This document shows, piece by piece, positions 1 to 64,000 of a stretch of 64,000 bases of DNA. Under the pieces are notes generated by a model, which had not been told where the DNA came from, made no database searches, and saw only the letters and a list, made by a program, of their open reading frames with translations. Location of the stretch: assembly GCA_048882045.1 (NCBI GenBank), contig JBHLRZ010000011.1, positions 1 to 64,000 of the forward strand, written 5' to 3'. This DNA comes from Candidatus Thorarchaeota archaeon. GTDB lineage: Archaea; Asgardarchaeota; Thorarchaeia; Thorarchaeales; Thorarchaeaceae. Position 1 is the first letter of the stretch. The number at the start of each line of letters is the position of its first letter. The position numbers were made by a program, and so were the translations under genes.

Positions 1-1275
1 AAACATGACAACTGGATGTCAAACACCCTGAATCTCATAGCTAGTGAGAACGTGAGTTCTCCCGCTGTCAGATCAGCTATTGTGAGTGACTTCAGAGACC
101 GTTACGCAGAAGGCTGGCCTGGCGAGCGCGTTTATGCAGGGTGTAAGTACATAGACCAGGTGGAGCTCATCGCTATTGATCTGGCAAAGAAACTATACAA
201 CGCTGAGTTTGTTGATGTTAGGCCAATTTCTGGTGTTGTGGCAAATCTAGCCATGTACACTGCAGCAATGGAGCCGGGGGACAGGATGATGGCCCTCTCT
301 ATTGCTCATGGAGGACATATATCGCATGCCCGAGCAAACCTTGGTGGTACTGCTGGTGCAATCAGGGGACACAAGGTTCGTAACTGGGTGTTCGATGACA
401 AGGAGTTCAATATTGATGTGGATGCGAGTATCGACCTCATCAGAAAACTCCAAGAGAAAGGCGACGAAATCAAGTTCCTACTCTTTGGAGGAAGTGTTTT
501 TCCATTCCCGCATCCGGTAAAGGAGTTCCGTGAGATTGCTGATGAATATGGTATGACCATTGGATACGATTCCGCTCATGTCACTGGTCTGATTGGAGCT
601 GGGCTGTTCCAAGACCCACTGCGAGAGGGCGCTGATATGATGACGCTGTCAACCCACAAGACACTCCCTGGACCACAACACGGATGTGTCATAGCCAAAA
701 AGGAGTTTGCAGAGGCAATCAAACGGGCATCATTCCCAGGCCTGTTGAGTAATCACCACCTTCACAACGTTGCAGGTCTTGCTGTGGCATTTGCAGAGAT
801 GATCGAGTTTGGTGAGCCTTACATGAAGCAGATCCTAAAGAATGCAAAAGCCTTGGCGCAGGCATTGCATGAGAGAGGTTGGCACGTAATAGCAGAACAC
901 AAAGGCTTCACTGAATCTCATGTCATCCTCGTTGACATCACTGAAACTCCTCTGAAGGATGGAGCCACTGTTGAAGAAGAGCTCGAAGATGCCAACATTA
1001 TTCTAAACCGAAACCTACTCCCATGGGACAAGAAGCGAGGCAGGGATTACAAAGCTCCTGGAGGAATCAGGCTCGGTACAAGCGAACTGACCAGACTTGG
1101 TATGAAGGAATCAGAAATGGATGCCGTTGCTGAATTCATGCATCGCCTAGTAATGAAAGGTGAGAAGAAGGAGAAGATTGCTGCAGAAGTGTCTGAATTC
1201 CGTAGGGACTACCAGAAGGTCCACTACGCTTTCGACACAGAAACAGATGCCTACGCTCATTTACGGTTCATGTAG
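1..1275 (+). CDS. glyA: Serine hydroxymethyltransferase (5' end lies outside window)
   Basis: LNLIASEN, YAEGWPGERVYAGC, PLP-lysine motif STHKTLPGP; frame open from base 1. Confidence 0.97.
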   Translation, partial: KHDNWMSNTLNLIASENVSSPAVRSAIVSDFRDRYAEGWPGERVYAGCKYIDQVELIAIDLAKKLYNAEFVDVRPISGVVANLAMYTAAMEPGDRMMALSIAHGGHISHARANLGGTAGAIRGHKVRNWVFDDKEFNIDVDASIDLIRKLQEKGDEIKFLLFGGSVFPFPHPVKEFREIADEYGMTIGYDSAHVTGLIGAGLFQDPLREGADMMTLSTHKTLPGPQHGCVIAKKEFAEAIKRASFPGLLSNHHLHNVAGLAVAFAEMIEFGEPYMKQILKNAKALAQALHERGWHVIAEHKGFTESHVILVDITETPLKDGATVEEELEDANIILNRNLLPWDKKRGRDYKAPGGIRLGTSELTRLGMKESEMDAVAEFMHRLVMKGEKKEKIAAEVSEFRRDYQKVHYAFDTETDAYAHLRFM

Positions 1276-1280
1276 AAACA

Positions 1281-1604
1281 GTGACAGATACATACCTTGG
1301 AGGCATCCTTGTGGATATCGAAGAAGCTCAAGAGATGATGCGCAGGATCTACCTAAAGAGGGACAAAGCACGTGGCGTGATGGGAACTTTGATGAGGACC
1401 CTCGATGAGTTAGAGGAGCTTCGAGAGGCCATCCAGAAAGATGACTCTGTATCAATCTCAGATGAGATGGCAGATGTGCTTGCCTGGCTCTGCTCTCTGG
1501 CAAATCTGCTGGAAATTGATCTCTCTGAGGCTTTATACAAGAAGTACAGAGATGTCTGTTCGAAATGTAAGAAATCGCCTTGTGAGTGTCCAGCTGACCA
1601 TTAG
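1281..1604 (+). CDS. MazG-family nucleotide pyrophosphohydrolase
   Basis: ELEELREAI...DEMADVLAWLCSLAN MazG motif, C-terminal CxxCxxxPCxC. Confidence 0.85.
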   Translation: MTDTYLGGILVDIEEAQEMMRRIYLKRDKARGVMGTLMRTLDELEELREAIQKDDSVSISDEMADVLAWLCSLANLLEIDLSEALYKKYRDVCSKCKKSPCECPADH

Positions 1605-1658
1605 AAGAGTTAATAAACCGAACACAGTGAGGAAGCCTACCTTAAGCTAAGGTGATTC

Positions 1659-1859
1659 ATGATGCCTAAGACTGCGAAGAAAAGACGAAAGAAACGTGGG
1701 GAAGGGCCCATGCCTTCAGGAGGCGCAGGATTAATTCGCTTCTTCGAAGACGAGACTCCAGGCATCAAGGTAGGGCCTACGCTGGTCGTCATACTAGCTG
1801 CGATTTTACTCATTGTCACAGTGGCTGCACACATCATGTCGCTTGCATCAGCCTCTTGA
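1659..1859 (+). CDS. secG: Preprotein translocase subunit Sec61beta
   Basis: Basic N-terminus, GAGLIRFFEDETPGIKVGP, single C-terminal TM helix. Confidence 0.92.
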   Translation: MMPKTAKKRRKKRGEGPMPSGGAGLIRFFEDETPGIKVGPTLVVILAAILLIVTVAAHIMSLASAS

Positions 1860-1932
1860 GATAGTGAACATGCCCTAAGTATTATAAAGAAACCAGGACC
1901 GGATGGCTCTGGTCAGGACTGGTGACTGCCAA

Positions 1933-2214
1933 ATGAAAGTAAAGAGCGAACTGAACAAATACTGCCCCAGATGCCGCAAATACACAGAACATGGGGTTTC
2001 CATTGGAAAGGCCGGAAAGAGAAGAAGTATGGCAGAGGGAGAGCGTAGAATGGACCGGAAGAAAAAAGGCTACGGTTCATTTCCAAAAGCAATCCAGAAG
2101 AGGTTCGCTAAGACAACAAAGAAGACTGTACTGAAGCTAAAGTGTAAAGAATGCGACCACATCATCCAGTCCAAGAGCATTCGAATGAAGAAGGTTGAGG
2201 TACAGAAAGTATAG
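1933..2214 (+). CDS. rpl44e: Ribosomal protein L44e (eL42)
   Basis: YCPRCRKYTEH, KKGYGS, KTTKK..LKLKCKEC; start moved to ATG 1933 after GGTGA. Confidence 0.95.
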   Translation: MKVKSELNKYCPRCRKYTEHGVSIGKAGKRRSMAEGERRMDRKKKGYGSFPKAIQKRFAKTTKKTVLKLKCKECDHIIQSKSIRMKKVEVQKV

Positions 2215-2424
2215 GTGATTCAGATGCCGAAGGGTGATATCGTTCAACAACCAAAATCACGGTTCCTAAAGGTGAAGTGTTTGGACTGTGAGAATGAGCA
2301 GATAATATTCGGACATGCAACCACAGTAGTGAAATGTCTGAAGTGCGAGAAGGTATTAGCGAAACCCAGCGGCGGGAAGGCAAAACTTGAGCCCATCGCT
2401 AGGGAAATCGAAGTCCTTCCATAG
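2215..2424 (+). CDS. rps27e: Ribosomal protein S27e
   Basis: [13 protein letters not shown]...VKCLKC...PSGGKA. Confidence 0.96.
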
Positions 2425-2437
2425 GAAGTAAGGAAAA

Positions 2438-3232
2438 ATGGTCCTGAAACGTGCTGAATGGCCAATTCCAGACGAGTATGCTATTGCAGTCGCAACCAAA
2501 GTTGCCAACTACGGAGCATACGTGATTTTGCCAGAGTATGGAGATAAAGAGGGTTTCATCCATATCTCAGAGATAAGCAGCACATGGGTCAGGAACATCC
2601 GGAATCATATTCAAGAGAATCAGCGGGTAGTTGTGAGGGTCCTAAAGGTCGACACGGACAAGATGCACATAGACTGCTCCTTACGGAGAGTTTCTACTGA
2701 AGCAAAGAGGACTAAGAACAACGAATGGAAACGTGCCCAAAAGGCTGAGAAGCTTCTCGAACTCATTGCAAAAGAGAATGATATGACCCTCGAAGAAGTC
2801 TATGATAAGATAGGCTGGCCGATAGAGGACGTCTTCGGAGAGATCTACAAGGGGCTTGAACGAGCATCTGATGGTGGTGTTGAGGTGTTCGATGATGTAG
2901 TTGCAACGAAGAAGCTCCGAAAACAGGTAGCAGACTTGGCCAAACAGAGAATCGAGATACCTTCGGTAGAGATTGATGGTGAAATGACAATCATCGTCCC
3001 TGGTCCTGATGGCGTTGAAGTGATCAAGAAGGCGCTTTCAAAGGGACTTAATGAAGGAAAGAAGCACGACAAATCAAGCACAGAGATCTACACTCTTGGG
3101 TCGCCGAGGTACAAGCTTAGAATAGTGAGTCCGGACTACCAAGAAGCAGAAGAGATCCTCTCAGAGATCTTAGGTCTTATTACAAAGACAGTTGAGAGTG
3201 GCTCTGGAAGCATTAATTTTGTAAGAAAGTAG
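2438..3232 (+). CDS. eif2a: Translation initiation factor 2 alpha subunit
   Basis: S1 domain with EGFIHISEIS, IDCSLRRV, GSPRY; conserved L44e-S27e-aIF2a-Nop10 order. Confidence 0.96.
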   Translation: MVLKRAEWPIPDEYAIAVATKVANYGAYVILPEYGDKEGFIHISEISSTWVRNIRNHIQENQRVVVRVLKVDTDKMHIDCSLRRVSTEAKRTKNNEWKRAQKAEKLLELIAKENDMTLEEVYDKIGWPIEDVFGEIYKGLERASDGGVEVFDDVVATKKLRKQVADLAKQRIEIPSVEIDGEMTIIVPGPDGVEVIKKALSKGLNEGKKHDKSSTEIYTLGSPRYKLRIVSPDYQEAEEILSEILGLITKTVESGSGSINFVRK

Positions 3233-3241
3233 GGGTGTGAA

Positions 3242-3418
3242 ATGACTCACCTCTATAAATGCAATAAATGTGGTGAATACACCCTCAATCAAAAGCAATG
3301 TCCAAAGTGTGGGGGTACTGTATCTAGTCCTAAACCTCCGAAGTACAGCCCTCAGGACAAGTTTGGAGAATATCGCCGAAAGGCAAAACGTAAAGCTAGG
3401 GGCTTATCTGAAGAATAG
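3242..3418 (+). CDS. nop10: H/ACA RNP protein Nop10 (58 aa, absent from ORF track)
   Basis: Hand translation MTHLYKCNKCGEYTLNQKQCPKCGG...PPKYSPQDKFGEYRRKAK; expected position after aIF2a. Confidence 0.95.
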   Translation: MTHLYKCNKCGEYTLNQKQCPKCGGTVSSPKPPKYSPQDKFGEYRRKAKRKARGLSEE

Positions 3419-3445
3419 ATAAGGTTCTTCTCAGAAAAGAGAGCT

Positions 3446-3472
3446 TGGCGATTGATTGGGAATCAACCGCCA
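3446..3472 (-). terminator. Hairpin terminator downstream of STT3
   Basis: Minus strand TGGCGGTTGATT-CCC-AATCAATCGCCA followed by a pyrimidine tract, between convergent genes. Confidence 0.6.
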
Positions 3473-3484
3473 GTCTGTTTGTAT

Positions 3485-6211
3485 CTAATATAGCTCTATT
3501 GGGACCCAGAAGGAATTCCAATCCACTGTGAAAGAGGGTTCACCATAATGCACATTGTTCCACCAGAGGAGTTTGATCTGATAGTTCATCCCTTGGAACA
3601 TTGAAAGATCCTGTGGGTCGCCACCGTTCAGAGGGACAACGAACTCGATGATACCATCTCCAGAGGCAAACTCTGAAGAGTTGGTTCCTGTGGAGTCCTC
3701 AGCCCATGTGCCATCGTAACGGATGTGACCATCAAAGTCTTGACCGTTGTAGTTTACGATTCGAAGGTCCGAGTCTCCAGGAGAACCAAGTGGTGAAATC
3801 TGGATACCGAAGGCGTCATCACCCAAGGTGTAGTTGTCCATCTCAATTCCATAGTAGATATGGGTGGAGTTGGATTCTGTAAAGAGCCTCGCCTTGTAAC
3901 CACCGCCAAATGATACAGGATAGCTAGCAAAGCCTTGTTCGGAAGCATCGATACTACCATCGAGTGACATTTCAATATTATTCTCCTCGAGCTGTGGTTT
4001 CCAGTCAGCCTGGGTCTTGTTCAACCACTGATAGTACATCGTGTAGTCAATCTCATAGATTTTGACTGTTCCATAGGCTGCAGAAATGTAAGGTTCTTCG
4101 AAAGCACCATGTAGATTAATAGGCATGTGTTGAATCCAATCTGTGTCTTGCCATAGGTACTGGTCTAGAGCTATTCTATCTTGTGAAAGCTGGAACGCAC
4201 CTGCTTCTTCTGAATCTCGTGGTTCTCCATATGATAGGAGCTTGTACATTGTAGAGTCATAGAAAGCAGGAAGAGTGTTATCACTAGATCCGAGGTAGGT
4301 CGCATCGTCTATGACATTACTGCCCAATCTATCCTCTGCAATTCGAACCATCCATGGCCATTTGCCCTCATCACCGCCGAATCCTGAATACCTGTGACCA
4401 AAGTAGACGAGTACATGGGTCGTGTTCCATAACTTGAACGTCTTCAGAGAGTCCGTGAGATTGAGTGACATCAGCGCATAGCCCATTAACGCTATTTGCG
4501 TTGAGTTGAACGTCGCATTATCCACTATCGTTTTCGCATCTGATGCGCTGTTTATCCAATAACCATAGTCCCACCAGCTGGCTATGATTGCATCAGAGGG
4601 CAGGTTATTTCGAATATAGGTCATTGCAGTCTGCCAATCAGTGGCTTGACTTGTTGATGAGATGGCAGCCTGGGCAAACTCTGGATTACCAACTTGGAAA
4701 GATACATACTGGACTCCTAGAATGATGTTTACTGACAGCAATAGTCCAACAAATGCAAATGCAGCGAGTGCATGTTCAGAAGTCAGAGATGTGCTCATTC
4801 TGAACCTTCTCCTCTCAAATACTGACTTCTGTGTGACGACTTTTGCATATGGTGAGAGGATGTTGTAAGATGCAATTGCAGCGAGAATTGATACTCCAGG
4901 AGCAAGAATCAATGTCAGACGAATCATGCTTCCTGCGAAGTAGACCGAAGTGAGGCCGTAAAGGAGGATGAACCAATCTTCATCTCGGCCGCGCCTGAAT
5001 GCAAAGTACATTCCAAGCGGGAAGAAGATAATCAATACTAATAGGGTGTTGTAGAAACTTCCCCATGGACTGGGTAAGTGCTCAGCAACCGATGCGAGGA
5101 TTCGTTGATCAAGACGCGTGAAGGGATTGATCACTGTGAGGAACTTTGCACCAAGTCGTACTATTGGATTGGAGGCATATGGAGTGATTTCAAGGTCTGA
5201 ACCTCCGGTATACAGCATATATGCAGTCACACCTACAATTGGTGCAATCAGTCCGACAATGATCGGTTTCATGTATGGAGCCAGTTTATTGGCTGTTGTT
5301 TCACGATATCCTCCAATTCTGAGCCATATCTCATAGAGGACCATGATTCCGACAACACCGATCGGAGCAAGAACTGCAAAATCAGTGAGATTTCCGAACC
5401 CATTTCTAGGAGCCAAGTCTCCGATGAAGATTCCTAGTGAAATTGTAATCATATAGGTTGAAAGGAGCCTCCTGCTATATCGTCCCATGACTAACATCAG
5501 GAAACCGTACAAAGCAAAAAGTCCAAGCATGAAGTCAGAAGCACCCCAAGACACGAGAAGAAAACCGAGTGAAACACCTGCTGCAGTGCCTGAAAGCACA
5601 GAACCTCGCTTGAGGCTTCGGATGAAGAAGTATGATGTCAGGACAATTGCAAAGACACCAATACATTCGTTGTCATAGAAACCCGCTATTGTTCGTGTAA
5701 GGAATGCAGGAATGAACGCCATGAATAGACCGCTGAACAGACCAACCGTGTTGTTTGAAATCTCTCTTCCAAGAAAGAATGCAACAATTGTAGTCAGCGC
5801 ACCCATAAAGGCTGGGAGAACAAGGGAAACTGCAAGAACTGACACTTTGATTCCAAGCCCATTGAGTAAGAAATAGAAAAAGGCACTTGTGAATGGTACA
5901 CCAACGTAGCTGGTTGTAGTCATATCGCGGCCCCATGGAACCCAGGTAGCGTCATCATACCAAGTGAAGAAAGCAGAGTATCCGTTATCAGCAACATATT
6001 CGGTAACTCTGAGTTGGAACCACGGGTCGAAAGCACGAACTATTGGTTGAGTGTCTATCAATGGTTCCAATCGAAGTAATAGAGCTGTTATGAATATGAA
6101 GAGGAGAGCTATGAAGAGCATTATGGAACCACGAGAAATCTTTGCTTTGGGCCTGTGGAATATCTGGCGTAGGAATCTTCCAGAGGACCTTTTGAACTTG
6201 CCAAATGACAT
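3485..6211 (-). CDS. aglB: Oligosaccharyltransferase catalytic subunit STT3/AglB, eukaryote-like, with C-terminal extension
   Basis: RAFDPWF, AGFYDNE, ASVAEH, WWDYG, DNAT, KWPWMVRIA motifs; multi-TM N-terminal half. Confidence 0.97.
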   Translation of the reverse strand: MSFGKFKRSSGRFLRQIFHRPKAKISRGSIMLFIALLFIFITALLLRLEPLIDTQPIVRAFDPWFQLRVTEYVADNGYSAFFTWYDDATWVPWGRDMTTTSYVGVPFTSAFFYFLLNGLGIKVSVLAVSLVLPAFMGALTTIVAFFLGREISNNTVGLFSGLFMAFIPAFLTRTIAGFYDNECIGVFAIVLTSYFFIRSLKRGSVLSGTAAGVSLGFLLVSWGASDFMLGLFALYGFLMLVMGRYSRRLLSTYMITISLGIFIGDLAPRNGFGNLTDFAVLAPIGVVGIMVLYEIWLRIGGYRETTANKLAPYMKPIIVGLIAPIVGVTAYMLYTGGSDLEITPYASNPIVRLGAKFLTVINPFTRLDQRILASVAEHLPSPWGSFYNTLLVLIIFFPLGMYFAFRRGRDEDWFILLYGLTSVYFAGSMIRLTLILAPGVSILAAIASYNILSPYAKVVTQKSVFERRRFRMSTSLTSEHALAAFAFVGLLLSVNIILGVQYVSFQVGNPEFAQAAISSTSQATDWQTAMTYIRNNLPSDAIIASWWDYGYWINSASDAKTIVDNATFNSTQIALMGYALMSLNLTDSLKTFKLWNTTHVLVYFGHRYSGFGGDEGKWPWMVRIAEDRLGSNVIDDATYLGSSDNTLPAFYDSTMYKLLSYGEPRDSEEAGAFQLSQDRIALDQYLWQDTDWIQHMPINLHGAFEEPYISAAYGTVKIYEIDYTMYYQWLNKTQADWKPQLEENNIEMSLDGSIDASEQGFASYPVSFGGGYKARLFTESNSTHIYYGIEMDNYTLGDDAFGIQISPLGSPGDSDLRIVNYNGQDFDGHIRYDGTWAEDSTGTNSSEFASGDGIIEFVVPLNGGDPQDLSMFQGMNYQIKLLWWNNVHYGEPSFTVDWNSFWVPIELY

Positions 6212-6373
6212 TTAGGGTGCAGTCTCCGTGCTGTTTCGAACTAACGGCAGCGATTTTGTGTTGTGCTAAAAAGGTTGCTGTTAATAGAAAACTCGTCCTA
6301 CGCTATAAAACGCATCTAAAGAGGAAAATTTGAACGCAGCAAGGAGGATAATCCCTACTCGACATTCTTACGA

Positions 6374-6769
6374 TTAGATAGATGCGATGTACTTTTCGTA
6401 TCCCTTGGCATCCATGAGCTCTGCGAGATCTGCATCAAGATTGGAGGGTTTGATTTTGAACATCCACCCTTTGCCATAGGGATCCTCATTCACAATCTCA
6501 GGAGCGTCTTCAAGTTCTCCGTTCACCTCGATAATCTCCCCTGCTACAGGTGTGAAGATGTCCGAACTTGCCTTCATGGACTCCACAAGTCCACATTCCC
6601 CGTTAGCCTCGAGCACAGTACCAACTTCAGATATTTCCACGAATGTGATCTCGTGAAGAGAGTTCTGAGCATAGTCAGTAATACCTACGATGGCTATATC
6701 TCCCTCTACCTTAATCCATTCATGGTCCTTGCTGTATCTCAGTCCTGCCTTGATTTCGGTTTCGCTCAT
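6374..6769 (-). CDS. gcvH: Glycine cleavage system H protein
   Basis: YSKDHEW, GITDYAQ, lipoyl-lysine VESMKA, NEDPYGKGW. Confidence 0.97.
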   Translation of the reverse strand: MSETEIKAGLRYSKDHEWIKVEGDIAIVGITDYAQNSLHEITFVEISEVGTVLEANGECGLVESMKASSDIFTPVAGEIIEVNGELEDAPEIVNEDPYGKGWMFKIKPSNLDADLAELMDAKGYEKYIASI

Positions 6770-6810
6770 TTCAGGTCCACCACGTTTGCGATGGGTGTGA
6801 CCCGTTTAAA

Positions 6811-7968
6811 TCAGTTTGGATGCCCGGTTCTGGAGGCACCATAGAGGTCTGGGTCATAGAAAGGCCACTTTGTCACCTCAGCCTTTCTCATTCTGCCTTT
6901 AATATCAACCTCAACAATGTCGCCGATGACTACAGTGTTTGGTGTCACATAACCCAGTGCTATCCCCTTGTTCATTGTTGGTGCCAGCCCACCACTGGTT
7001 ACTTCACCAATTTGCTCTCCATTCTGAAGAATGGGATAATGTTCTCTTGGAATTCCACGATCAATCATAGTCAGACCAATGCGTATCTTTCGAATGCCTC
7101 CCTCCTTCTTGTGGTTATTTACGACATCATATCCAATATAATGCGGTTCTACCTTGAATTTTACAGCATAAGGGATCGCAGCTTCGATCGGAGACGTTTC
7201 TTCGTTAAGCTCATGACCATACAGCACAAATCCAGCTTCAAGACGGCAAGAGTCCCTAGCGCCCAGTCCACAGGGCTTGATGTCAAACTCCTTACCTTGG
7301 CTGAGTAGCTCTTCCCAGAATGTTATTGCTTTCTTCTTCCCAGCATCATCGAAGGGTGTATCAAGAAGAAGTATCTCAACACCATCTTCCCCGGTGTACC
7401 CAGTCCGACAGAGATAGCAGTCATATCCAGCAAGCTCTACTCGATATGATGAGAAACGTGGGTACTCGCTTACATCCCTTCCAGCCATCTTGTTCATGAG
7501 TCTGAGAGCATTGGGACCTTGAACTGCAATCATAGTGATTTCTCGGGATTTGTCAGTCACTTCGACTTCGAACATACCAGCATGTTTCAAAAGATGAGCC
7601 TTGATCTTTGGTCCATTTGCAGCATTTGTGATCCATATGTATTCCTCCTCACTTACTCTGTAGAGAGTCAGGTCATCATGGATTCCACCCTTTTCATTCA
7701 GACAGGTTGTGTAATGTCCCCCGTTCACCTCAAGTTTGTTTACGTTGTTGGTTGTCAAAGTCTGAAGAAACTCAGCAGCTTGTGGACCCTTGATTATGAA
7801 CCTCGCCATGTGAGAAGTATCAAACATGCCCACAGAGTTCCTAACAGCCATGTGTTCCTCTCTGATGTCAGTATATCGAACTGGCATCTCCCATCCTGCA
7901 AAGGGGACTACATCACCGTGCTTAACGTGCCAGTCATAGAGATGTGTGCGCTCAAGTACGTCATTCAT
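6811..7968 (-). CDS. gcvT: Glycine cleavage system aminomethyltransferase T
   Basis: FAGWEMPVRY, FDTSHM, RTGYTGEDG, GLGARDSCRLEAG. Confidence 0.97.
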   Translation of the reverse strand: MNDVLERTHLYDWHVKHGDVVPFAGWEMPVRYTDIREEHMAVRNSVGMFDTSHMARFIIKGPQAAEFLQTLTTNNVNKLEVNGGHYTTCLNEKGGIHDDLTLYRVSEEEYIWITNAANGPKIKAHLLKHAGMFEVEVTDKSREITMIAVQGPNALRLMNKMAGRDVSEYPRFSSYRVELAGYDCYLCRTGYTGEDGVEILLLDTPFDDAGKKKAITFWEELLSQGKEFDIKPCGLGARDSCRLEAGFVLYGHELNEETSPIEAAIPYAVKFKVEPHYIGYDVVNNHKKEGGIRKIRIGLTMIDRGIPREHYPILQNGEQIGEVTSGGLAPTMNKGIALGYVTPNTVVIGDIVEVDIKGRMRKAEVTKWPFYDPDLYGASRTGHPN

Positions 7969-8069
7969 GTGTTTTCACCTATGAAAATGCGTCTGCTGGT
8001 TGAATCGTAGCGGAAGCAGTATCATTTTATTTCCTTCTATGCAGTCACGCAATCGGAGGAATCCTTGTC

Positions 8070-8882
8070 ATGGTAAATGTAGGAGGTCTCTTAGTCGGAC
8101 CAGAACATCCAGTTCGAGTTATGGGTGTAATCAATCTCTCTCCAGAGTCTTTCTACAGGGGATCTGTAGCGGAATCTCCTGAGGATTTTGAAAGACAGTA
8201 TAGAAGGGCTGTTTCTGAAGGGGCGGACATCATTGACATAGGTGGCGCATCCACCGCTCCGAGTAGTGTCTACAACACATCTGAGGTTTCCATAGAGGAG
8301 GAAATCAGGAGAGTGTCAGTAGCATTTCAGTCTCTAACTGACATGAAAGTTCCAATATCGATTGATACAACCTCGTCGAGGGTTGCAGAACTTGCCCTCG
8401 ATTACGGCGCATCGATAGTGAACGATGTATCTGGGCTTCAAGCAGACCCCAAGATGGCAAGTCTGGTGGCAGATCGTCAAGCAGTTGTCATACTCATGTC
8501 TAGTTGTAATCCTCCCTGTGGTAGTGTTCAGAAGTCACTCGATTCTCTAAAAGCCAGTCTAATGATTGCTCGAGACAACGGAGTTGACCCGGGGAGGATA
8601 ATCCTAGACCCAGGTATTGGTTTTGGAAAGCCACCTGTTGTGGATTATTCAATACTGAGGAACCTGGACAAGTTTGTCGTGTTTGGATTTCCATTATTAG
8701 TGGGCGTGTCAAGAAAGGCATTCATTGGACACCTGCTGGGTCAATCAAATCCTGAAGATAGACTTGTGGGGTCTATTGCAGCCACATCGATTGCAGTTAT
8801 GAATGGAGCTCACATAATTAGAGCTCATGATGTGAAAGAAGCAATGGTTGCAGCCCGCATAGGTGAAGCAATACGCGCGTAG
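8070..8882 (+). CDS. folP: Dihydropteroate synthase
   Basis: VMGVINLSPESF, DIGGAST, SIDT, NDVSG, DPGIGF, SRKAF, IRAHDV. Confidence 0.93.
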   Translation: MVNVGGLLVGPEHPVRVMGVINLSPESFYRGSVAESPEDFERQYRRAVSEGADIIDIGGASTAPSSVYNTSEVSIEEEIRRVSVAFQSLTDMKVPISIDTTSSRVAELALDYGASIVNDVSGLQADPKMASLVADRQAVVILMSSCNPPCGSVQKSLDSLKASLMIARDNGVDPGRIILDPGIGFGKPPVVDYSILRNLDKFVVFGFPLLVGVSRKAFIGHLLGQSNPEDRLVGSIAATSIAVMNGAHIIRAHDVKEAMVAARIGEAIRA

Positions 8883-8889
8883 GTGACAT

Positions 8890-9621
8890 GTGATGGAGTG
8901 GAGTGAGTGGCAGCCAATCTATCTAGATATTGTTCAGAGATTAGATTTGGACACTTCAAAGGATAGAGAAGCAACAGCACTACTCACCCGAATTCTCGAA
9001 GACACGGATCCTAAGATTCTTTTGGACCAACTAAGAGGGTTAATCGATGGAAAGAGCGTAGTTGTTTGTGGAGCAGGGCCTTCGTTAGAACAGCATGTAA
9101 AGCAATTGAAAGCAGAGAACACCAATGAGAACCATGTAATAGTAGCAGCTGATGGAGCTGTTTCAGTTCTTATAGAACAAGACATTGTGTGTGATGTAGT
9201 AGCAACCGATTTAGATGGAAACCTTGAACACCTGATGGAGATGACGCGTAGAGGTGCAATCCTTATTGTTCATGGACATGGCGACAACATTGAAACTATG
9301 AAGTCAGTTGTTCCTGAACTTGGAGAGGTCCTAGGGAGTACACAGGTTGAACCGACACACAGAACGTTTCTGTGGGGAGGATTCACAGACGGTGATAGAG
9401 CATGTCATGTTGTGAGTGAATACAAACCTAAGAGGATAATTCTTGCTGGAATGGACTTTGGCAGACTCGTAGGACAGTGGTCAAAACCAGGTCATGAAGG
9501 TCATTTTCCAGCCTCTTGGCGAAAAAGGGTCAAGCTGGAGATCGCAGAGGAGCTCATCTCCAGTCTCTTTGAAAGAACCGGAATAGAACATCTCTTCCTT
9601 GATTCTACTGAAAGTGGATGA
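8890..9621 (+). CDS. mptE: 6-hydroxymethyl-7,8-dihydropterin pyrophosphokinase, MptE-like
   Basis: GAGPSL, AADGA, TDLDG, VHGHGDN, GGFTDGDRA, GMDFG; adjacent to folP. Confidence 0.88.
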   Translation: MMEWSEWQPIYLDIVQRLDLDTSKDREATALLTRILEDTDPKILLDQLRGLIDGKSVVVCGAGPSLEQHVKQLKAENTNENHVIVAADGAVSVLIEQDIVCDVVATDLDGNLEHLMEMTRRGAILIVHGHGDNIETMKSVVPELGEVLGSTQVEPTHRTFLWGGFTDGDRACHVVSEYKPKRIILAGMDFGRLVGQWSKPGHEGHFPASWRKRVKLEIAEELISSLFERTGIEHLFLDSTESG

Positions 9622-9644
9622 CTATGTAGGTCTAGAAGGAAGGT

Positions 9645-10067
9645 CTATAGGAAACCAGCCTTCAATGACCATAGATAACTGAATATCAGAAATGAAACAC
9701 CAGCCATGACCATTCCCAGGAATATTAGTCGTGTGGCATAACCTGGTTGGAACACGTACTTTGATCCATAGTATATCAGACCCAATCCACTTACTCCAAC
9801 AAGAATGACAACAGATGCCACAATGCCTTCCATACCCAGTTGTTGATCAATTCCAGGAGCGATGAGAATTGGAGATCCAGATGAACTTCCAGCGATTGCA
9901 GGAGGCGACCTGACAAGTGTGTAGATGTTGCCACCAAGGACAAACAGGATAACAACAAACATGAGCCCAAATATGACTATGTCCGGAGGACGTGTGGGCA
10001 TTCTGAAACTGGGACGACTGAGCCGCACTCGGGGTTTTACAATGATACCTGGCCACCATGGCTTCAC
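9645..10067 (-). CDS. OST3/OST6-family membrane protein, OSTC/DC2-like
   Basis: Three TM helices, GGNIY..V..PP and Q..MEG..AS motifs; no thioredoxin domain; size matches recalled OSTC. Confidence 0.75.
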   Translation of the reverse strand: MKPWWPGIIVKPRVRLSRPSFRMPTRPPDIVIFGLMFVVILFVLGGNIYTLVRSPPAIAGSSSGSPILIAPGIDQQLGMEGIVASVVILVGVSGLGLIYYGSKYVFQPGYATRLIFLGMVMAGVSFLIFSYLWSLKAGFL

Positions 10068-10213
10068 TTGTCTTACCTCGACGGCTCAAGTTTTGTGTCT
10101 GCTTTTAAGACTTACGCGATATGCAAAGATGTACTAGGAAAATTTACGCACATATGCCACAATGGCTATTTGAGGAAGCGGCTTCACACAGTCAAGAGGA
10201 GTGACAGGATTTC

Positions 10214-12340
10214 ATGTCTAGAGTGATGATTATCACTGAAAAACCAACAGCTGCTAAACGTATAGCCAGCGCTCTGGCGGAAAATCATTCTCCTCAAGAG
10301 GTAAAGAAAAGAGGCGCATCCTACTTCTTGTGTACCAGAGGCTCAGACGAGCTTCTGGTCGTTTATGCTCTGGGTCATCTCTTTGAACTGAAACAGAAAG
10401 TCAAGGGATGGACATATCCACGTCTGGAAACTAATTGGGTTCCTAGATATGAAGTCGAAAAGAAAGCAACTCAAGTAAAACCAATCATCAATCTGATAAA
10501 GAAACTTTCAGCAGATGTGGATTCTTTCGTAGTTGCTACAGATTTTGACATCGAGGGGAGCCTCATTGGGTATCTCACGCTGAAGTATGCTTGTGAAGCA
10601 GATCCGAACAATGCACATCGTATGATTTTCTCTTCTCTGACAGACAGAGACGTCGAGAGTGCATACAAAACGATGTCAGATTCGTTGGATTTTCCGATGA
10701 TAGAATCAGGTCAAGTGCGACATGAAGTTGATTGGCTCTTTGGAATCAACCTTACACGAGCACTGACACTCGCTGTAAAGGATACAGCAGGCTGGTTCAA
10801 GATTGTGTCCACGGGAAGGGTACAAGGACCAACACTGGGTTTCGTGGCTATGAGAGAGCAAGAGATCAATGTGTTTGTTCCACATCCCTTTTGGGTGATA
10901 CTTGCTAAGACGGAGCTGGAAGGTACTGAGATTGATCTTGAATACTCCAAGAAAAGGTTGGATGTGAAATCCGAATCTGAGAAAGTAGTAGAAGACCTTG
11001 ATGGGAAAACTGCTATCGTCGATTCAATCAACAGTAAGACCACAACACAACAGCCACATCCCCCCTTCAATCTGAGTAGTCTTCAGGCTGAAGCATACAG
11101 ACACTTTGGTTTCAAACCAAGTAGAACCTTGGCTGTAGCGCAGTCACTCTATCTGGATGCTGTTATTTCGTATCCCAGAACCAGCAGCGAGAAACTACCA
11201 GAGTCATTGAATTTAGAAGAAATCCTCCATGGACTCAAGGGGATGAAGAATTACACTCAACTTGCACTGCAAGTGTTACAACGCGGCAATCTCAACCCAG
11301 TCGAAGGAAAGAAGGCCGATCCTGCTCATCCAGCAATCCATCCTACAGGAACAAAGCCAACAAAACGGTTGACTCCCAGTGAGAAGAATCTGTACGATCT
11401 AATTGTTAGGAGATTTCTAGCACTGTTCGGAGAACCTGCTGTTAAGGAACATCTTCGAGCTGACATCAGTTGTGAAAATCATCTTTTGTATTTGAGAGGG
11501 TTGAAGATATTGAAACCCGGATGGATGCAATTCTATGGCCCTTATGCGAAGACAGGGGAAAAGGAGCTTCCAAATCTGTCAGAGGGAGATTCGATTGTCT
11601 TAAACCATGTAAGTTCTGATGAGAGATATACTCAACCGCCACCCCGTTTCAATCCTGCAAGTCTGTTGAAGCTTCTTGAGAAAGAGAACTTGGGCACAAA
11701 GGCAACACGAGCGAGAATAGTGGATTCTGTGAAGTCAAGAGGTTATACACTCAATGACAGGTTTGAGCTCTCAACCCTCGGATATGCACTCTATGAAACA
11801 TTGGAACAATATGTGCCTGAGGTGCTCTCACCTGAATTGACTCGGCGTCTTGAGAAAGAAATGGAGGAGATTCAACAAGAACAGAGTGATCGCGAGGATG
11901 TTCTGAGAAGAGCCAAGAATACTCTATTAGAACTTCTTGATGATTTTAGTTCACAGAAGCAAGAGATCGGTAATACCTTAGTTTTAGGTCTGCAAAGATA
12001 TTGGAAATCAACCGAGGAACTCGGAGAATGTCCAAAATGTGGTGACGGAACTCTACGAATAATCAGATCTCAAAAGACGGGAAAGCGATTTGTTGGCTGT
12101 TCAAACTACAGTGAAGGAAAATGTGATCAGACCTTTGCACTCCCTCAAAGAGGGGATATATCTCCAAAGGATGAGATGTGTCCACATTGTGGACATAGGA
12201 TGATTCAGGTTACGTCTGGACGACGAAAATGGGACACCTGCATTAATTGGACTGAGTGTCCAGGGAGAAAGGAGGACCTCAAAGCACTGGATGACCGCCG
12301 TGCGAAGCAGGCTGTGAAGAAGGGGGATTCTAAGAAATGA
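10214..12340 (+). CDS. topA: Type IA DNA topoisomerase with C-terminal zinc ribbons
   Basis: TOPRIM EKP and ATDFDIEG, STGRVQ, catalytic ISYPRT, AHPAIHPT, GTKATR. Confidence 0.96.
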   Translation: MSRVMIITEKPTAAKRIASALAENHSPQEVKKRGASYFLCTRGSDELLVVYALGHLFELKQKVKGWTYPRLETNWVPRYEVEKKATQVKPIINLIKKLSADVDSFVVATDFDIEGSLIGYLTLKYACEADPNNAHRMIFSSLTDRDVESAYKTMSDSLDFPMIESGQVRHEVDWLFGINLTRALTLAVKDTAGWFKIVSTGRVQGPTLGFVAMREQEINVFVPHPFWVILAKTELEGTEIDLEYSKKRLDVKSESEKVVEDLDGKTAIVDSINSKTTTQQPHPPFNLSSLQAEAYRHFGFKPSRTLAVAQSLYLDAVISYPRTSSEKLPESLNLEEILHGLKGMKNYTQLALQVLQRGNLNPVEGKKADPAHPAIHPTGTKPTKRLTPSEKNLYDLIVRRFLALFGEPAVKEHLRADISCENHLLYLRGLKILKPGWMQFYGPYAKTGEKELPNLSEGDSIVLNHVSSDERYTQPPPRFNPASLLKLLEKENLGTKATRARIVDSVKSRGYTLNDRFELSTLGYALYETLEQYVPEVLSPELTRRLEKEMEEIQQEQSDREDVLRRAKNTLLELLDDFSSQKQEIGNTLVLGLQRYWKSTEELGECPKCGDGTLRIIRSQKTGKRFVGCSNYSEGKCDQTFALPQRGDISPKDEMCPHCGHRMIQVTSGRRKWDTCINWTECPGRKEDLKALDDRRAKQAVKKGDSKK

Positions 12341-12555
12341 CTGAGTGCAAAATATGTGGTCGAAGCATGGAATCTAAAGAACTCTGTCGATATCACTTAG
12401 AGGCGCTGAACAATCTTCATGCAGCATATGAGGTGTGGAAATCAGCAAGTGACGTGACTTGGAATGAATATTTAGAACATTTAGAAGGAATCGATGCTAC
12501 TGGTCGTTGGATACTCGATGTTGTCGATTATATCAAGCAACGAAATGATCTCTGA
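12337..12555 (+). CDS. Small hypothetical Zn-binding protein
   Basis: CxxC...CxxH; ATGA overlap with topA stop. Confidence 0.7.
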   Translation: MTECKICGRSMESKELCRYHLEALNNLHAAYEVWKSASDVTWNEYLEHLEGIDATGRWILDVVDYIKQRNDL

Positions 12556-12880
12556 GAACTGCTGTCAGCTCCATTGTCCGTTCGCGAGTGAGCGTGTCGC
12601 CTATCCCCAAGATCAACATACATGTCTGGTTAGTCCAAGATGCGACTCTTTCAGCCAAGGTTCTCACAAGTGCAGAATCAACTTTCATTGAAAATAGACC
12701 AGATGATGTAGGACTCGTATGACCCTGTCCTGCAGGAATCGCCATTGCCGAGAGACCAAACCTGAATTGATCCGAGTCTGAAATCAAGACGATTTGACCA
12801 TTAGATAGGCTCAAGGTACGTACTCTGATTTTCCCAGATGATGTTTCAGCTGAGAACTCGTTGATGTCTTCAAAATCCAT
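12533..12880 (-). CDS. Proteasome assembly chaperone PAC4-like protein
   Basis: GLSAMAIP...PTSSGLF...LAERVASWTNQTCML pattern resembles recalled PSMG4. Confidence 0.55.
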   Translation of the reverse strand: MDFEDINEFSAETSSGKIRVRTLSLSNGQIVLISDSDQFRFGLSAMAIPAGQGHTSPTSSGLFSMKVDSALVRTLAERVASWTNQTCMLILGIGDTLTRERTMELTAVLRDHFVA

Positions 12881-12985
12881 CTCAGTTCAGGAAAAATAGG
12901 GTGCAGGTCGAATAAATCAGTAACGTATGCCATTCAGAAGCAACAGGATTATCAAGGCATCTAAGGGCAGAAGTATAGAGCTCAC

Positions 12986-14917
12986 ATGACCGATGAATCT
13001 TCTACCTTCATTGACTACTTTCCATACGATGAAGCTAGAGAGGGTCAAGATGAGATGATGGAGAGAATCGAGGCTTCGGTCAAAGATAGGACCCACATTT
13101 GTGCAGAGGCGCCTAATGGGTTTGGAAAGACTTGTGTCACCCTGAGTGGGATTTTGCCTTGGATAAAGAAGAATGATGGAAAGGTCCTGTATTGTGCTAG
13201 GACCCACAGACAGCTCGATCGTGTGATGGAGGAATTAGAAGAGATTTCAAAGAAGCAAGATGTTAGTGGCGTGTCTTTTCGTGGGCGCAGACACCTGTGT
13301 CTGAACTCATTTGTATTGGAGAGTGCTGACTTTGTTGCACCAATCTCTGAGGTCTGTGGACAGTTGAAAGCCACTGGGAGATGTACATACTATGAGAATC
13401 TTAGAGGGGCAGGGACCCCAGAAGAGCTCCTTGAGGACATGCCAAAGAAGGTCCTCACAGCTCCAGAGATTACGAAATTGGCAAGGGGCAGATCACTGTG
13501 TCCTTATGAACTCACCAAACGGCTTGCGAAGGTTGTCGATGTTATTGCCCTCTCATACTTGTATGTCTTTGACCCATGGATATTGGATGTCTTTGTCCCG
13601 GACCTTGAAACACCTGCTTCAAAGATGGTTCTTGTACAAGATGAGGCTCACAATGTTCCAACGACCGCATTAGATTCAGCTAGTGATTCTTTGACAATTG
13701 GTACAATCAGGCAAGCTCTTCGAGAAGCTGTAACCTATAATGATGACATTTCCAAGGACTTCAGCCGTGCTCTGGCTATGACGATTCTCGAGATGTCTTC
13801 AGACATGAAAGAGTCTGAAGAAAGAGTTGTTGACCCTCGAAAGATCATCGAATCAGCTATTACAATAGGTCATCTTGAGCATCAAAAGTTCGTGTTGGGT
13901 CATATGAAGGAGTTGGGAGCAAAGATACGGAAAGGGCTCCTCAAAGCAGGAAAGTTTCCTCGCTCCTCAATCTTCAGGGTAAGCGAATTCCTCCTCAGGT
14001 GGCTTAAGACATCAGAGAGGAAAGACTACACATTCTTACTTGCCTCAAGTCGAGGATTTGGAGAGAGCAGAAAGGTTTCCCTAGATCTAGTTGCTCTAGA
14101 TCCAACCTCAGTTACAAGACCTGTTTTAGATCTAATACACAGCTCTGTTGCGATTTCGGGGACTATTTCTCCCTTGGAAGCCTATTCTGAAATGCTTGGA
14201 TTTGAAGCGGATTCTGAGCTAGCAACGTTCCAAAGTCCCTTTGCTCGGAGAAACAGAGCCGGTCTTATAATAGACGGACTAGACACATCGTTCCAGAACC
14301 GTACACAGAAAACATTCGAACGAATGGTAGACCATTGTGTTGCAGTTGCTCATTCAACACCAAGTAACACTGGAATCTTCACATCAAGCTACTCCATCGG
14401 AAAGTTTCTCATTGATGCAGGTCTAGAAAGGAAACTCAAACGAAAGCTCTTCATTGAGAAACCCGGAATGAAAGGTACAGAGAATGATAATTTGATTGAA
14501 GAGTTTAGAAGACAAGGGGATACTGGTGGGGCAGTACTTCTGGGCGTGCAGGGTGGCCGTAACTCTGAGGGAGGTGATTTCCCAGGTCCAACAATGGAGA
14601 GTGTCGTGGTAGTAGGTGTTCCCTATGCTAGGCCAACTCCAAGGGTTGAGTCTCTGATCAACTATTTTGATTCGAGGTTCGACGGAAAGGGACGCGATTA
14701 TGCATATGTACTACCAGCTATGACCAGAGCAATTCAGGCTGCAGGAAGACCAGTCAGAAGACTGGATGACAGGGGTGTGATTGTACTACTTGACCAAAGA
14801 TTCAGTACTCCATACCTCAATAGATTCCTCCCATCCTGGTTGTCTGAAGTTACTGAGGTGATAGGAGATGACCCTGAAACTACGGCTCATCGCGTGGAGA
14901 GTTTCTTTATGGCCTAG
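12986..14917 (+). CDS. xpd: XPD/Rad3-family Fe-S DNA helicase
   Basis: EAPNGFGKT, RTHRQ, Fe-S cysteines, DEAHN, ISGT, SEGGDF, QAAGRPVR. Confidence 0.92.
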   Translation: MTDESSTFIDYFPYDEAREGQDEMMERIEASVKDRTHICAEAPNGFGKTCVTLSGILPWIKKNDGKVLYCARTHRQLDRVMEELEEISKKQDVSGVSFRGRRHLCLNSFVLESADFVAPISEVCGQLKATGRCTYYENLRGAGTPEELLEDMPKKVLTAPEITKLARGRSLCPYELTKRLAKVVDVIALSYLYVFDPWILDVFVPDLETPASKMVLVQDEAHNVPTTALDSASDSLTIGTIRQALREAVTYNDDISKDFSRALAMTILEMSSDMKESEERVVDPRKIIESAITIGHLEHQKFVLGHMKELGAKIRKGLLKAGKFPRSSIFRVSEFLLRWLKTSERKDYTFLLASSRGFGESRKVSLDLVALDPTSVTRPVLDLIHSSVAISGTISPLEAYSEMLGFEADSELATFQSPFARRNRAGLIIDGLDTSFQNRTQKTFERMVDHCVAVAHSTPSNTGIFTSSYSIGKFLIDAGLERKLKRKLFIEKPGMKGTENDNLIEEFRRQGDTGGAVLLGVQGGRNSEGGDFPGPTMESVVVVGVPYARPTPRVESLINYFDSRFDGKGRDYAYVLPAMTRAIQAAGRPVRRLDDRGVIVLLDQRFSTPYLNRFLPSWLSEVTEVIGDDPETTAHRVESFFMA

Positions 14918-15684
14918 TTTGTATCATTCAATATACTATCTAGTGAAATTGTGTTGAGGAGAATAGATCGAGCCTCTTCCTTAGTGATGACCCTTTCACC
15001 GCGAGTATATCGTTTTACAAACTGTTGTAATGAACGCATGTAACCCTCTTTTGGTTCGAGATTCATGTCTTGATCTATACGTTTGCGACCTGTTCTGCCT
15101 GCAATGAGAATGGCTGAAGTCTGATCTGACGTGAAACCACCTGATAGGGTCGTGCGATGTTCATTCACAAGCTCCACATCCAATTCTGGGTGCTGGTCAA
15201 GAGCACTTCTGAGGAACAATGTCGAATACAGTTTAGAACCGGTTCCAATACGAACAACTACTTGACAGCTGGGATATAGGCGTTTGACATAAGACTGGAG
15301 ACGAAGAGTGAGATGAACTGCTGCACCTGGAGAAGTCTGAGAATTCTTGTATGTCACTATCCCATCTAGGACTAGGGCGACTCCAAACCGCATTCCTGGA
15401 TCAACTCCAATTACAGCAAACGAAGGATTATGAACATCATTTAGACTAGTGAGAATCTTCACTGATGCGAGCACTGGGTCGAAGTCTTCCTCAATGAATA
15501 TTACTGAGTCATACTGGTACTTCAGTGAGTCCTCAGTGGTAGTAACTACTACCTTAGAGTTTCCACAGCGAGTGTCATCCGAGGTACAGACGACGAACTC
15601 CAGCTCCAGTTCTTTTAGGAGCTCGATTAGAAGATAGAGCACCCGGGGATTCTCTGTGGCAATTGCGACCTGCCACCTAAACAT
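14914..15684 (-). CDS. Conserved hypothetical protein with RNase H-like (YqgF-like) domain
   Basis: VIGVDPGMRFGVA, VRIGTG, VELVNEHRTT. Confidence 0.6.
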   Translation of the reverse strand: MFRWQVAIATENPRVLYLLIELLKELELEFVVCTSDDTRCGNSKVVVTTTEDSLKYQYDSVIFIEEDFDPVLASVKILTSLNDVHNPSFAVIGVDPGMRFGVALVLDGIVTYKNSQTSPGAAVHLTLRLQSYVKRLYPSCQVVVRIGTGSKLYSTLFLRSALDQHPELDVELVNEHRTTLSGGFTSDQTSAILIAGRTGRKRIDQDMNLEPKEGYMRSLQQFVKRYTRGERVITKEEARSILLNTISLDSILNDTN

Positions 15685-15750
15685 GATATTGGTCCTTCTA
15701 GGTATGCTTATCACTCAGAGAGTGACGACTGATAGGCAGTGAGTTAGAAT

Positions 15751-16440
15751 TTGATTCTTCCGTCTGGGGTATCACTTCTCGATCGTGTCATGAATGGCGG
15801 TCTTCATACTGGTCCATTCACACATGTGTATGGAGAAGCTGCAGCAGGTAAGACAACATTAGCGTTGCAGTTTGTGGATGCCGCGTTTAGACTTGACTAT
15901 CAGACAATCTACATCAATTCTGAAACTGCATCTCCTGTGGAACGTCTAGAGCAGATTACTAGCCACACTTTCGGAGAACTCGAATCTATGGTGAAGATAC
16001 TCGCGCCAAGAGGATTCAGTGAACAGGGAGCATTGATTGATGATTTGGACCTCTATGTTCGAGAGGATACAAAACTAGTCATCATTGATACACTCACCAA
16101 GTTCTATAGGTTAGAACTGGAGGACAAGGCAACTAATTTCTCGAACCATCGAGAATTGAATAGGCAGGCAGGAATCTTGAAGGGACTAGCAAGAAAACAT
16201 GATGTAGCAGTAGTTGTTTTGAATCAGGTAAGAGCACGAATGAATAAAGGTAGTGATTTCGAGCCTGTAGCCAAGAACATACTAGATTATTGGTCAGACT
16301 ACAGTTTCAAGATGCGAGTGGGCAAGAATCATGGATCCCGGACAATCCAGCGGATAAGACCTGAAGGTGAGCCATCGGACTGTCGATTGTATCTCACTGA
16401 CAGAGGTTTCTCAATTGAAAAACCGGATGAGAAAGAGTGA
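15751..16440 (+). CDS. radB: RecA-family paralog RadB-like
   Basis: Short RecA core, Walker A GEAAAGKT, LVIIDT, VVVLNQV. Confidence 0.85.
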   Translation: MILPSGVSLLDRVMNGGLHTGPFTHVYGEAAAGKTTLALQFVDAAFRLDYQTIYINSETASPVERLEQITSHTFGELESMVKILAPRGFSEQGALIDDLDLYVREDTKLVIIDTLTKFYRLELEDKATNFSNHRELNRQAGILKGLARKHDVAVVVLNQVRARMNKGSDFEPVAKNILDYWSDYSFKMRVGKNHGSRTIQRIRPEGEPSDCRLYLTDRGFSIEKPDEKE

Positions 16441-16463
16441 AATTGAGTCGCTAAACGGCACAC

Positions 16464-17039
16464 ATGGAGAACCATTCAATGTATGAAGAACTCGCCCTCT
16501 TGGAGCTTTCAGTATGGCTGGGACTTTCTGCATGGATTGCAAATGCCACTCCAGTTCTGGGTGGAGGGGGACGACCGATTGATGGTGGTAGAGTTTTCCG
16601 TGATGGTAATCGCATTCTTGGAGATGGTAAATCGATAAGAGGGTTCATTGTTGGCGTGTTCTTTGGAACATTAGTCGGAGTGGTACAGTTCGTTGCTGCA
16701 CCTTACTTACGACCCCTGTTGGCTCAGTTTGTGACAATAACTCCAGAGATGGACTATGTCCTTTCAATCAGCATCCCTGTAGCATTTCTTCTATCAATAG
16801 GAGCTCTGACGGGTGATGTTGTCGGGTCATTCATAAAGAGGAGGGTCAGTGTCAGGAGTGGCGACCCATCTCCGTTTCTAGATCAGCTGGGATTCATAAT
16901 CATGGCTCTGATTTTTGCATATCCATTAATGATGCCAAGCCCGATATTTGCTATAATCCTGATTCTTACAACCCTAGGTATTCATTGGCTCAGTAATGTT
17001 TTGAGTTACCTTTTGGGACTAAAGGAACATCCATGGTAA
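16464..17039 (+). CDS. carS: CDP-archaeol synthase
   Basis: ANATPVLGGGG.PIDGG, LGDGKS, GD..GSFIKRR, PFLDQL. Confidence 0.93.
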   Translation: MENHSMYEELALLELSVWLGLSAWIANATPVLGGGGRPIDGGRVFRDGNRILGDGKSIRGFIVGVFFGTLVGVVQFVAAPYLRPLLAQFVTITPEMDYVLSISIPVAFLLSIGALTGDVVGSFIKRRVSVRSGDPSPFLDQLGFIIMALIFAYPLMMPSPIFAIILILTTLGIHWLSNVLSYLLGLKEHPW

Positions 17040-17170
17040 TGAAAACCCAAGGAAAACCATAAAAGGTGACCAAAAAACACTATTTCCGGTGATATCGAAT
17101 CTATCGAAAAAGAAGCTGTCTGTAGTTTTGATATTGTCAAAATTTCTATAATACCGGAGTAGCCCTGACA

Positions 17171-18028
17171 ATGATGGTCAAAGATTGCATGCAAGCAGAC
17201 GTGGTTCACGTTTCTGTACCTGGGACCAGAGAAGATGTTCTTCAGATTATGGCTGACGAACAGGTGAATGGTCTTCCTGTTGTGAAGAAAGGTTCCAAGA
17301 CTCTTGTAGGTATTGTAACAAGAACTGACCTCCTTAGAAAGGCTGACGAAAACCAACTGGCTATGCTCATGGTGAGGGACCCGGAAACAGTCAAACCTAG
17401 GACTGAAATCAAGACAGCTTTGAAGATCATGTTGGAAAAGAGGTATAGACGACTTCCAGTTGTTGAGAAGGACGAATTGGTAGGGTTGCTGTCAGTCCCA
17501 GATATTCTAGGAGCTACTCTTGAGAATGATGAAAATTATGGTTCGATGGAGATAGCAAAACTTGTCACTAGACGTGTGAACGCAGTCTGGGAAAAAACTC
17601 CGCTCCCTCTGTCCTATATGATAATGGAAATGGCTGGGAAGAATGGTCTCGTTGTCCTTGGAGAGGGTGGAAACGTGACCGGAATGATTACTGTGAGCGA
17701 CTTCATCCGTCTCTCAGAGGTCACTGTCGAAGACAACATCTCCCAGACGTTCAGTGGTACTGACAGTGCAGTAGACTGGGGTTGGACTTCAAAGGACTTC
17801 CTCGTTGTGACGAAGAAACTCCTTCGTCTTCCGGGGACAGCTGTTGAGGAAGTGATGACCAAGAACATAATCAGCTTCGGTGAACTTACAACCGTTGCTG
17901 AATGTGTTAGAACTATGCGGAAAGAAGACATTGACCAGGCACCCGTACTATCTGTGACGGGCAGTCTCATAGGAATGATAGAAGACAGGGACTTGCTCAA
18001 ATTGGCTCTCGAAACACAGTCAGACTAA
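17171..18028 (+). CDS. CBS-domain protein (four CBS domains)
   Basis: Repeated LPVV...LVGI(V/L)(T/S)..D motifs. Confidence 0.9.
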   Translation: MMVKDCMQADVVHVSVPGTREDVLQIMADEQVNGLPVVKKGSKTLVGIVTRTDLLRKADENQLAMLMVRDPETVKPRTEIKTALKIMLEKRYRRLPVVEKDELVGLLSVPDILGATLENDENYGSMEIAKLVTRRVNAVWEKTPLPLSYMIMEMAGKNGLVVLGEGGNVTGMITVSDFIRLSEVTVEDNISQTFSGTDSAVDWGWTSKDFLVVTKKLLRLPGTAVEEVMTKNIISFGELTTVAECVRTMRKEDIDQAPVLSVTGSLIGMIEDRDLLKLALETQSD

Positions 18029-21000
18029 GGCTCAATGAAGTCGGTGATAGATGTCTGTTCAGATACAAATAGTGAATTAAGAGCAGATGTAATGAGTTTT
18101 AGCCGTTCTCTCTGATACTGATCAAGATTATGATCCTCTATGATTTGCCTTGTGACTTCAAGATACTTGGAGATATTTTTCTGTCGAACTGTCAGAGAGA
18201 GCTTGTTTCCACAGACACATTCTCCTGAGAGAGGGATTCTTCTGTAAACCCTTCTGCACTTTTGACATTGTATTTTTTGGGTTGAGAATGCACGAAGGTT
18301 CCCTCTGATATCACGGAAGAAATGGGTTGAAAGCACACGTTCAGCAACATTCTGCGCATCCACGGCTTCTATGAGAGTTGCCAACTCCAATTGTGCACTG
18401 AGTTTTTCATCCATACTACCTAAAATCTTGTAGCGTGTATTCTTTGGACCAAGATCAAATGACCTGGTGTCATGTGTGAAACCAAATCCTTCGTATTGTG
18501 CAGCGGTGTTCAATCGAGACGCAATTATATCAACAAGGTCTTCGACCTCTTTCGGATGTCTTGCCTCAGCCACCATCTCGTAGAATTTTGCAGGATACCT
18601 CTTACAGACCTCAATGTTGTGACTTTCGTCATCCACCTCTGTCGGGTTGAGAATCACAGAAAGAACTAGAGGGGCATCCATCAGTCCTCCACGTCCTGCT
18701 GGTAGATAGTCCTTCGAGAAGTTTAGAAGAGCGTCAAGGACCAGAATCAGAGCATCCTCATCACCATCACAGTTCCGTCTCTTTGCAGCGTGCCAGTAGG
18801 GGTGTGCATAGCAAACACTTGCATTAGTGAAACCGACTATCCTACCAATGATTCCTGCAGACGTGTGAGGCGCTAGGCCGATAACAAGTTGACCAACCAC
18901 ATCCTCTTGTGCACTGAACTTGTAGAATCTCTCAAGCCCATAGATTTTCTCCAGGCAGTCGTCTACAAACCTCCCTACTCTGACGAGGTACATAGCGCAG
19001 TTCTCTGGTATTACGATATCTTGAACCTTCAACTCCAGGATTTGGTCTTGAGATATTAGTGGCTGTCCCTCATAATCTGTGATGTAACCAAGTTCTCGAA
19101 GACGACTCACAGGGACTCCTATTTCTTTGGGTGTAAAATGGGTGAGTGGAGCATCGGTTGCATCGAACCTAGCAGTTCCATCGCGATAACAGTATACATC
19201 ATGCTTTGCCCGTAGTATTCCCTTTCCCAGATACTCTGGGATCTTGTAGTCACTGGTGAGACCAAGAACACCACGAACGCCATGTGCCTCCAATTCGTCA
19301 ACTTCTACCTTGATCCTGTCAATCAGGTGTGCTAGTGGAACGGAATACTGACGTGTCTTGCTATTGTCATGTCCATATTGGCATGTGCCAGTCTTCTTGT
19401 CAATTGGTTGACCACAGTTCTCATAGGAACAGGAAACAACGGTATGTGTCCCGCATTTGTCACACTTGGACTCGTATGTACTGTTGGAGCAGTTAGGACA
19501 GATGCGGAAGACCATCTCGAGTTCTACAGGTATCTCTTGTGCCCATGATTCAAAGCTAATGTCCTCAGAGTCCTGATCTTCCGAGTCATTCTCCATGGTT
19601 TCCTCAATGGTTGGTTGATACTCCATACTCTTGGCTACTTTCTCAATCTGCCTTTCTGTGCCTTTCGAACGTCCAACAGGGAATAGAACTTGGACAGGTG
19701 GTCTCATCTTACGTTCCTCTGCTTTTTCGGGACGGCCCATTCTTGCACCAATTGAGAATCCAACCTTATCCATCAGTTTTACAGAGGAAACAGAGTTCAG
19801 GAGTTCCAGAGTAGAGTTGCCCTTTGTTTTCGCTTCCTTTTCTCCAAGTTGTGCCAAAATGACGATTGGATCATCAGTCAGACGAATGGATTTCTTGTCA
19901 TTGCTGAGTTCATGAGGGACTCCAGCAGTTTCTAGAAACTTCTTGTTCTTTAAATCGAAGGGGAGAACGAGGGATGAGTCCTTCCCGATCTTGTATTTTG
20001 TTAGAATCCATTTTCTCAAGGTCAGGGCGTCCTCTAGAGCTAAAGCAGACCATCGATAGAGATAGTGAGGGTGCAATGGAATCTTGAGTTTCTTTGATAG
20101 ATGAACAGCCTGGGAAGGATGGGGGATACGTGAGAGTGGTGAGTCCACCATCTCATTCACATCATCGAGAGTCAGCTTAGATCCTAATCGCTTGGTCAAT
20201 GTAGAAACTGACAGCTTTGATATTGCATCATCAAGGTCGTGAGACCACCATTCTTCACAATATCCCGAGGGCACAAGAGGATGATTGTTTTCAAGAAACT
20301 CTCCAAGGGCTACCAGTAAATCACCAAGATACAGAATGCGTTCAATCTTACCTTCTAGTTGTCTTGCCTTTTCGCTGTCTTGAATCCGCATCACGGACCC
20401 ATCTTTTAGAAGAACAATTGGTCCTTCAATCGAGTCCACTGGAGCCACGATTGATCCTTTTCCTGGTCGTTCTGTCCGAATATGGGTCCCTGGTGCTAGG
20501 AACTCCTCCACGATAAACATCGTTGCAGGATGGACTCCCACTCCTGCAAGACCTGTGTTTCTTGAACGACCATACCTGAGTCTGAAGCCTCCAACACGGG
20601 AGGGATGAGAGAATACAGGTCTCCCGCCTATGACATCTGCTAAATAGTCCGCCTTGGGTTCTAGTGTCTTTGATGCAAAGTCCTCTTCATCTGTACTTGT
20701 CTTTGACAACTTTGTAGCGAGTTCGTTCAACCATTCCCACCCGGAGATGTTCACACCACTTACAATCTTTGCCAGTTTTGCCGCTTTACCAACAACACCA
20801 TCGTTCAGAACTAGAACTGACCCCCCACGAACTCGATTACTTTCAATACGTTCTAGGTCACGAGTTCCTGAAACTTCAAAATCCTCAGTAGGATCCCCCG
20901 TCAGTAGTATTGGTAGTCGTGATGCTACAAAACGGATTGCATCCGGATTAACAGGATATTGTAGGTTTGCCAATCGTGCATAAAGCTCAATCTCTTCTAG

Positions 21001-21732
21001 AGCTCGCTCTGTTTCCTCTTCGGTAGACCTGAATGCAGGGAGTTCAAGGACCTGGCGTACATGATCTGCCACCAGGACTGTCATTGCAGCTTCAGTCCCA
21101 CCAGCAGCACGTATCGGACCAGCAAGGTATAGAGCTAGGTACTGATCTTCGCCTGACCCTTCGATACGAACCTTCGAGATTCCTTCAAGAGGCGCTGCTG
21201 TGATACTCTCTGTGAGAATTGAGAGGCCTACTCGTACAGCCTTGTCTGCAGCCTTCTCCGCAGCTTCTCTTGCAGTTTTTTCACCAAACTCTTTGGCTAT
21301 GACCATCGCCGCGAACCCATTGTTGTATTCAGGACCAAGCTCCTCACGTTTCTTGTCTATCATAGACATTATTTCACCGGGGTTGTATCTGGGATTACGA
21401 TTTACAATAAGGTCAACTGTTTCCTTTACATCGCTTAGTGTCCCTTCAGCAATTTCCTTGGCAATAGCGAAAGCAACTTGCTCTCGAGACAAGTTTTTCT
21501 CCTGAAACTCACGAATTCTCCTTGCAACACCAACTGGACCATCGAGTGTTGCCTCAACTCGTGCAGCAACATCGTGTGCGGGGGGTATCTCGACTCTTGT
21601 TGTTGGATCATATCCTTGTAATCTGGCTGATTCTGCAATAGCGTATAGAGTATGTATTTCCTCATTTAGAGAACTGAAATACTGTTTGTAGAATATGCTA
21701 TGTTTTGGAAGACTCAGTTCGGATTCGGTCAC
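18025..21732 (-). CDS. polC: DNA polymerase D large subunit DP2
   Basis: AAPLEGI, GPIRAAGGT, GFRLRYGRSR, GARMGRPEKA, catalytic HAAKRRNCDGDED. Confidence 0.98.
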   Translation of the reverse strand: MTESELSLPKHSIFYKQYFSSLNEEIHTLYAIAESARLQGYDPTTRVEIPPAHDVAARVEATLDGPVGVARRIREFQEKNLSREQVAFAIAKEIAEGTLSDVKETVDLIVNRNPRYNPGEIMSMIDKKREELGPEYNNGFAAMVIAKEFGEKTAREAAEKAADKAVRVGLSILTESITAAPLEGISKVRIEGSGEDQYLALYLAGPIRAAGGTEAAMTVLVADHVRQVLELPAFRSTEEETERALEEIELYARLANLQYPVNPDAIRFVASRLPILLTGDPTEDFEVSGTRDLERIESNRVRGGSVLVLNDGVVGKAAKLAKIVSGVNISGWEWLNELATKLSKTSTDEEDFASKTLEPKADYLADVIGGRPVFSHPSRVGGFRLRYGRSRNTGLAGVGVHPATMFIVEEFLAPGTHIRTERPGKGSIVAPVDSIEGPIVLLKDGSVMRIQDSEKARQLEGKIERILYLGDLLVALGEFLENNHPLVPSGYCEEWWSHDLDDAISKLSVSTLTKRLGSKLTLDDVNEMVDSPLSRIPHPSQAVHLSKKLKIPLHPHYLYRWSALALEDALTLRKWILTKYKIGKDSSLVLPFDLKNKKFLETAGVPHELSNDKKSIRLTDDPIVILAQLGEKEAKTKGNSTLELLNSVSSVKLMDKVGFSIGARMGRPEKAEERKMRPPVQVLFPVGRSKGTERQIEKVAKSMEYQPTIEETMENDSEDQDSEDISFESWAQEIPVELEMVFRICPNCSNSTYESKCDKCGTHTVVSCSYENCGQPIDKKTGTCQYGHDNSKTRQYSVPLAHLIDRIKVEVDELEAHGVRGVLGLTSDYKIPEYLGKGILRAKHDVYCYRDGTARFDATDAPLTHFTPKEIGVPVSRLRELGYITDYEGQPLISQDQILELKVQDIVIPENCAMYLVRVGRFVDDCLEKIYGLERFYKFSAQEDVVGQLVIGLAPHTSAGIIGRIVGFTNASVCYAHPYWHAAKRRNCDGDEDALILVLDALLNFSKDYLPAGRGGLMDAPLVLSVILNPTEVDDESHNIEVCKRYPAKFYEMVAEARHPKEVEDLVDIIASRLNTAAQYEGFGFTHDTRSFDLGPKNTRYKILGSMDEKLSAQLELATLIEAVDAQNVAERVLSTHFFRDIRGNLRAFSTQKIQCQKCRRVYRRIPLSGECVCGNKLSLTVRQKNISKYLEVTRQIIEDHNLDQYQRERLKLITSALNSLFVSEQTSITDFIEP

Positions 21733-21894
21733 AACAAGTCACCTTATTCATGAACAGTGCTTTATTTTGTGTTTCGCTACGTGACACTAAAGACGTCCTC
21801 TTAGCTCGGGGCAATTGAGGTATTACTTTAAAGCAGCTGACGTAGACGAATCCATAACCTAAACCAATATGATATGGTCAGGGAGAGAAACCAC

Positions 21895-23679
21895 ATGCTC
21901 ACTCTTGAGGAAACTATTGAACGAATTCTGAAGAACAGGACCGATTTGGAACGTAAAGACATATCAAAAATGATCCAGGACAAACGAGAGGAACTAGGTC
22001 CTGAGGTTATCAATGACGAGTCTGCAGCCATGATTGTGGCTCGAGAACTCGGTGTCGATCTCCACCAGATGTCCGCATCACGAATGAAGATTGAAGATTT
22101 GACAGAAACAACAAGAAATGTCGCAATAAAAGCAAGAGTCGACCACATTGGCGGAGTACGAACGTTCGCCAAGAAAGACGGAGGTGGAGAAGGCAAAGTA
22201 GCCAGTATTCGAGTTTCTGATGATTCGGGAAGTATCAGGGTCGTCCTGTGGGATGACCTGACAAGAATAATTGAGGAGGACCTCATTTCAGTTGACGAGA
22301 TGATTGAGGTGCGTGGAGGGTTCATGAGAAAAGGTCTCGGTGATTCTCTTGAGATAAGCATGGGTAGAATGGGGAATATTAGACCACTTGATGAGCATGA
22401 AATAGAAGAACTCGGCAAAGATTTTGGTACCTCACACTCAGAGGAGATGAAAATATCTGACCTCACTGAGGGATTGTTCGGAATCAGCCTGAAGGCAAAG
22501 ATACAGAGGGTTTTCAGACTCTCGACCTTCACAAGACAGAGAGATGGATCAGAAGGGAAAGTTCTGAGTATGATTGTCGCTGACGAGTCCGGTACTGTAA
22601 GACTCGTTTTTTGGGATGACAGTGCAACTCAAATGGAAGATGCTGAAGACGGCGAGGTCATTCGACTAAGAAACGTGAACGTTAGAACGACCCGTGACGG
22701 TTCTGCTATTGAAGTGCATATTGGCAGATCAGCAACAATCGAACGAAACCTCGAAGAAGAGATAGATGCTGTGGAATCAAGTCTTGCTGAAAGAACAGCC
22801 GAACCTTTGGGGATGAAGGATATCGCAGATTTGACTACGGGAATGTGGGATGTCGATATCGAAGGTAAGGTTGTCACAGCATACGATGTGACGACTTTCA
22901 CAACCAAGGATGACAGAGAAGGACGAGTTAGAAACCTCATTCTGGCAGACGAGTCTGGTAAGACTCGTGTTACTTTTTGGAACGAAGATGTCGACAAGAT
23001 TGAGGACATCAAGGAGGAGGACATCATCAGGATTCTTCATGGTTACGTCAAAGAAGGTTACAGGGGTGGCGTCGAATTCCAAGTAGGCAAGAAGGCTGAA
23101 ATCCAAATCAATCCCAAGGGCTCCAAACTGAAGAAACTGGATGTTTCACAGGTTTCCCTACAGCCTTTGACAAAAGCTGCTAGAGTCCCAATTGGTGACA
23201 TTGATGACAGTCATCAGGATAAGAATGTGGAGATTTGTGGCATAGTTGTGAACTTGAGCCAGAGTACGAGTCCTATCTATCAGGCTTGTCCAAGTTGCAA
23301 TAAGAAACTGGATGAGGAGAATGGAGGATATGTCTGCAAGTCGTGTGGGAAGGTCAAAAATCCAGAACCAAGAATGCTGTACAAAATCACTATTGATGAT
23401 GGATCCGGATCAATACGAGTGACTTTGTTTGGGAAGGTCGGTGAAGAACTGCTTGATATGACTGCTGTAGAAGCTGATGAGATTATCAAGAAATCTGGAA
23501 AGGAGGAACAACCCTTGATTGATAATGCAGACAAAGTTGTCGGAAAATACATCTCAGTATATGGACGAGTCAAGAAGTTCAGAGATTCATTGGATTTATC
23601 GGCCAATGGTTTCGAATTTGCGGACCCTGTGAAGGAAGTAGAGAGGCTGAAAGAAGAGATACAAAAAGAGGTCGCCTAG
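21895..23679 (+). CDS. rpa1: Replication protein A large subunit (DUF2240/AROD-like N-domain, four OB folds, Zn finger)
   Basis: Repeated D(D/E)SG.(I/V/T)R..(L/F)W OB motifs, YQACPSCNKK...CKSC; ATG at 21874 or 21895. Confidence 0.93.
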   Translation: MLTLEETIERILKNRTDLERKDISKMIQDKREELGPEVINDESAAMIVARELGVDLHQMSASRMKIEDLTETTRNVAIKARVDHIGGVRTFAKKDGGGEGKVASIRVSDDSGSIRVVLWDDLTRIIEEDLISVDEMIEVRGGFMRKGLGDSLEISMGRMGNIRPLDEHEIEELGKDFGTSHSEEMKISDLTEGLFGISLKAKIQRVFRLSTFTRQRDGSEGKVLSMIVADESGTVRLVFWDDSATQMEDAEDGEVIRLRNVNVRTTRDGSAIEVHIGRSATIERNLEEEIDAVESSLAERTAEPLGMKDIADLTTGMWDVDIEGKVVTAYDVTTFTTKDDREGRVRNLILADESGKTRVTFWNEDVDKIEDIKEEDIIRILHGYVKEGYRGGVEFQVGKKAEIQINPKGSKLKKLDVSQVSLQPLTKAARVPIGDIDDSHQDKNVEICGIVVNLSQSTSPIYQACPSCNKKLDEENGGYVCKSCGKVKNPEPRMLYKITIDDGSGSIRVTLFGKVGEELLDMTAVEADEIIKKSGKEEQPLIDNADKVVGKYISVYGRVKKFRDSLDLSANGFEFADPVKEVERLKEEIQKEVA

Positions 23680-23747
23680 AAACGAAAAAGTATCATATAA
23701 CCATCTTATTCATGTTTAATAATCAATAATTGTATGGTTATTATGAA

Positions 23748-24020
23748 ATGAGTCCTACTCGTATGGTTGTAGCAGAGAAGAACTATCTCAGAGGTGTTCT
23801 TAGAGCATTCCTTGAAGGGAAGAAGACACTCAACTATGTGGTAGGATGTTTCAAAAACGTACCAATTTCAATCTTTGATGAAGTGGCAAAAGATCTGTCT
23901 GAATATTCTCAAAATCTGCGATGGGGACAGCTTTACAAGATAAGACAAAAACTCATTCAGAATTTGGATAAGCGAGACGACAAGACACGTTGGAGTCCAT
24001 GGGTACTTGGCAAGTATTAG
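23748..24020 (+). CDS. Hypothetical protein
   Basis: Fills the gap between rpa and sufS; ATG at 23748 after AT-rich upstream region. Confidence 0.55.
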   Translation: MSPTRMVVAEKNYLRGVLRAFLEGKKTLNYVVGCFKNVPISIFDEVAKDLSEYSQNLRWGQLYKIRQKLIQNLDKRDDKTRWSPWVLGKY

Positions 24021-25258
24021 GAACTCGCTTCAATGAGTGCATTCATAGCTTCCAGAAAGGTGTCGACATCTGACCTATTGTTATAGATATAGAAACTTGC
24101 ACGGGCAGTTCCCTTCTTTGGATCAATACCCATTTGATAGTGGAAGGGACCCACGCAATGCCAGCCTGACCGTACCATGACATTGAACTCATCATTAAGG
24201 AAAGTTGCTACATCATGTGCAGATGAAACTGTGTCAACAGTAAAAGTGACCAATCCGGTCTTAATCGAGATGTCCTCTGTTCCGAGAATGTGGACGGATT
24301 CCATTTTGAGAAGTTGCTTCAGTGCCATTTCAAGTAGAGACCTTTCATATTTCTCTATTTCACGCATACCTATTGACTGAAGATATTCAGCTGCTGCACC
24401 TGCTCCGATAGCACCAGCGTAGTTTTGAAGACCAGCTTCAAATTTCTCAGGAGGAGGCAGGTATTCGGGAATAATTTCATCGTTCTCAAACCGAACATCA
24501 CTGACCGTATCACCACCATAAAAACACATGTTCATCGACTCGAGATGTTCCAACTTTCCATAGAGAACCCCCATGCCAGTGGGCCCACACATTTTATGCA
24601 CAGAAATAGCTGAGAAATCAACATCAAGAGCTTGCACATCTAACGGATGATGAGGCGCGTACTGAGCATCATCACTCATTACAAGAGCTCCCCGATCATG
24701 TGCCAGTTCGACGATTTCTTTCAGTGGTGCAACAGTACCAGTGACGTTCGAAGAGTGGACAATCGAGATAAGACTGGTCCTGTTGTCAATTGCGTTCTTC
24801 CAATCTTCGATGTCAAAGGTCCCATCATATTGAGCTTTGACTATCTCTATGTCCAGTCCATCTCTCTTGGCCCGTTCGACAAATGGAAGCGACCCACTGT
24901 GGTGTTCAAGTGACGTTGTGATGATTTTGGAATCTTTGGGAAGTCTAACTGAACCTGCAACTATGTTTAGTGACTCAGTCGCATTTCTTGTCCATATGCA
25001 CTCTTCCTGATGGGCGGCGTTGATGAACCTTGCAAACTTGCCTCTTGACGACGAATAGGCGTTCGATGCCTCCTCGCCAAACTTGTGGATACTTCTTCCC
25101 CCACAAGCAGGATATTGTTCGTAGTATTCATTCATAGCGTCAATGACCTGTCGAGGTTTGAGTGCCATACATGCACTGTCCAAGTAGACGACTGGACGAC
25201 CGTTGATTGTTCTTTCAAGTGCTTGGAAGTCATTTCGGATCTTTTTCCAGTCGACCAT
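24017..25258 (-). CDS. SufS-like cysteine desulfurase (class V aminotransferase)
   Basis: VYLDSA, SVHKMCGPTG, KFEAG, RSGWHC, RASFYIYN. Confidence 0.9.
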   Translation of the reverse strand: MVDWKKIRNDFQALERTINGRPVVYLDSACMALKPRQVIDAMNEYYEQYPACGGRSIHKFGEEASNAYSSSRGKFARFINAAHQEECIWTRNATESLNIVAGSVRLPKDSKIITTSLEHHSGSLPFVERAKRDGLDIEIVKAQYDGTFDIEDWKNAIDNRTSLISIVHSSNVTGTVAPLKEIVELAHDRGALVMSDDAQYAPHHPLDVQALDVDFSAISVHKMCGPTGMGVLYGKLEHLESMNMCFYGGDTVSDVRFENDEIIPEYLPPPEKFEAGLQNYAGAIGAGAAAEYLQSIGMREIEKYERSLLEMALKQLLKMESVHILGTEDISIKTGLVTFTVDTVSSAHDVATFLNDEFNVMVRSGWHCVGPFHYQMGIDPKKGTARASFYIYNNRSDVDTFLEAMNALIEASS

Positions 25259-25263
25259 GGGAA

Positions 25264-25497
25264 TCAGTTTCCTGCCAATTGCCACCGATATCCACCCTTG
25301 CCGAATTTCTTAGTGATCAACCCCTTCTCAACAAGCTTGTTTGCAGCTGCAACAACGGCATCACCACCTGCACAATCAGTGCACAAATCGGCATATTCCT
25401 CAGTCTGAGCAATCTCAAGAATCTCGGTTGTTGTTAGAGCGTCAGAGCTTTCGAGAATCTTGAGCACACACTGAGCATTTCTAGAGAATTCGGACAT
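25264..25497 (-). CDS. Small winged-helix protein
   Basis: Helical region followed by LVEKGLITKKFGKGGYRW wing; contains CxxC. Confidence 0.65.
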   Translation of the reverse strand: MSEFSRNAQCVLKILESSDALTTTEILEIAQTEEYADLCTDCAGGDAVVAAANKLVEKGLITKKFGKGGYRWQLAGN

Positions 25498-25657
25498 CGT
25501 TAGCCGAAGCGGAACAACTAGCAATAAGAAGCCTTCGTAATGACTAGCAATGTCATTCAACAAAATGCTTAAATCAACATCCGAGCCGAAGAGCCCGCTC
25601 TATTTCTTTCGGGGCCTGTGCTCTGTTTGTGTGAAATAGGCGTAGGGGTGATACCCA

Positions 25658-25909
25658 ATGGGAAGAAGAAGAAGACAAAAAGTGACCCGACGACCACAGA
25701 AGAGGATTCCAGATGTTTATCCATGCCCAGACTGTGGTAACACAGCCATCAAGATTGAACTCTATCGTGATAATGGCATGGCAACGGTAAAGTGTGGATC
25801 GTGCGGGCTTGAGATGACCATTGATGAGGTAAACCCATTAACTGAACAGGTCGACATCTATGGTTCTTTCATAGACAGATTCTATGAAGAGAGAAAAGCC
25901 GCAGCTTGA
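25658..25909 (+). CDS. elf1: Transcription elongation factor Elf1
   Basis: MGRRRR, YPCPDCG...VKCGSCG, VDIYGSFID. Confidence 0.92.
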   Translation: MGRRRRQKVTRRPQKRIPDVYPCPDCGNTAIKIELYRDNGMATVKCGSCGLEMTIDEVNPLTEQVDIYGSFIDRFYEERKAAA

Positions 25910-26097
25910 TGGAGTACAACACTCAACATTCAGGAATGATTATAAGCGGACACACTCCGAGGACGCAGGATTCCAATGCAAGCTACAACTTTCACCACCA
26001 TCTTGTTTATCATACTAGCCGCGATGGGCATTTTCGCTCTGCTTATCTCAATGGGCTACATGATTTACGGAGAGGAAGAGGAAGAGTAGAGAACGGG

Positions 26098-26322
26098 ATG
26101 TCGTTCCCGATGACTGGTTCGATTATACGCACTGCTTTTGAGAGGGTTGCACCGCACATCTCTAATCTTGATGATATCAAAACACTTGTTGAGGAACTCG
26201 AAAAGATTGATTCTCTGGATTCATTGATAAGTGAACTTGAAGCACGAATGGAAGATGCTGAAGTGACCTTTAGAACTGATATACGTATCTTGATTAACGA
26301 ATGTCGACGCGTCAGGAAATAG
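26098..26322 (+). CDS. Small helical hypothetical protein
   Basis: C-terminal 74 aa of the ORF are protein-like and lie directly upstream of lhr. Confidence 0.55.
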   Translation: MSFPMTGSIIRTAFERVAPHISNLDDIKTLVEELEKIDSLDSLISELEARMEDAEVTFRTDIRILINECRRVRK

Positions 26323-26334
26323 GATGTCGACCTG

Positions 26335-29175
26335 ATGGTTGAGTTTGCACCTCTGAGCAAGGAGATAGCTGATTTTCTCCAGAAGAACGGAATAACCCAT
26401 TTCACTCCCATTCAGGAACGCGCGATACCCCTTCTACATGATGAAACCGAGAATGCTTTGCTCCTGGCTCCTACAGGAAGTGGTAAGACAGAGGCTGCAT
26501 TGCTACCGCTACTTCATCGTCTTCAGATGATGAAGGCAACTAAGGAACTCTTTGGTTTCTATGTTATCTATATTACACCATTGAGAGCTCTGAATAGGGA
26601 TGTGTTCAAGAGAATAGAAGAACTGTGCGAACATCTTGGACTAACCGTTGCTGTTCGCCATGGTGATACTACTCAGTATGCAAGAAGGAAACAAGCGATC
26701 AGTCCTCCAAACTTGTTGATTACTACACCTGAGTCATTGCAGGCAATCCTCCCAGGAAAGCGTCTTAGATATCATCTCAAGACTGTCTTTGCAATCATCG
26801 TTGATGAGATTCATGACCTTGCAGACAGCAAGAGGGGAACTCAGCTCAGTCTTGGTTTGGAAAGACTTGAACGTGTCATTGGGAACAGAGTACAACGAGT
26901 CGGACTCTCGGCTACAGTTGGGAATCCAAAGGAAGTAGCTGCCCTACTAGGAGGAGCAGGGGAGGTCAAAACAATCTGGGCAGGGTATGACAAGCGTCAG
27001 ATGGAACTAAGTGTTGTAATGCCGGAACCAACAGACAGTCACAAACAGCTTGCACGGAAACTATCCTATCCCCCACACTCAGTAGCACGACTCGAAGCCA
27101 TCGTAGATTTGATCAAGGCTCACCAGTCCGTCATTGTGTTCACTAATACAAGATCCTTCTCAGAAGTCCTTGGAGCAAAGATGCGTGCAGTCAAGCCACC
27201 CTATGATTTTGATGTACATCACGGATCTCTCTCTAAAACAGCAAGGCTATCTGCTGAGGACAGGCTGAAGACGGGCGTTTCAAAAGCAATTATTGCAACC
27301 TCGAGTCTCGAGCTTGGGATAGATATTGGACAGGCAGACCTAGTGATTCAGTATTCCTCGCCGAGAGAAGTTTCACGAATGCTGCAAAGAAGTGGTCGTT
27401 CGGGTCATGGGATTGGCAAGTCCTCAAAGGGCGTGGTTATAGCCACAATGAACCTTGACGATATCACTGAGTCTGGGGTGATTCTAAAAAGAGCCAAACA
27501 AAACAAAGTAGAGAACGCTAAGATACCACGAAAATCATGGGACGTTCTTGGTCATCAGATTGCAGGTATTCTGATGGATGCTGACGAGATTGAGAAGACT
27601 GAATTATTGAATATCATCTCCTCAGCATATCCATTCACTCAAGTTTCAATGGAGGAACTAACCAAGCTGGTTGAGTTTCTGCAAGAAAGAAAGGTATTGG
27701 AGGCTGAGGGAACAGTTGTGAGAAGAGGCGCAAAAACACGCATTTTCTACTATGATCGACTTAGTACGATACCAGATGTTCAACAAGTGAATGCTGTGGA
27801 CATGACCACACGTACAGCTATTGGTGTACTAGATGAGGACTTTGTGTCAGCCAATGTTGAACGAGGTTCAGTATTTGTCTTTAGAGGAAGACCTTGGAAT
27901 GTGGTGAATATTGATGATGACACTGGGGAAGTATTTTGTGCTCCAGCTTCAGGGACGGACAGTGATGCGCCGCGATGGGTCGGAGAGATGATTCCGGTCC
28001 CCTATGAAGTCGCCACTGAAGTGGCAAAGCTATGGAATACTATCTTAGAGAAGGACTCAAAGGCACTCAGCAGATGGTTGGTTCGAGAATATGGAATTGA
28101 AAAACAAGCCCACAAGTATCTCCGTGACACTCTCCAGACAAGCATAGATATACTAGAGAAACTTCCAACTGAAGACCTGTTTGTGTTAGAAGACTTTGAC
28201 TCAGGTCTGGTTCTACATGCACCGCTTGGTACAAAGGTCAATGAAACATTGGGGATAGTCATCGCATCTCTCCTGACTACCCGGTTCGGGGTCGAAGTAG
28301 CTGTAGAGAGAGACCCATACCGTATTCTATTCACAGCAGGTAAACGGATAGATCCACAGTGGATTATTGATGTCTTGAAAGAGTATTCAGGTCAACAAGT
28401 GTCAGTCATTCTTAGACTAGCCATGAAGAACACTCAGAACTTCAGCTCACGATTCATTCAGGTAGCACGACGTATGGATGTGGTTCGAAAGGATGCAAAG
28501 ACAAAGGAGGTTCCTGTCAAGTATCTCATCAAGTCATTTGAAGACTCTCCCGTGTACCAAGAGGCCATGAGAGAGGTCTTGGACGACAAGATGGATGAGA
28601 AGAGGGTCATGGACCTCTTTGATAGATACTCGAAGGGTGAAATTGAGATTCATTCCGTCATAACCAAGGGTCCTTCACCTCTGGCCAGATTAATAGTGGA
28701 AGAGAAGACCAGATTTGAGGTCATGGGAGAGATCACAGAAGAAGATGAGGTGCTTCGGATGATGGAAGAGCGTCTTCTCTCCAAGAAGTTCAGATTGGTC
28801 TGCATGGCTGAGGGACACTGGAACTCTGTAAGAACTCTCTCCACATTGGATGATACTGTTGCCTGTCCAATTTGTGACTCAAAGATGATTGCTGTTACTT
28901 CTCCTACGAAGAAAGACATCCCAAAGATAGTAACCAAAAGACAGAGAGGCGAAACACTCACAAAGACAGAGGAAAAAGAACACAAGGCAGCTTCCCTCAC
29001 TGCAGAACTAGTGTCGAGATATGGAAAGACAGCACTCATAGTATTAGCGGGAAGAGGTATTGGAGCTACAACTGCTGCTCGGATACTAAAGCCGAGATTG
29101 AAGGACCGACTCGAGATCCTCAAAGAGATTGCCAAGGGAGAACTACAGTATGAGAGAACTCGACAGTACTGGTAG
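26335..29175 (+). CDS. lhr: Lhr-family SF2 helicase
   Basis: APTGSGKT, ITPLRALNRD, VRHGDT, DEIH, GLSAT, HHGSLS, QRSGRSGH, C-terminal Zn motif. Confidence 0.93.
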   Translation: MVEFAPLSKEIADFLQKNGITHFTPIQERAIPLLHDETENALLLAPTGSGKTEAALLPLLHRLQMMKATKELFGFYVIYITPLRALNRDVFKRIEELCEHLGLTVAVRHGDTTQYARRKQAISPPNLLITTPESLQAILPGKRLRYHLKTVFAIIVDEIHDLADSKRGTQLSLGLERLERVIGNRVQRVGLSATVGNPKEVAALLGGAGEVKTIWAGYDKRQMELSVVMPEPTDSHKQLARKLSYPPHSVARLEAIVDLIKAHQSVIVFTNTRSFSEVLGAKMRAVKPPYDFDVHHGSLSKTARLSAEDRLKTGVSKAIIATSSLELGIDIGQADLVIQYSSPREVSRMLQRSGRSGHGIGKSSKGVVIATMNLDDITESGVILKRAKQNKVENAKIPRKSWDVLGHQIAGILMDADEIEKTELLNIISSAYPFTQVSMEELTKLVEFLQERKVLEAEGTVVRRGAKTRIFYYDRLSTIPDVQQVNAVDMTTRTAIGVLDEDFVSANVERGSVFVFRGRPWNVVNIDDDTGEVFCAPASGTDSDAPRWVGEMIPVPYEVATEVAKLWNTILEKDSKALSRWLVREYGIEKQAHKYLRDTLQTSIDILEKLPTEDLFVLEDFDSGLVLHAPLGTKVNETLGIVIASLLTTRFGVEVAVERDPYRILFTAGKRIDPQWIIDVLKEYSGQQVSVILRLAMKNTQNFSSRFIQVARRMDVVRKDAKTKEVPVKYLIKSFEDSPVYQEAMREVLDDKMDEKRVMDLFDRYSKGEIEIHSVITKGPSPLARLIVEEKTRFEVMGEITEEDEVLRMMEERLLSKKFRLVCMAEGHWNSVRTLSTLDDTVACPICDSKMIAVTSPTKKDIPKIVTKRQRGETLTKTEEKEHKAASLTAELVSRYGKTALIVLAGRGIGATTAARILKPRLKDRLEILKEIAKGELQYERTRQYW

Positions 29176-29179
29176 ACCG

Positions 29180-29776
29180 ATGATTGTGTTTGCTGGACGG
29201 AGTAATGTGGGAAAAAGCAGCACAATTCGAATTCTCACAGGTAAGAAGGTGCGTATCGGAAAAAAACCCGGAAGTACTCGATGGGAGATGATGATTGATT
29301 TCGGATCTGTCACTATTGTAGATATACCCGGTTTTGGATTCATGTCGGGTCAAAGCAAGACTATGATAGAAGAAACAAAAGTCAATATCGTTCAGAAGCT
29401 TGAAGAGTGGAGTGAGAATTTAGCATTGTCAGTCCTAATCATCGATATTTCCCTATTCAGAGAATTGTTTGAGAGGTGGTCATCAAGGGGAGAGATCCCG
29501 ATTGACGTGGAGTTCTACAGTTTTCTGTCTGAGATTTCTCCGCAAGTAATAGTACTTGCAAACAAGAGTGACAAAGTGAAAAAGAAGATCCTAAATTCTG
29601 AAATACAGTTCTTGAAAGAACAGCTGATGGCGGCTGTGCCGAACAGTGAGCCTAAGGTGATTGTTGCTTCAGCTCAGAAGAAACATGGGATGAGAGAGCT
29701 CACTGATTCTATTGACAAGCTCCTAAAGGAGCAAGGTATTGAAACCCCACATTGGGCTTTCACCGCAACTTCTTGA
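29180..29776 (+). CDS. engB: EngB/YihA-family GTPase
   Basis: GRSNVGKSS, KPGSTR, DIPGFG, NKSD, SA. Confidence 0.88.
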   Translation: MIVFAGRSNVGKSSTIRILTGKKVRIGKKPGSTRWEMMIDFGSVTIVDIPGFGFMSGQSKTMIEETKVNIVQKLEEWSENLALSVLIIDISLFRELFERWSSRGEIPIDVEFYSFLSEISPQVIVLANKSDKVKKKILNSEIQFLKEQLMAAVPNSEPKVIVASAQKKHGMRELTDSIDKLLKEQGIETPHWAFTATS

Positions 29777-30863
29777 ACAGATAGAACACCACACCTACCG
29801 AAAGAACAACTGTTGATATAATCGCGAGAGGAATGATTGCACTGGGTGGTGCGATGAAGTCCTCAGATAACCAATCCATGATGTTCATAAAGAGGCGGGA
29901 ATTATCTCCCATGTAGAACCATTTTAGATCTGTTTCTGGATAGTCTAGGTCTCGTCCTGTGAACATCAGAGCTGATCCTGCAATCACAATGCGGTTGTTG
30001 TTGTATTCAAAAGCTGACATCCATGATGGATAGGTCCCATTGATTGCAGAATAGGAGAGTGGATCTTGTTCGAACTCCTCCAAGGTCATGTTTGGATGAG
30101 AATAGTTGGCCCAGCTGTTGTAATTTAATTTGTACTGAGCAAATGAGCTCTCATATCCTCTGGCAATACTGCTGGCTAGGTCGATAGGTTTCAGTGTGGA
30201 AGTCATCGTATAGATTTCGTTGATGTTTCGGAAGATTGGATGGTTTGTGTCCCAAGTAGTTGAGTCCAAGCGAATCATCCAAGAATATGTAGAATTGAAC
30301 ACTGTGTGTTCTTCGTCAAACATCACGTCACTATACATTTCTTCCAGCCCAGGATTTGTTACATTCAAGCTAAATCGAACGCCAGTGACATTTAATGCAT
30401 CAAGTAATCTGTTGATTCCCTGATTATCACCCATGTCTTGCATGAGTGCCTCTGCCCAGTATGTTGAATCTTCGTTGATGTTTGGATTCCCTAGAACAAA
30501 GAGGGAACTTCCATTTGCGAGCATTTCTGAAATGCTTGTGGTTTCAGTTGCAGAGAAAGGATTGTCTTCGTCAGGAGCAGCTATGATGAGTACATCGACA
30601 TCGTTGAGTAGGGATTCGGTAAGTTCATCGTCCTCATTTATGCGAAGGTCGTACTTTGTAGAAGCGTTTACCAAATCGAGCATCAGCTTCAGGCCTATAT
30701 TCTCGTCATCCCCAGCAAACTGCTGACCATGGCTATCATCATAGAGTATGACCACGGGATCCAAATTGGACTGAGCACTCACTATGCCCTGTAGACTTGA
30801 GAGGAGAATCATTGTAGTGACAACTGTTGCTAATACTCGTGTAGTATTCCTCAAGTGTTTCAT
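29760..30863 (-). CDS. Type I membrane protein with GIFT/DUF4350-like domain, possible WBP1/OST48 homolog
   Basis: Signal peptide, VILYDDSHG, DVLIIAAP, GSSLFVLG, NNRIVIAGS..MF, N..L..N...WL, C-terminal TM then KKLR. Confidence 0.55.
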   Translation of the reverse strand: MKHLRNTTRVLATVVTTMILLSSLQGIVSAQSNLDPVVILYDDSHGQQFAGDDENIGLKLMLDLVNASTKYDLRINEDDELTESLLNDVDVLIIAAPDEDNPFSATETTSISEMLANGSSLFVLGNPNINEDSTYWAEALMQDMGDNQGINRLLDALNVTGVRFSLNVTNPGLEEMYSDVMFDEEHTVFNSTYSWMIRLDSTTWDTNHPIFRNINEIYTMTSTLKPIDLASSIARGYESSFAQYKLNYNSWANYSHPNMTLEEFEQDPLSYSAINGTYPSWMSAFEYNNNRIVIAGSALMFTGRDLDYPETDLKWFYMGDNSRLFMNIMDWLSEDFIAPPSAIIPLAIISTVVLSVGVVFYLFKKLR

Positions 30864-30945
30864 TTAGATTGACACAACCTTTAGGCTCAGTCAGCGTGCC
30901 TGACCCTAGGCCGTGTTTTAAAGTTATCTTCAGAACCATTCAGTT

Positions 30946-31338
30946 TCAGTCAGTCCGACGCCACTCAACGAACAGCTGTCGACGTTCAGTATCTGTGGAT
31001 TCTTTCGGCCTATACTGCTTACGAATTTCAGCAATTCGTTGCGCTAGAAGATGATAGCACATTGTGACCTCACGAGAGATGACAACCTCTTGGTAGAAGC
31101 TCCTACAGGTGCAATAAAGATCAGGGACTACGAGATACTCCCTACGCCCCTCCACAGTCCATGTTTCTGACTCGCTGGGAAGAAACCGATACTTGACTAC
31201 CTTGCCCTTTTCTACTGCTCTGAGAGCACGAATGAACTTCTTACCGTATTTGTTCCTGAAGAACTCAATATCGTCCTGTGTGAGGTCATCTTTTGATAGT
31301 CTAGTGACTTCAGGTTGTGAAAGGACCATGATTCTCAC
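30946..31338 (-). CDS. SWIM zinc-finger protein (Sws1/ZSWIM7-like)
   Basis: YCTC..F.....CYHLLA. Confidence 0.8.
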   Translation of the reverse strand: MRIMVLSQPEVTRLSKDDLTQDDIEFFRNKYGKKFIRALRAVEKGKVVKYRFLPSESETWTVEGRREYLVVPDLYCTCRSFYQEVVISREVTMCYHLLAQRIAEIRKQYRPKESTDTERRQLFVEWRRTD

Positions 31339-31357
31339 TCAAAGTTGAGGTATCACG

Positions 31358-32263
31358 ATGTTAAAATGTTGTATATTAGATATCGAACCACCAATGGAGT
31401 CTATTTTCGAAGACAGGGGTATGACCATCAAGTGGAGTGACAGGACAGTCCTACTGATATCAGACATCCATCTCGGTTTTGAGGTGTCTGTTTCTCAGGA
31501 GAAAGGAGTCGAATTTCCTCCTCAGTACCCCGTTATTCTCAAGAGGATAGAGAGTCTGATTAAGAAACACAGCGCGTCACATCTGTACATCATTGGTGAT
31601 GTAAAACACTCCATATTCACTGATGATTACTCTAATTGGGAAATCATTCCCGAGTTCATGGAAGGACTGACAAAGATAGTAGAAACTACTATCATTCCTG
31701 GTAACCATGATGGTGTTCTCGAACCACTCCTACCACGTACTGTCACACTCACAGATGTACATGGGATTGCATTGGGATCAAAAGAAGAATCTGTGGGACT
31801 TTTTCACGGACATACATGGCCTTCACATGAAGTTCTGGATACAAAGATGATTGTTGTAGGACATAATCATCCGACGGTTCGACGATTGAGAGATGCTTCA
31901 GTCCCAGAAATAGGTCGTTCATCAAGGAAACGATTAGGTAGAATCATTCCAGTAATCGTTCAGTCCAAACTGGACAAGAACTGTGCGAGGCGGAACATGG
32001 GTATATTGGAGAATCTAGATGACACTGTGTGTACAGTTGTCACGCTCCCGAGTTTCAACGAGTTGTTTGCTGGTATGCCAATCAATCAACCCTCATCGAA
32101 TTTTCATGGTCCACTCTTTGAGAACATGTGTGTGAATCTACCCGAGTCAGAAGTGTACAGCATAGACGGCCTGTTCCTTGGATCTATTGATTGGTTAAGA
32201 AACCGGTCCAACGAAATGATTAAATCCAAAGCTAAGGGGACTGACTCCGAGAAGGGTCGGTAG
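31358..32263 (+). CDS. Calcineurin-like metallophosphoesterase
   Basis: SDIHLG, GDVKH, PGNHD, FHGH, GHNHP, LPSFN. Confidence 0.9.
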   Translation: MLKCCILDIEPPMESIFEDRGMTIKWSDRTVLLISDIHLGFEVSVSQEKGVEFPPQYPVILKRIESLIKKHSASHLYIIGDVKHSIFTDDYSNWEIIPEFMEGLTKIVETTIIPGNHDGVLEPLLPRTVTLTDVHGIALGSKEESVGLFHGHTWPSHEVLDTKMIVVGHNHPTVRRLRDASVPEIGRSSRKRLGRIIPVIVQSKLDKNCARRNMGILENLDDTVCTVVTLPSFNELFAGMPINQPSSNFHGPLFENMCVNLPESEVYSIDGLFLGSIDWLRNRSNEMIKSKAKGTDSEKGR

Positions 32264-32330
32264 TCTAGATTGGTATGATTCTTGGTTCGGATCCAAGAGG
32301 TCGCGAGTTCAAATCTCGTCCGGCCCACCA
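32254..32330 (+). tRNA. tRNA-Pro(CGG), CCA encoded
   Basis: GGGTCGG/CCGGCCC acceptor, CTTGG-TTCGGAT-CCAAG anticodon arm, TTCAAAT T-loop, T-rich terminator after. Confidence 0.95.
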
Positions 32331-32348
32331 TTTTTCTTCTTCGAAACT

Positions 32349-32837
32349 TTACAGTAGTGAGTGTAGGATGATTGCAGCTGTGCCAGAAGGGCCAATGTCG
32401 ACTCGAGCATCTAGACTGTGACAATCACCCAAATCCATCTCCTTACGAGAGAATGAGCTGTTGCTTCCCGAAAGGAAAATACCGATTCTCTCTCCAGATT
32501 TTACTGTTTCAGAGAGTTTGGCAAAGTCGAGACGTTCTTTGACAAGTACAGGAGACACGATGAACACAGGATGCTCTATCTTCAGAACATCCAACACATC
32601 CTTGAGATCAGGTAATACCATGAAGTTGCTCTTCATCTTCATTGCGAGTCTATTCGCATCTGGTACTCCAGCCTGTGCAGCTGAACCTTCAGCCTTAGAA
32701 ACAACAAAATTGGGGAACCCTAGTCCGTACACTACCTGTGCAGTTTCGATCGTCTTTGAAGCAGAATGTACGTTATGAAGGACTACGTAGATGTTCTTGA
32801 GTGATTCGTCCAAGATATGCACCAACCTCCTGTGCAA
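32349..32837 (-). CDS. DUF2122 SPOUT-class protein (often labelled RecB-family nuclease)
   Basis: VVLHNVHS, VVSKAEGSAAQAGVP, LPDLKD, SFSRKE; true start probably slightly downstream. Confidence 0.75.
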   Translation of the reverse strand: MHRRLVHILDESLKNIYVVLHNVHSASKTIETAQVVYGLGFPNFVVSKAEGSAAQAGVPDANRLAMKMKSNFMVLPDLKDVLDVLKIEHPVFIVSPVLVKERLDFAKLSETVKSGERIGIFLSGSNSSFSRKEMDLGDCHSLDARVDIGPSGTAAIILHSLL

Positions 32838-33771
32838 TTAGCTGGGATATGAGAGGAGGAACACTCTCACCCACTTGATTGTATTGGCTGTCGATTGGAC
32901 CATTAAATGTGAATGTGTCAGGGTAACTCATGAGTCTTGCGTGTTCTCTGACAGTCAGAATTCTGTTCTCGTATGGATGTATATAACGGGACAGGCCATT
33001 GATTGATGTTGACACACGGTCTGGAAAGAGCCGGACCCAGTTAGGGAGAGTCCTTGTCTTTGATGCACGGAAGAATCTGGCGCCTTGTCCCCACCGAGTC
33101 TTACGAACAGCCTTCAGTCTGTCATCCGATAATGGATAGATTGAATGATTGGGACTAGTTTCATGTGGGTTAAGAATATGTTCTGGACCCAGAGGTGGGA
33201 GGTCTCCTATCGATTCCATTACTGTTGGTGCTGTCTTTCGTGGTAGGTTCAACTTGATATTGCTGATGAATACTCTCAGACGCTTCGATGGATTGCCATT
33301 TTGATGAGCTCTGACCATGTTGAAATGTACAGTATCAAATCCCACTCGTCTAAACTCGCGCAGGATGATCTCATCACCACCGAATTGGAGAATTGCAGCA
33401 ACATTTTCGATCACAAAGACCTTAGGAGATAAGTCTCCAATGATTCTAATACTGTCCAGTAGTAATTTAGCTGTACCCTCTCCATAGATACGTTCTGCAG
33501 AAGGTCTTTGGCTTTCTGGATTTGCCTTGCTGAATTCTTCACATGGAGGAGATGCGATGATAATGTCTGGAGCCCCACTCAATTTTTCCTCAATCTGGAT
33601 TGAGTGGAGGTCATGGATGTCCGTATTCCAGACCTTAGCACGAGGATAATTCAAACTATATGTTTTAAGGGCTGAGGAATCCATGTCTATTGAAAGATGG
33701 TCGTTCTTAGAGAGAGCTGTGAACCCATGGGAGAATCCACCTGCACCACAGAATAGGTCAAGAATCTTCAT
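32773..33771 (-). CDS. C5 cytosine methyltransferase
   Basis: DLFCGAGG, SPPC, IENV, R.RVF, R.LTVRE.ARL..YPD, QVGESVPP. Confidence 0.92.
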   Translation of the reverse strand: MKILDLFCGAGGFSHGFTALSKNDHLSIDMDSSALKTYSLNYPRAKVWNTDIHDLHSIQIEEKLSGAPDIIIASPPCEEFSKANPESQRPSAERIYGEGTAKLLLDSIRIIGDLSPKVFVIENVAAILQFGGDEIILREFRRVGFDTVHFNMVRAHQNGNPSKRLRVFISNIKLNLPRKTAPTVMESIGDLPPLGPEHILNPHETSPNHSIYPLSDDRLKAVRKTRWGQGARFFRASKTRTLPNWVRLFPDRVSTSINGLSRYIHPYENRILTVREHARLMSYPDTFTFNGPIDSQYNQVGESVPPLISQLIAQEVGAYLGRITQEHLRSPS

Positions 33772-33886
33772 TCATACTTCCTCAGTTCAATTTCATTGCA
33801 CCTATCGCCGATTATAACAATGTCGAAGGAAGAGTTCAAAAGTACCGTATATCTAGCCGGCTATTAAGCTGTGACGGTGAGTGAGA

Positions 33887-34831
33887 ATGGGATTTGGTTC
33901 TGGAAAAGGAAAAACCATCCTGTTTGGAGAGCACTTTGTAGTCTATGGACTTCCTGCTCTCGCTGCAGGAATTGCGGCAGAAACTACAGCAAAGGTGACA
34001 CGAGTCCGATCCATAGGATGGAAGCTCGTAGACAATCGACCTGCTATGCCTGGATACAAGGAGAAAAAGTATGAGGAACAGAAGCAATCGATTGAGAATA
34101 TGTTGAAGCACCTCAACATTGACACCACAAAGTTGGGATTCCAGATTGATTTAGGAGGAAACCTTGTCTGTGCCTCTGGTATTGGAGCCAGTGCGGCAAG
34201 TTGTGTAGCAATTGCTAGGGCTCTCAGTGACGACTTTTCACTCGATCTCAAAGATGAACAAATCAATGAAACTGCGTATATTGGTGAAATGGGATATCAT
34301 GGGACCCCATCAGGTCTTGACAACACAGCTTCTACCTATGGAGGGCTTGTCTGGTTTGAGCGAAACTTGGGTGGAGGAGCACCTAGATTCGAGAGTTTAA
34401 AGCTTGAGAAACCAATGCATCTTGTGATTGCGTCTACAGGCATTACTGCAAGTACCAAAGTGGTTGTAGGAGATGTCAGAGCAAAGAAAGACGCTGATCC
34501 AGACTGGTTTGATGCTATTTCAAAAGAATACACTCAGTTGGTACATGATGCAAAGGATGCACTGCTGAAGTTGGACACAGCCAAAGTAGGGACTCTAATG
34601 GACAAAAATCATGATTTATTGAAGCAACTGACAGTTTCTTGTAGAGAACTGGACGTTTTAGTTACTATTGCAAGACAGAATGGTGCTGTTGGATCAAAAA
34701 TGACAGGAACCGGTAGAGGAGGAAACATGATTGCACTTGCTCCTGACGAAGCTACAATGAATCAGATAGCTGTTGCCTTAGAAAAAGACGGCAAGGCAGC
34801 AGGGGTGTGGACCACATCATTTGGACTTTGA
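33887..34831 (+). CDS. mvk: Mevalonate kinase
   Basis: GKTILFGEHFVVYG, SGIGASAA, HGTPSGLD, KMTGTGRGG. Confidence 0.93.
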   Translation: MGFGSGKGKTILFGEHFVVYGLPALAAGIAAETTAKVTRVRSIGWKLVDNRPAMPGYKEKKYEEQKQSIENMLKHLNIDTTKLGFQIDLGGNLVCASGIGASAASCVAIARALSDDFSLDLKDEQINETAYIGEMGYHGTPSGLDNTASTYGGLVWFERNLGGGAPRFESLKLEKPMHLVIASTGITASTKVVVGDVRAKKDADPDWFDAISKEYTQLVHDAKDALLKLDTAKVGTLMDKNHDLLKQLTVSCRELDVLVTIARQNGAVGSKMTGTGRGGNMIALAPDEATMNQIAVALEKDGKAAGVWTTSFGL

Positions 34832-34840
34832 GGTGAGGTT

Positions 34841-36148
34841 ATGATACTTGAGGAGTACATCAAGATACTGCAGCAAAAAGAGAAAATCACTACAATAAAC
34901 AAGAGCATCTCAAGAAACTTAGAGATTGCAGGTGTGTTAAAGACACTTGAACCAACACCTGTGTTGTTCGAGAATGTGAAGGAGAGTGAGTTTCGGGTTG
35001 CCGGAAATCTGTTCTGTAACAAAGCACAGGTTGCAGAGTATTTTGGAATAACAACTGAAGAGATTATTCCAACCTTGGCAAAAGCGATTGAAAACCGCAG
35101 TAAACCTGAAGAAACTGAGAAAGCTCCATGTCAAGAGGTTGTAGAAGATAGTGTGAATCTTGACAAGATTCCAATCTTGATTCACAACGAGGTGGACGGA
35201 GGGCCATATATCTCATCAGGAGTTGTAGTCGCAGCGGACCCTGAATTTGGGCAGAACCTCGATTTTCATAGAGCTATGCAGATTGGAAAAGACCGAATGG
35301 TTGCTAGAGTAGTAAGAGGACGGGATTTTCACAAATTTCTAGAACGCAATGGTGAGGTGGATGTGGCTTTCTGTATTGGAAACACTCCAGAGATCTTAGT
35401 CGCAGCAGCAACCTCTGTAGAAACGGGTATTGATGAACTAGAGATAGCGAACGCTCTGAAACCGATAAGACTGACCAAAGCCAAGACTGTTGATTTGATG
35501 ATTCCTGCAGATTCCGAGTTTGTACTTGAGGGAAGAATATACTTGGAGGAGAAACACGCGGAAGGACCTTTCATTGATCTGACTGAAACCGTCGATGTCA
35601 TTCGTGAAGAACCTATCGTTGAAGTGAAGAAGATAACCCATAGAAAGACAGCCATATGGCAGGGTCTTCTACCTGGACGCTCTGAGCACAAGATTCTGAT
35701 GGGAATGCCCCGAGAACCTACAGTTTTCAAGAAGATCAAAGAAAGAGGCATCAACGTTCTCGACGTCTATATCACACCCGGAGGCGCAAGCTGGCTGCAT
35801 GTCGCAATAAAGATACAGAAGAAGAACGATGATGATGGTCTTCAAGCTCTTGAGGCTGCATTCGCAGGGCACAAGAGCGCAAAACACGTCTGGGTCTATG
35901 ATGAGGATATTGATATCTATTCAGAAGAAGAACGCGAATGGGCCATGGCAACAAGATTTCAAGCTGATGTAGACCTACTCATAAAAGATCCAGAACCTGG
36001 TAGTTCACTCGACCCGAGTGCAGAACCCGGGACCAAGCTGACAACAAAGTGTGGGTTTGATTGTACCAAAGTGTTAGATTCAAAGGGAAAGAGCTTTGCA
36101 AAAGCAAAGTTCCCAGAAGTCGACCTGAAGAAGTTTCTAGGTGATTGA
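34841..36148 (+). CDS. UbiD-family decarboxylase, probable anhydromevalonate phosphate decarboxylase
   Basis: DGGPYI, EGPFID, EHKILMG.P.EP, WAMATRFQ, GSSLDPS; operon with mvk and AcnX genes. Confidence 0.85.
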   Translation: MILEEYIKILQQKEKITTINKSISRNLEIAGVLKTLEPTPVLFENVKESEFRVAGNLFCNKAQVAEYFGITTEEIIPTLAKAIENRSKPEETEKAPCQEVVEDSVNLDKIPILIHNEVDGGPYISSGVVVAADPEFGQNLDFHRAMQIGKDRMVARVVRGRDFHKFLERNGEVDVAFCIGNTPEILVAAATSVETGIDELEIANALKPIRLTKAKTVDLMIPADSEFVLEGRIYLEEKHAEGPFIDLTETVDVIREEPIVEVKKITHRKTAIWQGLLPGRSEHKILMGMPREPTVFKKIKERGINVLDVYITPGGASWLHVAIKIQKKNDDDGLQALEAAFAGHKSAKHVWVYDEDIDIYSEEEREWAMATRFQADVDLLIKDPEPGSSLDPSAEPGTKLTTKCGFDCTKVLDSKGKSFAKAKFPEVDLKKFLGD

Positions 36149-37337
36149 GATGGGACTAGATTTGACCAAAGAAGAGAGGGAAATGCTTGACGGAAAGCAT
36201 GGAAAAGCGACCAAGAAGGCCATGGAAATCATTACAACTCTTGGAGAGATCTACGGAGCAAAGAAACTCATTCCAGTTTCGAGTGTCCAAATAGCAGGAG
36301 TGTCTTATCATAATCTTGGAGAAGCTGGTCTCGAATATCTTGATGAGATGGCTGAAGATGGGCGTACTATGGTACTTACCACCTTGAATCCAGCAGGAAT
36401 GGACCTTGAGGAGTGGAAAAAGCATGGAATTAGTGAGGATTTTGCTAAAAACCAGCAAAGAGTAGTAGATGCATTCGAGAAGATGGGCGTAGTCACAACC
36501 TGTACATGCACTCCGTATCTAATTGGCAACCTGCCACACTTTGGAGAACACATTGCCTGGGCAGAGTCATCTGCTGTATGTTTCTCGAATTCAGTCATTG
36601 GTGCTCTCACGAATCGAGAGGGGGGTCCGAGTGCACTTGCATCAGCCTTGACTGGCAGGACTGCAGAATATGGCCTTCATCTTCAAGAGAACAGGGTTGC
36701 TCAAGTCAAGTATGAGGTTCAAACAGGACTGACCAATACTGATGACTTTGGACTTCTTGGTTATGTAATTGGTGAAAGGACAGGCAAGACCATTCCTTAC
36801 ATTGCTGGTGTGGAAAAGGCAACAACTGAAGAACTGAAGTCATTCAGCGCTTCTGTTGCTACATATGGAGGAGTGGCGATTTTCCATATGGAGGGATTCA
36901 CACCAAACAGAACTACAATCCCAGACAAGACCGAGATAATCACAAAGGATGACTTGGAAAAAGCGAGAATCCAACTTGACGATGAGGATGCTGATATTGA
37001 TTTCATAAGTGTCGGATGTCCTCATGCAAGTATCAAAGAAATTGGTCGCATTGCAGAGATGCTTGATGGAAAGAAAGTGACAGACGGAAAAACTGTCTGG
37101 ATTACGACTGCCAAACCGACAAAGGATCTAGCTATGAAGATGGGATATTACGATAAGATTGAGAAGGCAGGAGCTTTCCTTGTGGCTGACGCATGTTGCG
37201 CTGTTGCACCTCTCAAAGGCAAGTTCAGCGGTTTGATGACGGATTCAGCCAAAGCTTGTTTCTATGCACGAGGAAAGAACAGCTTCAAGACTGAGATACG
37301 AACAGTAGAAGAGTGCATACAGGAGGCGATTTCGTAA
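36141..37337 (+). CDS. Aconitase X catalytic subunit, probable phosphomevalonate dehydratase large subunit
   Basis: GVSYHNLG, TTLNPAG, CTCTPY, WAESSA, TNREGGP, GCPHAS. Confidence 0.88.
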   Translation: MIEMGLDLTKEEREMLDGKHGKATKKAMEIITTLGEIYGAKKLIPVSSVQIAGVSYHNLGEAGLEYLDEMAEDGRTMVLTTLNPAGMDLEEWKKHGISEDFAKNQQRVVDAFEKMGVVTTCTCTPYLIGNLPHFGEHIAWAESSAVCFSNSVIGALTNREGGPSALASALTGRTAEYGLHLQENRVAQVKYEVQTGLTNTDDFGLLGYVIGERTGKTIPYIAGVEKATTEELKSFSASVATYGGVAIFHMEGFTPNRTTIPDKTEIITKDDLEKARIQLDDEDADIDFISVGCPHASIKEIGRIAEMLDGKKVTDGKTVWITTAKPTKDLAMKMGYYDKIEKAGAFLVADACCAVAPLKGKFSGLMTDSAKACFYARGKNSFKTEIRTVEECIQEAIS

Positions 37338-37723
37338 TGAAAGGCAGGAAAATCTTCAAGGGAAAAGTGACTGGTGAGGCTTTGGTAACGAAAGACGACA
37401 TCTCTTTCTATGGAGGATGTGATCCAGAAACCGGCGAGATTGTAGAAAAGGGACACCAGCTTGAGGGAAAATCAGTTTCAGGAAAGATACTGGTTTTCCC
37501 AACGGGAAAGGGATCGACTGTTGGTTCATATGTCCTCTATGCTCTTAAGAGGGCCAACAAGGCACCTTTGGCAATCGTCAACAAGACTACAGATCCAGTC
37601 GTCGCTGTTGGATGTATCATATCAGAAATTCCCGCTGTGGATCAGATAGATATTGAAGAGATTAAAACAGGACAAAAAGTGGAAGTGGACGCCGAGAACG
37701 GCGTCGTTTCCGTCGTTGGTTAG
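37337..37723 (+). CDS. Aconitase X swivel subunit (DUF126), probable phosphomevalonate dehydratase small subunit
   Basis: [19 protein letters not shown]; TAATG overlap with large subunit. Confidence 0.88.
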
Positions 37724-38355
37724 AACCGTTGTAGTTGTGGTTCGAAGTCTTCAGGACTGAAAGCGGTTTCACCATCTTCTGGCATATCACCTCTCTCTTT
37801 GAGTGTTTGAGTGGTCAGAAGATAGTAGATTAGTGCTAACGACTTTCTACCACGGTTGTTGGTGGGAATTACCAGGTCAACGTTGGTTGTGACATTGTCT
37901 GTATCGCAGAGCGCGACAACTGGCACTCCAATTTTTGCAGCCTCTGAGAGAGCTTGCTGATCTGTTCGTGGATCTGTGAGGATTACGGCATCTGGTTCGA
38001 TGTAGGTCCTAGGTCCAGCAATGTTTGGATTGGTGAGAGTTCCTGGAACAAAGCGTTCTGTGAATGAATTCGCACCAATGTAGTAGGCGAAGGTTTCCAC
38101 TGGTTTCTTTCCATAAACTCTTCCCGAAACTACTACAACCTTTGCTGGGTCAAACCTTGCTAGAAACTTGCCAGCCACTCTAATCCGCTCGTCGGTCTTT
38201 CGAACATCAAGTACGTAAAGACCGATAGGACGTTGTCTATAGACGAATGGCTCCATATCCTGGGTCTTGACCTGGGTTCCGATATGGCAGCCTGCGGCGA
38301 GGTACTTGTCCATCGGTGTGAGGAGCTCTAAATCAGCGACTTCTATCTCACTCAT
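37720..38355 (-). CDS. rps2: Ribosomal protein S2 (uS2)
   Basis: [26 protein letters not shown]. Confidence 0.97.
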
Positions 38356-38356
38356 T

Positions 38357-38572
38357 CTACTTTACCTCCGCGGATTCTGTTGCAGCAAATGCCATGAAGC
38401 TGTCAATAATGTCAATGTGTGCGAGAAGCATCCTTCGACAGCAGTATCTTGTGAGTCCAACGTTGTCAAGAACGACTGATGGATCTTCACCCTGTCGCAC
38501 TTCGCGTTTGAACTGCTCAAACTTGTCGGCAACTACTTTGCCGCACGTAAAACATCGTACTGGAATAATCAT
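38357..38572 (-). CDS. rpoN: RNA polymerase subunit N (Rpo10)
   Basis: [19 protein letters not shown]. Confidence 0.98.
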
Positions 38573-38584
38573 TGTATAGTCGCC

Positions 38585-39007
38585 TCACCTGTATGATTTC
38601 TGGTATCGGGACCTAGCTGATGGACCACCAAACTTCTTGGGTTCGGTCCGTCGTGGATCTCCGACCAGCATTGTCCTATCGTGTTCGATCATCTTTGAGC
38701 GTACCTCAAAGTCTTGGCTCATGCGGATCAGACCAGTAGCTATGGCCATTCTCACTGCATCAGCTTGACTCATGAAGCCGCCTCCCTTTGTTCGCACCCT
38801 GATGTCGTATCTCTTCCATCCCTCTCCGAAGAGAACCAACGGTTCCATGATACGCATTCGGGCAAGCTCTGGTTGTTGAATTTCCAGAGGTCTACCATTG
38901 ATTCTAATTCTACCGGTACCATCCTTGATTGTTGCCTTAGCAAGGCTTGTCTTTCTCTTGCCGGTGCTCACTACGACTCTCACTTTTCTACCTCCGGGCC
39001 TCTCCAA
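38585..39007 (-). CDS. rps9: Ribosomal protein S9 (uS9)
   Basis: GKRKT, GGGFMSQA, EPKKFGG..AR..YQKSYR. Confidence 0.97.
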   Translation of the reverse strand: MERPGGRKVRVVVSTGKRKTSLAKATIKDGTGRIRINGRPLEIQQPELARMRIMEPLVLFGEGWKRYDIRVRTKGGGFMSQADAVRMAIATGLIRMSQDFEVRSKMIEHDRTMLVGDPRRTEPKKFGGPSARSRYQKSYR

Positions 39008-39435
39008 CCGAGTTCGTGGCTCAAATCTGCCACAGTGATGAACTTCCGTTTCAGACTCTTGTACCTTGCACCCTCGAGTACGATTTTCTCGGCATCCGCA
39101 TATTGCTCTGGTACACCAATGTATACCTTGATACGCTTGTATGCGGCCTTACCTCGGGGTGTTGGCCAAGGTAGCATTCCACGGACCATCTTCCGGACCA
39201 TCTTGTCTGGGCGACGTTCATGTAACGGACCCCTGCTTGGTTTGTATGATGTCCGGATGTCGAACTTCTCTTTCCAAGCTTCAATCAAGGTCCTACGATC
39301 GCCTGTGATGATTGCTTTCTCTACATTGACGATGACAACCTGCTCACCAAGAATAGCAGCTTTCGCAGCCTTTGATCCTAGGCGTCCAACGACCATATTC
39401 TCAGCATCGTAAATCTTGACACTCTCTGTACTCAT
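38980..39435 (-). CDS. rpl13: Ribosomal protein L13 (uL13)
   Basis: DAENMVVGRL, VNVEKA, VRGMLP. Confidence 0.96.
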   Translation of the reverse strand: MSTESVKIYDAENMVVGRLGSKAAKAAILGEQVVIVNVEKAIITGDRRTLIEAWKEKFDIRTSYKPSRGPLHERRPDKMVRKMVRGMLPWPTPRGKAAYKRIKVYIGVPEQYADAEKIVLEGARYKSLKRKFITVADLSHELGWRGPEVEK

Positions 39436-39444
39436 TGTAATCAC

Positions 39445-39816
39445 CTATACTATGATCGTTACTCCTTTCCCTTTGGGAACCTTTGTCAGCAGTTCGTCGA
39501 TTGAAATCAGTGAACCACCAGCTCCTATAATGACTGTCCTTGCTGAAGCTGAAGCATTGAGGGCAGCCACTGTTACCTTGTGAGAGAGGTTCCCCGATCC
39601 TAGAACCTTTCCAGGAACGACGATTATGTCTCCAGCACTTGTGTAACGACTGATTTTCCCAATGTTCACTGTAGCACGTTTGCGAGCTGGTCTAGCAATT
39701 AGCTCAGCAACTCGTTTCCAAATACCAACATTATGTTTGGTGGATGTCTTTCGTAGCGCATTAATGAGTGCGCGTGTGTTTGGGTCTGTTGGTCCAGATT
39801 TGACTGATCTTTCCAT
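39445..39816 (-). CDS. rpl18e: Ribosomal protein L18e
   Basis: VNIGKI, VVPGKVLGSG, PKG. Confidence 0.96.
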   Translation of the reverse strand: MERSVKSGPTDPNTRALINALRKTSTKHNVGIWKRVAELIARPARKRATVNIGKISRYTSAGDIIVVPGKVLGSGNLSHKVTVAALNASASARTVIIGAGGSLISIDELLTKVPKGKGVTIIV

Positions 39817-39827
39817 GATGTCACACC

Positions 39828-40631
39828 TCATAGTGTATTTGCATAGTCAAGGGCCAGTCTGATTCTCTCTTTCAGGAGCTCAGCGGACTTTTCTACAATC
39901 TCTTCAGGAGTGAGTGCACCTGTGGACTCTACCTTGAACAGAAAACTGTCTTTCTTGGAATCAATTGTTATTGCTCCAGGCTCGCAGACTTCCACACAAG
40001 CCTCACAGAGACTGCAATCTAGGGTGTTCTGTGTTGATATTGTATCACCCTCAACTCGGAAGATGTTTTTTGGACACACGCCAACACAATCTCCACACTG
40101 GGTGCATTTCTTCTTGTTCACTTCGACTATGGGTACATATTTGTATGAAACCGTTGATACTGGCTGGAATTTCGCGTTTTCCACACCCTTGCCAAGTCTG
40201 GCGTATGCTTCGATAATCAGACGTTGACCTGGGGCCAGCTTCACCAGGGGAATATCACCTGATGCAGGAACTACCTTTGGGTCTTGTGAGGATAGGTTGC
40301 TGGAATTGACAATCTTATCCTCATCGTCCTCAGCTGTTTCCTCAAGCGTGAGAGTACATTGACACAGGCTGCAGCCTTTACCTTCGCATTCGCAATCTTC
40401 TGGCAAGTTGTAGCTCTCGAGATCTGTTACGAGGGGAATCAGTCCTAGTCTATGTGCAAGCATCTCATCATACATGACGCTCGTATTTTCTAGAACTAGA
40501 ACCTCATCTATAGCCATTGAGGGCAATCTAGTAAGCATTGTCCTGCGTAGTGCGTTTGCAAAAGCAACATCCACTCCTTCTACAAGGAAGTGAATTATGT
40601 TGTCTTCTTTGTGGATTATTGTAATTTCCAT
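39828..40631 (-). CDS. rpoD: RNA polymerase subunit D (Rpo3) with ferredoxin-like Fe-S domain
   Basis: ANALRR, DEMLAHRLGLIP, two CxxCxxCxxxCP motifs. Confidence 0.97.
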   Translation of the reverse strand: MEITIIHKEDNIIHFLVEGVDVAFANALRRTMLTRLPSMAIDEVLVLENTSVMYDEMLAHRLGLIPLVTDLESYNLPEDCECEGKGCSLCQCTLTLEETAEDDEDKIVNSSNLSSQDPKVVPASGDIPLVKLAPGQRLIIEAYARLGKGVENAKFQPVSTVSYKYVPIVEVNKKKCTQCGDCVGVCPKNIFRVEGDTISTQNTLDCSLCEACVEVCEPGAITIDSKKDSFLFKVESTGALTPEEIVEKSAELLKERIRLALDYANTL

Positions 40632-40813
40632 TGGCTCACCTGACCGCAGAGGTTTGTTCACCCAAAAGACATTCTTACCGGGACGGACTCGCCATATGAC
40701 TGTGATGCCAAATGGCTCACTCGCCCATGCCCTGGGCGTCTTCGCCTGCTTTGTCTGAACATAAAAGGCTTGTCCTACGTCTGATTATAGAAAAACTGGA
40801 ACGAATCTTTGAA

Positions 40814-41311
40814 CTATGAAGCTATCTGTGAAATGTCCTTTAGCCCATTAACAATTAGTTTGTATCCATTTAGTCGTTGCTTTGGATCGATTGCAACCAT
40901 TCCAAAGGTAGGTACTCCAAGAAGGTCCTGTACTGATTCGGGTCTCATCGATCCTGGAAGGTCCTGTTTGTTCGCTATGGCAATGACCTTCACCCCAAGG
41001 AGCTGGTTTTTGTACTTTTCAAGTAGCTGGCGCGTCTTTAATACGGCTTTAGGATAACTCTCAGTGACTATGACGACCATCCTACTGCCTTTCATGAAGT
41101 CGGCCCAAAGAAATTCAAAATGAGATTGGCCACCCATCTCAATCAGCGATGCTTTTGTGTTACCATCAATTGTGATTGTCCCACAACTCATACCTGCAGT
41201 CGGCTGATAATTGACTTCCAGTTTTTGCGTGCTGTCCGTGAGTAGTTTGATCAGCGTGGATTTACCCGCATAACCGGAACCCATCAGGGCAACCTTGACA
41301 TATTGTGTCAT
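40814..41311 (-). CDS. Small Ras-superfamily GTPase (Arf-like)
   Basis: G1 GSGYAGKST, G2 PT, G3 variant EMGGQ, G4 NKQD; start set at ATG 41311. Confidence 0.85.
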   Translation of the reverse strand: MTQYVKVALMGSGYAGKSTLIKLLTDSTQKLEVNYQPTAGMSCGTITIDGNTKASLIEMGGQSHFEFLWADFMKGSRMVVIVTESYPKAVLKTRQLLEKYKNQLLGVKVIAIANKQDLPGSMRPESVQDLLGVPTFGMVAIDPKQRLNGYKLIVNGLKDISQIAS

Positions 41312-41495
41312 GTGAGTTGACTCCAAGTTTAGGGAGTTTAGACAGCGTATAGGTTGGAGTATTTCGGGGGTAACACTCGCTCTATAACCATCCACCTTCT
41401 CATAGTCTACTTAAGAATAATGAAACTATCAAGAAAAACGCGCGATAGAAGGCCTTAACTGGCAAATAGATTCTGCAAAGGCGCGAGCTGATGAG

Positions 41496-42488
41496 ATGTC
41501 CTCGAAAGAGCCAGAAATCATTGTAATCGATGATAACGCCTTAGAGGAACTTGGAATTTTGATGAAAGACTACAAGAATCCACTTTGTGTCACTGACGAA
41601 CTAATCAAGGGAGAGTACTCGCATCATTTGGAGAAGGCCATAGGTTCTTCATGCAAGTGGTTTATGGCTGACAAGTATCGTGCGCACTCCAACACGGTGC
41701 TTGGGAACATAGACATTATCCTCGGATTTGGAGGTGGGAGCAGTCTAGATGTGGCAAAACTTACAGCAAGGGATACTGGCCTGAGCTGGATTGCCATACC
41801 AACTGCAGCATCCCATGATGGTATCGCAAGCGAAGTTGCTTCAGTGAGCCATAATGGGTACAAATACTCAGTGAAATGCAAAGGACCTGTGGCGGTGTTT
41901 GCGGACACTTCAATCATATCCAAGGCACCACCTATGTTGAAACTGGCTGGACTTGGTGATATAATCTGTAAGACTTCAAGCCTAGCAGAATGGAAGATGG
42001 CGCATAAAATCAAGAATGAGCCATTTGATAGCGAGGTCTATTCAATTGTTGATAATGCATTGAATGCTGTCTTCACAGATGATAGTCTTGAAACATTAAT
42101 TATGGCAGAGATAGATGCAGGACGTGCTATGAGTATCTTTGGGAGTTCCCGACCGTGTTCAGGAACAGAACATGCAATATCTCATGCATTGGATAGGGTG
42201 AGTGGTAAGCTTCATGGACTTCAAGTAGCCTTTGCGACTCCTCTCTGTCTTCACTATCTCAAAGAAGCAGGATATACTTCCTACACACCACAAGATCTGA
42301 AGACCTACATGTCTGATAGACAGATGCCCACAACCCTAGAAGAGATTTCCATTTCAATTGGACAGTTCATTGATGCCATCAATCAGGGACTAAAAATCAT
42401 GGACAAGCGAGATCGGTATTCGATTCTTAGACACATGGAAGTAGATGAGTCGTCGTTGAGAGATACGATTACCAACCTCGGATACTGA
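41496..42488 (+). CDS. egsA: sn-glycerol-1-phosphate dehydrogenase
   Basis: GGGSSLDVAK, PTAASHDGIAS, SSRPCSGTEH.ISHA, LHG.QV. Confidence 0.9.
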   Translation: MSSKEPEIIVIDDNALEELGILMKDYKNPLCVTDELIKGEYSHHLEKAIGSSCKWFMADKYRAHSNTVLGNIDIILGFGGGSSLDVAKLTARDTGLSWIAIPTAASHDGIASEVASVSHNGYKYSVKCKGPVAVFADTSIISKAPPMLKLAGLGDIICKTSSLAEWKMAHKIKNEPFDSEVYSIVDNALNAVFTDDSLETLIMAEIDAGRAMSIFGSSRPCSGTEHAISHALDRVSGKLHGLQVAFATPLCLHYLKEAGYTSYTPQDLKTYMSDRQMPTTLEEISISIGQFIDAINQGLKIMDKRDRYSILRHMEVDESSLRDTITNLGY

Positions 42489-42570
42489 GGTGTTGCTTCG
42501 ACAGTTTTAAAAGAAGTTAGAATGACGGCGCAGAAGAGTCTGTTCGTGAAGGACAGGTCTTGGTAGAATA

Positions 42571-42596
42571 TGCCGATGAAGAACTAAACTGAGGTA
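42571..42596 (+). promoter_or_regulatory. Kink-turn in the rpl7ae 5' UTR overlapping the SD sequence
   Basis: TGCC-GAT-GA-AG-AACTAAA-CT-GA-GGTA gives C-stem, 3-nt bulge, tandem G.A/A.G pairs; GAGGT lies in the D strand. Confidence 0.75.
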
Positions 42597-42603
42597 AACA
42601 ATT

Positions 42604-42975
42604 ATGCCAAAGCCAAGTTTTGTAGAATGGGAACCCACTGATGAACTTCAAAAGAAGGCCCTTGAGGCTCTAGAGATTGCCAAAGACACAGGTCGGATTA
42701 AGAAAGGTATCAACGAAGCGACAAAGAGTATCGAGCGTGGTATTGCACGACTGGTAGTAATTGCTGAGGATGTTGAACCTCAAGAGGTCATCATGTATCT
42801 CCCCGGTCTCTGTGACGACAAGAAAGCACCTTACATCTTCGTGAAAAGCAAAGCAGATCTTGGAAACGCTGCTGGTATTGAGCGACCAACTGCTGCAGTA
42901 GCAATCATCGTAGACGGCAAGGCAAAGGAATTGGTTGATGATCTTGTTGAGAAGATCAACGGCCTTCGTAAGTAA
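42604..42975 (+). CDS. rpl7ae: Ribosomal protein L7Ae
   Basis: KKGINEATKSIERG, IAEDVEP, LGNAAG. Confidence 0.97.
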   Translation: MPKPSFVEWEPTDELQKKALEALEIAKDTGRIKKGINEATKSIERGIARLVVIAEDVEPQEVIMYLPGLCDDKKAPYIFVKSKADLGNAAGIERPTAAVAIIVDGKAKELVDDLVEKINGLRK

Positions 42976-42995
42976 GACTCAGGTGATTGTTTCCG

Positions 42996-43220
42996 ATGAG
43001 TAAAGATGAAGAAACTACCCCTTCAATTCCTGCTGAAGTGATTCAGCTTCTAGGAAGGACTGGAGTGACTGGTGAAATTACTCAGGTCCGGGTTAAGATC
43101 CTAGATGGGAGAGACAAGGGCCGAGTGCTTACTCGGAACGTGAAGGGACCGATCAGAATGGGTGATATACTCATACTGAGGGAAACTGAGCGTGAAGCCC
43201 GTAAAATGAGGAGGCGCTAG
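42996..43220 (+). CDS. rps28e: Ribosomal protein S28e
   Basis: [29 protein letters not shown]. Confidence 0.97.
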
Positions 43221-43222
43221 AT

Positions 43223-43423
43223 ATGGTCGGCACACAGAAATGTTCGTTCTGTGGCAGGGACATTGAACCAGGTACTGGGTCAGCTTTTGTGCAGACAAAG
43301 GATGGAGCTGTATCATGGTTCTGCTCAAACAAGTGTAAAACAAATCGACTGAAACGCCGCTTAAAGCCTAGAGATACAAAATGGACTGCAGGCTACGAGA
43401 AAGGCGGCAAGGCAGCTCGTTAG
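43223..43423 (+). CDS. rpl24e: Ribosomal protein L24e
   Basis: CSFCG..IEPGTG, FCSNKC, KWT. Confidence 0.97.
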   Translation: MVGTQKCSFCGRDIEPGTGSAFVQTKDGAVSWFCSNKCKTNRLKRRLKPRDTKWTAGYEKGGKAAR

Positions 43424-43442
43424 AATAAAGAAATGAACCAAA

Positions 43443-43460
43443 GGTGGCTAATAAGCCACC
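43443..43460. terminator. Perfect hairpin between convergent rpl24e and ndk
   Basis: GGTGGCT-AATA-AGCCACC. Confidence 0.6.
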
Positions 43461-43471
43461 CGAGGTTTCAG

Positions 43472-44143
43472 CTATTCCTTTTCGATCTCTTCTTTTACAA
43501 AGTCAAAAATCACTGTTCCAAGATTTCTGATTTCTTCTGAACTTATTCCCTTGGCGTCTTTTCCAAGAAACCTAATCAACGAGTCTAGGACAGATTCAGA
43601 TGTGTCACGGTTCTCAATTGCGTTCTTGACAACTTTCCGAATCTGCATAGTAAAATCAACATCACCTGAGATGTATTGCTCAACGTAGTCTTTTGCTATA
43701 CTTTCCGCATCTGAAGTTTCCATGAGACCTCCCTCATTTGTCCATAGATCAATCTCCTTAGTTGCAGTTTCTGGAGCATCAGAAGCATGTGCAATGTTGA
43801 TACCAGCCCAAATGCCATATTTCCCTCTGAGTGATGATGGGTCGGCTTTCTGGACAAAGGTTGCCCCAAGTGCATCTCGAACTCCTTGAATCACATCATC
43901 AGCCTCAAAGATTATTGCAAGCACTGGTGCAGAGGATATGAAATCGACCAACCAGGAGAAGAAGGGTTTCTCTTTGTGTACTGCGTAGTGAAGCTTTGCT
44001 AGAGATTCGGGCACCTTCATCTCACTGAATGCACGTACTTTGTAGCCCCGGTCCATCAATGCTTTCAACACCAATGCACTGACTGTCCGACGGGCTGTCC
44101 CATCTGGTTTGATTATGACAAACGAGCGTTCCAACGGTTTCAC
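43472..44143 (-). CDS. ndk: Nucleoside diphosphate kinase with C-terminal extension
   Basis: ERSFVIIKPDG, HYAVHKEKPFF, SLRG, catalytic NIAHASD. Confidence 0.9.
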   Translation of the reverse strand: MKPLERSFVIIKPDGTARRTVSALVLKALMDRGYKVRAFSEMKVPESLAKLHYAVHKEKPFFSWLVDFISSAPVLAIIFEADDVIQGVRDALGATFVQKADPSSLRGKYGIWAGINIAHASDAPETATKEIDLWTNEGGLMETSDAESIAKDYVEQYISGDVDFTMQIRKVVKNAIENRDTSESVLDSLIRFLGKDAKGISSEEIRNLGTVIFDFVKEEIEKE

Positions 44144-44293
44144 CTATTCTAATTGATACACGAATCAGGTATCCTCGACCCTCGCGAGATTGAACGTGAA
44201 TATAACACATTTCATTGGACAGTGTCTGACAAAATCGACACTTTCATAACTGTAGCCCGTTGTCCCTCAGCAATTCCTTGTGAGGTGCACGCG

Positions 44294-46075
44294 ATGAGTG
44301 AGAAACGGAAGCTTCGCTCCCCAATCGTTACCGTTCTTGGACACATAGATCATGGAAAGACCTCATTGCTCGATAAAATGCGTGGAACAGGAGTCCAAGA
44401 TAGAGAGGCTGCTGGAATCACTCAACACATTGGAGCCTCATTCTTCCCAACTGAAACGATTCTTTCCATCTGCGGCGAACTCTTGAAGTCTGTCAATACC
44501 GAACTCACGATTGATGGTCTGCTCTTCATAGATACACCTGGCCATGAGGCATATCTTAACCTCAGACGGAGGGGAGGGGCTATAGCAGACATTGCAATAC
44601 TCGTGGTGGACATAAACGAGGGACCTCTCACTCAGTCCTACGAGTCCCTCAAGATTCTTCGCTCAGGAAAGACTCCGTTTCTTATAGCAGCAAACAAACT
44701 CGACAAGGTCCCAGGATGGAGAGACAAACCAGGTATGACTCTTTTTCAGGCAATCAAAGCACAGTCACAGTCTACCCAGAATGAGATTGATAGACGTCTG
44801 TATGAGATTGTGGGTGCTCTCTCAGCTAATGGTATCCAATCAGAACGATTTGACCGTGTTGAGGACTTCAGAAAGACCGTAGCCATCGTTCCCACAAGCG
44901 CCAAGACCGGGGACGGAATTCCAGAGCTTCTCATGGTATTATCAGGCCTGACCCAACAGTACATGCAGGAACGATTGAGAGTATCAAAGGGTCCAGCTAG
45001 AGGGGCAATCCTTGAAGTTCGCGAAGAAACCGGATTGGGACTGACTCTTGACACAATTATCTATGATGGTGTCTTGAGTAAGACTGATACAGTGGTCGTG
45101 GGCGGACTGGATGACGTCATTGTAGCGAAGATACGGGCGTTATTGCAACCAAAACCCCTAGACGAGATTCGAGACCCCAAGGAGAAGTTCACTCAGGTCG
45201 ATAAAGTCCATGCAGCTGCAGGTGTCAAGATTGTCGCTCCCGATATCGAAGGTGCAGTTGCAGGTGCTCCTGTCTACGCGGTGCCCGATCTCCAAAAACT
45301 CGATGAAATCAAACAACGAGTCAGAGATGAGGTGGGTGCGATACGAATCCAAACGGACAAGTCAGGCATAGTTTTGAAGACTGATACTCTTGGCTCGTTG
45401 GAAGCAGTCACACAATTTCTGCAGGAACGAAAGGTTCCAGTAAGAGCAGCTGATGTGGGTCCAATTGTTAAACGTGACATCATAGAAGCCCAAGCTTCAG
45501 GTGATACTGATCCATTGAATGCAGTGGTACTAGGTTTCAATGTCAAGTTTGCTCCGGGCATAGAGGATCTTGCAGCTGAATTGGGCGTTGAAACTTTTCT
45601 GAATGAAGTCATATATCGTTTGTATGATGACTACAACGCTTGGTTGATTGTTAAGAGAGAACAAGAAAAAGCCGAATCACTGAGCTCCATTATCAGACCA
45701 GGGAAAATAGAACTCATGCCAGACTATGTTTTTCGACATAGTAATCCAGCGGTTGTAGGTGTGAAGGTCTATGGCATGATTCGACCTAGAACCACATTAA
45801 TCAACGAAGAGGGCAAACGAGTAGGCACAATTCTACAGATTCAAGACAGAAGCGTCACGATTGACGAGGCCACGGAGGGTATGGAAGTTGCTGTTTCAAT
45901 CCGTGGACCGACAATCGGGAGACAGGTGAAAGACACTGAGATTCTCTATACTGACATTCCTGACAAGCATGTTTTGGCAATCAGAAAGAAGTTCATGGAT
46001 GATCTCTCACAGTCAGAACAGGAAGTCCTGGAAGAATTCACAACCATCAAACGAGCAGCTGGGGCTTTTATCTAA
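44294..46075 (+). CDS. infB: Translation initiation factor aIF5B (IF-2)
   Basis: RSPIVTVLGHIDHGKT, ITQHIGA, DTPGHE, NKLD; ATG 44294 after GAGGTG. Confidence 0.97.
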   Translation: MSEKRKLRSPIVTVLGHIDHGKTSLLDKMRGTGVQDREAAGITQHIGASFFPTETILSICGELLKSVNTELTIDGLLFIDTPGHEAYLNLRRRGGAIADIAILVVDINEGPLTQSYESLKILRSGKTPFLIAANKLDKVPGWRDKPGMTLFQAIKAQSQSTQNEIDRRLYEIVGALSANGIQSERFDRVEDFRKTVAIVPTSAKTGDGIPELLMVLSGLTQQYMQERLRVSKGPARGAILEVREETGLGLTLDTIIYDGVLSKTDTVVVGGLDDVIVAKIRALLQPKPLDEIRDPKEKFTQVDKVHAAAGVKIVAPDIEGAVAGAPVYAVPDLQKLDEIKQRVRDEVGAIRIQTDKSGIVLKTDTLGSLEAVTQFLQERKVPVRAADVGPIVKRDIIEAQASGDTDPLNAVVLGFNVKFAPGIEDLAAELGVETFLNEVIYRLYDDYNAWLIVKREQEKAESLSSIIRPGKIELMPDYVFRHSNPAVVGVKVYGMIRPRTTLINEEGKRVGTILQIQDRSVTIDEATEGMEVAVSIRGPTIGRQVKDTEILYTDIPDKHVLAIRKKFMDDLSQSEQEVLEEFTTIKRAAGAFI

Positions 46076-46111
46076 CTAAACGTTTTTAGGCAGTTCGGGA
46101 AAAAGGTCGAA

Positions 46112-46424
46112 TGCAGCGGGTAGGGCGGGCCGTTTGCCGCGGTCGCGACCACATGGCACTAGTGGCGCCAGTAACCTCGTGGAGGATGAAACCCAATCAC
46201 GAAGAGTTTCGCTGTGGGACTGTGATTAGCAGTCTCTGGAGTCTGTTACAGACATAGCAGCATTCGTAGGTTTGTTGTGATTGTCTTAGATTTCCGAACC
46301 GGGTCAGGCCCTGGCGGGAACAGCCCTAAGGATAGGTAGTGGAGCCCCAGAGGGCGCTGCTTTGAGAAACACTGCGAGCTAACTCAGCGTGAGAAGGACA
46401 TTCGATACATCAGGGGCTGCTGCA
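46112..46424 (+). ncRNA. ffs: Archaeal SRP (7S) RNA, about 313 nt
   Basis: Terminal helix TGCAGCGG/CTGCTGCA, Alu-like 5' region with GTAAC, helix 6 GTAG loop, helix 8 GAACCGGGTCAGGCCC...CAGCCCTAAG. Confidence 0.85.
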
Positions 46425-46431
46425 CCCTCTA

Positions 46432-47514
46432 TTATTCTTCCTTCAAAATCGAGTCTATCTTCTCAACACACTCGTCGTAAGGCAGTCTCCAGCTTTCTGA
46501 CTCTTCACTGTACATGTCAATGAGGTGACAGTATCCTTTGTGGGTATAGTCCACAAGAAACTGAACGAACATCTCGTCCGTGTACTCTTTCAGACCTCGG
46601 AGATGTTTCAGAAACACGTTGGTTTCGGTTGATGGTAAATGGACTTGTACAAAGAAGTGACTACTGCTTTCCATTGTAATCTGATGGTAGAAAGGTAGTT
46701 TGTCAAACCAGAGTAGAATCTTCTTCGCATCCTTTGATTTGAAGAAACACATGACTGTCATGCCTGACTCTGTAAAAGGCTTCATGACGAGTTTATAGCC
46801 TCTAATGATGCCAGACTCCTCGAGTTTCTTGACCCGATTGTGTACCTGTGGTTGTGACAGGTCCAGAATCTCCCCCAACTCACGCAGTTTGATATCTGGA
46901 TTCTCCACCATATGCCTCAGGATCAGTGTGTCTTTTCCATCGAAACTGACTGTCTGAGGGTACTCCTCCAAGTCCAGTTCAATCTCTTTGGCTCTCGACA
47001 TAATCTTCGGAAGGGATTCAGCCCACTTCTCCCAGTCCCAGTCTTCAATCTCTGAAAGCTTGGCCTCGAATCGCTGATAGTCAACAACATCGAAGAGATA
47101 GTAATCCTCAACCAGTCCTTTCTTCTTGAGATCGGCAGCCAGATCAATTATCACACGTGGAGTGTGGAGGGGATAGACCGAGTATATCAGGAATCCCTCA
47201 TATTTTCCATATGTTGTAGCACTAAAGTAGAATACAGGAATTTCTTCCAGTATCTTCTTGAGTTTTGGTTCTTTAGAAGGAACACTGGTCACGACCAGAA
47301 TGTATTCAGCCAGACCAAGCTTTCGCTCGTGTGTCTGGACCTTTGCCTTGCAGAGAATTCCACTCTCTTTCAGTTTGGAGATACGATATCTGATGGTCCT
47401 GCCAGGCTCATCTAAGTGCTCACTAAGCTCTCGTGTTGAAACCTTCGTGCCATACTCTTCAAGGGCGCGGAGGATCTTTAGGTCTAGGGGATCAAGCGAA
47501 GATTTCAGAGACAT
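46432..47514 (-). CDS. Tandem Lrp/AsnC-type transcriptional regulator
   Basis: Two wHTH-plus-effector-domain units: LDLKILRAL...TIRYRISKLKESGIL and DTLILRHM...VHNRVKKLEESGII. Confidence 0.88.
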   Translation of the reverse strand: MSLKSSLDPLDLKILRALEEYGTKVSTRELSEHLDEPGRTIRYRISKLKESGILCKAKVQTHERKLGLAEYILVVTSVPSKEPKLKKILEEIPVFYFSATTYGKYEGFLIYSVYPLHTPRVIIDLAADLKKKGLVEDYYLFDVVDYQRFEAKLSEIEDWDWEKWAESLPKIMSRAKEIELDLEEYPQTVSFDGKDTLILRHMVENPDIKLRELGEILDLSQPQVHNRVKKLEESGIIRGYKLVMKPFTESGMTVMCFFKSKDAKKILLWFDKLPFYHQITMESSSHFFVQVHLPSTETNVFLKHLRGLKEYTDEMFVQFLVDYTHKGYCHLIDMYSEESESWRLPYDECVEKIDSILKEE

Positions 47515-47565
47515 TGTGGATTATCACCATTCCACGTATTTTACGCTGATGAATATACTTATACT

Positions 47566-47723
47566 TTGGCAAACGTATTTAAAAGTAGTCCTACCAAGAG
47601 TTGATTTTCCTATTAACTATTGGCAGGTTCGTGATTTTTTCTTTGCCCAAATATCGGCCTAAGTATTGGCAATGTTTATATACAAATTGTGCCAGAACTT
47701 TAGTAGGTGCTAAAAAATTGGCA
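47566..47723. promoter_or_regulatory. Divergent promoter region with four TTGGCA sites and TATA box TTTATATA (47675-47682)
   Basis: TTGGCA at 47566, 47620, 47666, 47718; inverted partners at 47592, 47644, 47690. Confidence 0.6.
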
Positions 47724-47831
47724 TTTGCAAAATTAATCAAAAAAATCCGTGCTGAGCCTAATCTGGAGGAGCATCTTCGGCTAAAGTCACAAGTGCGGAC
47801 TGAAGTTTACAGAACCTCTTTCCATAGGTAA
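47718..47831 (+). CDS. 37-aa peptide ending TEVYRTSFHR
   Basis: TATA box, AGGTG 8 nt before TTG, C-terminus shared with next ORF, hairpin downstream. Confidence 0.6.
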   Translation: MAFAKLIKKIRAEPNLEEHLRLKSQVRTEVYRTSFHR

Positions 47832-47874
47832 GCACTAGTCATTCATCTCGAGAAAGAGCCACACCGGTGGTAAC

Positions 47875-47910
47875 GGTCGTGTGCGCTTCACGACCTCTTT
47901 TCTCTTTATT
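47875..47910 (+). terminator. Hairpin plus pyrimidine tract
   Basis: GGTCGTG-N7-CACGACC followed by TCTTTTCTCTTTATT. Confidence 0.6.
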
Positions 47911-47982
47911 CTAGAAATCTGGCGGACAATGCCTCTGAACATCACCTCAACCTTTGTCATAGGAATCTAGAGCGTGATCGCA

Positions 47983-48189
47983 ATGCTTGCAACCACGATA
48001 TACGAGTTCAGTAGAACGGTCATCGAGAGAGTAATTCCAGAGAGAGTCAAGAAACAGAAGATTTTGGAATACAAGGACGCCTCGATTGAGCTCCGTCGTC
48101 ATCTTGCAGCAGAGATTGCAAACAGGGAGTTTGAGCAACGGAAGGACAGAGCACTGACTGAGAACCACAGAACGAGTTTCATCCGGTGA
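47983..48189 (+). CDS. 68-aa small protein ending TENHRTSFIR
   Basis: Helical charged ORF; C-terminal motif shared with 47718 peptide; GTG 47974 is an alternative start. Confidence 0.65.
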   Translation: MLATTIYEFSRTVIERVIPERVKKQKILEYKDASIELRRHLAAEIANREFEQRKDRALTENHRTSFIR

Positions 48190-48274
48190 AATTGCCAGCC
48201 TGCTACCATTCTGTTGAATTATGTACTTGGTCACAATCTTTATGTGAGAATCAAGAGCCGAACGATTTACCGGT

Positions 48275-48298
48275 GCTCAGGTAGCCAAGCCTGGTATG
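48275..48298 (+). pseudogene. 5' fragment of a disrupted tRNA-Ser(GCT)
   Basis: GCTCAGG-TA-GCCAAGCCTGGTATG; acceptor strand complements CCTGAGC at 54153-54159; upstream promoter matches that of the intact tRNA-Ser. Confidence 0.8.
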
Positions 48299-48348
48299 AT
48301 TCCTAGTCAATGCTTATCTTGGAGTTGCATACTAAAGATTCGAGGTTT

Positions 48349-56666: not shown

Positions 56667-57911
56667 TCACGTGTGTCTTCTTCTATTCCAGACCACTGCT
56701 GCTATCGCAACAATTCCAATTCCGGACGCAGTAAGTATCTCCAAGACAGGTAAAGAATCAGGTTCTGGAACCTCATCTAGTGCTTCAAGGATGAAATCTC
56801 TGAAAAGATCAAATTCAGGATCATATCCATCATCTGGAACGCCTGCTGTGAACGCGACCACTAAGTCATGTTCAGGTGCAATCATGATTTTTTGTCCATG
56901 ACGACCATATGCAAAGTAGATTCCAAGATCAGACCGCATCCACCAGTGCCAGCCATATCCGAAGTCAGGACCCAGCGGATTCGCTATATCGATTGGTGTT
57001 ATTGTATTCAAAACAAAGTCAGATGGGAGTATCTGTGTACCATTCCATGTTCCGTTGTTCAAGTAGAGAAAACCAAGTTTTGCGATATCACGAGTCGATG
57101 CTCGGAGTCCTCCAAAAGTGTTGTACCAACCTCCAGATGTCATGTACCAGGTGGTAAACCCAAAGCCAAGTGGATCAAAGAGATACTGCTGAGCAAAATC
57201 ATTCATACTCATATTGGAAACCTGTTGAACGATAGCGCCGAGTAGAAGGGATGCACCTCCATTATAGTCCCAATGTTCCCCTGGTGTGTGAGACATATTT
57301 CTGTCGAGTACGTACTGAACTGCGTCCGGACTTTGCATCATATCCATCAGAGGATTGCCAACACCATATTCGTATGGATATGCCCATTCGTTCCAGTCTA
57401 TACCTGAGGTCATGGTGAGTAGGTCTTCGATTGTCATTGCGTCCTTTCGTGGATCAGGGTTGACAATTGTATATTCAGGAAAGAAACTGAGAACTGTTTC
57501 GTCGACTCCACCGAGAAGACCCTGTTGGATTGCTATTCCGATGAGCGTAGATGCAAAGCTCTTGGTGACGGAGTGGAGAAGTTTGAGATGACCAGGTGGA
57601 TAATATTCGTGTGGATATCTTTCGTACACAGCATATCCGTGTCTTATCACAAGTACTGAATGAATGGGATATTCTTGTTCTTCTATAAGATCCATCATAG
57701 CATTCAGAGTGTCGTTGTCCATTCCCTGTTCGTCAGGAGTACTGTACCTCCAACCGTCGATTGGCCAATATGACGGATTTTCTTGTGATGTTATAGACTG
57801 GTTGATCGTTCCATCAATAGCTGGCGATTGTGGACTGACAGAAGTCAAGAGAAAAAAAGTGAGCGCAACCACTAGCATCGCGGTTCTTGGTCTAGAAGTA
57901 CTCCCACTCAT
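56667..57911 (-). CDS. Beta-lactamase-family serine hydrolase, secreted and membrane-anchored
   Basis: SxxK (SVTK), LLTMTSG, YNG, signal peptide and C-terminal TM. Confidence 0.9.
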   Translation of the reverse strand: MSGSTSRPRTAMLVVALTFFLLTSVSPQSPAIDGTINQSITSQENPSYWPIDGWRYSTPDEQGMDNDTLNAMMDLIEEQEYPIHSVLVIRHGYAVYERYPHEYYPPGHLKLLHSVTKSFASTLIGIAIQQGLLGGVDETVLSFFPEYTIVNPDPRKDAMTIEDLLTMTSGIDWNEWAYPYEYGVGNPLMDMMQSPDAVQYVLDRNMSHTPGEHWDYNGGASLLLGAIVQQVSNMSMNDFAQQYLFDPLGFGFTTWYMTSGGWYNTFGGLRASTRDIAKLGFLYLNNGTWNGTQILPSDFVLNTITPIDIANPLGPDFGYGWHWWMRSDLGIYFAYGRHGQKIMIAPEHDLVVAFTAGVPDDGYDPEFDLFRDFILEALDEVPEPDSLPVLEILTASGIGIVAIAAVVWNRRRHT

Positions 57912-58005
57912 TTGAACTAACCATTCAGAGAGAACAATTATCTGTCTTTAAAGAGGCTGAATACAGCAACAAGTCCGAGAATCCGCGGACAGTTTTACTA
58001 GAAGT

Positions 58006-58395
58006 TTATCTCATGAGATCTGGAATCGAATCAGGTCCTTCTTTGAGGTCTTGAAGGTTCGCGAGAGGAATCCAACCCTCTTCTCCAAGAGTCGTTCGAA
58101 CCCAAGCCCACTCACTATCTTCATCCAGTACAATGACTTCCTGCCCTTCATCTATTGTCAGTTCTCGAGAGTTGTAATCCTTGAGAAACTGAAACTTTCC
58201 GGGATCTGATGTCTTTTCAAGATAGGTTTCAGGCACCCATGCATTGACACCAGCACTGTTTTGACACCAAAGCCAACCCTCATATTCGGTTTCACGTTTC
58301 TCTCCTTGAACAAACTCACCTTTCGCAGCTATTAAGGGAACATGGAACTCGTTCACATGATTTTTGATTACCTTTAGTATCTTCATCCACTTCAC
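58006..58395 (-). CDS. Tandem SH3-domain protein
   Basis: GWLWC....AWVPETYL and DYNSRELT..EG.......WAWV....EEGWIP..NL. Confidence 0.8.
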   Translation of the reverse strand: MKWMKILKVIKNHVNEFHVPLIAAKGEFVQGEKRETEYEGWLWCQNSAGVNAWVPETYLEKTSDPGKFQFLKDYNSRELTIDEGQEVIVLDEDSEWAWVRTTLGEEGWIPLANLQDLKEGPDSIPDLMR

Positions 58396-58935
58396 TCACT
58401 GAACTAGCTGTATAATCCAATCACGAATCATATCCCAATCCCGGAAGTCGATTTTCTCAGGAATTTCTTCGCCAGGGGGCAGTTGATCCTTAACTATGTC
58501 CTTTACAAGAGCACGGATTTCAAGGTTGTACTTCTTGAACTCAAACACTCCCCCAATCAGTGCGGTGGAAATTGGGGACAGACCTGGGTATTTCTCAGGC
58601 ATACTATCCAAGTACTCTGCCTGCGCCTCAGCGACCCTGTCGGGATTTCCTGCATATCCACTTACAACGAAGAGTGCGACTTTAGTTTTGGATAGAGGTT
58701 CCAGCTTCTGCTCGATGAATTCCAGTGGTTCTTTTTTCCATTGACCTTCTCGAATACCGCTCCCAATGATAACTAGGTCATATTCATCAGGTTCAGGAAA
58801 TGGAGTTCCTTCCTCTAGGTTAATTACGTCTACTTGGGAACCGAGTTCCCTGGCAGTATTACTCATCTCTCGGACTATTTCGGTAGTAGATCCATATCGA
58901 GTTCCGTAACAGATTAGGATTTTCATCATAATCAA
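58396..58935 (-). CDS. HemG-like flavodoxin-domain protein
   Basis: YGTRYGST, VIIGSGI, DFRDWD.I..W. Confidence 0.85.
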   Translation of the reverse strand: MIMMKILICYGTRYGSTTEIVREMSNTARELGSQVDVINLEEGTPFPEPDEYDLVIIGSGIREGQWKKEPLEFIEQKLEPLSKTKVALFVVSGYAGNPDRVAEAQAEYLDSMPEKYPGLSPISTALIGGVFEFKKYNLEIRALVKDIVKDQLPPGEEIPEKIDFRDWDMIRDWIIQLVQ

Positions 58936-59018
58936 TCATGAGAAACGGTGTGCATTCTCACAAAATGCTTTCGACATGGTGGTTTCCAGTTTTTATCCGC
59001 GGATGGTTTTACTAGAAG

Positions 59019-60056
59019 TTACTGCTCGTCTGACGTAAAGACATATGCGATGTTTGCACCTGTCTGAACAGCCTGAAGACTTCCTGGAGTTCCGAGAATG
59101 TCACCACACGGATACGCCCAGATATAACCATCAACAGGACATTCGACTCTCTCCAAGACATCGCCGTAGAGATTGTATATCTCAGCAAACACATCTCCCT
59201 TCTTCAATAATTCACCAGGAGTCTTCAAGAACCGAATAAGACCACCACGGTTTGCATGGACTATACCTTGCCAGGTGCATTTTCCAGGAATGATCGTGAT
59301 CCCTTCCTGTGGTTCCACATCACCATCTATCATGTCAAATTCTTTCAAAATATTGAGAATACCACGAATACCGACAGATGTGGAAGGTTCAGAAATCCAT
59401 CTACCATCGATGAGTTCGATGAGGATGTCAGGTACACCGTTCTTAACAGCTAGGTTTGCTAGTGTGTCAGGAGCATCATCAGGAATTGGCACGCTTTCGA
59501 CCACATTTGTTACACCAAATGATTTGGCCATTCTCTCTAGTTTGTCCTTCACTTTTGGATTACCAATATTAATCTCAGTGAAGAAGAGTGAGTCTGGTCT
59601 AGTGTTGCAGTGCATGTTTAAGACCATGTCAGCTTTGCTCCATGCTTCCCGCCAGAGTGTGTATGCTAACCTCTCTGTTGCGTTTCCATTGGGTTTGTCA
59701 GCGGTCAGTGGACTGGCGCTTCCTCCACCACCAAGATCGAGATTATCAATCCAAGATAGATATTGATGATGCATGAAGGCCAGAGGATTTTCAATTGGAA
59801 TTCCAATGATAGCGCCTCTGAGTTCTTCAGGTTTCACCTTTTTTCGCATTATTTGGATAATTACTTCAGCACCTTGAATCTCGATACCATGTTGAGTAGA
59901 AACAATAAGAGCAGTAGGTCCATCCCTTGCCCCATTCATGACCATAACTGGAATGTCGATACTGGTTGTTGTGTTCAACTCTACTCCTTTGATTATTCCC
60001 TTCTGGAGTTCACCTCTTTTTGCAGAGGCTGTTCCAACTGTGAGTTCATCTGGCAT
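59019..60056 (-). CDS. Succinylglutamate desuccinylase/aspartoacylase-family (M14) protein
   Basis: QHGIE, NPLAF, NMH, C-terminal biotinyl-like domain. Confidence 0.85.
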   Translation of the reverse strand: MPDELTVGTASAKRGELQKGIIKGVELNTTTSIDIPVMVMNGARDGPTALIVSTQHGIEIQGAEVIIQIMRKKVKPEELRGAIIGIPIENPLAFMHHQYLSWIDNLDLGGGGSASPLTADKPNGNATERLAYTLWREAWSKADMVLNMHCNTRPDSLFFTEINIGNPKVKDKLERMAKSFGVTNVVESVPIPDDAPDTLANLAVKNGVPDILIELIDGRWISEPSTSVGIRGILNILKEFDMIDGDVEPQEGITIIPGKCTWQGIVHANRGGLIRFLKTPGELLKKGDVFAEIYNLYGDVLERVECPVDGYIWAYPCGDILGTPGSLQAVQTGANIAYVFTSDEQ

Positions 60057-60111
60057 TGTTTTGACCTCCTTTGAGAAAAGTCGCTATAGTGGGACATATT
60101 CTTTCCGGAAA

Positions 60112-60324
60112 CTATCGATTCTGAACTTCAAGGTAGATGACTAATAGAAGCAAGAATATCATTATTACAACCAGAAAGATGATTTGCATCCAGTATCTGA
60201 AAACAGGATCAATTGCTATTGAGAATGTACTAACTGAATACTCAAAGATTGTGAGAACTAGCAGGATGAAGCCAAAGATAATTGTCAAGTTCTTCACGGT
60301 TTCTTTTCGACCCATTGTACTCAC
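60112..60324 (-). CDS. Small membrane protein (2 TM)
   Basis: Two hydrophobic helices, co-oriented with neighbours. Confidence 0.5.
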   Translation of the reverse strand: MSTMGRKETVKNLTIIFGFILLVLTIFEYSVSTFSIAIDPVFRYWMQIIFLVVIMIFLLLLVIYLEVQNR

Positions 60325-60346
60325 ACTTCGGGTTTAGTATATCCCC

Positions 60347-61264
60347 TTATTGATGGTTTTCATTAGTCTTCTTTGTCATCACTTGAGCGAGTACCACTCC
60401 CAACATGGTTAGAAGACCTCCTACAATCTGGAGAGCTGTGACTGGTTCATTTAGTATCACGACTGACATTAACACGCCCCAAACACCAATCAGATTCAGA
60501 GTGATTTGAACTCGAGAAGCTTCAATATATTTCATAGATTCGTAGTAGAGGATGAATGCTAGGAAGGTGTTGATGACTGCAACCCACGTGACAATGATCC
60601 AAGTCAAAGAGCTCATTCTGAAAAGAACTGTTACATCTTCAAGAAAGAAAGCAGATATCCAGATGAAGGGAACAGCAACAAGTGTGCTATAGAATGTGGT
60701 TGAAACAGCATCAACGGACTGTACAGCAATCTTTCCAGCTATTCCATTGATTGCAAAAAACAACGTTGAAACAATGACAATGATGTCACCAAGAACTCGT
60801 AAGAGTCCAAATGCAGCGTATTCTGGAGATGTATTCATCACAATTAGTGTCGCACCAATGGTTGCCAAAGCGAGACCTGCAAGCTTCTCCACTGTGATTG
60901 TTTCATTCAGAAGGACTGCAGCCAACACTACAGCAAAGATCGGGGTCATATTCAGTAGAAGAAGAGCATCACTGGCTATAGTCATCTCGAGTCCAATGTA
61001 TTGCATGATTTGAGAAATGAATGGACCACTGATTCCAGCAAGAGCAATTATCTTCCAATGTTGTTTCACAGAATCCGCCTTTCTTCGTCTTTTATATTGA
61101 AAAGTGGCAACTAGAAGAAATGGACAAGCAAGAGTATATCTCAGTGCTACGAAGACGATCGGGCCGACACCCTCGGTGAAGACAATCTTGGCCAGTATCA
61201 ACGACGATGCCCATACAAATGTTGTTGCAATAAGTGCGATGTATGCCAGAGAGAGTCTGTTCAT
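60347..61264 (-). CDS. DMT/EamA-family transporter
   Basis: About ten TM helices, two EamA repeats. Confidence 0.9.
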   Translation of the reverse strand: MNRLSLAYIALIATTFVWASSLILAKIVFTEGVGPIVFVALRYTLACPFLLVATFQYKRRRKADSVKQHWKIIALAGISGPFISQIMQYIGLEMTIASDALLLLNMTPIFAVVLAAVLLNETITVEKLAGLALATIGATLIVMNTSPEYAAFGLLRVLGDIIVIVSTLFFAINGIAGKIAVQSVDAVSTTFYSTLVAVPFIWISAFFLEDVTVLFRMSSLTWIIVTWVAVINTFLAFILYYESMKYIEASRVQITLNLIGVWGVLMSVVILNEPVTALQIVGGLLTMLGVVLAQVMTKKTNENHQ

Positions 61265-61373
61265 TTGTCGGGCCTCGCTATGATTTCTGAAAATGAACTG
61301 ACTGATAAGCTGCACTGAACGAATACCAAATGGAGGAAGAGTGAGCAGATATTCACCAAAGAGTGGTAACGAA

Positions 61374-62024
61374 CTATCTAGCGGAACGAGCCACTCTCTC
61401 GCGTTCTTCTTTCCTAGCTACGGCAAAGCTGCCAGGATCGTTCTTGTATGCGAGTAGTAGTTCATCCACAAGACACTCTTCAAATGACTTTGCGTTCTTG
61501 TGTGCTGATCGAACCGCACCAACTGAGAGATATCTCAGAGCAAGATCGATTCTTCTCTGTGGAGATACATCAACAGAACGAGGGTATGCCATTCCACCGT
61601 AGGAGATACGTGTGGTTTCTTCTGCAGGAGCAGCATTTTCGATGGCTGTAACAAGAACTTGGACAGGATTCAGTCCAGTCCTGTAGTTTATGATATCAAA
61701 AACTCGTCGAAGTGTGCTGATTGCTCGAAGCTTCTTCCCAGCACCCCTACCAGTCCTTGTCTTCTTGTCCTTCCTACGACCAGCATTGAGCATCTTGTTG
61801 GCAAATCGTTCAACAATAGGGATGTGTGATTTGTGGAATCTCTTGTGTGCATGACGACCTGATGTGTGTGGAATCAGAACTGGTTTTAATGAGATGTATC
61901 TTGCAAGACCTACATCATTGATTTGCACGTCTGTAGAATCCCACTTTCCAAAAAGGAGAAGTTCAGGTGGTTCATGAGGAGGGGTTTCCTCAACGACTGG
62001 CTCAATGGTTTCTTCTTCAGACAT
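61374..62024 (-). CDS. rps7: Ribosomal protein S7 (uS7)
   Basis: PHTSGRH, IVER, NPVQVL..AIENA, VDVSPQRR, ERVARSAR. Confidence 0.97.
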   Translation of the reverse strand: MSEEETIEPVVEETPPHEPPELLLFGKWDSTDVQINDVGLARYISLKPVLIPHTSGRHAHKRFHKSHIPIVERFANKMLNAGRRKDKKTRTGRGAGKKLRAISTLRRVFDIINYRTGLNPVQVLVTAIENAAPAEETTRISYGGMAYPRSVDVSPQRRIDLALRYLSVGAVRSAHKNAKSFEECLVDELLLAYKNDPGSFAVARKEERERVARSAR

Positions 62025-62033
62025 TACTCCCAC

Positions 62034-62477
62034 CTAACGAATTGGCTTCTCTTTCCTTCCGTAAATCAATGACTCTAAGCCCACGCCATTGACCTTGATA
62101 ACCTTCCATGAAACACCAGGCAGGTCACCGATTGGGCCACCCTGAGCACCACCAATACCTTCGACAACAACAGAATCATGCTCATCGATATACTTCAGTC
62201 CACCATCCCCAGGTATGAATGCAGTGATCTGTTTACCGTTCTTTGAGAGTTGAATTCTCACAGCCTTTCGGATAGCCGAGTTCGGCTGCTTTGACTCGAT
62301 ACCTACCTTCTCGAGTACGATGCCTCTGGCCTGAGGAGCGCCTTCTAGGGGGTCTGTCTTCCTCTTCAGCTTAAGAGTACGCCTCTTGTATGTGGGTTTC
62401 TTCCAACGGAACTTTTTCCTCTTACGGAGAAGAGGTCGCGCTGCGAACTCACCCAATGGGGATTTTGAACCTGTCAA
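62034..62477 (-). CDS. rps12: Ribosomal protein S12 (uS12)
   Basis: [22 protein letters not shown]. Confidence 0.97.
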
Positions 62478-62588
62478 GATGTCTTACCTCGTAAACGCAC
62501 CATCCATGGTACGCCCTGATTGGTGGTTATCGGCTCCGGCCTGTTGTAACCTTAAAAGGATTTGGAAAAGAACGCTTCCAAAAGATGC

Positions 62589-63023
62589 TCAGGCAATAAC
62601 GACGTTGTTCAAATCAAAATGACGACGCACAAGAATCCGTGCACGGGCAACATTTCGCCCCTCTCGACCGATTGCAATACCACGGTCTTCCGAATTCACT
62701 GTGACGGATGCAACTCTGGTACCATCCTTATGTTCGATAATCTTTACTTCTTCAACCCTGGCAGGAGCAAGAGCACTCTTGACGAAAGCTTCGGCTGTTT
62801 CTGCTATTTCGACGACATCTACAGCCCTTCCAAAAGCTTCAGATGCAGCCTTCACATTCACTCCCCCACGACCGATGGCTTTGCCCAGCTGCTTAGGTCG
62901 CACTACTATGATTATTCTTTCCCCCTCATCGTCCCGTATAACATCGATTGCAGCAGCACCTGTAATCTGCTCGAATTTGGCAATGAGGGCCATATCTTCC
63001 ATTGAAAGTTTGACTCGGGCCAA
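62589..63023 (-). CDS. nusA: Archaeal NusA-like KH protein
   Basis: Two KH motifs AIGRGG and AIGREG. Confidence 0.93.
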   Translation of the reverse strand: MARVKLSMEDMALIAKFEQITGAAAIDVIRDDEGERIIIVVRPKQLGKAIGRGGVNVKAASEAFGRAVDVVEIAETAEAFVKSALAPARVEEVKIIEHKDGTRVASVTVNSEDRGIAIGREGRNVARARILVRRHFDLNNVVIA

Positions 63024-63033
63024 AAAAACCGCC

Positions 63034-63327
63034 TCAGACCATCTTTAAAATCTTTGAGTCCCCTGGCTTGATGATTGCTATGGCTGAAACCATGAACGGT
63101 TTACCCACGGTTTCGCCTAGGTCCCAGGAAGTACCTTCGAACCTGTGCACTTTGATCTCTGCTAGTTTGGCAAATCGTGCTATGTCTTCATAATCATCCT
63201 TTGGACAGTTGGCTGCAACGACTACAAGTTTCGCTGCACCACTCTTTATCGCATCGATTGAAGACTTAGCGCCTATTTTACACTCGCCTGTGTTTACTGC
63301 GCTTGCTATTGGTTGATTCAGGCTCAT
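63034..63327 (-). CDS. rpl30e: Ribosomal protein L30e
   Basis: AKLVVVAANCP, DLG..VGKPF, GDS.IL. Confidence 0.95.
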   Translation of the reverse strand: MSLNQPIASAVNTGECKIGAKSSIDAIKSGAAKLVVVAANCPKDDYEDIARFAKLAEIKVHRFEGTSWDLGETVGKPFMVSAIAIIKPGDSKILKMV

Positions 63328-63410
63328 TGTATGACCTCGTATGTGGTTTGTGTACAGGACCGAACTGATTGCGTCAAATGGCTTTCAGTTTTAACGTTTC
63401 CGTCTTAGTC

Positions 63411-64000
63411 CTATCTTTTCTTCTTTTTGCTAGTTGATGTGAACTGTGGATTCATGAGAAGGTCGATACTCCCTGTTCCAAGGGGAATAAGTTGTCCCAG
63501 GATGACATTCTCCGTTATGCCTCTTAGGGGGTCACGGGTTCCAGCAATACCTGCACCAAGGAGATGCTTAATTGTGACCTCGAAGGCTGCTCTTGCCAGA
63601 GCGCTGTTCTTGGAACCGGATATTCCATGACGGCCTATCTGACGAATTGTGCCATCAGCTGTCATCATGTCAGCAACGAGAATTATGTGTCTTACGTCAA
63701 CATCCATACCCTGCTCGTTGAGTACATTCATGGCTTCCTGGATTATGGCATTTCTTGTTGCCTCGATTCCGAGTACTTGGAAGATTTCTCGAAGGTTGTT
63801 CGTGTAGATCCTGTGAGGATTCACACCTTCGATTTCAAGAGCATCCTCAAGATTAGATCCCTCAGTGTACAGAACATAACCATCTGATTCCTTTCTTATT
63901 ACGACATGTGTAACACTATTGATTCCTTTGACACGTACCTCACGGATCTTTTCACTAAGTCGTTGAAGGTCTGCTAAGGTTTCGTTTGTAGGGTACACAA
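63411..64000 (-). CDS. rpoA2: RNA polymerase subunit A'' C-terminal part (truncated by window edge)
   Basis: TEGSNL, LGIEA.R, RHI.LVAD.MT, ARAAFE, GITEN.I.GQ. Confidence 0.95.
   Translation of the reverse strand, partial: VYPTNETLADLQRLSEKIREVRVKGINSVTHVVIRKESDGYVLYTEGSNLEDALEIEGVNPHRIYTNNLREIFQVLGIEATRNAIIQEAMNVLNEQGMDVDVRHIILVADMMTADGTIRQIGRHGISGSKNSALARAAFEVTIKHLLGAGIAGTRDPLRGITENVILGQLIPLGTGSIDLLMNPQFTSTSKKKKR

Follow-up and report, generated by a model that had tools for sequence, protein, structure and literature searches.

The large subunit (DP2) of the D-family DNA polymerase (PolD) encoded by a Candidatus Thorarchaeota genome very probably carries a domain taken from another replisome protein: in the ancestor of a Thorarchaeota subclade, an in-frame copy of the Rpa1 AROD entered a loop of the DP2 KH-like domain; the copy kept its fold, changed rapidly and then came under purifying selection. 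The genes in question lie in the 64,000-nucleotide stretch of DNA analyzed here (the window). Judged from sequence comparisons, this is a real domain capture of single origin that has been maintained by selection, and binding of RPA by the insert is a candidate role only.

The DP2 insert and its similarity to Rpa1

The DP2 gene (window positions 18025–21732, minus strand) is an open reading frame of 1235 codons whose product matches four Pfam families above cut-off and has the N-terminal, central, catalytic and C-terminal zinc-finger regions; the catalytic N-x-D-x-D motif is present as NCDGD and the KH GG motif as AAGGT, and the DP2 model outside the insert matches 3o59 in a fold search (Z 29.7). 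The inserted segment, residues 100–157 (21262–21435, minus strand), replaces a 5-residue loop for a net gain of 53 aa (159 bp). It lies in the short loop that opens the KH-like domain, before the second helix of that domain, and comprises an AROD-homologous core (residues 101–150; 21283–21432, minus strand), with helices predicted at residues 102–112, 118–132 and 138–148, and a conserved linker (residues 151–157; 21262–21282, minus strand), which has no homology to Rpa1 and is predicted to lengthen the DP2 helix that comes after it. The linker resembles that following helix at 13/21 bases, which is too weak to claim a short tandem duplication. Solved Pyrococcus and Thermococcus DP2 chains pass from residue ~95 to 98, where the counterparts in the window DP2 are 102 and 158, and because the Pyrococcus chains have no counterpart of the segment we regard it as an insertion. 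Elsewhere in the protein, an acidic low-complexity loop (residues 708–730; 19543–19611, minus strand) is found in the genus and is absent from two outgroups; it is longer in the inspected insert carriers, where several carrier-specific residues flank it. One carrier DP2 (P0004, at L038:3001-7317) has ~200 extra residues near 715–935 with no Pfam match.

Head to head with DP2, across an intergenic region at 21733–21873, lies the gene for Rpa1 (21874–23679, plus strand; 601 aa), which has an N-terminal AROD, three OB folds, a zinc-binding OB fold and a C-terminal helix. A distance of 141 bp separates the two starts (162 bp when counted to a second Rpa1 ATG at 21895), in agreement with the roughly 150 bp first estimated. 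The Rpa1 AROD/DUF2240 domain (residues 10–60; 21901–22053, plus strand), the likely donor of the insert, is still intact and barely passes the DUF2240 cut-off (22.7 bits against 22.3). Rpa1 length differs within the genus (~593 to 765 aa), a spread that gain or loss of an OB fold could explain, and in L045 its gene is split in two. The neighbors at 24017–29175 are cysteine desulfurase-like (24017–25285), Elf1-like (25658–25909) and Lhr-type helicase-like (26335–29175) genes, named from sequence and, for the cysteine desulfurase, also from Pfam matches in related loci. On contigs C3, C7 (two), C29, C12 and C26, genome G000 has four single-OB SSB-like genes, three of them with Gly/Arg-rich tails, and two proteins in which an unrelated N-terminal domain is fused to a C-terminal OB fold.

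An earlier note, made from the letters of the window, had proposed that DP2 contains a copy of the Rpa1 N-terminal domain, and this homology holds. DP2 residues 101–150 and Rpa1 residues 10–60 share 21/50 identities with one gap (BLASTP, E 2e-9). The local score between insert and Rpa1 is 94, whereas 5000 shuffles averaged 30 and never exceeded 53, and in a profile–profile comparison, one of the checks then suggested, the insert and Rpa1 profiles align at 98.7% (E 2.6e-16). AlphaFold2, given an alignment of DP2 sequences only that held no RPA rows, models the insert as three helices with pLDDT above 90. Among 48,161 solved chains the best matches to this model after DP2 itself are the Pyrococcus abyssi ARODs 8aaj (Z 9.1, rmsd 1.4 Å over 54 residues) and 8aa9 (Z 8.5, rmsd 1.4 Å, overlap 54–55 residues), with unrelated chains at Z 5.7 and below; a Z of 9.1 is under the tool's safe level for helical bundles, stands well above the unrelated chains and agrees with the sequence result. 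The Pfam family PF09999 (DUF2240), which is the AROD domain according to the AROD study (PMC10122647), matches 8/12 inserts (best E 0.0022), the window's own insert giving no match. Sequence and modeled fold together indicate that the insert is an AROD homolog by fold and by descent.

Lineage and constraint of the insert

The named relatives are Thorarchaeota. The 21 distinct insert sequences, which come from independent Thorarchaeota assemblies and include DP2 clusters added by protein searches, have identical length, occupy the same site and show no indel, and a search for the insert in other proteins or lineages gave 18 matches among longer proteins, all of them DP2. The insert-bearing segment is matched over its full length in 3/86 genomes of the family (this genome, G004 and G012), the other 83 having no match to it, and the short ancestral loop is seen directly in 21 genomes of the same genus. 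Across 121 Asgard genomes searched, the DP2 N-terminal domain is uninterrupted in ~109 of the 114 with a match and split within one frame only in this genome, the remaining exceptions being partial matches or contig breaks. This survey across Asgard archaea, also suggested earlier as a check, indicates that the segment is not a normal part of DP2 and, with the solved Pyrococcus chains, agrees with the note's statement that canonical DP2 has only a short linker at this place. Second AROD matches in the 10 Asgard genomes checked, out of 16 with two matches, include none in DP2.

In a DP2 tree built with the insert removed (a quick tree with one distant outgroup), the 13 carriers group together (SH-aLRT 99) and fall among non-carriers; this topology argues for a single gain, within part of one genus of Thorarchaeota. 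The earlier view of the insert as lineage-specific is thus correct, but its range is far narrower than “Asgard”; the insert is shallow, has no bearing on eukaryote origins, and its narrow range limits its wider importance. In each of the ten genomic contexts retrieved, Rpa1 retains an N-terminal domain of its own and is transcribed divergently from DP2, and since the head-to-head arrangement is also present in relatives without the insert, it predates the insertion.

The insert is under purifying selection, as the note had surmised, and is constrained like an ordinary domain, less so than the donor AROD. Among carriers dN/dS is 0.084 for the insert, 0.061 and 0.049 for its flanks and 0.108 for a central DP2 region, compared with 0.046 for the Rpa1 AROD and 0.099 for the first Rpa1 OB fold; these values are from pooled pairwise counts, with synonymous sites near saturation (dS about 1.6). 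The stem branch of the insert is ~1.04 changes per site, a rough estimate from 59 columns; for the remainder of DP2 that branch measures 0.10. The insert thus changed about ten times as fast as the rest of DP2 after capture and then froze.

The hydrophobic pattern was kept through this change, with one core residue deleted relative to the donor, as were the polar residues E104, T105, K128, R129, E131, N137 and E148, which the donor shares with the conserved insert. Twelve polar positions that are near-invariant in 33 Thorarchaeota Rpa1 ARODs (T10, E12, E16, K20, D24, E26, R27, D29, E44, D48, E49 and S50) have been substituted in the insert or vary there, and new near-invariant residues that the donor lacks have appeared at 112–114, 139–140 and 152–156 (N113, P114, G139, F140 and the K152–E156 linker). 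The net charge is −4 to +1 in 13 inserts, compared with −3 to −8 in 33 donors. When the P. abyssi AROD/OB-1 interface is transferred by sequence register rather than by coordinates, salt-bridge residues K16/17 correspond to R112, which is basic in 20/21 inserts; E23 corresponds to insert residue 120, where the donor has D, 17/21 inserts have Q and 4/21 have an acid; and E27 corresponds to M124 in the insert, a position at which the donor is also non-acidic. These surface changes weaken the case for retained OB binding, with the qualification that the Thorarchaeota AROD interface itself may differ from the P. abyssi register.

Possible roles of the insert

The AROD binds OB-1 in trans and, in isolated domains, lowers the ssDNA affinity of OB-1 tenfold, while its deletion from whole RPA leaves the affinity unchanged, and its authors proposed a role in RPA exchange; OB-fold binding in trans with lowered OB-1 affinity is the only AROD activity reported (PMC10122647). 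The note had named binding to an Rpa1 OB fold that drives oligomerization; the effect given in the study is weakened ssDNA binding. The KH-like domain of DP2 orients the template and lies at the primer–template fork (PMC6355029; 10.1101/2023.08.09.552591).

We tentatively rank first the reading that the insert is a second, weak RPA hand-off contact, a protein-binding appendage that would still engage an RPA OB fold through its remodeled surface, close to the docking on RPA that the note had proposed; it stands only just ahead of recruitment to a new partner, and ahead of a tolerated passenger. Since the KH-like domain sits at the fork, an AROD tethered at that point might weaken the hold of the next RPA on the template strand and so help to pass ssDNA to the polymerase. 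This reading is favored by the AROD fold match, the low dN/dS, the 21 indel-free variants and the shared polar residues that were kept, as well as by OB binding being the only reported AROD activity and by the position of the KH-like domain. It is disfavored by the loss of the twelve donor polar positions, the reduced acidity, the mostly Q residue at the E23 equivalent, the long stem branch, the 83/86 family genomes without a match, and an intact Rpa2.

The last point arises because a PolD–RPA contact is already known in P. abyssi, where the Rpa2 winged helix binds DP2 Accessory-1 (PMC11686378). The present genome has an Rpa2 homolog with a C-terminal winged-helix-like region, and Rpa2 is full length in 26/27 genomes of the genus, G014 (contig end) aside, and in 3/3 carriers. 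Compensation for a lost winged-helix route is therefore rejected at the gene level, Rpa2 being full length in carriers and non-carriers alike; with Rpa2 intact nothing needed replacing, and the insert contact would be an addition to that of the winged helix. The Accessory-1 contact residues align poorly in the window DP2, so that a contact with Rpa2 is unconfirmed by alignment. A complex prediction of DP2 53–177 with Rpa1 66–430 scored 0.01 against a mark of 0.32; it gives no answer and is evidence for neither side. Rpa1 has ten carrier-specific sites in 300 residues, indistinguishable from ordinary clade divergence.

A parallel in mobile elements lends RPA hand-off circumstantial support by analogy. 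A Thorarchaeota mobile-element protein family has a predicted N-terminal fold that is Rad52/Sak-like (Rad52 match at Z 8.5 over 118 residues), a match tied in Z with a shorter one to a dsRNA-binding domain; 7/68 members carry an AROD-like segment, and 8/68 others carry Gins51_C (PF22090), a host replisome module. One member (P0035, at L099:733-1671 in genome G020) adjoins a primase/helicase-like ORF at 1672, and a fold search with its whole model returned no AROD match, the list being filled by the N-terminal domain. The fuller proposal, that the polymerase took over the RPA exchange domain to loosen template RPA ahead of the active site and that mobile-element annealing proteins took up the module independently, is in our judgment rather unlikely; if true, it would make the AROD a portable RPA-handling module and the insert a natural test of the proposed exchange mechanism.

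It is possible, though we place it second, that the AROD fold served as a scaffold for a new function, with the DP1 OB domain or a further part of PolD (the insert then acting as an internal brace), another replisome protein, or DNA beside the KH-like domain as its partner. The burst of change followed by strong constraint and the near-invariant residues absent from the donor favor this reading, and the lost acidity fits contact with DNA or with a different partner. F140, however, may just occupy the space in the core where the donor has I46, and DP2 near the insert shows no evident co-adaptation: with a single carrier-specific site, residues 1–98 and 158–340 do not look like one side of an internal interface adapted to the insert. 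We consider it unlikely that the insert is a tolerated passenger, an accidental in-frame duplication in an exposed loop that lost its RPA surface as useless or harmful and is conserved only so as to fold harmlessly. An adjacent donor makes such an accident mechanically easy, the hydrophobic core was conserved while the donor polar invariants decayed, and after a single gain in a small subclade the sister lineages manage without the insert; against this, its dN/dS is as low as that of ordinary DP2 and OB domains, and many polar residues are invariant, with no loss or indel among the 21 variants despite the high dS.

If RPA hand-off, our first-ranked reading, is true, the insert has implications for how a polymerase clears RPA off its template, and for whether the AROD exchange model, which to date has been demonstrated with isolated domains only, also works in a replisome. 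If the insert does not bind RPA, it is still a clear domain capture from a neighboring gene followed by rapid remodeling. The DP2 architecture is very stable, and it is unusual for it to have a folded domain of a different replisome protein fixed within it. The capture can be placed on a single branch, and close relatives without the insert serve as natural controls.

The donor gene and known systems

The neighboring Rpa1 gene is the likeliest donor, as the note had also supposed, because the insert profile scores 37–56 bits on Thorarchaeota-family Rpa1 ARODs, ≤27 on other Asgard ARODs and ≤13 on mobile-element copies, the insert groups with the Thorarchaeota-family ARODs on a tree, a search of 1.84 billion proteins gave as full-length matches Rpa1-type N-termini plus a single, weaker DUF2240 protein, and no third AROD copy was found in the genome. 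Homing-endonuclease repeats matched in the same protein search cover only a short motif and were rejected. The host's own Rpa1 is thus the most likely template of the insert, and the event would have been a local inverted duplication, its source the divergent gene 470–600 bp away; the best residual inverted-repeat arm (21318–21363) has 46 nt that are 72% complementary to 21970–22015. That the same domain came instead from a diverged mobile-element AROD or a lost paralog is improbable: the long stem branch, the failure of the insert to nest among the carriers' own Rpa1 ARODs and the occurrence of AROD-like segments outside Rpa1 in Asgard genomes would suit it, but the profile scores and protein matches above do not, and the homology begins at the Rpa1 start. 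Other Asgard genomes encode further AROD-like domains that are not part of Rpa1 (L098:1489-1683, L112, L100:1459-2232 and L101): stand-alone proteins of 65–66 aa, a Swt1-like HEPN fusion and a small Cys-rich protein with an AROD-like copy at its C-terminus.

Two similar segments within 1 kb of a metagenome assembly might suggest an artifact, and this or chance similarity has virtually no probability and is already refuted by the existence of diverged carriers, the two copies being just 50% identical in DNA, the same insert occurring in independent ENA, JGI and NCBI assemblies, the stretch lying on one contig that shows no differences in the runs of two studies (of which either may be the source sample), and the shuffle test excluding chance. 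The note had argued likewise from the codons of the shared KREELGPE, which do differ at the synonymous positions it listed; the identity of that motif is real and partly incidental, most Rpa1 proteins of insert-bearing genomes reading KRQ there.

The insert has in common with the archaeal AROD/DUF2240 domain its three-helix bundle, superimposable at 1.4 Å, and its homology to the host Rpa1 AROD; it differs in being internal to DP2, neither at an Rpa1 N-terminus nor stand-alone, in being near neutral instead of acidic, and in the replacement of conserved polar donor residues. Very rare exceptions only, with stand-alone forms named, are given for ARODs outside Rpa1 in the accessible portion of PMC10122647, and a literature search of incomplete coverage found no report of an AROD–DP2 fusion. 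Inteins and other DP2 insertions are likewise in frame, whereas the window insert is only 53 aa long, all-helical in its model, fixed in a clade and derived from a host domain, and it matches no intein family, so that an intein was rejected. The Asgard PolB–DP2CTD fusions of Baldrarchaeia also attest to domain shuffling among replisome genes in Asgard archaea, in that case with other domains and in the other direction, and a search of their report found no mention of AROD (PMC12680538). The closest functional counterpart is the Rpa2 winged helix on P. abyssi DP2 Accessory-1, a direct PolD–RPA link proposed there for ssDNA hand-off; in P. abyssi the module is on RPA and its site is 55 Å from the active site, whereas in Thorarchaeota an RPA-derived module lies inside the polymerase, in the KH-like domain (PMC11686378).

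What the first reader, a model, noticed from the sequence alone, without database searches (positions are those of the whole stretch)
47705..48189. Two small ORFs with a shared C-terminal K-x4-TExxRTSFxR motif beside a double-Lrp regulator
Seen: a 37-aa ORF (47718-47831, TTG start with AGGTG and an upstream TATA box) ends KSQVRTEVYRTSFHR. The next ORF, 68 aa, ends KDRALTENHRTSFIR. Eight of the last 15 residues are identical and both are flush with the stop, while the rest is unrelated. Codons differ synonymously (gaa/gag, acc/acg, tct/agt, agg/cgg, taa/tga), so the conservation is at the peptide level. Both are divergent from a regulator with two effector-type domains. Inference: an uncharacterised peptide-regulator module in which the C-terminal motif is a ligand or anti-repressor, a processed signal, a degron or a ribosome-arrest sequence.
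Basis: partly seen in the sequence, partly recalled or inferred. Interest (0 to 1): 0.78.

Follow-up and report, generated by a model that had tools for sequence, protein, structure and literature searches.

The report
Thorarchaeal regulator-linked small protein family
The two tiny genes are real, related members of an undescribed family of short helical proteins found only in Thorarchaeota (Asgard archaea); copies sit beside different sensor regulators and all end in the same Arg-x-Ser/Gly-Phe-x-Arg tail, which probably docks on one shared cellular target that is not yet known.

Summary
Observation confirmed, with corrections. ORF A (37 aa) and ORF B (68 aa) are genuine genes under purifying selection. 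They are homologous over 34 residues, not only the tail. The conserved core is [HY]-R-x-[SG]-F-x-R-stop; the shared 'TS' is local to this genome. The family has six copies in this genome and over 110 distinct members in Thorarchaeia, none in other Asgard genomes searched, and no Pfam, NCBIfam, PHROG or PDB match. Linkage to regulators is real: every clade-1 double-Lrp with upstream DNA has an A or B gene divergent from it, and 27 of 28 clade-1 HTH_10 regulators have a B gene beside them, each with its own operator-like palindrome in the small gene's promoter. But A also occurs in near-complete genomes lacking the double-Lrp, and Lrp-linked and unlinked copies are indistinguishable. About 74% of members have a convergent gene downstream, so attenuation is unlikely. 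Best reading: trans-acting effectors, switched by several sensors, that act on one common target (IF7/IF17-like logic). The target is unidentified; the ribosome is my leading guess. No expression data were obtained. The scan had noted only the promoter palindromes before, on this same DNA.

The parts
46432..47514 (-). Double-Lrp regulator (HTH-RAM-HTH-RAM in one chain, 360 aa), clade 1 of a Thorarchaeia family; probable controller of the divergent promoter
   Evidence: Two AsnC-type HTH hits; AF2 model pLDDT 92; closest folds are fused NirDL and Lrp/AsnC proteins; 64 of 85 family genomes carry a relative
47566..47694 (.). Array of GGCA/TGCC palindromic boxes; the last pair brackets the TATA box of ORF A. 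Inferred operator of the double-Lrp
   Evidence: Box positions; conserved in all Lrp-A intergenic regions; a matrix of the box finds only three loci in the genome: here, the promoter beside the second double-Lrp, and a PadR-like gene
47675..47682 (+). TATA-like box of the A-B unit
   Evidence: Sequence; conserved in orthologs
47705..47709 (+). Shine-Dalgarno-like site of ORF A
   Evidence: GGTG-type site 8-9 nt before the start in nearly all A genes
47718..47831 (+). ORF A, 37 aa, net charge +5; short member of the family
   Evidence: Three copies in this genome; 22 of 27 same-genus and 13 of 17 sister-genus genomes; start codon swaps among ATG, TTG and GTG at one position; dN 0.08-0.22 against dS 0.8-1.5
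47784..47831 (+). C-terminal motif of A and its stop codon
   Evidence: K(-15) 98%, Y(-7) 98%, R(-6) 98%, S(-4), F(-3), R(-1) 100% in 55 A sequences
47839..47905 (+). Conserved 3' RNA element of A: a short conserved tract, then an 8-bp hairpin (47875-47895) and a pyrimidine/U run; terminator-like
   Evidence: 96% of cells paired, 6 of 8 pairs with compensatory changes in 33 homologs; hairpin starts 43-51 nt after the stop in most A loci; terminator-like hit
47834..47914 (+). Relic of a third small ORF that runs through the hairpin; it has a start codon in many homologs but not in this copy
47983..48189 (+). ORF B, 68 aa; long member with a variable N-terminal half and a conserved C-terminal helix
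   Evidence: Orthologs follow A in 9 relatives; pN 0.08-0.20 against pS 0.6-1.0; AF2 single helix, pLDDT 85-94 over the conserved part; 87 database relatives, those with a taxon name nearly all Thorarchaeota
48142..48189 (+). C-terminal motif of B and its stop codon
   Evidence: R(-6) 93%, S/G(-4) 86%, F(-3) 84%, R(-1) 95% in 55 B sequences

Best explanation
A and B are paralogous small cytoplasmic proteins that act in trans. Shown: they are coding, homologous, multi-copy and confined to Thorarchaeia among the genomes searched; two different regulator clades each travel with a copy, and a regulator-specific palindrome lies in that copy's promoter. Inferred: each sensor (double-Lrp here, an HTH_10 activator elsewhere, an unknown factor at the kinase-linked copy) switches its own copy on or off, and all copies bind the same conserved cellular partner through the C-terminal helix, with the last six residues and the free terminal Arg buried in a pocket or channel. 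This would let several signals converge on one post-translational brake. The partner is not identified. My leading guess is the ribosome (a tunnel-plugging or hibernation role, about 0.2 overall); an IF7-like inhibition of a central enzyme is next (about 0.15).
For: Coding: dN far below dS; start codon swaps with a conserved SD. Free end matters: no member extends past the motif, 111 of 114 end in Arg, all three stop codons are used and B uses all six Arg codons; no fused form found. Regulators need the gene, not the reverse: 28 of 28 clade-1 double-Lrp loci with upstream DNA have A or B divergent, while none of 20 sampled clade-2 loci do (most have a small winged-HTH gene there); 27 of 28 clade-1 HTH_10 loci have a B gene with a conserved palindrome at its promoter. 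Shared non-Lrp target: A is present in G001 (97% complete) and G013 (92%), where no full-length double-Lrp was found even with a profile; no residue distinguishes Lrp-linked from unlinked A, and the two are more alike within a genome (76%) than across genomes (69%) at equal, near-saturated synonymous divergence; the HTH_10-linked B clade nests among Lrp-linked B genes and keeps the motif. Not cis: 79 of 107 members with a called downstream ORF face a convergent gene. Conserved tail positions fall on all faces of the helix, as expected for an enclosed site (inference). No HPF/RaiA-domain hibernation factor was found in this genome.
Against: Operator assignments rest on adjacency and conservation, not binding data. 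The within-genome similarity could come from old duplications or gene conversion, and related genomes are not independent. The very tight regulator linkage is also what a cognate partner would show. A's last codon is AGG in 49 of 56 genes (17% genome-wide) and doubles as an SD for a downstream small ORF, which points to some cis coupling at the stop. The tail is degenerate in several Lrp-linked B genes. Missing genes in draft genomes may be assembly gaps.
Confidence: 0.55

Rival explanations
1. Each peptide is a direct ligand, co-activator or anti-factor of the regulator beside it; the C-terminal Arg mimics an amino-acid effector in the RAM or RAM-like domain, giving a feedback loop.
For: Near-perfect linkage of both regulator clades to a family gene; B sequences cluster by regulator type on the tree; the double-Lrp has Lrp-like effector folds; precedent of Brb acting with Bat and Brz (PMC3184054).
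Against: A occurs without any double-Lrp and stays at its locus after the Lrp gene is replaced (G015); most A copies have no conserved regulator neighbour; Lrp-linked and unlinked A are interchangeable in sequence; one tail is kept beside unrelated regulators. Clustering by regulator also follows from plain vertical inheritance.
Confidence: 0.2
2. The motif is a nascent-chain arrest sequence that stalls the ribosome at the stop codon (TnaC, SpeFL or PepNL style) and so controls re-initiation, the 3' hairpin or read-through.
For: The conserved part is 31-37 residues, about one exit tunnel; the motif is always flush with the stop; the hairpin lies at a nearly fixed 43-51 nt from A's stop; A's last codon plus stop form an SD followed by a start codon in many loci; stop-codon arrest peptides exist (PMC11890864).
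Against: 74% of members face a convergent gene, and these genes vary; B at this locus lies 19-40 nt from a convergent gene in relatives; B has no such SD or fixed hairpin; the window's copy has lost the downstream start yet keeps the motif; standalone copies are under strong selection.
Confidence: 0.15
3. The tail is a C-terminal degron that keeps the small proteins short-lived; their activity lies in the upstream helix.
For: Invariant terminal Arg with no extension; small regulatory proteins such as IF7 are unstable (PMC6316151).
Against: No larger protein of the genome ends in the motif: family members score 18-45 and the next of 81,159 segments scores 9; the tail is the best conserved part of A.
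Confidence: 0.07
4. The tail is cut off and used as an exported signal peptide (Phr-like).
For: Short precursor with a conserved C-terminal core beside a regulator; some B genes precede an ORF that looks like a peptide-binding transporter subunit by eye (not confirmed by a family search).
Against: Typical members have no hydrophobic segment (median best 15-residue hydropathy -0.1); no protease or exporter is conserved nearby; the core does not vary between lineages as signals usually do.
Confidence: 0.03

Closest known systems
Glutamine synthetase inactivating factors IF7 and IF17 (gifA, gifB) of cyanobacteria (PMC6316151)
   Same: A short and a long paralog, the short one matching the C-terminal part of the long one; basic, Arg-dependent; separate genes under transcription-factor control; one shared target. 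Closest in logic.
   Different: No sequence match; target here unknown; up to six copies under several regulators; invariant aromatic-x-Arg end.
Brb (with Brz and Bat) of Halobacterium salinarum (PMC3184054)
   Same: Small basic archaeal protein working in a circuit with an HTH_10 (Bat-type) activator.
   Different: No homology; Brb is single and locus-specific; this family is shared by unrelated regulators.
Dap1b/Dapl1 and other ribosome hibernation factors (listed in 10.1101/2025.10.11.676729; the exit-tunnel binding of the Dap1b C-terminus is from my own knowledge)
   Same: Small protein whose conserved, basic C-terminal end is the working part.
   Different: No sequence match; no evidence of ribosome binding here; this family is helical and lineage-restricted.
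Stop-codon arrest peptides TnaC, SpeFL (own knowledge) and PepNL (PMC11890864)
   Same: Tunnel-length ORFs with conserved residues at a fixed distance from the stop.
   Different: These lead a regulated operon; most members here face a convergent gene.
Lrp/AsnC regulators and fused siroheme decarboxylase NirDL (for the neighbour)
   Same: HTH plus RAM fold, doubled in one chain as in NirDL (TM about 0.6).
   Different: 14-24% identity; no His-x-Tyr-x-Arg catalytic motif seen in the alignment consensus, so a regulator rather than an enzyme is inferred.

Membership tests
Any described protein family (Pfam, NCBIfam, PHROGs, PDB) | Significant profile match | tested here: not met
   no consistent hit; ESM Atlas gave no usable hit
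Genuine protein-coding small ORFs | Purifying selection, conserved start, SD and stop | tested here: met
Genuine protein-coding small ORFs | Transcription and translation observed | not testable with these tools
IF7/IF17-type enzyme inactivating factors | Sequence homology to IF7/IF17 | tested here: not met
   No Pfam or NCBIfam match
IF7/IF17-type enzyme inactivating factors | Short and long paralogs sharing an Arg-rich C-terminal region, under regulator control | tested here: met
IF7/IF17-type enzyme inactivating factors | Binds and inhibits one enzyme | not testable with these tools
   No target known
Cognate anti-repressor or peptide ligand of an Lrp | Regulator always accompanied by the peptide gene | tested here: met
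   28 of 28 clade-1 loci with upstream DNA
Cognate anti-repressor or peptide ligand of an Lrp | Peptide occurs only where the regulator occurs | tested here: not met
   G001, G013 (A) and G098, G079 (B) have no full-length double-Lrp in their assemblies
Leader/arrest peptide attenuators | Regulated same-strand gene downstream | tested here: not met
   79 of 107 face a convergent gene
Leader/arrest peptide attenuators | Conserved residues at a fixed distance from the stop, with a downstream terminator hairpin | tested here: met
   (hairpin for A only)
Leader/arrest peptide attenuators | Ribosome stalling | not testable with these tools
   Needs toeprinting or Ribo-seq
C-terminal degron | Same tail on diverse larger substrates | tested here: not met
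Exported signal precursors (Phr-like) | Signal peptide or hydrophobic segment | tested here: not met
   Hydropathy scan; no dedicated signal-peptide predictor was run
MicroProteins derived from the small winged-HTH regulators | Homology to the C-terminal helix of the winged-HTH family | tested here: not met
   hhalign probability 0.25%
Ribosome hibernation factors | Binds idle ribosomes | not testable with these tools
   No homology to known factors; HPF/RaiA domain not found in this genome

The most novel reading that the evidence does not exclude
The family is an Asgard-archaeal class of ribosome-targeting peptides: the helix and its terminal Arg occupy the exit tunnel, either in trans as a Dap1-like plug or in cis by arresting at the stop, and several stress sensors each own a copy to throttle translation.
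Probability: 0.3. Interest if true: 0.85.

Novelty: new variant of a known kind. Interest (0 to 1): 0.62.

Why it matters
Small-protein regulation is almost unmapped in Asgard archaea. This is a large, strongly selected, mostly unannotated family (the window's 37-aa protein is absent from the ESM Atlas) with a short motif that can be made synthetically, so its target can be found by one pull-down without culturing the organism. It also yields candidate operators for two Thorarchaeal regulator families. If the target is the ribosome, it would add a new mode of translation control in close prokaryotic relatives of eukaryotes.

Tried and rejected
Predicted complex of the double-Lrp with A: no verdict (score 0.01); not used as evidence either way; B and the HTH_10 pair were not tried (one job only). 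Rfam: nothing at gathering score in 47400-49100. A search of 1.84 billion representatives gave five true A proteins and one repetitive false hit. The apparent 77-aa fusion of A with the next ORF is a gene-caller read-through of TAG; the 129-aa B is a miscalled start. Recoding of the stop as Sec or Pyl rejected: all three stops occur. Resemblances recalled from memory (Lifeact/WH2, VIM, MIM1, RVxF, IQ, HbYX, SecM RAG) fit only single members or lack key residues in the alignments; none was supported by PDB searches. Origin from the winged-HTH tail rejected. Literature search found no description of the family. Pfam look-ups of two downstream ORFs failed on coordinates and were not repeated.

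Full report
Source and observation. The window is contig C11 of a 3.6-Mb, 44% GC genome; named relatives of ORF B are nearly all Candidatus Thorarchaeota. ORF A (47718-47831) and ORF B (47983-48189) are as described, with 8 of the last 15 residues identical and synonymous codons. Among 62,812 stop-ended segments of the genome, only B and two paralogs of A match A's tail that well, so the match is not chance.

Both are real genes. A has three copies in this genome and was found in 22 of 27 same-genus genomes and 13 of 17 of a sister genus. Its start sits at one position and swaps among ATG, TTG and GTG behind a conserved SD. dN is 0.08-0.22 against dS 0.8-1.5 for A, and pN 0.08-0.20 against pS 0.6-1.0 for B. 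I could not obtain expression data.

A and B are one family. Profiles align without gaps over 34 residues and cross-detect each other's members. The shared core is Lys(-15) and [HY]-R-x-[SG]-F-x-R-stop. Of 114 distinct members, 111 end in Arg and none extends past the motif. A tail matrix built without this genome's members picks out exactly six ORFs here (scores 18-45; next best 9 of 81,159). B folds as one helix, confident over its conserved C-terminal 35-40 residues; A has prolines at 10-14, so the common helix is probably the last 23 or so residues (inference). The family was found only in Thorarchaeia: 34 of 76 family genomes and no credible hit in about 225 other Asgard genomes with the B profile, nothing else among 1.84 billion representatives with the A profile, no viral copy, and no library or PDB match.

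Linkage to regulators. The neighbour is a single-chain double Lrp. Its relatives split in two. All 28 loci at 40% identity or more that have upstream DNA carry A, B or both on the divergent strand, across four genera, some with a decayed tail. None of 20 sampled more distant loci does; most have a 94-aa winged-HTH gene there instead. A second B clade lies beside an HVO_A0563-type HTH_10 regulator in 27 of 28 close homologs. Each context has its own promoter element: GGCA/TGCC boxes around the TATA box at Lrp loci, a different palindrome before the HTH_10-linked B and before the HTH_10 gene itself, and a third element before the kinase-linked A copies, shared with one winged-HTH gene. I infer that the regulators control the small genes; binding was not tested.

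Why the target is probably not the neighbour. A is present in G001 (97% complete) and G013 (92%), where a profile finds no full-length double-Lrp; B is present in G098 and G079 likewise. In G015, A stays at its locus although another gene has replaced the Lrp. No residue separates Lrp-linked from unlinked A. Within a genome these two copies are 76% identical, against 69% across genomes, with the same near-saturated synonymous distance (0.62 and 0.63). That fits co-adaptation to one genome-specific partner, but old duplication or conversion could also explain it, and kin are not independent. On a 34-column tree, which resolves few forks, the HTH_10-linked B clade nests among Lrp-linked B genes and keeps the tail.

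Cis or trans. 79 of 107 members with a called downstream ORF face a convergent gene, and these genes vary, so there is usually nothing to attenuate. Some cis features exist for A. A covarying hairpin and U run begin 43-51 nt after the stop in most loci. The last codon is AGG in 49 of 56 genes and forms an SD with the stop; it precedes a conserved 37-aa ORF at one locus type and a 25-31-codon ORF running through the hairpin at another. The window's clade has lost that start codon, and the three CGG endings fall in this clade, yet the peptide motif is intact. So the SD explains the codon choice, not the residue. These features keep stop-codon arrest alive as a rival but do not account for B.

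Mechanism. Best supported (0.55): small trans-acting effectors, each the output gene of a different sensor, binding one conserved partner through a C-terminal helix whose last residues are enclosed, since conserved positions lie on all helix faces and the free Arg end is invariant. The logic resembles IF7/IF17, where a short factor matches the C-terminal part of a long one and Arg residues are essential (PMC6316151), but there is no homology. The ribosome is my leading guess for the partner because of the basic, aromatic end, the tunnel-sized conserved part and the lack of an HPF/RaiA-domain factor in this 93%-complete genome; this step is speculative. Rivals: cognate regulator ligand in the manner of Brb (0.2; PMC3184054), stop-codon arrest (0.15; cf. 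PMC11890864), degron (0.07), exported signal (0.03).

Verdict. A real, previously undescribed small-protein family with strong comparative support and an open mechanism. New variant of a known kind; interest 0.62.

Noticed in passing
window 48229-48296 and about 52200-52320 (-): A 74%-identical copy of the promoter and 5' part of a tRNA-like gene (Ser GCT by eye, probably intron-containing; not called by ARAGORN) lies right after ORF B; the LRR gene cluster sits between the remnant and the intact copy, suggesting an insertion or rearrangement. In relatives a standalone ThrRS editing-domain gene follows B; here it is on contig C70.
   Followed up: partly
L005:7444-7800 (G000 C34, about 14445-14783): Three-small-ORF operon: a 33-aa ORF ending Tyr-Arg-Arg, then an A copy, then a 37-aa ORF with a conserved C-terminal end; each stop overlaps the SD of the next. 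Conserved in G004, G005 and G027. The first ORF may be a divergent family member.
   Followed up: partly
window 47834-47914; intact in L016, L030, L033, L035, L111, L114: A 25-31-codon ORF starting 4-5 nt after A's stop reads through the terminator hairpin and U run; a transcript ending there would be non-stop. The frame is kept in most homologs and broken in some.
   Followed up: partly
L006:5874-6158 and seven more loci: An expanded family of about 94-aa winged-HTH proteins takes the place of the small genes beside clade-2 double-Lrp and shares two promoter types with A genes.
   Followed up: partly
L007 (G000 C22:6678-6704 and 7752-7769); G000 C2:128115-128132: Candidate operator palindrome of the HTH_10 regulator, before its own gene, before the B paralog and before a gene on C2; defines a small candidate regulon.
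   Followed up: partly
G000 C68:360-389: A strong double-Lrp-type box lies between a dUTPase-like gene and a PadR-like gene; a probable second target of the regulator.
   Followed up: no
window 48303-48334, 49012-49043 and about 50363-50394: A 32-nt repeat just upstream of three ORFs in the LRR cluster, suggesting serial duplication of a promoter or SD cassette.
   Followed up: no
window 46060-46430: A 370-nt non-coding stretch after the IF2-like gene, unique in this genome, with a GC-rich part that also appears downstream of the B relic in G004 (L155); possibly a structured RNA.
   Followed up: no
L125, L133, L059: HTH_10-linked B genes with a premature stop or frameshift in or near the tail (G076, G074, G005); the module decays in some lineages.
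   Followed up: no
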